Of a stretch of 64,000 nt of DNA, positions 1 through 64,000 are shown in pieces. Position 1 is the stretch's first letter. Each line of letters starts with the position of its first letter. The DNA lies in assembly GCA_010909165.1 (NCBI GenBank), contig MU008169.1, positions 992,001 to 1,056,000 on the forward strand, read 5' to 3'. Source of the DNA: Anthoceros angustus. Lineage: Eukaryota > Plantae > Anthocerotophyta. The notes under the pieces are model-generated. The model made no database searches and had not been told where the DNA came from. It was given only the letters and a program-made list of their open reading frames with translations. The position numbers and the translations under genes were made by a program.

Positions 1-271
1 CAGCAAACATATATAGGACGAGGCAAAGCAGGTTTTATAAAAGCCTCTGCTTCCCCGTCACATTTACAACAATGATGAAAATCCGCTTCCACCAGTACAC
101 ATCAGTTAGCGACATCAGAGTGAAACCTGCCAGACATTGCCTTCGCTCCCATCGGAGTTATTTTACCAATAAAAAATGGGTGCAAATAAGAATGATTCTA
201 CAGCTACATAAAGTTAGTTACCAAAGGTGCAGGGACAGCTGAGGACTGATTGGTTAAGCGCGTGACCTCTA

Positions 272-2274
272 CTACTTCTCAATGTTGCACATCTGGACTA
301 CATCCATGCTGTAGTTGACATACTTTGTCCAAAACTCCTTGTATTGGGGCAAGGCAATGTCCAACCATGGCTTCATGTTCCCATTGTAGTGAATGACTGC
401 TGCTTTCCTGATTTTCTCGCTACTGATGTTAGGATTGTACCCCAAGCCCAGGACATGCCACGACCTGTCCAGAGGCTTGGTTGTCTTGTAGAAAGTAAGC
501 AAGCCTGGTGGTAGAGTCCCAAGCTTCCATAATGTGTGGTCTATGTTCTGCATGCCAATGAGAGGACACAGTAAGCACCGGACAATGCAGCCTACTCGGC
601 ACGGCACTTCAAATAAGCAACATAGTATAGGCAGGACTCACCAGATTCTGCCAGTGGTGGTACTCTTCCGTGGACTTGTGCTTTTTCCAGGCGTCCAAGT
701 CAAAAATATTCATCCCAAATGCCCAGCCACACGCACTTGGGTCAAAGCGAGAGCTGATCAGAGGGTTATCAAAATTCAAGTACTTGTCCAGTCTGTGGAA
801 GGAACCAGAGCAAGTTTCCACAGCTCCATTCACGTTACCACCCAGGTTGATGTCCCAAAGTGGCGTCAAGTCCTTCTGGACAACAACATCATCGTCCAAA
901 AATAGTATCTTGGATAGCTTCGGGTACATCTCTGGCAAGTAGAATTTGAGATAGCTGAGCATCAGATGCTTTGGGTTGCCAAACATCAGTCTACTGCTAT
1001 CCACCGTTGTATTCTCCACGTTTTTGTAGTAGTACTGCAAGTACTCCGGAGATTCCAGTTGACGCAAAAGAGGGACATAAGACGATGTCAGAAACTTGAA
1101 GTCATCCACCGACTTCACCTCCACATGAGCTTTCAACGGCGGACGCTTCTTGAACCATACTTGCATAGCTGCCACATTCATCTTGTTCGTCACTATGTGG
1201 AAGACATGCTTCTTCGTATTCTTTGTGTTTTTCACAGTAGAGTGAACCGCCACCGCTGTCCCAATCACACTATCTGAGAATATGGCATAGTGATACAGAT
1301 TAGGATCCTCAAACTGTGGGAGAGGTTCCTCCGGTCTGTACTCATCCGGCTCGGAGACACGAGCTGCCATCAGTCTCATCGACAGGCAGTGCAAACTCTT
1401 AGGTACAGACTTGGCAGCTATAAGGCTAGCAACTGCGCCGATCTTTTTCACTTTCGATAGCTGATAGTTGGTTTGAAAGAGCTGATCCTCCAACCGCTGT
1501 ATGTTGAGCTCATCATCGAAGAAATGCTTGGAATCCATGATAGCCTCCCGGGTCAACCTGAACAGCTCCTTCACATCGGTCTCGAATTTCCTGTAATGCT
1601 CCTCACTGACCTCCTCAGTCTCAAGTAAAGCCTTGTTCTCAGCTCGAGCCAGAAGCTCCGCGTAACTATCCGCCTGCTCCGAAAAAACATTCACCACCTT
1701 GGTCATGTTGAGCTTTCCCTGTCGAGCTACACCCGCATAAGCTCTGGTGATAGCAAGCCGCTCCCTGGCTTGCTTAAAGAGCTGCTGCGCCCTTATCCTG
1801 TACGGATCCGTCGATGATGACCTAATGGCGAGGAAGTTGCGAGCATACGAATGCTGGGAATCCTCACTACCTTCAACATCCACAGTTGTCCCGACCTGCC
1901 GGGAAACACCACACGCCCGTCAGCTCAGAAACAAACAGACACCACCGCAGCTGAAGCAGCTAGTCTCCACAGTCCTCACAGCAACACAGATCTAACAAAA
2001 CGCTTCAAACCAGATCCGGACCAGATCGGAGGCAATCCAGATCGGCAGCTGAAACACAATGCCAGCCACGGAGAATTGATGCAACCAAGCAGGGAACAGA
2101 ATCGGGCAAAGTAACAACCGGAACAACTCGGGAGCCGCTCCGCAGCAGCAGGCCCGCTGTGACCAGGAAGGCGAAGAAGAGCAATGCTGTGATAATGGTC
2201 CGGTAGCTGGCTCCATTGTGAGCTGCCGCATTGTTCCAGGGGCGGCTCAAGGAGCGGCTCATTCGTGCCGCCAT
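272..2274 (-). CDS. GAUT8: Galacturonosyltransferase, GT8 family, GAUT8/QUASIMODO1-like; 3 exons (2274-~2120, 1895-642, 547-272)
   Basis: Motifs AAKSVPKSLHCLSMRLM, EDPNLYHYAIFSD, ILFLDDDVVVQKDL (DxD), LWKLGTLPPGLLTFY and HYNGNMKPWLDI. An N-terminal TM helix (TIITALLFFAFLVTAGLLL). Canonical junctions at 1895, 642 and 547; the exon 1 donor is approximate. Confidence 0.93.
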
Positions 2275-2915
2275 GGCCAGCTTCTCAGAGGACCAGCTTT
2301 CCGAGTCTACGTGCCATTCATATCCAGCCTCGTCTCCCGCACTGCCTACGCACGACACAGCCGGAGCTCCGCACGGCGCGGCCAACGCGAATATCAACCG
2401 CGTTGCGTCCCACAACCTCGACTGCACGTTAGGAGCTGTTCGTAACTGCGGTCACGTCTCCACAGCCTATCACAGAACCTTTCGTGTCCTGTTAAGGCTA
2501 ACGATGATAAGCCAATCAAACCGACCCCATTAGATCTTAAGTCTAGGGTTCACAAAGTGTGCATGTAAACCTAGCTCTGAGTTAGATGACACTTCCCTGC
2601 TCAAGGGCCATGGTGTAGTTCCAAAGGACAATGGGGGAGTGCCGAAGGAAAGGTGTGCAATCATACATGACGGACACATCCACACCACAAGCTTTCGGTT
2701 TCCAAGTGAATCCTTTGAGGCGCTAGACCACCTTTGAAAATTCAGAAGTGATCAGGAATGAGCCGAAATCACTCCACCTCAGTGTGCTCCATCAAATCAA
2801 GCGGACTAAGCTGTCTATGGATACAGATTAATGGAGCTGCCTTCAACTTTCCATACATGGAGTCTCCTCGAAGTCTACCATGTACTGTGCATTGCAGGTG
2901 AACTGGCACTGAGAA

Positions 2916-3478
2916 TCAGCCATCAGAAGGCATAGGCACCGACGGAATTGGTCTAGAAGCAGCAGCTCTAGCTTTCTTGCGACGAGAACTCTGTAGCCAT
3001 TCCATTTCTGAGAGAAGCTCAGCAACACCGGACCTCAGCTCACCAAAGCTGCCGTGCAGGGAGATCATACATGAGTATACCAGAAACATGAATCGAACAT
3101 GCAGCTCTTGCAAGGAGCTTGAGGAGGAGAAGAAAGTTAGGGCAGACCTGTTGATGTCCAAGTCGAGAAGTTGAAGCTGTCCGTCGCCGAGCTCCTGGCA
3201 CACGTAGTGACGGCAGTGAGGACCCGCTTCTTTGCCGAAGCAAAGGCCAAAGGTCGAAGGCAGGGACAGTCGCCAACACTTCCAAGCGCCTTCTGACTTA
3301 CCAGCTGGAGAAGCACGGCAGGACGCAAGACGCGGGAGGCGGAGGATGTGGAGAGGGTGACGTCGGTGCGCCACCGGATTTGCCGCACAGACGTTGCCAT
3401 GACCCGTCCCTGATCCGCCTCGTTGCGATCTCCGTGGGTAGACGGATCGGATCGACTTCGGCTAGCTGACGAGAGCTG
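2916..3478 (-). CDS. COMMD5: COMM-domain protein, COMMD5-like; exons 3478-3302, 3194-3148, 3048-2916; upstream exon(s) unresolved (in-frame ATG at 3400)
   Basis: Splicing GT-AG introns 3301-3195 and 3147-3049 gives IRWRTDVTLSTSSASRVLRPAVLLQL-ELGDGQLQLLDLDINS-FGELRSGVAELLSEMEWLQ. This aligns by eye with the COMMD5 COMM domain (WRVDVAISTSALARSLQPSVLMQL...FQELRYSVALVLKEM). Confidence 0.72.
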
Positions 3479-4391
3479 CTGTAGCTTTTGGCAAGGTCAC
3501 AAGGTGACGAAGTTGGAAGGTGTAAACCTTGCCTAGTTTTCTCTCCTTTCAACCTCGTAATGTATGACAACGCCTTGCCTCGACGATCGTCTCAGAAGAT
3601 GGTTTCAACATGCAAAGGATTGATAGCTTGTGCTCGAGGAAGGCACCGAATAAGCCCTTTGCACAGGACTAATCATGCAAAACTCCCTTACAGATGCAGG
3701 AACAGTGAGGAAAGCAAGACCAACTACATCGGAAAAGGCCTACGCTGCAGAATGTGTGATTCTGCCTGCCTGCCCCCATAGAGCTGCAGAACACCTACTC
3801 CGCTTGCAGCAAGGGGTTACATAAGCTGAACACTCAAGTGGTGGGGGTGGAGGTTGGGGAGTGCGGTCAGCTGATGGAAGGAATTCAACAGGACCAGCCA
3901 GGCAGAGAGCTGCTCACTGACCTCGGTGAACGAAGGAGCTGGATTTGAGCAGAAAATTGGATCAGCAAGCTGCACGTCATCCACTTCGTCTTGGACTTCC
4001 AACTGTTCGTAATGGTAATGGAGGCGAGGCTGGCCATGGTGTTCGGGAACAGCTGATGGAAAGCATTCAACAGGTCACCTAGAACGCAAAGATCTCACTG
4101 TTCACTCGAACACGGCAGAATCGTTCACATGAACAAGACAAAACTGCTGGAACGCTGACCTCGCAAAAACCAGCCACTAAATCCGCACTGACGAACCCCC
4201 CGGCCAATCACACCAGCTTCCGGCGGGTTCCCGCCTTCCCAGCCCTGGTCACTGGTCCCACGAACAGTGAAAGACTGGGGTGGCGCACACCCCGGAATTG
4301 GGGCAAATCGAGCTGGAGCATCTTCGTCTTCCCTCTACGGGGGAGGGAGCTCCAGGGAAAGGGAGCTCCCCTGTCATCTTCGAGCAGGACA

Positions 4392-6467
4392 ATGGCAGGA
4401 AATGTAGATCTTACTCTGGGGACGCCATGGTTGTGGGAATTGAAGGGATGGTTTGTGTTGCGAGTGGCGATCACCTTTGTGGTGCTGCTGGTGGGCGCCA
4501 AGCTGGTGGGATTTGTGCTGGGCGTCCTCAAGAGCCGGCGATGGCAGATGGAGGTGAAAGCAAAACTGGAGGCGCAGGGCTACCACGTGCTGCCCTGCAC
4601 GCCATTGGTGGGCAATGCCTTCGACATGGCCAGGATCACCAGGGCAGCTTGGTCCAAGCCCCTGGATTCCATCACCCACTGCATCAACGACCGGCTCACG
4701 CCTGCCCAGTGCCTGTGGCTGCGGAATTTCGGTAGGCTGTCACACAAATCCGGAAGGACAATGCTGTTGCCTTTGCGTTCTGTCCTGATTGGGCTGACGA
4801 CATTGCGAATGTGGAGAAGTGCAGGGCCCAAGGTGGTGTACTGGCTGGGAAGCGTGCCTCATATCCCCGTCCTGGACCCGGACCTGGTGCGAGAGCTTTT
4901 TTTCGCTTCTCGTGAAGTGAATGGCAAGGCAGAGATAAGTCGCAAACTGGGCAAGGAATTAGTGGGACGAGGAATTGTCCTGGCCAACGGGCAAGACTGG
5001 CATGAGCAGCGGCTGGTTTTGGGGCCGGCATTTCAGGCTGAAGCTCTCAAGGTAGGCTAGCACCGAAGGACAGGACAGGACAAGACATGGCCAATGTTGT
5101 TAGCAAGCTTTTGGAGCTACTGCTGTTGTGGGACTTGTCGTGACTGTGGTTTGACAATGTGGAGTGCAGGAAATGGTGAAGGACATGGCCAAAACTGGGG
5201 AGCAACTGTTGGAGAGATTTGGGGAGCTGGTGAGCAAGGCAGGAGGGGAGAATGAGGCTGCGGAAGTCGATGTGACGCCGCTCATGTCCTGGGCCACAGC
5301 GGACATCATCACCCGCACGGCGTTCGGAGGCAGCTACGACATGGGGAAGGAAGCCTTCGCAAGCTTGGAGGAGCTTATGAAGATTTCTGTTGCCAACTTC
5401 AAGTTTGAGCTCATTCCTGGTTACAAGTAGTGATGTCCTCCCAGCCCACACCTTGACAGACCTGACCTGCTGCCTTCCTTCTTCCCTTCTCACATGACTG
5501 TGAGTGAATCCCATTCCCTGCTGCAGGTGGCTGCCGGTGGCTTACAACCGGAGGCTATGGAAGCTGCGGAAAACGGTGAGCTCAACCCTACTGCATGTCA
5601 TCGAGCAGCGGAGGAAGGGCGCGGCCCACGGCTCTGCCCACCCTTACGGCAGTGACCTGCTGGGCCTGATGTTGGCTGCCGCCGGGGACCAGGGGAAGTT
5701 CGACAACGAGCTGCTCATGGACGAGTGCAAGACATTCTTCGTGGCCGGCCACGAGACCACCTCCGTGCTCCTCACCTGGGCCATCCTCCTGCTGGCCCTC
5801 CACCCCGACTGGCAGCAGCTGGTCCGGGACGAGGCCACGGAGGTCTGCCAGGGCGCTGTTCCCCACACCGCTGAAGCTCTCAACAGACTGAAGAACGTGT
5901 GTCATCCCCTTCCACAACCCACAACCCACATGAAGAATTCTTGCTTTTTTCCATCCATTTCAAGAACTTGAATTCTTTTGCCTCTTCCTGGCTTGGCTTG
6001 TGCAGCTGGGCATGGTGATCAACGAGGCGCTGCGGCTCTACTCCCCGGTACCTTCCGTCACCCGGGAGCTGTTTGTGGACAAGACCCGGATCGGAGACGT
6101 GGTGTTCCCGGCAGGGGTGGTCTTCTGGATTCCGGTGCACCTCCTTCACAGAGACAAAGCCCTTTGGGGAGCGGATGCGGACGAGTTTAAGCCGGAAAGG
6201 TTCTCCAACGGGAGTGCCAACGCCTGCAAGCATCCTGCAGGCTTCGCTCCCTTCGCCAACGGCCACAGAAAATGCCTGGGCGGATCGTTTGCGCTGATGG
6301 AGGCCAAGCTCATTCTGGCCGCCCTGCTCCAACACTTCTCCTTCCAAGTGTCCCCCAACTACAAGCACGCCCCGTCAGCTGTCATGACCATCAGAGCCCA
6401 GTTCGGCATGCCTGTCATTGTGCACACACACAAGGCCTCCTCTAGGCCAATCAAGGAATCTGTGTAG
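4392..6467 (+). CDS. Cytochrome P450, CYP72 clan; 5 exons (about 4392-4722, 4825-5052, 5170-5427, 5527-5897, 6007-6467)
   Basis: N-terminal TM anchor; GIVLANGQDWHEQR; FVAGHETT I-helix; ExxR (EALR); PERF; heme motif FANGHRKCLG. Intron layout is consistent with the CYP72 clan; subfamily not assignable by eye. Confidence 0.9.
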
Positions 6468-6808
6468 TTCCAAGGCAATCCGAACAGCCCAAGCTCTACC
6501 CCCGGGAATCGGGTTTGAAGCTCTCCGACTACGTGAATGAGAGGTCGTGTGTTGGGTCAGGTCACACATCAAGCTGGTGAAGCTGTGGTGGTTTGCCCGT
6601 ATTACATGTTGCAGAAGAATATTCCTGGGTCTGTCTAAACCTTGCCTCCAAAGAACGCAGCTAGTGTTCAACCGGTTGAGTTAGTCAGACTATGCAAGTT
6701 TGACATGGTCCACCATGAACAGGAGGGTGACGAGTTGTTATACGTCCTAACATCATATGCTCAGCAAGTAGTGGACTCCATTGTGGAGGAGAGTAATCGT
6801 GATGATGC

Positions 6809-8760
6809 TGTTAGGGGTCCTTAGGTTGTTTTGATGTGGAGTGGTAAGTAAAGCTGTTGTTTTGGTGTGTGGTGTGGAAGAACAGCTGTTGGACGCTGGA
6901 CGGGAGGCCGTTGGCATGTCATTGCCACCTTGTCGTTGTTTCCTGACCATGAAGATAATTTCTAATAATCAAATGCATATGGCAGTTTGCGCTTGCTGGT
7001 TTTTGATTGGCTCTTAATGTAGGTACATGTCTATCATTTTGCACATAGCGAGTTTTTGATTGGCTCTTCATGTAAGTACCTCCTATCATTTTGCACATGG
7101 CAAGTGATAGGGCAAAAGTTTGGAGGAGATCACGGCCTAGAAACTGATAAAATATATGACTACTTAGGGCATTATTTGCTAGGGCACCTATAAATCCCTA
7201 GAATTAATTTTTCATTAATTACTCGAGCTAGAACTAATTTCTTAGGAAGTTACATAAGTAGTTAGTTGTTATATTGATTATATTGGTTACAACCACCTAT
7301 AACCGTTTGTACTATATAAACACTTGCTCCAAGCAACATAATCAATGCTAAGCGCATCTTAGAGCAAGCTATGATTCTCATCATGGTATGAGAGCACCTT
7401 ACCCTTGATTTTTGAGCGTGCTACTTGCTACCTACGAAGCTATCAATCTTCTAATGCCTATTCTAGTTTGAATCCTCTGATTTCTAGATATGCATCGAGG
7501 AGATTTGAACTTCGGCAGCAATTGCATCATTTTCAACATTGCTTTTATATGGCATAATTTGTGCATCCAATTCTCTTCAATTTGTCATGGATTTCTTAAA
7601 TCCTGGTAGGCATAAGAATTTGAGAGCATTTAAGGTTGCAAAGCAGGAGAAATTTCATAAGACACACAACATTTTGTGTTTGAAGAAGGCAAATACTCGA
7701 ATTGACAAAATTGAAGAACTTTCAGCACAAGTTTGTAATTTCATTGGTTCAATTTTGATTAAGTCTGATAATCAAGGACAGAAAATCAAAGTAGCTAGAA
7801 GTAGATTGCTTACCTCATTATCTCCAATACAAGTTAAGGCTATTGAGTTAGCGTTGCAAGGCATTCCTAACATCAATGCAGGTCCTTCTACTCCTAGCTC
7901 TAACACTTGACAGTCAAGTGTCGCCTCAATTCAGTCAGATATAAAGGAACTTAATGAATTTGTTCAAGATAGATTAGGCTTACTAATAAGCGAAACTTGT
8001 GATCTTAGCAATCGCATTGATCAATTGAATCGCAAAGTATCTGTTCCATTTAACAACACTTCTCTGCATCCACTAGTTCCTAAATATGCAGCTGATTCTG
8101 ATGAGGATGCGGATAATTCTGCACACATGAACTTTCCCAAGGCGACACCAGCACGACATAGTCGTGCACTCTAAACATCACCTGCAATGTCCCGGCTGGA
8201 CGATGATGAAGAACACTATGTCGACGATTTCAACAAAGAAAAGTCCAAAGATAAGGATAATGATAGAGACCCATCTGATATGAAATCAACAATTATTCAT
8301 AATTATGGGGACAGCTTCAAGGAGAAGGACAGATTCAACGGCAAGGATTACAACATCTAGCGCCTACGAATGAGAGGAGTCCTACGCAATGGAGAGTTTT
8401 GGGACATTGTTAATGGAAGCCTCGAGCGCCCTTCTTGGGCATCAGAGAATAAACGTACCTGGGATGTTAAAGATGAGAAAGCTCAGGATATTCTCATAAG
8501 TGGCCTGTCACAACAAATGGTGAGGCACATTAGTGAACCAGGATCATCTAAATAAATGTGGGACCATCTCGCCCAACTGTACTCCTCCAAAGATGTTATG
8601 AGTTTGATGACGGCTACTCGCAACTTCCACAACCTCAAAATGAAGGAGTTAAACTCCATCGAACACCATGTCAATACATTTTGTTTGGCACGATCACAAC
8701 TGGAAGCTGCATCCAATACTAAACTCTCGGAGTTAACCTGCTTTGTTGGTCTCTGTTAAC
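6809..8760 (+). mobile_element. Decayed Ty1/copia LTR retrotransposon: putative 5' LTR (~6809-7383), PBS 7384-7395, gag remnant ~8320-8760
   Basis: CA followed by TGGTATGAGAGC (tRNA-iMet PBS consensus TGGTATCAGAGC). Gag-like text RFNGKDYNI*RLRMRGVLRNGEFWDIVNG...WDVKDEKAQDIL...MWDHLAQLY with stops. No pol or 3' LTR seen; the LTR start is a guess. Confidence 0.75.
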
Positions 8761-8819
8761 CTGTTGCATCCAATACTAAACATGCATAGCCTCCAAATGA
8801 GGCATAAAACGATGTCCTT

Positions 8820-8945
8820 CAGGCCTCCAAATCAGGCATTAGATCTCTGGCCTGAAATTTCAGGCCTGTAGAATTTCATGCTGCAGCAAGAAATTCCAGG
8901 CCTGCAAAATTTCATGCTGCAGGCCTGAAATTTCAGGCCCCAGAG
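8820..8945. repeat. Cluster of CAGGCCTG/AAATTTC repeats with two perfect 18-bp palindromes
   Basis: GGCCTGAAATTTCAGGCC at 8849-8866 and 8922-8939. Confidence 0.85.
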
Positions 8946-9271
8946 ACATCTTTGCGGGCACGACATTCGAACTGAAATTTCATCTTCTGAGCACTGAAAT
9001 TTCGTGCTTGAAACTAAAATGCAGTCAAACATTGAAGACAGCTTACCTGAAGGATGGATGTGGGAAGCAAGCACTTCGTGATGGACATCGTGCACCCTTT
9101 TCCTCTTGGGCCCCCTAGAGCACTTTATGTCCAAATCTCGACATTCCGTTGGAATGATATCAGAATCTTCCTCAGTCACAGCATCGTGAGGAAGATGCTA
9201 ATGCTGCTTCTCCTCAGCAGGTATAGCAACTTTTGCTTGCTCCTGTTCGCCACCCTCCAAGTCATGCTCGA

Positions 9272-10327
9272 CTAGTTGAAGATGAGCAATTTGATCGGAA
9301 GGGTGTCCTGAGCTTTAGGAGTGCAGTGTTTGCTCCTTCTCGCACTCTTCACATGCTTCACAAAATTAGACCACAGATGTTGTCTTGGCATCGGTACCAT
9401 GTTGATAGCTTCAAGCTTCTTAACGTTCTCCTGCGGGTTCTGAAATTCGAATTCGTTCTCTTCAACTTCTACCAATAGTGCATCATGGTTACCTGCTAAG
9501 GTAACGTCGTGCAACGTGCAGCATGTATGGCTTATGGCGGGTTTGGGCGGAAGGATCTTCGTGCACTCCTGGATGTATTGCGCGCTGGCGCCGTGCATTT
9601 GAATGTCCCCAACCACCTCCTCTGCAGCATCTGCAGCTTGTGCATCGATCCAAAGCCCCTTCTATAGGAGGCGATAGGCAGTCTAGCAGCCCGGGGCAGT
9701 GATCTTGGTTGCCGCTTTTGCCTTCACAGTGGCGCCCTTCCTCGTCAAGTCAGATCGCTCTCCAAGATTTTATGAGCTGGTGTGAGCCCATGCCCGTTCT
9801 TCAAATATGGCGCACACTCATCCTTGTGAAATCTGGCCTCTTCGTCGGTGTCTTCATCCTCTCCCGAACATGCAGCGGTTGATGCCCTAGCTGACCAGGC
9901 TCGCGTTTTTGGTCCTTCACCCCGCTCGGGCGTAGATGACGTCCCACGCCGTTGTCTCCCGGCGCCATCCTGACCCTCCCACCCACGGAGGAACTTACCC
10001 TTAACTTGCCCACCGCTTTCCCTCCCTCTTGTTCCATTGCGTCCGGAAGCCTTGAGAGGCAAATCAAAGTCCTCCTCCTCCTTTCCCCGGCATCTTGACA
10101 GTGAGACTTTGCCACAGCTCTTTTCACTGCCGCCACTTGCCCTTGAGCTCTCGGTGTGCCGAGCAATTTCGCCGCTTCGAGTTCCGTGAATTCTGACCCA
10201 GTTGGGTCCGGCCTAGTCCGTCCAGTCCATCGTGGCCTCCACGGCATCTCCTGCTACTAATGCTGCCGCCAGCGCCGGTCTCGAATCGGGCTCCGCTCGC
10301 TTGAATCTTCCTCGTCGTTTTAGGCAT
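9272..10327 (-). pseudogene. Frameshifted ORF fragments of unknown, probably TE-associated, protein
   Basis: Overlapping ORFs 10124-10327, 9801-10247 and 9272-9616. The ATG at 10327 directly follows a GT-AG intron (donor near 10412). No family recognised. Confidence 0.3.
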
Positions 10328-10699
10328 CTACGACACAAGACTGGCTGTGATTCACGGGAGCTTTGGAAAGGTCACCATGATTAGGCGGAGGAAAAAAGGA
10401 GAACATACCTCAACCTTAGCCGGTTTAGACCACGCTTGCTGATGTGTCCTCCAGTCTGGCGCCTGATCTGCGTAGTAAACATTTCAAAGTAGGGTTGTCA
10501 CGGCGGTGTGCTTGAAACCCTGCGACTGAGAAGTGGTACAGAACAAGGGAGAAGAGAGGACGAACAGAGTCACATGGACTTCGTCTCGGTAGCGCTGGCA
10601 GGAACGCAGTACAAGTTTCATTTCGCGGGATGTAACATGGCGGGAAACCAACTCAAACTACACAGGGTTTATTATCCATTATTTACGGTCCATATATAG

Positions 10700-13410
10700 G
10701 CGTAAGTGTCCTTGGCCTTTGGTACCCAAGTTCACCATCCGACCCAAACTCGGCTTTGAAGCCCAAGGAGTCGTTATTTGCTTTTTTGAAGTCCAAGGAA
10801 AAGTTTTGCAATTTTCATGAGCCAAGGAAACCCATTTCATCGCGAGCCTATATATAAGCCATGTAATTCTGTTTCTTTCACCCTAAGTCCAATCCGAGGC
10901 GTGAGTGTCCTTGGAGTTTGGTGCCCATGGCAACTTCACCATCCGACCCGACCACGGCTCCGAAGCCCAAGGAAATGTTATTTGAATTTTCGATGGGTTT
11001 TGTTAACCATGGGTTTTGTTAACCATGGTTCGTCAAACCATGGATTCACGAACTCAAAGTCCAAGGAAACTCGGTCGACCCTAAAGTGTCCTGTCTCTGA
11101 CCACTTGAGAGCAAGATCGGCCGGGCACTTTCATCGATCAAGTTCGCACGCCGATCGATCCAAGCTCGAGCCGCGAGCCATGTGGCGATTATAACGCTTT
11201 GTTGCATTTGGGTGCACATGGCATGCTGCCATTGGTCACACTTGGACACCATAGGGGGCCCCCGCCGCCCATCCTCCTCGTCGATGCCGAGCCCAATTCC
11301 AGTATTGCGCACACAATCGGCAAGCGGCAGTTTCCGATGATTCTGGCAAGCCGAAGGATATTTTAACCAAACCCTAACTCAAGTTTTCCTTGGGCTTCGG
11401 TGTAACCAAACCCTAACTCATGTTTCCCATGGGTTAAGGTGTACCCTAACCCCTAACCCGAAAGCCAAGGAGACTTGGGTTTCCATGGGCTATATATGCC
11501 TCCATGGCCAGGATATGTAACTAGGGTTTATGGTTTGGTAGGAAAGCGAATCTTGTTGACCACTCGATTTCGCACACCATCCGGCTCTCGATTACATCAC
11601 TTGTCTAAAGGCACGCGGGCATTTCATATGTAATGGACATCATAGGGGCCCCGCCCATCCTCCTCGTCGATGCGAGCCCAATTCGCAGTATTGCGCACAT
11701 TATCCGCAAGCGGCAGTTTCCGATGATTCTGGCAAGCCGAAGGATATTTTAACCAAACCCTAACTCAAGTTTTCCTAAGGCTTCGGTGTAACCAAACCCT
11801 AACTCATGTTTCCCATGGGTTAAGGTGTACCCTAACCCCTAACCCGAAAGCCAAGGAGACTTGGGTTTCCATGGGCTATATATGCCTCCATGGCCAGGAT
11901 ATGTAACTAGGGTTTATGGTTTGGTAGGAAAGCGAATCTTGTTGACCACTCGATTTCGCACACCATCCGGCTCTCGATTACATCACTTGTCTAAAGGCAC
12001 GGGCATTTCATACAGACGTCATTGAATCCACTCAATTTCTCGCGTGGCGAGCATCCATTAGTGCGGATGGGCATAAATGGAGGCATTGCTTGTTTGGCAC
12101 ACTCGACTCGGCGGTTGCATGGTGCGTTTGGTCTTCCCACGAAGCCCGAATCCAGGCCTTCTTATTCTGTTCTCCTAGATTTGCATGAAGCGTGCCTTAA
12201 GTTCTTCCTTGCCCTCGCGCCGCAAAGGTGAATTTTCTGCTCGCTGACGTGCTTCATGGTTCCGCGCTAACTGCTCCTCACAACGGCTTTCAAACGGCGC
12301 GAGGGCAAGGAAGAATGTCTGGAGGAAATGGCCCGGCAATCGGATGGCGGTGGGCGGAGTGCCTAGAGATTTATCGCGGACATGGGAGCGAGCTGGTTGA
12401 ATCGGAGGCTTCGGCGCGACCCACACACGTCGAGATGAGGATGCAGACCGGCAGCGCCCCAATCTACGGTGGAGGCCTTGGATTTCAAGAGGCGGGTAAT
12501 GGAGATGGGCGATGCTTCATGGAAATTATTGCCTCCTGAGGCTCCTCGAGGCGCCCGGACCTAGGTTGTGGCTTCCTTGGGCGGTGTAACCAAACCCTAA
12601 CTCATGTTTCCCATGGGTTAAGGTGTACCCTAACCCCTAACCCGAAAGCCAAGGAGACTTGGGTTTCCATGGGCTATATATGCCTCCATGGCCAGGATAT
12701 GTAACTAGGGTTTATGGTTTGACTGGGAAACGAATCTTGTTGACCACTCCAGTTTTGCGCACACCATCCTGGCTCTCAGTTACCTGTCACTTGTCTAAAG
12801 GCACGCGGGCATTTCATCTGTAATGCACGTCATTGAATCCACTCAATTTCTCGCCGCGTGGCAGGCATCCATTGGTGCCAGATGGGCATAAATGGAGGCA
12901 TTGCTTGTTTGGCACACTCGACTCCGGCTTCGGATTTGCATGGTGCGTTTGGTCTTCCCACGAAGCCCGAATCCAGGCCTTCTTATTCTGTTCTCCTAGA
13001 TTTGCATGAAGCGTGCCTTAAGTTCTTCCTTGCCCTCGCGCCGCAAAGGGGAATTTTCTGCTCGCTGACGTGCTTCATGGTTCCGCGCTAACTGCTCCTC
13101 ACAACGGCTTTCGAAACGGCGCGAGGGCAAGGAAGAATGTCTGGAGGAAATGGCCCCAGCAATCCGGATGGCAGCTGGGCGGCGGAGTGCCTAGAGATTT
13201 ATCGCCAGACATGGGAGCAGGCCTGGTTGAATCGGAGGCTTCCGGCGCGCGACCCACACACGTCAGATGAGGATGCAGACCAGCTTCTGGCGCCCCAATC
13301 TACGGCGGAGGCCTTGGATTTCAAGAGGCGGGTAATGGAGATGCTTCATGGAAATTATTGCCTCCTGAGGCTCCTCGAGGCGCCCGGACCTAGGTTGTGG
13401 CTTCCTTGAT
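10700..13410. repeat. Block-duplicated region (pattern X-X-Y-X-Y) rich in CCWWGG and AAACCCTAA motifs; probable TE interior or subterminal region
   Basis: X at about 11250-11640, 11641-12012 and 12585-12820; Y at about 12012-12580 and 12820-13410. Many ccaagg/ccttgg/ccatgg and aaaccctaa motifs. Confidence 0.8.
13137..13409 (+). CDS. 90-aa hypothetical ORF in block Y, with a frameshifted twin at about 12314-12580
   Basis: Open frame MSGGNGPSNPDGSWAAECLEIYRQTWEQAW...; no homology recognised. Confidence 0.25.
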   Translation: MSGGNGPSNPDGSWAAECLEIYRQTWEQAWLNRRLPARDPHTSDEDADQLLAPQSTAEALDFKRRVMEMLHGNYCLLRLLEAPGPRLWLP

Positions 13411-13629
13411 TGGATTGAAGCACCACGACACTTTTGCAAGTCTACTGAGGCGCTCAGCGATGTGGAGATGATCGATGGAGGATTTTCATCTTGTCCCCGC
13501 CTGTCGCAGGCCCCCTTTTGTTCTCGTTTTACAGGTCGGCCTAGCCCAAGCCTTAAGCGATGTACCGGTTACCTCTCGATTTTTCTTTTAGGGTAATAAG
13601 GCGTGGTTTATCATCAAAACCCATTCTAA

Positions 13630-14068
13630 ATTAGTCTTGTTGTAAACAACGGTGTCTAAATCGTAAAGGGTCTTGTTGTAAACTCTGAGTGTAGTAAACT
13701 ATTGGATGTTGTAAAATACCATTGGCATGTTGTAAAAGAACTCGTTGTAGTGGAGAAAGTCTCGTAGTAAATTGTAGTCCCGTAGTAAACGAACATGCCA
13801 TCGTTGTAACGTCCATAAGCTATGTTATAAATAACAAGTGCCCCGTAGTAAAGTCCATTTTGATTTGCCACATCAACTTTTTCGGCTTTGGCAAAACAAC
13901 CCCTGTAGTAAAGTTGGAATGAGTGTTAGTAAATTCAGGGCTATACTTGAAAATAATACATGGACTTGAAAAGGTGCCTTCAATTGACGTAGTAAAATGG
14001 ACGGCCGTGGTAAAATGCACCCCCGTTGTAAAACTTCAATTAGTAAAAGTATACTTTTCCCAGTAGTG
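13630..14068. mobile_element. CACTA/EnSpm transposon terminal fragment
   Basis: Ends ...ACTTTTCCCAGTAGTG at 14068 (reverse complement CACTACTGGGAAAAG), preceded by many GTAGTAAA/GTTGTAAA subterminal repeats. The matching other end was not found. Confidence 0.7.
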
Positions 14069-14089
14069 GGAGGTGGACTGACAACTGCT

Positions 14090-17000
14090 GTTACTACTAA
14101 GTCCTCCTCCTCGCTGTCTACTGGCGCGCTGGTGGGACCCGCCCTGCGGGTCCGTCCGGAGCCCATTCTTTCTGGGCTGGTCGAGGCTAACTCTCAACCA
14201 CTCTTACCCCCACTCCCAGGGTTAGAACTGCTAGGCTCATTTCCCCCTCCTGAGTCCGGACCTCGGGGTCCATTCTTGCCTCCTGGGTCCGGACCTCGGG
14301 GTCCTTCCTCGCCTCCTGGGTCCAAACCTCGAGGTCCGTCCTCGCCTCCTGAGTCCGGTTGGCTAGGCTCAGGTCCTCCACCGGTCTCCGGATGTCCAAT
14401 TCCGGAGTTTCCCCCAAGGGTCCGACTTCCAAGTCCGGACCCACGTGCCCTTCCTTCGCTCCCCTGCCTCATGCCCTCCTAGGCTAGATCCCCTAGCCGC
14501 TCCTCCAGGACTTCTCTTCTTGTGTGCTGCCCCTCCGGGGTTCTCTCTTCCTCTCTCTCCTTCGGAGCTCTCTCTTCCTCTCCCGGCGTTGGGTGCGATG
14601 GACCTACCTCGAGTCTCGTTGTCTCCGCCGCCTCACCCTCCTCCGGTCGACGTTATGCCTCTGGGCCCTCCCCGCTGCTGCTCTCGTCACCGAACAGGGC
14701 TCCTAGATTCCCTGTGGCTGCGCTCTCTCATAGGCCTTCGTCTCTTCAGGCCCCTCCGACTCCTCGGGCGGTCCTTCAATCTCGGCAGCTTGGTGTACGG
14801 CTCCTACTGCCTTCAAGAGCTCCGCATGATAATATGTGAAATCGGAGTCGACCTATTGAATGGCCTCTTCCACATCGGCTCGGAGCACTCAATATTCCCA
14901 CCGCCAAAGATTCTCCGGTAGGTGGGCGTGCCTGGTTGTTTGCTGCGCCGTTCCCATCGCGAGGTCATCCAATCTGGTCCTGGCCGCGTCTCACGAAGCC
15001 GTTAAGGCGACTTCGGCCACTTCGTGGAGTCGTTGCCTCTCCTTGGCGGGCTCCTCCTCTTGCTGCTTTTGCAGCTCGGCCAACTTTCCGGCCATGGACC
15101 GGAGTTCTGCCTCCGCCATCCACAGGCGGATCAGCAGCTTCTGCTCCTCCTTCAGAGCCCTCTCCTACCTCGCCATTTTCTCCTTCAGGGCCGCCATATC
15201 CTGCTCCAGCCACCCAGGTAACTCCGCTCGACGCCTAGTGTCGTCCAGCTCTCTTTCCAGCTTGGCGACGTCTTGCTCCTGGCTGTGCCGGCGACCCTCC
15301 TCTACCCTCAAGCAGAGTTGGAGTCGCTCTATCTCCCACTCATGATCTCCTATCCACCCTTGAAGGAGTCCATTCCGCTCGTCCACTACCCGGAGTCGCA
15401 GCTCTAGAGTCTCCTTCTGGCCTCCCAACTCCTGGCGCTCTCCTTCCAATTCTTGGAGCTGCAGTCGGAGGTCCCCCAACTCCTTAGCGCTCGCTTCCAT
15501 CTCCTCACCACGGGCCACGCGCGCTTGCTCTGCGGCCGCCTGCTCCGCCTTCAGGCTTGCTGTGGCCGCTCCTGCCGCCTCCCTCCATCGATTCCTATCC
15601 CGACGGTAGTGGTCCCGGTCGGTCTTGGCAGTGGCCTCCGCCTCTCTCGCCCCCTTCAGCTGAGCCTCCAGCGCCTGGCTCTGCTCCTGTCGGGCAGTCT
15701 CTGCCAATTCTTTGGCCTCCTCCGCCTGCCGGCGTGCTCCCTCCGCTTCTTCCCTTTGCTACCTCCCTTCTCCAGCACAGGTCCTCCGCCCACGCTGCCT
15801 CACAGGCGTGCTTGACTGTTCGCCGGTGGAGCACCACAGCCCTATCTTTATGGGGACCTTGCCTCCGTTTGATGCAGGCGCTTCTCCTCCTCGACTTTGG
15901 CGAGGGACTCCGCCTTTCTCTTAGTAGCCTGTGCTGCCTCCCCCTGACCCTCGAGCTCCACCATTCGCCTTCGGGTGGCCTCCACTTCTTGGGTCTTCTC
16001 TGCCGTCCCATAGAGTCCCCATAGCATGCCGTCCATGACGGCCGCCAAAACTCGTCGTGTTTCCTCCACGGATACCGCTGGTGAGGCCCCCAAGAAGTCC
16101 ATCGAGGGCTTAGGCATTTCCCGGTCCGTTAAGGACCGCCATACCGCCGTCCGGAGTGAGTTCGGGTTAGGGACTCTAGACCCAATCAGGACCCTCAGGT
16201 CCTGTCCATCCTGAGCCGGCGCTTCAACCTCCTTGGCCGTTTTCGCCCCCAACTCCTTCTCCGCACATCTCCGCTTGGGATCCGGGGGAGGTGAGGGAGT
16301 CCGAAGGCCAGCCGCTTTCCCCTCAGCGTGGGGATAGGAGTTCGGGTTAGGGACTCTAGACCCAATCAGGACCCTCAGGTCCTGTCCATCCTGAGCCGGC
16401 GCTTCAACCTCCTCCTTGGCGTTTCGCTAACTCCTTCTCCATCTCGCTTGGGATCCGGGAGGTGAGGGAGTCCGAGGCAGCCGCTTTCCCCTCAGCGTGG
16501 GGATAGGGGCGGTTCGGGGTGGGGTTGCTGCCAATGGCCCCCGGCGCCTTGGGCGGCATCCCGTTCCGCCCTTCTTACGGCCTCTTCCGCCTCTTGCCAC
16601 TCCGTTGGCAAAGGCAAGGGCACAGGAGCTGTCCTTGGGACGGTGGAGTTGGGCGCCTGCTTCCTCTTCTTCGCCTCCCTCCTGGTCCGTCGGGGCTCGG
16701 CAGCTTGGTCCGGAGCAAGTTGTGAGGCCGCTAGGGCTACGGCCACCAACTCCATTCCCATCGTAGTAGCTGCTGGGGATGGCTGCTCTGGTGGGGGAAC
16801 CAAGAGGAGGGAAGCGGGAATATCCTCCCATACTTCCCTTGGAGGAGAGGGAGTCCGTTCTAGACGTATGGAGTCCGGAATTCCCTCCTAGTCTTCGTCC
16901 TCCTGGGTGCGTCTTGCCTTGGGCGGGTGGCCATCCGGTGCCTACGCTCCTTCCTCCCATTTCGCCGTCCGGTAGGGTCCCCAGCCCCCTCCGGAGGGCT

Positions 17001-17503
17001 CGTTCCTCCTCCCCTTCCTTCAGAAGGTTGAGGTGTCCCCATACATGGATGATGAACGGAGACAACGCCGACGGGGGTGGCCTCTTGTTCCGCAGCTTCC
17101 TCGACTCCTGAGCAATACGGGCGAAGATGATTCCCCCCCAATCCGCCCTCTTGCCTCTCTGAAGGGCATGCAGGAAGACCAACAGATTGTCACCAAGGTG
17201 GTCTACCTTGGTGAGCATGTTCCAGTGGACGATAATTTTTGCCACGGCCCTCACTCGTCGGTCCAGCAGGTCCGACATGAGCCATCCGTTGGAGGATCAG
17301 TGCGTCCCCGACCTCAGGAGCGCCACCTTGGCGGCTTCCACCTTCCCTTTCACGTTCAGGGGCTTCGGCACTTCGCCCCCTACCTCCTCTGCTGGGCGAT
17401 CGTAGACCGTCCTAAATTTACTGTGACCTACTCCGGAGTGGCCTACTCCGGAGCGTCCCACGTGTCCGACCCGGTCGCTTTCTCCCGTCCTCTTGTCCAT
17501 CAC
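14090..17503 (-). mobile_element. Frameshifted accessory ORF of a probable retrotransposon: plant-transposon-protein-like N-terminus, coiled coil, Gly/Pro-rich tail
   Basis: Fragments 17297-17503, 16427-17278 (LLVFLHALQRGKRADWGGIIFARIAQE...SALSPFIIHVW), 15165-15707 (heptad-rich) and 14194-14472 (GPRGPDxGG repeats). The 3' end abuts the CACTA terminus. No gag or pol recognised. Confidence 0.45.
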
Positions 17504-17792
17504 AATTCCCCCTATTCAACCTTATTTCCCCTTTTCCGCCTTATTTTCGACACACACACTAAGAAAACCCAAAAAAAATCCGCCTATTACCTTCCTAAGG
17601 GGGAGTCCACAATTCCCTCCTTGTCCACAAACGGAACGGGATGTATCATGTGTGACATGTACATATACATAGTATACTCCTATACGTATGTCCTGTATAT
17701 TACGTTATAATATACAAATAAATAAGCTTGTATCAATCTACATATATATGTATCCATCATATATATGTATACATACAGGCATGTATACACAC

Positions 17793-17988
17793 CCTTTGCA
17801 CCAAGGGCATCCACTCCCTTTGCACCAAGGGCATCCACTCCCTTTAGGCACCCCATCTAAGTACCGATCTAAGCTCATGATGCTTAATCACTACGTTATT
17901 ATAAATGTGTGTCCATTTGGCCTAAGCTCAGGATGCTTAATCACGACGTTCTTATAAATGTGTGTCCATTTGGCCTAAGCCATGTGGA
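17793..17988 (-). mobile_element. Short retroposon-like family, copy D (tailless, two internal duplications)
   Basis: Matches 28683-28830, 46633-46857 and 46911-47140 (ttgcaccaagggcatccactccctttaggcaccccatctaagtaccgatc...). Confidence 0.7.
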
Positions 17989-18009
17989 CAGGTGAGAGAA
18001 GGGAAAGAT

Positions 18010-18350
18010 GAGAGTTGCATAAACAAATAGTTCTCTAAACGGGGGTGTAATAAAGAGGGAAGGGTGATAGGGAAGAGAGGGGGCTCCATGAACATAAACA
18101 ATTAGTTCGCTAAAGAGGGTGTAATAAAGAGGGGAGCGTGATAGGGGAGAGAGGGGCTCCTTGAACATAAAAAAATAGTTCTCTAAAGAGGGTGTAATAA
18201 AGAGGGAAAGATGATAGGGAGAGAGATGGCTCTTTGAACATAAACAAATAGTTCTCTAAAGAGGGGCCTCCTTGAACATAAACAAATACTTCTTTAAAGG
18301 GGGTGTGATAAAGAGGGGAGCATTATAAGGGGAGAGAGGGGGCTCCTTGT
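18010..18350. repeat. Degenerate purine-rich tandem repeat, ~70-75 bp unit, about 5 copies
   Basis: Recurring tgaacataaacaaatagttctctaaagagggtgtaataaagagggga...gagaggggctcct. Confidence 0.8.
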
Positions 18351-20842
18351 TCGTATTAAGATGGTGGCACCACATGGGGAAAAAGTTGCAAACTTAATAC
18401 CAAGCCTCCAAAGCATGTTGCAATTTGGAAGTGTACAACGTCTCTAACATAGGCTGCCCTTTCTAGTATGGTGGGTTATATCGAATAGCAAATGTCCCTG
18501 TGTGCTAATAAATATTTGTAATGTATTTTTATGATGATCCAGTAGTTAGGGTAAAGGCCTAGTTAGTTATTTCTATATATATGGTACAAGTAGTACCAGA
18601 AATAGGGTAAATTGTCGACAATCTCAACTGTTAGAGGAGCGCCAAGCAATATGGGGCCGGTGAGGCAATCAACTACATTCATGCTAAACTCAGAAGGATT
18701 GAGAGAATGCGCAAGATCATGATCAGGAGTGATCCATGGAGCTGGACGTATGAAGGGCTGCAACCAGATGAGTTTTGCATCTGCTAGCTAGTCTTCTGTG
18801 TCTACCGTTGTGTGTGAGCAATAAGCATTCTCCGTATTGAGCTAAATGTGCAAGACGTACAAGGTGTTAATGTGTTTGACCCACGTGAAGATGCCTAGCA
18901 CATCTCTATTGAAGTGAATTGGATGAAGAATGTCTGTGATGCTAATGTGGTGATGTTGAAGTAGAAATTGCGTGACACGCATAAATGTGTGCATTGCAGC
19001 GGTCTTGTCATCAGAGCCAACAAGTCCAACAAAGTGAGCACTTTGGTATATGTGAGTAATAGGCATGCTAGTAGCAAGTCTGGTTTTCAAAATGCAACCA
19101 GCATAACATATGTGTGAGTATGAAGTAATAGTTTTGCGACATGGTGTGACAAAGGTACGACAGTTACCATAAAGTTAGCTGAAATATGGACCTTGTTTGT
19201 TGGGTGATCAATCCGCCCATTGTTGTCTTGTTGAATACACCCGCTAATCTGTTCACTTGATTGTTGTACAAGAAAAGCCCAAGATGGGTCTCTCCTTGGA
19301 TACAACCATGCGGATTTTTGTAGAGTGAGATCTTGAAGCACAAGATTTTCTTTTACTATGGTTTTCTTTAAAGTGAGACCTTGAGGCATAAGACTTTCTT
19401 TCACCATTCAACTTAATGTGCAGATTTTAAAGAATGTTTATTGTGTCTTTTATTGTAGAAATTCTAAGCTGCGCAACTATAATAAAGGAGGGACTACACA
19501 AGCGATACCATCTAAAAGGTTTTGAGTGAAAGAATTTTCTCGCTTCAATTTGGAATTCATAACTCAATATATCATATGAATAATATAATTTGGTATGGTA
19601 GGTAAAGTTTTAAGGCTAAAGAACTTCTGCTCAAATTATTTATTATGATGACTTCACACTAGCCTAAGATATCAAGTTTGAAGTACATGCTAATTTAAAT
19701 TCAAATATACATCTGTTAAATCTTATTAGGTAAATAGAAATGAATGACATTGCGGTCAACGTCAATGGGCATGGGTGTGCCCATAATGGCCAACGTGTAT
19801 TGAAAAAACTCATATTCAATCTGATTGGTAAACAAAAAAACATGACTTTGTCGTGAATTTTTATTCTGGTTCCAAAGTGGGCTCAATAATTCGGTAAAAA
19901 AAAAGTGGACCCAAAACCCAATGCGCACGTGGAAAATGCATTACATGCCCGTACCCGCGATCCCAAAAATAGAAAGAACTTGTATAGAAAAGTCCAAAGA
20001 TCAAACGCCCATCTGCCATGGTAGCAGAAACGATAAGAATCGGCAGCATCAGCAAAGAATCCTAGTACGGAAACGAAGGCTCGGAGGCAGCTTCGTCCGG
20101 GCCCACCAGATGTGTCCAGAGCCCTGGATGGGGACACGCCGTACCTGCTCGCCTGTTCCGAGGGTGGACGGACATGCCCGGGCCATCGGCCCATGGGGAC
20201 AGCGTCACGCCATGCGCCTGGGTGGGTGGGTGCAGTAGGTGGGCTCTGTCAGCCACGGCCTGCCCAGTCTAGAGAGAGGAGAGAGAATGATCTTGTCACC
20301 TTGTCCGAGCGGACTCCTGTTTGACCGCTAGCGTCACGCTCCGTCTTGTTTATCTTCGCCTCCGCCTCCATCTCTCACCCTGTCCCGTTCCGTTGCGTGC
20401 GTGCGTGCATCTATTTGCCTGCATTGCTGGGATGGTGTGATCGGGAGCAGCTGAAGCTTCGGCTTGTTGGAGTGGTTTCTTGATTCGTGTTTTGATTCGT
20501 TTCGTTCGAGTCGACTTCTGTTGCAGGACGAATCAGGATTGTGCTGAATCCATGCGGAGGCTGCGAGGGATGCCGGACGCGAGCTCCTGAGGAAGTGAGT
20601 AAGCAAGCTGGCGGGAGCAGGCGAGGTGGATGCTCCTGTTGCTGGCGGACGGGAGCTTGGTAGGCTAGAGATGCGTAACTCGCTTCCGGCTTCTCTACTG
20701 GTGTTTGAACGTGGTTGAGGCGAGGAGGAGAAGGACAAGGAAAAGGAGGAGGAGGAGGAGGAGAAGGAGGAGGAGGGAAAGGAAAAGGAGGAGGTTTTGG
20801 ACGCTGCAACGAGGATTCCGAGGTTCATTTGTTGTCAGGAGG

Positions 20843-22247
20843 ATGAGAATGGCTGGCGGGAACTCCAGGCCGGGGTACCAGAACGAGGCCTTGCTGCAGT
20901 GGGAGGGAAGGACGGCGGCGGAGTCCTCGAGCGCGGTGCAGTCGCAGGCCGTGAATGTGAAGGAGGAACATGTTGCATGGCCCGGCTTGCTGGCTGAGGC
21001 GGGGCGGGGCAATGAGGAAGGAGCGCGCACGGGGAGGAGGCCCGGGAGGCTGCAGCAGGGAGGCTGGATCGAGATCGCGAAGAAGGCGAAGGAGTCGCTT
21101 GGAGACAGATCATTCGCGGACCGGTTGAGGCAGAAGTTCTGCGAGACGGCCAGGCCGGAGAGCGGCGGGAGCTACCGCGACAGGCAGGGATCGGCGATGA
21201 CGCTCACGGTGCCGGCGGCCTCGGGAGCAGCCGCGGCATGGCAGAGCTCGCCGCGCCTCAGCCCCTGGGGTTCCAAGCGGGTGTCCGGCCTCCCGAGCCC
21301 GCGCGCCGTGGTCCCCTACCTCCCCGACGGCCTCGGCCTCCCGCTCAACGAGCACGACTCGGAGGACATGGTGCTCTACGGCGTGCTCGCGGAGGCGGCA
21401 ACCAAGGGCTGGTGTCCGCTTCCCGCTCCGGCTCCATCTCCAGCTCCGGCTCCAGCGCCTGTGGTGCTCACGGCGAAGCAGAAGCACGAGCTCCAGCAGC
21501 AGGCTATGGTGGAGGACATTATCCGGGAGGCCGAGGCGAAGGACGGGACGGCGGGCAAGCTCAAGCAACAAGGAGGGAACTCGAAGCCGCACTACCGGGG
21601 GGTGCGGAAGCGGCCGTGGGGGAAGTACGCAGCGGAGATCCGGGACTCGGCTCGGCAGGGGGCCAGGGTATGGCTGGGGACGTTCGACACGGCCGAACAG
21701 GCTGCCCGGGCTTACGATCGGGCGGCCTCCACCATGCGCGGCTCCCGCGCGCAGCTCAACTTCCGGCTCCTTCCGCCACTCTTCCCGCCAAGACTCCTCA
21801 GCCGGCGCGGGCGTCTGCCCTCCGACTCCCCCGCCATTCTCAGCAATGGCAGCAGCAGCAGCAGGAGGGAGGGGCGTCCGGAGCTGCAGCAGCTCTCCTA
21901 CCGGGAGCAAGCCAGGGTCGAGTCTTTCCCTGGTGGAGAAGCTGCGGGCGGCCATCAGGAAGCCCGGGGGGCAGAAGCGGGCCGCGCTGATAGCTCTCGC
22001 CCCCAGGCTCGGGAGCAGCAAGCGGTGCGCCACCAGCTCCGACGACAGCAGCTCCGGCTCCGGTTCCTCCTGCTTCAGCACGGACAGCATTGGCAGTGAG
22101 CTTTGCGCGCCGTCGTCTTCGCAAAGCGAGCGTGTCGCGGACTTGAACACCTTCTTCTCCAGCCTGGCCCAGCCGCAGCCGCAGCCGCAGCTGCCGCCTC
22201 CATCGGGGGCTCTGGACTTGGCCGTCTTAGATCTGTGTATCATATGA
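20843..22247 (+). CDS. AP2/ERF transcription factor, ERF group IX-like; single exon with two probable 1-nt frameshifts after the AP2 domain
   Basis: AP2 domain [58 protein letters not shown] and the ERF1-type motif [16 protein letters not shown]. As written, the frame ends at 22099. Confidence 0.88.
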
Positions 22248-23164
22248 TTTTGCTCTTTCACTTGTACTTGTACTCCCTTCTACATCCCTCTCAGAGCAAT
22301 GCACCACCATGGCGCCATAGCCATGGCTGCCTCGCTTCACAGCTTGTCAGCTTTTGGCAATGTGAACACGGTTTCCGCTTGATTTCCATCTCGTCTGCTT
22401 CATGGCTACCTTGCCGCCTTATTAGGTGGTAGCGGTCACGCAAGCAACCTTGCCGACTTGTACATGTGCATACATGCCTTGCGTATCTCACCGGTCACGA
22501 GTCCCCTGCCTGCCTGCACTTCTTGCAACACCTGTCACAACTGCAAACGAGAAGGGAGCTGTGTAGGTGTAAGCTTGGTGCGGCCGTGCCCAAAGTTGGT
22601 CGTCTATGCGCGCTTCTAATTGGACGTGTGGTAACACGTAAGATGAATAGAACCCTGGATAAGAAACTCATAAAGAATATATGATTGTTTTTTCATTCAT
22701 AGATTTCATTGCCGTTGAGTTTTCTTTCTCATAAAAACATCCGGTGTAATCTGGAGTTCTAGCAGTGGAGTTCCATGCTATATCTAAGTGAACTTGGAAA
22801 AGCAACTCATATCTATTTATTTCCATTTGATATTTTGAAGATATATATTATATATTTAATTTATATATTTATAATAATATTTATATATGTACATATATTT
22901 TTATATGGAGATTTGTTATATGTACATATATACATCTTTCTGTCGAAGAGTATGAAATAGCATTTCCATTACATGGGGAATGTGAAACAGGATTTCCACT
23001 ATATGGGCAGTATGAAACAGGATGTGAAATGGAAATGAAATAAGCAGTGTGAAAAGATAGGGGATGTAACATATTTTATTCCAGTTGAGTTCTTTTTTCT
23101 CATAAAAAATATCCATTATAGTAGAAAGCTCCAAAGAAATCATGTAAGTGATCTTGAAGAAGCA

Positions 23165-23690
23165 GCTTGAGAGCTAGATGTATTCTCCTTCAGAGCTAGA
23201 AGCTAGATGCCTTCTCAAGAAGGCTTGTTGTCAACTTATCATCTTAAGAGGTAGATGTCTTCTCAAGGATGCATATTATGAACTCATCATCTTAAGAGCT
23301 AGATGTCTTCTCAGCTTAAGAGCTAGATCATGAACTCATCAGCTTAAGAGCTAGATCGTCTCTTCAGCTTAAGAGCTAGATCTTCTCCTCAACTTAAGAG
23401 CTAGCTCGTCTCCTCAGCTTAAGAGCTAGATGTCTCATCAGCTTAAGAGCTAGTTGTCTCCTCAGCGTAGTCTCATCAGCTTAAGAGCTAGTTATCTCCT
23501 CAGAGTAAGAGCTAGATGTCTCCTCAGCGTAAGAGCTAGATGTCTCCCCGGCGTAAGAGCTAGATGTCTCCCCAGCGTAAGAGCTAGATGTCTCCCCAGC
23601 GTAAGAGCTAGATGTCTCCTCAGCGTAAGAGCTAGATGTCTCCTGAGCGCAAGAGCTAGATGTTTCTCAGCTTAAGAGCTAGATGTCTCC
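23165..23690. repeat. 24-bp minisatellite (AGCTAGATGTCTCCTCAGCGTAAG), most regular at 23330-23690
   Basis: More than 15 recognisable copies of AAGAGCTAGATGTCT; degenerate to the left. Confidence 0.9.
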
Positions 23691-47140: not shown

Positions 47141-47324
47141 CATCTCTCGACGTCCGATGACGATGTCCATGGACTCCATGGACATTCATGCTTCTTGCTT
47201 AGCAATATAGTAGCGTACGTGCATCCATGCATCCATTTCAGCAAGAAAGCGGCTCTGCATCGAACCATTTGGCACGTGGCATTAATTTGAAAGCCCAAAG
47301 AAATTTCCACCTACTTGTCACATT

Positions 47325-47605
47325 ATTGTACGAGCTCGAATTGCTGCATGGTTCAAGACATCAACAAATGTCTAGCCCAAAGAAACCAGCTGCTTGTATT
47401 AGCGTTGTACGAGCTCGAATTGCTCCATATTGTGCAAGACATCAACAAATGTTGAGCTCTTCATAGCAAAAACTCCATTGCCCATGAATGATGACACAAT
47501 CATGTGAGATGTCCAGCCAAGCCAAGGAATACAAGTGACACACTAATGAATTTGTAAATGACATAAAGAAGAAAGATTAACAACCTTGTTAGTTATAATA
47601 ACTTC
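47325..47605 (-). pseudogene. Short inverted GWD remnant; His-domain exon present twice
   Basis: cgagctcgaattgct(g/c)cat..caagacatcaacaaatgt occurs twice. The remnant ends caaccttgttagttataataactt, matching GWD ~36456-36480. Confidence 0.75.
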
Positions 47606-47679
47606 CGAAAAGTTCAATTACTGCGTTTTTATGCTCTATTTCTATTTCAAAGTTCAACTCAAGACCCCCATTGGTAAGG

Positions 47680-47740
47680 GGGTGCTCTAACCAACTCAGT
47701 AAATAGAGCTTGCGAGAAGTTCAATTACGGCATTTTTATC
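47680..47740 (-). other. Degenerate tRNA-like (SINE-head-like) sequence in the array spacer; second copy about 52085-52150
   Basis: Minus strand ctgagttggttagagcacccccttaccaatgggggtcttgagttgaac: A-box-like motif, CCCCC/GGGGG stem-loop and degenerate B-box. Confidence 0.35.
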
Positions 47741-48839
47741 CTCTGGATGCTCTAATTGACTCAGTTAGTAGAGCTGTTGTTCAATAAGTGAAATCATATT
47801 ATTCTAAATATTAAAACGGCAATGTGGTTGGAGGAGGGGATCTTTCATGAAATCAAAGCCAAAAAGTCACATCTAAGGGATAACTAAATAAATTATGTAA
47901 TATATTTATTTTAAAATATAAACCCGTATCATTAAATTGCACCAAAATAAAAATTATTTTTATTTTAGAAAGGTTCAATGGCTTAGTATACCTAGTACAA
48001 TAGTCTAATTTATTCCCGAATCTTCTTAATTCTTGTTATGATTATTTCTTTGTATGTATGATGAGTGTTTAAGGCCATCACATGTGATCCAAATCATTGC
48101 AACACGAGTTACAACTTGTAACACTTGAAACTAGTTATTCAAAATGAGGACTCTGAAAGGTTCTAATTAGCACTGCTGAATGCAGAAAGATAATCTATAA
48201 CTACATCTAAATAGTGTACATGGAGCCGGTCCATTTATTTTATAGTGAACTTGATTGTAAATTTAGTTCATAGAAGAGGGCTTTTACAATAGGTGACACC
48301 GTAGGCCTTTTTATATGACAGGGGAATGAGTAACAACCCATTCCAGGAGTGATCCAACTCAAGGATGCTTGATCGTTAGTGTGGGTCCATTTAAATCCAA
48401 TCTACTAAGGTTGTTAGAGGTTAAATCTAAATAATCGTAAAATATATATACGATTTAATTAACATATCATGCTTAGCTGTAATCTTGACTACAAGCCTAA
48501 CTTCTGATCAAGTGGGATTATCTCCAGCATCCGATCTGATCTTCAGTTCAAAATGTTTTCCTTGTAAATGGTCCATGGTTCATGCCCAAAACCCTGAGGT
48601 GAACCGACAGAGACATCCAGACCCGACCAGGATCCAGCCTCCGATAAGTGTGTGGGAACATGAAAAGATCAGACTGATAAGAGAATGCGAGAAGTCTACG
48701 ACTGACTGTCTAGCTTCTCCAGGCGTTGCTGACCCGAAGGCTATGATGGAGCACCGAGGCTTACGTCCATCACCAGATTGTTGGTGTGAAGTGCAAGGAG
48801 CGGTGTATACGACTCCAAGTAGTTTGGTCATGCACGAGA

Positions 48840-51040
48840 ATGGCTCGAGGTGGACTGCTACTCTATCTTGATGTTTGCTTCCACTTTCTCGCATGATTCT
48901 ACATGTGCTGGCCATGGCACTCTAGGCTTAGGCTGATGACAAAGTGCAAGCATGGCTGGATTGTCAACCCTTCCTGGCTCACTTGCAGGGCAGACTCCGA
49001 GGAAGAATCCAGTGCTTGGTCGGAAGAAAGCTGCAGAAACTCCCCCATTATCCCAGCCACCAAGGTTGGTGGTCTCCTACTATGTCTAAGGGCTTGTTGT
49101 CCTTTGGATATTTATGTACGTCTACTTCGGATGAACCGAAGAGGTTTGGCATTTGGCTGGCAGTCTATGACTGTACCCCTTTCTTGTGCTGGGCTGCAGT
49201 AAGAAGCAGGCGCGTGGCGAGGCTAATCAGAGCATTGATCAGTTAAAGGATGTCACGGCCGCGAGTGGCGTAAACCTCAGGGTAAGATGTTATTTAGATT
49301 GTAGTTGTTGCCTGGGAGTGGGGATAATGTTGCTCTGTCTGTAATAGCCTCTGCATTCTTGATTCCTTCCAGGAGGAGAAAGAAGAGCAGATGCTGGCAG
49401 GACCAAGGGAAGAAAGCCGCACCCCAGAAGCAATTTCAAAAGCTGTTCAAGATGAAGAAGATAGGTTGTTTCTAGATAGAGGGTTTTTACACAAAAAACT
49501 ATATGACGTAGGCAAGCTGGCTTCTCCATCTTCTAAAAGAGTGCTGGGGGAATTGTATGCACTGGTGGTTGTGTAGGATGTGGGAAATGCTCATGAGCAA
49601 AAAACTAAACTGAACCTGTGCTGGGCCGTGCAGCTGAGGCCAAGGGATTTCGGTCTGTGGGTGATGACATGGAGAAATGTTTGTCTAAGGTATGATGTTC
49701 CTGTGTGCGCCAACTTTTGTTTTGTTTTGAGCTAAGGTCATATGCACTTAGGAGTGGCAAGTGTTTCCATCCTTCTAGGAGCTTTGTATGTAACAGAATG
49801 TAGTGTCCTTATTCTGTGCAGCTATGCCTATTGGCAGGCTACAGAGGAGTATATGCGTAGAATGTTGTACAACATAATCAAGCTCTCCCAGCAGGTACCT
49901 GCTTACTTGCACTTTCCAAGTTCAAACTGGGAGGCCACTTTGTACCATAGTCAGCAAAACTCAAGAAGATTGGTAACGGAATGTTTTGGTTTGATAGCGC
50001 TGTGATTCTGAGAAGGGCAGGCTCAGGTTCGTGGTTACAACAGATGTACAGGATCTGTTGAAAAAAAAGAAGGAAAAAGAAGCTCTGGAAAAGAAGCAGG
50101 CTGAAGAGAATGAAAGGTTGCGGAAGATGACTGAGGTAGTCTGCTTCTACTCTGATAACTTGCTGGTTGAAATCCACACTTTGCTTTGGGACAAGTTCTG
50201 TATTCTTCTGCATGTGAGAAATTGGTTGCGATTGCTGACAGTTGTGAAAAAACTGTTTTTCACTCGCCCTGAAAAAGGACAAAGGCAGGCTTACAGATGT
50301 GGAAAACGATGAGCTGCGGGCAAAAGCTCAAAAGGTACGGAAAATGGCCACTCTATCTTGAAGAGTTGTAGCTACTGTATGTTACAGTGCTCCTGACATG
50401 GTATGGCTGGTTGTGACTGGCAGGCAAAGCAAGAAAAGGAAGACAAAATGAGAGCTAATGAAGCCAACATTGCCGCAAGACGAGCAATAGGTGCTGATGA
50501 CATGCTCAGCAAGTGGACGATGCTAGCTGAACAAGGACGGCGGAAGCGGCAAGTTGAACATGCAGGTGTGTAGACAACCTGATACTTTCAAACCTGAGGA
50601 TGGTGATAATTCGAGCTTGACCAAGGACCAGATCAATTGAGCAGCACGTGGTTTGCAAAAGAGCAAGAAAGGAGACGAGAGATAGGACATACAGGTCAAG
50701 GAGGCGGACCACAGCAGGTGACGACAACTGGCACACCCCCTGGTATTCTCTCCCTTCAATCACTAGATGTGCGCTTGTTTCTCAACTTTGTCGACTGTGA
50801 ACTGGGTTCAAATTACTTTGTGTTTTGTTCATGTCATGGCCGGGCCCAGGATCTGCATCAGCGAGAGGCAGAACGTCACCTCAGGCTGGAAGGTCCCAAA
50901 CCGTCATCACCGTGAAGGACGTTCTTGCTGCTATGGAAAGGGATCCACACTTTGGGAAGAGTACGTTGCTCTACCAGGTGTATGAGATGGAGAGGAAAAC
51001 ATCTTCTGACGTTGGAGATAGAATAGCAACCAAGAGGTGA
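48840..51040 (+). CDS. TAF4: Array unit 3: chimeric gene, array micro-exon fused to TAF4 C-terminal (histone-fold) region, 352 aa, 11 exons
   Basis: Exons 48840-49, 48989-49064, 49200-281, 49373-511, 49634-689, 49838-894, 49998-50135, 50278-334, 50424-565, 50632-742 and 50850-51040 join in frame. Motifs QSIDQLKDVTAASGVNLREE, ANIAARRAIGADDMLSKW and ITVKDVLAAMERDPHFGKSTLLYQVY. The exon 10 acceptor is weak. Confidence 0.82.
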
Positions 51041-51199
51041 TTGGGCTGCTTATTTTTGAGGCCTCATTGAACCATTTGGCACCGGGGACTGATTTGTACA
51101 GTATGTTTTCATTTGAGACGTTTCGTTGAAATCAACTACATACATACATCGCACTTCCTAGCCTCTTTTGCTTGACGCTCAGAAGAAGCCTCCACTTAC

Positions 51200-51665
51200 T
51201 TACTCAGAGTCATGAAAAGTGAGCGACTTCATTGCCACTTTCAAAAGGTCATGATTTCTTACTAAGAGTGGTGCATGTTCTTAAAAAAACCATCAAAGTA
51301 TTTTGGTGCATCAAATTCATCAAGGTCACAGCACGTTGCAAGGAAGACGTTGAAATGCGAACAAGAAGACTTGGCAGCACTCTTAAGTAGGAGCAACCTC
51401 AGCATAATGAAATGGTAGCTCAAACCATCATGTCAAACCAATTGAAATACTAGCAATTGGAGCCCAAAAAAACCAGCTACCTATATTCCTGTTCTGAGCT
51501 CGAATTACTCCATGGCTCAGAACATCAGAAAATGTCAAGCTCAAAACAGCATAAACCCTAATACCCAAGAATGATGACACAATGTTGTGTGTGCAGCCAA
51601 TGAATACATGTGACACAAGGATGCATTTGCAATCATGATAAAGAAAGCTTAATAACCTTGTAAGG
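51200..51665 (-). pseudogene. Inverted GWD remnant (~37240 to ~36475 with deletions)
   Basis: Co-linear with 45190-45830. Confidence 0.8.
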
Positions 51666-51701
51666 TATACATGAAACACACCAACAACCTTATCAGATAT
51701 A

Positions 51702-52053
51702 CCGTACCCTGAGGGGTGATTCAGCATTAATTAATTAAAATTAATAAAATTTAAAAATCCAGAAATTATTATACTTAAAATATTGAATATGTAAAAATTT
51801 TTTAGTTTAAGATGCCGAAAACAAGGAAATTAGGGTTTGTGTGGAAAATTAGGACATGTTTAACGGAGGTCTATATATATCAATTAGTTATATATATATA
51901 CCTATGTATTTTAATAAAAATTGAAAATTGATAAAATTATTTTTCGTAAATTTTGAAAATTTGAAAAATATAAATATTTATGTTGGACCTTATTTTTTTT
52001 CAAAAAAAATTTATTTGGGCATTATCCTGTTGAACCACCCCCTCACGGTACGG
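51702..52053. mobile_element. 352-bp MITE, Tc1/mariner-type
   Basis: TIRs CCGTACCCTGAGGGGTGATTCA and TGAACCACCCCCTCACGGTACGG; TA on both flanks; AT-rich core. Confidence 0.85.
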
Positions 52054-52965
52054 TAATAACTTGCTAAGTGCGTTATTATGCTCTAATTGAAAGTTAAACT
52101 CAAGACCCCCAATTATTTGCGGGTGCTCTAACTAACTTAACTAACAGAGTTGTTGTTCAATAAGTGAAATCATATTATTCTCAAAGTTAAAAGAGCAATG
52201 GGGTTGGGAAAGGGGGGCAGAGCGAAGCTCTCTTCTTATGAAATCAAGGCCAGGAAATCACAGCTTTAAGGGATAACTAACTAAAATCAAGGCTAGAAAG
52301 TCTCATCTTAAGGGATGATTAAATAAATTCTTTGTTCAGCTGGTAAATCTTGTTATGATTATTTTTACGGTGTATGATGAGAGTGTACACCCTTCACATG
52401 TGATCCAAATCATTATCATATTTTTGACCAGTGCATCTGATATTCCCTAAAATATTGAAGCTAGATACTCAAACGGGGACTCTGAAAGATTTTAACTAGA
52501 CCTGTTGAATAGAAATAGATAATATCTAAGCAAAATTATATACCTGTGGATGATGTACAAATAGCTGGTCCATTACGTCTAATCTTTGGCCAATAACTAG
52601 TGTAGATAAGGATCTTAGAGTTCACATTTTAAATCTCCAGCATCCGATCTGATCTTAAATTTTCATTGCAAATGGTGGAAGGTTTATGCCCAAAACCTTG
52701 AAGTAGTTACCGGGTTGAGAGAAACATCCAGATCCAACCAGGATCCAGCCTCCGATATGTGTGTTGGGAACAGGAGAAGCTTGGAGTGATAGAGAATGCG
52801 AGGAGTCCAGGACTGACTGTCCAGCTTCTCCATGCGTTCATGACCGAAATTTAAGTTTGAAGAAGGCGATGATGGAGCACCCAGGCTTACGTCCATCGCC
52901 AGACCGTTGGTGTGAAGTGCAAGGAGCGGTGTATACGACTCCAAGTAGTTTGCTCATCCACGAGC

Positions 52966-53696
52966 ATGGGTTTAGGTGGTACTACTACTCTATCTTGATG
53001 TTTGCTTCAAGTTTCTAGCATGATTCTACATGTGCTGGCCATGGCACTCTAGGCTTAGGCTAATGGGGCATTAATGCTCAACTGCAGCATCGAGCTCAAT
53101 TTCTAGGCAAAATCAGCGCGACCATACCGTTCCTCTTCCCCCGGGCATTAAGAATCCCCTATGGAGATTCGAAGGTCTAGGAGTGCCCGTTGTGTACCCG
53201 CTCATCAGAAACGGCAGGAGAGAGAACCGAGTGGGGGTTCTTGTACGAGTTCATCCGCACGTAAGATGCAACACAGTCTTTCCATGCATGCTGTTCAAGC
53301 TTTTGTTCAAGCTACTAACACCAGTTGCTATGCTGCATTGCGCGAATTGGCTGGAATTTGTAAATCCAGGATGGCTGGTGCACAGTGTTCGAAGGAAGTC
53401 CGCGAAAACTGGAGCAGCTGCGATCGGATCCACGAGCCGTTGTGCTAGGGCAAGTATACCACCACAGCGCTCTGTCCATCTTGCGGCCGAAGGTGCGCGG
53501 GCAGAGGGTTATGATTCTATCGAGCTATCTGCGAGGCCGCTTGGGAGGCGTCCGGAGAATGTACTCGAATTTTGGCTCGGAGCCTCGAGCCTATGTGCTC
53601 TTGGATGTAGTCGGTGCGAACAGGAATAATAATAATGTAGTCCGAGAGTTTGTCAGTGTAAAGGTGAGTGACACGGCCTTGATACCAGACACATGA
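52966..53696 (+). CDS. Array unit 4: tandem-KOW protein, 169 aa; exons 52966-52975, 53088-53260, 53370-53696
   Basis: In-frame splicing gives MGLASS..PLPPGIKNPLWRFEGLGVPV..VGVLVRVHPH-DGWCTVFEG..LSILRPKVRGQRVMILSSYLRGRLG..AYVLLD..VSVKVSDTALIP. Confidence 0.72.
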
Positions 53697-54024
53697 GAAG
53701 CCTGAGCTTCGAATTCTCGGCGGCCGATGAAGATGTCCATGGACTCCATGGACATCCATGATTCTTGCCTAGCAACGTTATATAGCAGCGTACGTTCATC
53801 CATCTTAGCGATTGAAGTTATTGAACCATTTGCCACCATTTGTACAAGATGTTTTCATTTGAGACTTTTCGTTGAAATCGACAATGCATGTAGACATCGC
53901 CCTCCTAGCCTCTTTTGTTGACACTGGTCGGAAGGAGTACCTGATTGAGCCCTAAGTCATTGTCGAGCTCAAAACACTAGAAACTCTAGCGATCGGGTAT
54001 GGAACATACGGGAGGGTCACTCTG

Positions 54025-54890
54025 ACGTTACCATCCTCTAGCTGTCCACTTGCTGGCCCATACACAGCAGACTGCTTGCCACACACTATCCCATCGATCT
54101 GTATGTGTTTCCTTTTCATGCACAGCTTTTATGAAACCCAGCTGTATGTGTTTCCTTTTCATGCACAGCTTTTATGAAACCCAGCTCTTCAGCAACAGAC
54201 GTCGTGGGGCTACGAGGTCCTGCCTGACCAGATCCCTAACCCTTTTCCCCTCAGCTGGTACTTTGAAACAGGAACAGACAAGAGGTGGATCACGACAAAG
54301 GTGTTCTCTCTAGAGATAGATCAACACCTATGCATGACCAGGAACATGATTCCAACTTTCAGGTTAGAGAAAACCTATCCTGATGATTTCAACGAGTACG
54401 CTTTGAAATCCGGAAGCTAGGCCCTGATGGCTGATGCGGTAGTAGCATTGATGGGGTCATTCACAACCTTCCAAACACATCAATGGCAGGCTCATGGCAA
54501 GCGAGAACTAGCAAGAAAATGATGTTCGCATGCAGGAGATAGGTTAGACTCCACATCACGAATTTCAAAGGTAGCAGAACACTCATCCAAGACAATGGGA
54601 GTTAACAAGGATGCAGCAGGTTGCAAGCAAGACCTTGAAATGCAAACAAGTATACACATACGAGTATTCTGAAGTATACATAGAAGTAACCTTAGCACAA
54701 GGAAATGGTAGCTCAAAATATCTTGCCAAACCTATTGAAATACTAGCAAGGTGTACTCATTGAAAGCTCGAATTCCTACATGGCTCAGGACATCTCCATC
54801 AAAACAGCAAACGGGCCCATCGGGTATATCCTCCATGCCGCTCATCTTTAATCCCCAAAAATAATGACATGATCATGTCATGTGTGCATA
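54025..54890 (-). pseudogene. Inverted GWD remnant (~38065-37530 joined to ~36930-36640), with a 43-bp tandem duplication
   Basis: ORF 54050-54313 parallels the GWD antisense ORF 37667-38029; includes atcgggtatatcctccatgcc (GMEDIPD). Confidence 0.85.
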
Positions 54891-55880
54891 CATACCTTCC
54901 ACACATAGGCTGCCGATAGCCCATTTACAAGTGGCGGAGTTTGTAGACGTGCTTGCTATGAGCTCAAGTTTGCAGTAGCATATTGTATATATAGAAAATA
55001 GTATATATAGGAAGTAGTTTATGTACAAATATTGACAAAGCCTACACAGAAGTTTAAACGTGTTTTTTCTCTTCTACTAAAGGGGGAAGGTTTGCTTTCT
55101 TCTCTAAAAGGGCTATTCCTTCAAAGCCTTTGCAAAGAATTCTTGCTCTCAAAGACCACTCCTTCAATGTTTTGGTACAAACACTCCTTGTGCAAAATGC
55201 TTACTTCTTCAAAGCCTTTTCAAATAAAATTAATAAACTTAAAAAATAAAAAGAGTCTGCACTTTCATTACTACCTGCTTGAGGTACCTAAATTTGTTTT
55301 AAGAAAATACTTCTTCAATACCCTTCTACAAGAAAATAGTTGGTATTAATCAAAAGAAATATATTGTTTGCATTTACTGTGAGCTCAGTTGCTCCTCTTC
55401 ACTCCGACCCCCGGGTCCCCATTTGTTGTCCCTTCCTAGATGGTCTCTTTCCATCGTTCTTTCACCTCAATAAATCATCTCTTCAATCCTTTACTGTGAG
55501 AAGTATGTTGTCATTGAGATTTGAACTCAATGTGAGAAGTATGTTGTCATTGAGATTTGAACTCAATACCTCTTACTTAAAAGATACGAAGGAAGTGCTT
55601 TCCAATTAGGGCTTTAATTAGATCTGCTTGATAAAAATATATTCAAAAGTCCAATCCACTGCTGGCCTCCCATGCCGTGCCGGAACGTGAAAAGCACGGG
55701 GTGGGAATGCGAGGAGTCCAGGACCGACTGTCCAGCTTCTCCATGGCCAGGCGCGTTCATGACCCAGTGTTTGAAGAAGGAGCGCCTTGGCTTACGTCCA
55801 TCGCCGGATCGGTATCGTGCGCGTGAAGTGCAATCAAGGAGCGGAGTATACGGCTTCAAGTTGGTTGCGAAAGCAGCAGA

Positions 55881-56667
55881 ATGGGAGGTGAAGAGGATGA
55901 CTACTCTATCTTGATGTTAGCTTCAATTTTTCCGCAAGATTCTAGATCTGCTGGCCATGGGGCTCTAGGCTGAATTACGCTAATCGGCCATTCATGCTCA
56001 CCGTATATATGCATGCACCCGCGCAGGACTCAACTCAAATGCTCGGAGCAATGACATCGACCTTGGTCCTCTTCCCTCGGGCATTGACAATCCCCTATGG
56101 AGACTGGACGGTCTGATGGTCCCCGTTCTGTACCCGGTGAACAGCCGCACGGGAGAGACCGCTGCGGGAGTCCTGATGAGAGTTCATCCGCACGTAAGAT
56201 ACCTCACATTCCATGGATGCTGTTCAAATCAGTGCACGGGGTATTTGAAACTCTACTGACACCAGCTGCCATGCTGCATCGCCTGCATTGGCGGTGGCTG
56301 GAATTTGTCATTGCAGAATGGCCTGTGCACCGTGTTCCACGGAACTCGGCCACAACTGTTGCGAGTGCTGCGAGCGGAGCCGGATCCAGGCTTGTCAACA
56401 ACAGCGTGGCCAGGCGGGGAGTACCACTACAGCACGTTGTCCATCTTGCAGCCTACTGTGCGCGGCGAGAGGGTTATGCTTCTGTCGAGCCATATGCGAG
56501 GCCGCTTCGGAATCGTTCGGGACATCGTCTACTGGCGTGACGCAGAGCCTGACGCGTATGTGATCATGGATAATGGCGGTGCGAGCAGGAGTAAGCATGA
56601 TGTCCCAAAGCTAGAGCGTGTCAGGGTGAGGGACCTGGCCAGCGTCCGAGATGAACGAGAGGCCTGA
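55881..56667 (+). CDS. Array unit 5: tandem-KOW protein, 174 aa; exons 55881-55887, 56027-56193, 56317-56667
   Basis: In-frame splicing gives MGGLNS..PLPSGIDNPLWRLDGLMVPV..AGVLMRVHPH-NGLCTVFHG..LSILQPTVRGERVMLLSSHMRGRFGIV..DAYVIMD..RVRVRDLA. A further exon-3 scrap lies at about 56745-56835. Confidence 0.72.
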
Positions 56668-57086
56668 GCGTCCGATGAGGATGCCCATGCATATGGACAC
56701 CCGTGCATCTTGCTCAGCAACTGATCAGCGTACATGATTCTCTTGGGGCTATCTGCGAGGCCGCCTCCATGGGAACCGGCCGTTCGGAAGACCAACTCAC
56801 GTTTCAGCTCGGAGCCTGACGCGTATGTGCTTGGACAATACGTGTCCTCTGTCCATTTATGGAGATATCAAACATACTTTTATTAACTATTTACTACAGT
56901 TCGATCCTTAAATTTTTTCTCTTTTCTTAATTTCATTATTGCAGGAACTTGTTTAAAATAAATATGGAAAATGAGAACACAGCATATTCAATTTTTCAAC
57001 CTACCACATATTTGATTATGTTTCACAACCTACAAGATATTTGATTATGCTTCGTAGCTCTAGTTTCAAGATCAGACTCGGAATAG

Positions 57087-57507
57087 TATGGCATACCAAA
57101 GAGGACAGAGGGGACGGACATTTTTTTTCTTCCGCAAAACTTTTGGTGTCCGGTTTGGTAACCCGACCGAAATGGGGTAGCCCAAAGGGGACGCACCAAA
57201 GCGGCCACTTCATGTCACCGGATTTCATAAAGGAACTTTAGGGTTTTTGCGCACTCTATGTGTTTTGTCCCACGCGAACAAAAATTTTTGTTCAGCAACG
57301 CTCCTGCTTAGGGTCCGGTAGGCCTCATAGGCAAGCCACATGCCCGTTTTAGGGTTCATGTGCTAAGAGGGTGGAGCAGCATGGTTTAGGGCGGGGTTTA
57401 GGGCAAGCGATTTGGCGGGGCGCTGCGCCACGCCGCACGGTGGTTGGTGCGGCCGGGCGGGCGGGCGGGCGGCGGCGGCGGCGGCGGCGGGCGAGGCGGG
57501 CGGGCGA

Positions 57508-57540
<33 letters not shown>

Positions 57541-60500
57541 CACGCAGCGGCGCCTCAGGCGGCGGCGGCGGCGCCTCAGGCGGCGGGCGAGGCGGGCGGC
57601 GGCGGCGAGGCGGCGGCGGCGGCGCCTCAGGCGGCGGGGCATGGCGAGGCGGGCGAGCGGCGGCCGGGCGGGTGGGGGTTTCGCGGACGAGGCGGATAAG
57701 GGCGGGCTGCGTTGGGGCAAAACACGGGGCGGAGGAGGGGCTGCGGTGGCGGCGAGGGACGGAGGCGGGCGAGGCGGGCGAGGCAAGGCGGGCAAGGCGG
57801 GCGGGCGGGCTGCAGTCGGGCCGAGGCGGACGAGGCGGCGAGCCTTCACTGGGTGACGACGGAGGCGGCCACCGCAGCAAGGAGAGGCGGGCGAGGCGGC
57901 GAGGCGAGGCGGGCAAGGCGGGGAAGGCCGGGAGGCGGAGGAAGGCGGGCGGGCAAGGCGGGCAAGGCGGGCAAGGCGGGCAAGGCGGGCAAGGCGGGCA
58001 AGGCGGGCAAGGCGGGCGGGCGCGACTACGAGGGAGGAGGCACCAGAATAATCCTCCCATCCTTGCACCAAGCCGCAACTAACCTCGTCCCCATTTCTTC
58101 CCCGCCCATGGTGATGCCGAATTGTTTCATGCTCATTTCCTTGCAAGCGGTGACACGCAGTGGCGCAGTGCACCGCAGTATTATTGTAGGCTTCTGCGGT
58201 TGTGGGCGGGATGGCAGGCACCGGCCCACCCTCTCCTCCTCACATGCCGCAGGCCGCGCAGCCTGCAGCCACTGCATGTGTGGGGCAGCAGTGGAGGAGG
58301 GTTCCACGATCTCCTCCGAGCTCACCCGATCCTAATATGTGGAGTGAGTTGTTTTACAGGTCTTATGACCCCAAGAAGCCAATGCATCCTTTGTCCTACG
58401 AGGAGCTTGATGCGCTTTTGCAGCATGCGGAGGACCACAACGACCTCATCTGCCACATAGAGAACTACCCTTGGACTTGAAGTTCTTTTGGTGAGGAACG
58501 TGGTCGCGGTATTTGGGTGGACTGGACTTCCTATTGCGAGTGCCTTCCAGTGCAAACATACTTTTATTAACTATTTACTACAGTTCGATCCTTAAATTTT
58601 TTCTCTTTTCTTAATTTCATTATTGCAGGAACTTGTTTAAAATAAATATGGAAAATGAGAACACAGCATATTCAATTTTTCAACCTACCACATATTTGAT
58701 TATGTTTCACAACCTACAAGATATTTGATTATGCTTCGTAGCTCTAGTTTCAAGATCGACTAATAGTATGGCATACCAAAGAGGAGAGGCGGGCGGGGGC
58801 GCACTATTTCATGCATACCCATTTTGATGGGTGGCCATTGGGTCCTAACGATCCTGCGAGGCCTCGCGGTCCAAGCACCCGAGTCACCGGAGGAGGGGAG
58901 GCGGAGGAAGGCGGCCACTTCATGTCACCGGAGGACTTCAAGTGGATGGCCAAGTTTCACTCCGGCTTGACTCACGCAGTGCAGGCGGCCTCGGCGCTCG
59001 CCCCTCCGGATTTCATAAAGGAACTTTAGGGTTTTTGCGCACTCTATGTGTTTTGTCCCACGCGAACAAAAATTTTTGTTCAGCAACGCGTTCTGTTTAG
59101 GGTCCGGTAGGCCTCATAGGCAAGCCACATGCCCGTTTTAGGGTTCATGTGCTAAGAGGGTGGAGCGGCATGGTTTAGGCGGGGTTAGGGCAAGCGATTT
59201 GGCGGCGCGGCGGCGCCAGGCGGCGGCATGGTTTAGGCGGGGCGGCGGCGAGGCGGGCGGAGGCGAGGCGGGCGGGCGGGCGGGCGGCGGCGAGGCGGCG
59301 GCGGGCGAGGCGGCGGCGAGCACAAGGGGAGGCGGCGGCGGCGGCGGCGGCGAGCCTTCACTGGCAGCGCCCTCATTCTGGCGCGGCGGGCGGGCGGGCG
59401 AGGCGGCGGCGGCATGGACGGGGCGGGCGGCGGCGAGGCGGGCGGGCGGCGGGCGGGGGCGGCGGAGGAGGCGGAGGCGGGCGGCGGGGCAAGGCGGGGC
59501 GGAGGAGGGCTGCGGTGGCGGCGAGGGGCGGAGGCGGGCGGGCGGCGAGCAAAGCGAGGACTCAGCAGGCGGGCGGGCTGCAGTCAGCGAGGCGGGCGGA
59601 GGCGGCGGCCTTCACAGGTGACGACGGAGGCGGCAGTGCGAGCAAGGCGGGCGGGGCGGGGGCAAGGCGGCAAGGCGGAAGGCGGGAGGCGGAGGAAGGC
59701 GGTGGCGGCGCGGCGGCAGGCGGGCGGCGGGAGGAGGAGGCGATGGCGGGGAGCGGGCGGGCGCGACTACGAGGAGGAGGCGACCAGTAACAATCCTCCC
59801 CATCCTTGCACCAAGCCGCAACTAACCTCGTCCCCATTTCTTCCCCATGGTGATGCCGAATTGTTTCATGCTCATTTCCTTGCAAGCGGTGACACGCAGT
59901 GGTCGGTGCCACCGCAGTATTATTGTAGGCTTCTGCGGTTGTGGGCGGGATGGCAGCACCGCCCACCCTCTCCTCCTCACATGCCGCAGCCGCGCAGCCC
60001 ACGCATGTGTGGGGCGGCGGTGGAGGAGGGTTCCACGATCTCCTCCGAGCTCACCCGATCCTAATATGTGGAGTGAGTTGTTTCTGGTCTTATGACCCCA
60101 AGAAGCCAATGCATCCTTTGTCCTCGAGGAGCTTGATGCGCTTTTGCAGGCGGGCGGAGGCGGAGGACCTAGCGACCTCATCGCCACATAGAGAACTACC
60201 CCTTGGACTTCGAAGTTCTTTTCGAGCTGAGGGAACGTGGTCGCAGGTATTTGGACTGGACCTGGACTTCCTATTGCGAGAGTGCCTTCCAGAAGCTGGG
60301 AGCGCACTATTTCATGCATACCCATTTTGATGGGTGGCCATTGGGTCCTAACGATCACTGCGAGGCCTCGCGGTCCAAGCACCCGGAGTCACTGGAGGAC
60401 TTCAAGGTGGATGGCCAAGTTTCACTCCGACGGCTTGACTCACAGTGCAGTGGCCTCGGCCTTCTCGCCCCTCCGGATTTCATCTCAACGTCTTCTACGA

Positions 60501-62025
60501 TTTGGACGCACGCCAACCATGTCTTGTGGGAGGAGATGAACGACCTCTACATCATCGAGGACAGTGATCATGGGGGTTAGGACTGGTGGTCATGTGCTTT
60601 AGGCACCGTGGAGCAGGGGTTTTGATAGGACTTGATGTACGAGGCCTTGAGGAGGACTTGAGAAGGCGAAAATGGGCGGCGGAGGCGGCCGCCTGTGCGA
60701 ACGGAGGCCGTGGCCACCGTGAGACACCTCGGCCGGAGTGCGTGCAATTGCAAAATTGGGAGCGTACAAGGCGGGAGGCGGGAGGCGGAGGAGGCGGGCG
60801 GGCGGAGGCGGGCGGAGGCGGCGGCGGCGGCGGCGGGCGGGAGGCGGGCGGAGGCGGAGGCTCGGGAGGCGGCGCGACTACGAGGAATCGGACACGGTGT
60901 CGGAAGCGCAAGCCCGGTGCCTCCGGCCGAATGCAACGGCTCTGGAGGCGGCGGCGGGCGGAGGCGGAGGCGATGAGGCAGCGGAATGCTCGGCGTGGAG
61001 GCCATGGAGGGCACAATTAAGGTTCTCCGGATGATCAAGCGCATGGATGGAGGGAAGTAGGCGTAGGCGTCGTCATCCCTTGTGCTCGAGTTGCACATGT
61101 TTTGGTTTTGCATAGGGGCGAGGCATGCGGGAAGGCCGCAGAGGGAGATAGGGTTTGATGCTATTGCAATTTTGCGATGTGTGCGTGGACATCCTTTTGA
61201 TGAATGGAATGGCACCCTTATCATGTGAACGGCTGCGTTGGAGGGACCGTAAACTTTGTTGGTGAGGTATCGACACTGTGGTCTCATGTCCGAATCGCTT
61301 CACTTTCTTGGTGCCATCATCTCGCATTTGTGAAGCATGGAAGGATGTCCTACTCCGTCGTGGGATCGGAGTGGTAGAACAAATTTAAGCGTGGATTCCC
61401 CAAATCCCACCACGGAGTCGCCACATGCACCCGATTTCTTGAGGCAATCAGGCGGCTTCTATGTTCCAAAGAACATTTCAAACCCTCCACGCCACGTGTC
61501 AGCGTCTTCTTAGCAGGACAATGGAATCGTGATTTTGTGAGGAGCCTATCATCTTTGGAAACATTGAGAAGGACGATCGTGCTCGCCACGGTAAAGCCTC
61601 TTTCGAATGAAAACAACATGGCCGGGTGCGACCATCATTGCATTCGCATACCATGGCGGCCGAGGTAGGGTTCGGCAACCACCGGTGGTTGTGACGTGTT
61701 AGGGTTTGCCATCCATGGCGGGCCATGGAAGAAAACTTTATGGCGGAAGGTAGGGTGGAAGGTGAAAACAATGTGTCACGGCTCTTTGTTTTGAAAGTTG
61801 CAAGGACAAAACATTTTCAACCGTACACCCTTTTCGAGGAGGCGTGTGTGTCCCCTTTGGTGCTTGGCATTTGTTGGTTAGGGCGCCAAAGCGGCCATGT
61901 GACCATGTCTTTGTAAAAAGATCATCTTTGGAATCTCTGACATATTCCTCAAGATCCCCACGGCTTGCATGGGTTTCGCGAAAAAAAAAATGTCCCATCC
62001 CCTCTGTCCCCTTTGGTATGCCATA
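57087..62025. mobile_element. DNA transposon with ~42-bp TIRs and 6-bp TSD (IS3EU-like termini); interior GC-rich and partly duplicated
   Basis: GAATAG|TATGGCATACCAAAGAGGACAGAGGGGACGGACATTTTTTTT ... AAAAAAAATGTCCCATCCCCTCTGTCCCCTTTGGTATGCCATA|GAATAG. No transposase recognised. Confidence 0.8.
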
Positions 62026-64000
62026 GAATAGCCGTTAATTCTCATTATACCCTCTATATAACTTTGTCAATTCAGTCTCATTCCATGATAAAAATTCATC
62101 CTTAGTGGACAAAATTTTTCTTCTTCTTCTAAAATAATTTATTTCTTTAAATAAATTTACAAACTGTATAAATATTTTAAATATATATAAATTTTTATAT
62201 TTTAATAAATTTATATATTTAATAAATATTTGAAAATATACATGGAAGTCTGCATTGGGAATGAATAACTCCTAGGGCACCTAACAATTGGCGACCCGCC
62301 GGAGCCCAAGGCAGGATGTTTAGAGCTGGCAGCCCCCGTAAGACCATGACGTTGGGGTATTGGTGGCATCCCATCCGAGCATTGCTCCGCACGCAGCTGA
62401 GCCTTACTGAGGAGGACTTGAGAAGGACGATCGTGCTCGCCACGGTGAAGCAAGAGCTGCTCGAATGAAAACAACATGGTGTACTGCCGACCATCATTGC
62501 ATTCGCATACCATGGCGCGAGGTAGGGTTCGGCAACCACCTGGTGTGGTCGGCAGCGTGTTAGGGTTTGCCATCCATGGCGGGCCATGGAAGAAAACTTT
62601 ATGGCGGAAGGTAGGGTGGAAGGTGAAAACAATGTGTCACGGCTCTTTGTTTTGAAAGTTGCAAGGACAAAACATTTTCAACCGTACACCCTTTTCGAGG
62701 AGGCGTGTGTGTCCCCTTTGGTGCTTGGTTGGTTAGGGCGCCAAAGCGGCCATGTGACCATGTCTTTGTAAAAAGATACCGTCTTTGGAATCTCTGGCAT
62801 ATTCCTCAAGATCCCCACGGCTTGCATGGGTTTCATGAAAAAAAATGTCCCATCCTCATCCCCTTTGGTATGCCATAGAATAGCCGTTAATTCTCATTAT
62901 ACCCTCTATATAACTTTGTCAATTCGGTCTCATTCCATGATAAAATTCATCCTTAGTGGACAAAATTTTCTTCTTCTTCTAAAATAATTTATTTCTTTAA
63001 TAAATTTACAAACTGTATAAATATTTTAAATATATATAAATTTTTATATTTTAATAAATTTATATATTTAATAAATATTTGAAAATATACATGGAAGTCT
63101 GCATTGGGAATGAATAACTCCTAGGGCACCTAACAATTGGCGACCCGCCGGAGCCCAAGGCAGGATGTTTAGAGCTGGCAGCCCCCGTAAGACCATGACG
63201 TTGGGGTATTGGTGGCATCCCATCCGAGCATTGCTCCGTCCGCACGCAGCTGAGCCTTACTGAGGAGGAGTTGCTGTCGTGATACAGGATGAAACGGCTC
63301 TTCCGTGTCGGGTGCTGCTGTAGATGCCTTTGCTGCAGAGCTGAACAGAGATGTTATTGGCGGAAGAGTTGGAGCGGAGGTTGCGGAAGCCGGTTACGGG
63401 CCTGGTCGTGTGGGAATGGGAATCCGCAAGCTGTACGTCAGGCCACGCCCATCGGTTCTGGTGCGCCTGGTTAGGGTGACAGAGGTGAGACCACAAGGCA
63501 CAGGAGGGTGGTTGGGGTGTCATGGTGTCGCAAATCGCGGGGGTCCGTCACAGTTGGCCACGTCCTCATTGAGGTTTTTGTTTAGGCTAACCAGGTTTTG
63601 TGCTGTGATTGCACAGGTCCCTCCCCATGGCGGAGGCGGGGAGGAGGAGGCGGGAGGCGGAAGGGTGGAGGGCACCTTCCCTCCCCATGGCGGCGGAGGA
63701 GGCGAAGGAAGGGTGGAGGCGGCGGAGGCGGCGGAGGCGGGAGGGCACCTTGCCCTCCCCCATGGCGGCGGAGGAGGAGGCGGGAGGCGGAGGCTCGGGA
63801 GGCGGGGAGGGCACGGTGGCCTCCCGTGGCGGCAACGCCCTTGAGGCCGTAGGCAGCGGGGAAAACATATTCCCTCCCCATGGCGGAGGCTCGGGAGGCG
63901 GCGAGCAGGAGGAGGAGGAGGAGGGCACCTTGCCCTCCCCATGGCGCGAGGTAGGGTTCGGCAACCACCTGGTGTGGTCGGCAGCGTGTTAGGGTTTGCC
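58555..64000. repeat. Re-iterated copies of the element ends and flanks (second left end ~58765, second right end ~62878, third approach at 63945-64000)
   Basis: 56870-57070 is about identical to 58555-58755, and 62026-62410 to 62880-63270. GC-rich parts differ by many indels. Confidence 0.75.

Follow-up and report, generated by a model that had tools for sequence, protein, structure and literature searches.

A 2.13-kb TAF4 fragment in place of the coding body of one unit in a KOW-gene array of the hornwort Anthoceros angustus

Anthoceros angustus carries small KOW-domain genes in a tandem array, and in one unit of this array (unit 3) the coding body has been replaced by a 2.13-kb genomic piece of TAF4. 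As judged from the sequence, this swap may have produced a shortened TAF4. The window analyzed is a stretch of 64,000 nucleotides (contig MU008169.1, positions 992,001 to 1,056,000, forward strand), and all coordinates given below are counted from its first letter.

Replacement of the coding body of unit 3

The array consists of diverged tandem units which are 70-83% alike, and self-blastn showed that the spacers are also homologous between units. Unit 3 resembles its sister units to approximately 48938 and diverges beyond that point, as demonstrated by self-blastn and alignments. By self-blastn its leader (48520-48938) gave an 82% match to unit 4 (52633-53065), with additional matches to 43158-43657 (71%), 55705-55971 (72%) and a short stretch at 45830-45949 (83%). 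When aligned with the sister units, the last shared letters at the 5' junction were ...CTTAGGCT at 48937/48938. The block which follows (48939-51065) was unique in the window, with no second copy found by self-blastn, and the array trailer was back at 51066, 25 nt past the TGA stop (51038-51040). This trailer (51066-51179) gave an 80% match to the trailer of unit 4 (53820-53925) and also matched unit 1 (about 44435-44550). The sequence lost from the KOW unit runs from approximately 90 nt into its first intron to approximately 50 nt past its stop codon, while the TAF4 piece starts in the middle of the exon preceding the conserved C-terminal domain, carries nine introns and ends 25 nt past its stop. 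The parts of unit 3 are as follows.

48423..48839, + strand: array leader of unit 3, a non-coding 5' region common to units 1, 4 and 5 (self-blastn, alignment)
48850..48938, + strand: array-derived 5' part of intron 1, with sister-unit similarity stopping at 48937/48938 (alignment, blastn)
48939..51065, + strand: TAF4-derived genomic block; it opens with the last 125 nt of a former exon, continues through nine introns and nine more exons to the stop, and includes 25 nt of 3' UTR
51066..51179, + strand: array 3' trailer; its matches, at 53820-53925 and about 44435-44550, follow the KOW stop codons
51211..51669, + strand: rest of unit 3, a spacer in which exons of the neighboring glucan-water-dikinase (GWD) gene are present as an inverted, decayed copy

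A first-pass annotation of this DNA had described unit 3 as tracking unit 4 to about 48937, which was borne out by self-blastn and alignment, and had the array 3' trailer returning at about 51070, close to the resumption observed at 51066. Its reading of the locus as a DNA-level swap, with the C-terminal half of TAF4 placed between array leader and trailer, also held, the introns being retained. Units 3 and 4 differ by a 1-nt indel which disrupts the open frame across the leader, and a coding leader was therefore rejected. Neither the junctions nor the comparison of leader with trailer showed terminal inverted repeats, target-site duplications or Helitron ends, and transposon capture (Pack-MULE or Helitron) was rejected in view of the missing terminal repeats. 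The array as a whole is a mosaic, with plainly dead gene fragments besides the TAF4 block. Its KOW match scored 21.8 bits, just under the Pfam cut-off of 22.3, and the tie of the KOW genes to the elongation factor SPT5 consists of leads only; the earlier proposal that both payloads of the array belong to the Pol II machinery was therefore unsupported.

With respect to the identity of the block, the spliced model aligned with Sphagnum TAF4 at 53% identity over residues 7-340 (blastp, E about 1e-94). Three exons matched Pfam PF05236 singly, with E values of 2.7e-5, 2.6e-3 and 0.12, scores which lie below the 33-bit whole-protein cut-off because each exon is only a piece. Both the histone-fold region (model exons 3-6) and the conserved C-terminal domain (model exon 11) are present and align with plant TAF4, and a profile built from Sphagnum TAF4 and the window exons matched residues 800-1013 and 1032-1083 of human TAF4 in solved TFIID structures. 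Each of the nine introns coincides in position and phase with an intron of Riccia and Sphagnum TAF4, and the block was therefore copied as DNA; exon-length differences from these two genes are all multiples of 3. A processed retrocopy was rejected, since the nine introns are kept. Using 11 full-length TAF4 proteins as tblastn queries, no match to the RST region (PF12174) was obtained anywhere in the 64-kb window. The absence of the N-terminal RST domain, as claimed previously, was thus confirmed, with no RST or N-terminal TAF4 exon upstream of the block.

A last-exon search of representative proteins gave three matches, among them Riccia TAF4. Homologue searches of protein databases, including a profile seeded with window exons, could miss matches; they returned nothing above 53% full-length, and no parent, annotated product or transcript-derived protein was found in them. 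Since a MAFFT alignment of all exon fragments scattered pieces, only cleanly placed exons were retained. In the tree, the window sequence fell on a long branch (1.17) with unresolved placement among bryophytes, lycophytes and ferns. Since path lengths of ferns were similar to that of the window sequence, acceleration is not demonstrated by the tree alone.

Predicted reading frame, start and splice sites

The ten TAF4-derived exons and a 10-nt ATG micro-exon are predicted to form an uninterrupted frame. The spliceable open frame is 349-358 aa long, with zero stop codons and zero frameshifts in 1056 coding nt. Features of the model are listed below.

48840..48849, + strand: putative start micro-exon, reading ATGGCTCGAG and followed by a donor GT at 48850; the ATG...AG/GT arrangement is retained in units 1-4
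48952..48954, + strand: alternative in-frame ATG inside TAF4-derived sequence, with A at -3 and G at +4
48989..49064, + strand: model exon 2; acceptor is a cryptic AG in a former TAF4 exon, phase 1
49200..49281, + strand: model exon 3; intron positions and phases agree with those of Riccia and Sphagnum
49373..49511, + strand: model exon 4; GC donor needed (TAG/GCAAGC), the ancestral GT position being lost
49634..49689, + strand: model exon 5; 56 nt, the length also found in Riccia and Sphagnum
49838..49894, + strand: model exon 6; 57 nt, again equal in length to Riccia and Sphagnum
49998..50135, + strand: model exon 7; PF05236 match and intron comparison
50278..50334, + strand: model exon 8; acceptor displaced downstream by 6 nt, since the ancestral cAG has become cTG
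50424..50565, + strand: model exon 9; PF05236 match and intron comparison
50632..50742, + strand: model exon 10, low-complexity linker; acceptor ambiguous (50616, 50626, 50632, 50642 or 50645)
50850..51040, + strand: model exon 11, conserved C-terminal domain; stop TGA at 51038-51040

The ten-exon spliced model agrees with the ten TAF4 exons counted in the first-pass annotation, and the 352-aa open frame given there was obtained with one of the five possible acceptor choices for exon 10. The same annotation had taken 48989 for an incoming phase 1 acceptor; the phase and the open frame stood, but the TAF4 origin of the site did not. In Riccia and Sphagnum this position is in the interior of an exon of 260 or 284 nt, and the in-frame TAF4 homology reaches as far as the junction (48940), so that the site is a cryptic AG in former exon sequence. 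Four of the ten AGs which follow the junction in the open frame are in frame, and an in-frame position at 48989 is therefore no more than chance gives. The frame is open from 48940, with a stop codon in the frame of the block at 48937-48939, and the alternative ATG at 48952, in a favorable context, could initiate the protein independently of the micro-exon.

Two ancestral splice sites have been lost and each has an in-frame replacement. The open frame requires a GC donor at 49512, giving one GC-AG intron, and an out-of-frame GT competes 4 nt upstream of this rare donor. It also requires an acceptor at 50277/50278, which is moved by 6 nt and has a poor pyrimidine tract.

Candidate parent, selection and rival explanations

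A TAF4 exon-2-like segment was located 12 kb downstream of the block on the same strand, and it shares a motif identical at nine of nine positions with moss TAF4.

63288..63483, + strand: TAF4 exon-2-like segment carrying the N-terminal conserved motif (tblastn); in the assembly, an A-run puts the frame out by 1 nt

Apart from this piece, tblastn with full-length TAF4 queries detected no N-terminal or RST exons in the window, and exon 1 of the downstream TAF4 was looked for in the window and not found. Given its nearness and strand, the parent gene is probably next door, and the segment is probably the start of that gene, which would run off the end of the window.

To assess constraint, we took the 96 positions at which conservation reaches 95% or more among 117 canonical plant TAF4s. 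While canonical proteins keep 85-96 of these, the window sequence keeps 73 and departs at 23, with about half of the replacements at these ultra-conserved positions being conservative. In simulations, neutral drift of that size left a stop-free frame in only about 1-13% of runs. The GWD-derived exon copies in the same array, approximately 720 nt, have accumulated 17 frame-breaking indels and several stops. That the TAF4 frame is intact although 23 of 96 positions differ, when the GWD copies are riddled with frameshifts, argues weakly for selection. If the insertion is young, or if the TAF4 of this lineage is unusually diverged, the intact frame would say nothing about function. The exon-2-like piece is well conserved, however, which suggests that the TAF4 of the lineage is not unusually diverged and that the divergence arose in the copy.

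Taken together, these observations would fit an account in which a non-homologous, DNA-level replacement, for example by break repair or template switching, copied nearby sequence into the KOW unit, with, as template, the TAF4 gene represented by the N-terminal exon 12 kb downstream. The product would be a chimeric gene, with the leader of the KOW gene (and presumably its promoter) and its 3' UTR around a TAF4 frame. Translation would begin either at the array ATG micro-exon spliced to the cryptic 48989 acceptor or at the internal ATG at 48952. The encoded TAF4, of approximately 350-360 aa, would have no RST domain and no Q-rich region and would retain the whole TAF12-pairing, TFIID-building part, consisting of histone fold, linker and conserved C-terminal domain. 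Selection under relaxed or altered constraint would have kept the copy open, and its role would be that of a TAF4 variant which enters TFIID without the activator-binding RST domain. We consider the chances evenly balanced that this account holds as a whole, from the local copy swapped into a KOW unit to a selected chimeric TAF4 gene.

A simpler explanation, which we judge to be a serious though lesser possibility, is that unit 3 is a pseudogene, a non-functional partial duplicate in a rearrangement-prone array with its frame intact by youth or luck. The other plainly decayed fragments of a neighboring gene in the array, the two missing ancestral splice sites, the cryptic first acceptor with its in-frame position no better than chance, the 23 ultra-conserved positions not kept and the lack of any product among database proteins are all consistent with dead debris. 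Against it, the 1056 nt contain no stop or frameshift, exon-length differences preserve the frame, both lost splice sites were replaced in frame, neutral change of the implied size seldom left an open frame in the simulation, the GWD fragments of the same array are heavily decayed, and the neighboring exon-2-like piece is well conserved.

It is also conceivable, though improbable, that the block forms the 3' end of some larger transcription unit with its 5' exons elsewhere, or that it is the only working C-terminal half of TAF4 in the genome with the locus at 63.3 kb as its broken remainder. No canonical hornwort TAF4 was among the protein search matches, the frame of the assembled exon-2-like piece is broken by 1 nt, and no exon 1 was found for it. 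This break falls within a homopolymer, however, and an assembly error may be responsible for it. The block starts mid-exon directly after array sequence with an in-frame stop at 48937-48939, and the N-terminal piece is downstream of it, not upstream. Separate upstream TAF4 exons, which the first-pass annotation had named as one case against a swap, were not detected by tblastn, the 48 kb upstream of the block containing neither a TAF4 N-terminal nor an RST exon. Least credible of all is an assembly artefact, in which a mis-join or collapse in the repetitive array made the order of leader, TAF4 and trailer. Although tandem arrays mis-assemble readily, the trailer of the same unit returns in correct order and orientation, units of 70-83% likeness are too diverged for collapse, and one false join cannot give two clean junctions which bracket exactly the coding body. 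In one small sequencing run 25% of sampled words were present; the kind of run is guessed, and the figure fits exon-only RNA or low-coverage DNA.

Significance and comparison with known systems

Gene-fragment mosaics in tandem arrays are common and such shuffling is of an ordinary kind. Going by the sequence, the TAF4 swap in unit 3 would appear to be a tidy structural curiosity rather than a surprise, and short TAF4 proteins with only the C-terminal domain are already annotated in several plant genomes. If expressed, the locus would be a clean, datable new gene from local DNA-level shuffling in an early-diverging land-plant lineage, and a natural truncated core-TFIID subunit for asking what the plant-specific RST domain adds. 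A bolder reading, which we think unlikely, is a hornwort-specific, expressed and selected 'TAF4-C' which has neither RST domain nor Q-rich region, is driven by a KOW-gene promoter and competes with full-length TAF4 for TAF12, giving a TFIID blind to RST-binding activators. If this is true, local exon shuffling would have given rise to a natural dominant-modifier of a general transcription factor.

Among known systems, the locus resembles chimeric genes from DNA-level partial duplication, in which exons are shuffled by segmental duplication or by break repair with copied filler DNA: a genomic fragment with its introns has been recruited into an unrelated gene, flanked by the 5' and 3' regions of that gene, and the likely donor is a close neighbor. 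It differs in that the breakpoint is inside a donor exon, so that a cryptic acceptor or internal ATG is needed. Pack-MULE and Helitron capture is similar to the extent that an intron-bearing gene fragment stands between shared flanks which recur with a different payload, but the flanks here belong to a tandem array with homologous spacers and have no terminal repeats.

Short RST-less plant TAF4 models such as those of Ceratopteris (289 aa) and Medicago (311 aa) have only PF05236, as here. Long branches and a reduced number of ultra-conserved positions are also seen in two truncated proteins, those of Ceratopteris (289 aa) and Selaginella (433 aa), which keep 65 and 74, respectively, of the 96. 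These models differ, however, in being independent events in other lineages, many of which may be partial annotations, and none is known inside a KOW-gene array or with a foreign leader.

Yeast Taf4 is a protein of 388 aa. As a minimal TAF4 core it resembles the present sequence in the region retained, the TAF12-pairing part; in yeast Taf4, the histone fold and conserved C-terminal domain are this essential part (PMC6220335), while the RST domain is a plant add-on which binds transcription factors (PMC6672047). Yeast Taf4 is, in contrast, the sole canonical subunit, whereas the hornwort sequence would be additional to a probable full-length TAF4, as a diverged paralogue. TAF4b (vertebrate TAF4B, and plant TAF4b of Arabidopsis and Brassica) is likewise a second TAF4-type subunit, which could specialize TFIID. 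The TAF4b proteins are full-length paralogues with an activator-binding domain and arose by whole-gene duplication (PMC6672047), in contrast to the truncated fragment in unit 3.

The TAF4 insert in unit 3

Self-comparison of the window resolved a diverged tandem array of small KOW-domain genes, with units (leader, ATG micro-exon, intron 1, KOW exons and trailer) starting near 43.2, 45.8 (partial), 48.4, 52.6 and 55.7 kb. In unit 3 the KOW coding body is replaced by a TAF4-derived genomic piece, the block (48939-51065, + strand), and this leader-TAF4-trailer structure is real. The unit 3 leader (48520-48938) matched unit 4 at 82% and the other units at 71-83%, with similarity ending after ...CTTAGGCT at 48937/48938, within intron 1 of the sister units (alignment A1). 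Array similarity resumed at 51066, 25 nt past the TAF4 stop, where the trailers of unit 4 (53820-53925, 80%) and unit 1 (from about 44435) were matched; at this 3' junction the KOW-unit trailer is entered, as measured in unit 1, about 50 nt beyond the KOW frame stops. A spacer common to the array follows at 51211-51669 (counterpart 45188-45809). The self-comparison, alignment A1 and the trailer matches thus bear out the leader, insert and trailer described, with coordinates, in the first-pass annotation. No second copy of 48939-51065 was found within the window by self-comparison. Unit 2 (45830-46470) is partial, with a leader and first KOW exon forward followed by an inverted second KOW exon (46236-46461 versus 53556-53334, 83%).

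Single exons of the block matched the Pfam TAF4 family (PF05236), and the last exon retrieved Riccia fluitans TAF4 in a search among 1.8 billion representatives. Residues 7-340 of the spliced model aligned with Sphagnum TAF4 at 53% identity and with liverwort TAF4 at 49%, while a profile containing the window exons hit solved TFIID structures over human TAF4 residues 800-1013 and 1032-1083. Together these matches show that the block spans the histone fold, linker and conserved C-terminal domain of TAF4, a region essential in yeast through which TAF4 pairs with TAF12 (PMC6220335). The RST domain, a plant-specific transcription-factor-binding module of TAF4 (PMC6672047), was absent from the block. 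Neither the product of the unit 3 locus nor a closer relative was found in protein searches, including one seeded with the window exons.

Intron positions, breakpoint and gene model

TAF4 loci of Riccia and Sphagnum tenellum were fetched and their exons mapped exactly. The nine introns of the block corresponded in position and phase to the last nine introns of both loci, and all differences in exon length were multiples of three.

Exon lengths (nt), block versus Riccia/Sphagnum
82 versus 91/88
139 versus 136
56 in all
57 in all
138 versus 144
57 versus 63
142 versus 142/145

This agreement argues strongly that the block was copied as genomic DNA, and a DNA-level swap in unit 3 is well supported by the sequence comparisons. 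Two ancestral splice sites were altered in the block: the GT donor of exon 4 has been lost, with a GC donor present 3 nt downstream, and the exon 8 acceptor reads cTG where the ancestor has cAG, the next AG, which keeps the frame, lying 6 nt further downstream.

The 5' breakpoint fell within a TAF4 exon, as the 76 nt of model exon 2 matched just the 3' end of an exon that is 260 nt long in Riccia and 284 nt in Sphagnum. The TAF4 frame is open from 48940, directly behind a TGA at 48937-48939, and the translated window aligned without gaps from the junction itself to the end of the Riccia exon. Since homology continues in frame up to the junction, the AG ending at 48988 would be a cryptic acceptor inside former coding sequence. 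The earlier proposal of 48989 as the native, incoming TAF4 acceptor is therefore refuted, the position being interior to the Riccia and Sphagnum exon. That AG has the best pyrimidine tract among the AGs past the junction; two that precede it, with exon starts at 48945 and 48951, would not keep the frame. As four of the ten open-frame AGs past the junction do keep it, the frame agreement at 48988 is not remarkable, and the picture of an in-frame cassette carrying its own acceptor was too neat.

An open frame could be constructed from the ATG micro-exon (48840-48849) and ten more exons to a TGA at 51038-51040, predicting a protein of 349-358 aa with length set by the choice among five acceptors of low-complexity exon 10; the acceptor at 50632 reproduced the 352 aa first predicted. 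Introns in this model are GT-AG throughout except intron 4, which requires a GC donor (TAG/GCAAGC at 49511/49512), and use of a competing GT 4 nt upstream would break the frame. Agreement of the micro-exon and phase-1 acceptor with the KOW frame in three units (1, 2 and 4) makes the micro-exon model plausible for the array; in unit 3 it is putative. Alternatively, translation could begin at an in-frame ATG at 48952 (A at -3, G at +4), giving a protein of about 361 aa that needs no micro-exon splicing.

Possible maintenance of the TAF4 frame

The block retained 73 of the 96 positions conserved at 95% or more in 117 canonical plant TAF4s, compared with 85-96 in the canonical proteins; a further pair of truncated plant TAF4s retained 74 and 65. 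Conservative substitutions made up about half of the replacements at lost positions. When an excess change of 12-23% was simulated as neutral, the share of runs that kept a stop-free frame was only about 13% to 1%, indels not being counted. The array trailers also carry inverted exon copies of the neighbouring glucan-water-dikinase (GWD) gene (Pfam GWD1_pHisD; inverted homology).

Inverted copies of GWD phosphohistidine and nucleotide-binding exons (versus 36604-38063)
44653-45777
51288-51558
54016-54888

In about 720 nt these copies held 22 indels, 17 of them frame-breaking, and several stops, so they are dead fragments and serve as a neutral internal control. The TAF4 block, in contrast, had no frame-breaking indels and no stops in 1056 nt. 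Taken with the simulations, this weakly favours selection on the TAF4 frame, on the assumptions that the parent gene matches other plant TAF4s in its conservation and that the insertion and the GWD copies do not differ much in age, the insertion being the younger. That the unit 3 product functions as a truncated TAF4 is plausible, the chances appearing evenly balanced. The further suggestion that both array payloads derive from Pol II machinery was not established, as the KOW match lay just under the Pfam cut-off and the links to elongation factor SPT5 were weak leads.

Putative donor and origin of the block

With full-length TAF4s of liverworts, mosses, lycophytes, ferns and seed plants as tblastn queries, no RST or other N-terminal TAF4 exon was found upstream of the block. 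On the same strand 12 kb downstream, 63288-63483 (+) was matched by TAF4 N-termini of at least eight species (tblastn). This segment holds the nine residues VSGAAVDAF, identical at 9/9 to moss TAF4, and in position, phase-0 acceptor and size it corresponds to TAF4 exon 2. In the assembly a 1-nt disruption in an A-run breaks its frame, and this is either genuine or a homopolymer error. Upstream of it no TAF4 exon 1 was found, and the window ends 517 nt past it. On the simplest interpretation, a full-length TAF4 begins at the window's right edge and is the putative donor. A tandem duplication of about 850 bp (61695-63244; blocks 96-100% identical) lies directly upstream of this segment, and G-rich repeats at 63600-64000 have a stretch in common with 62449-62560.

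GWD lies on the upstream side of the array and the TAF4 exon-2-like piece on the downstream side, and pieces of both occur within the array. Around the block, terminal inverted repeats and target-site duplications were not found, which speaks against transposon capture, and the nine retained introns speak against retroposition. These observations point to local non-homologous rearrangement, in which break repair or template switching would have copied a nearby gene into unit 3. The block occupied a deep, unresolved position in the TAF4 tree, and both this and the base composition would be compatible with a hornwort genome.

Other elements were observed in the window, which is about 49% G+C. 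Intron 1 of each of units 2-5 has an exact copy of the 12-mer ACTCTATCTTGA; the unit 1 copy differs at one position, and one more occurrence lies in TAF4 intron 8. At one mismatch or fewer, seven matches were counted in the window versus 0.3 expected; similarity ended within about 14 nt, so either chance or a short motif in common may account for the recurrence.

Motif matches to ACTCTATCTTGA (+ strand) and further features
43585, 45870, 48860, 52987, 55903, 50350 (+): 12-mer sites
46635-47141: near-perfect palindrome of about 500 nt between partial unit 2 and unit 3 (81% over 520 nt to its own reverse complement), which may be a MITE-like element
28707-28833 and 17796-17864: related pieces of 135-140 nt
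20843-22099 (+): AP2/ERF gene, probably intronless; an ordinary plant gene
609-1883 (-): large exon of a GT8 (GAUT-like) glycosyltransferase gene; an ordinary plant gene

Short TAF4 proteins with the C-terminal domain alone, like the predicted unit 3 product, are already annotated in several plants. Chimeric genes formed by partial duplication are a known class, and the unit 3 TAF4 swap would belong among them.
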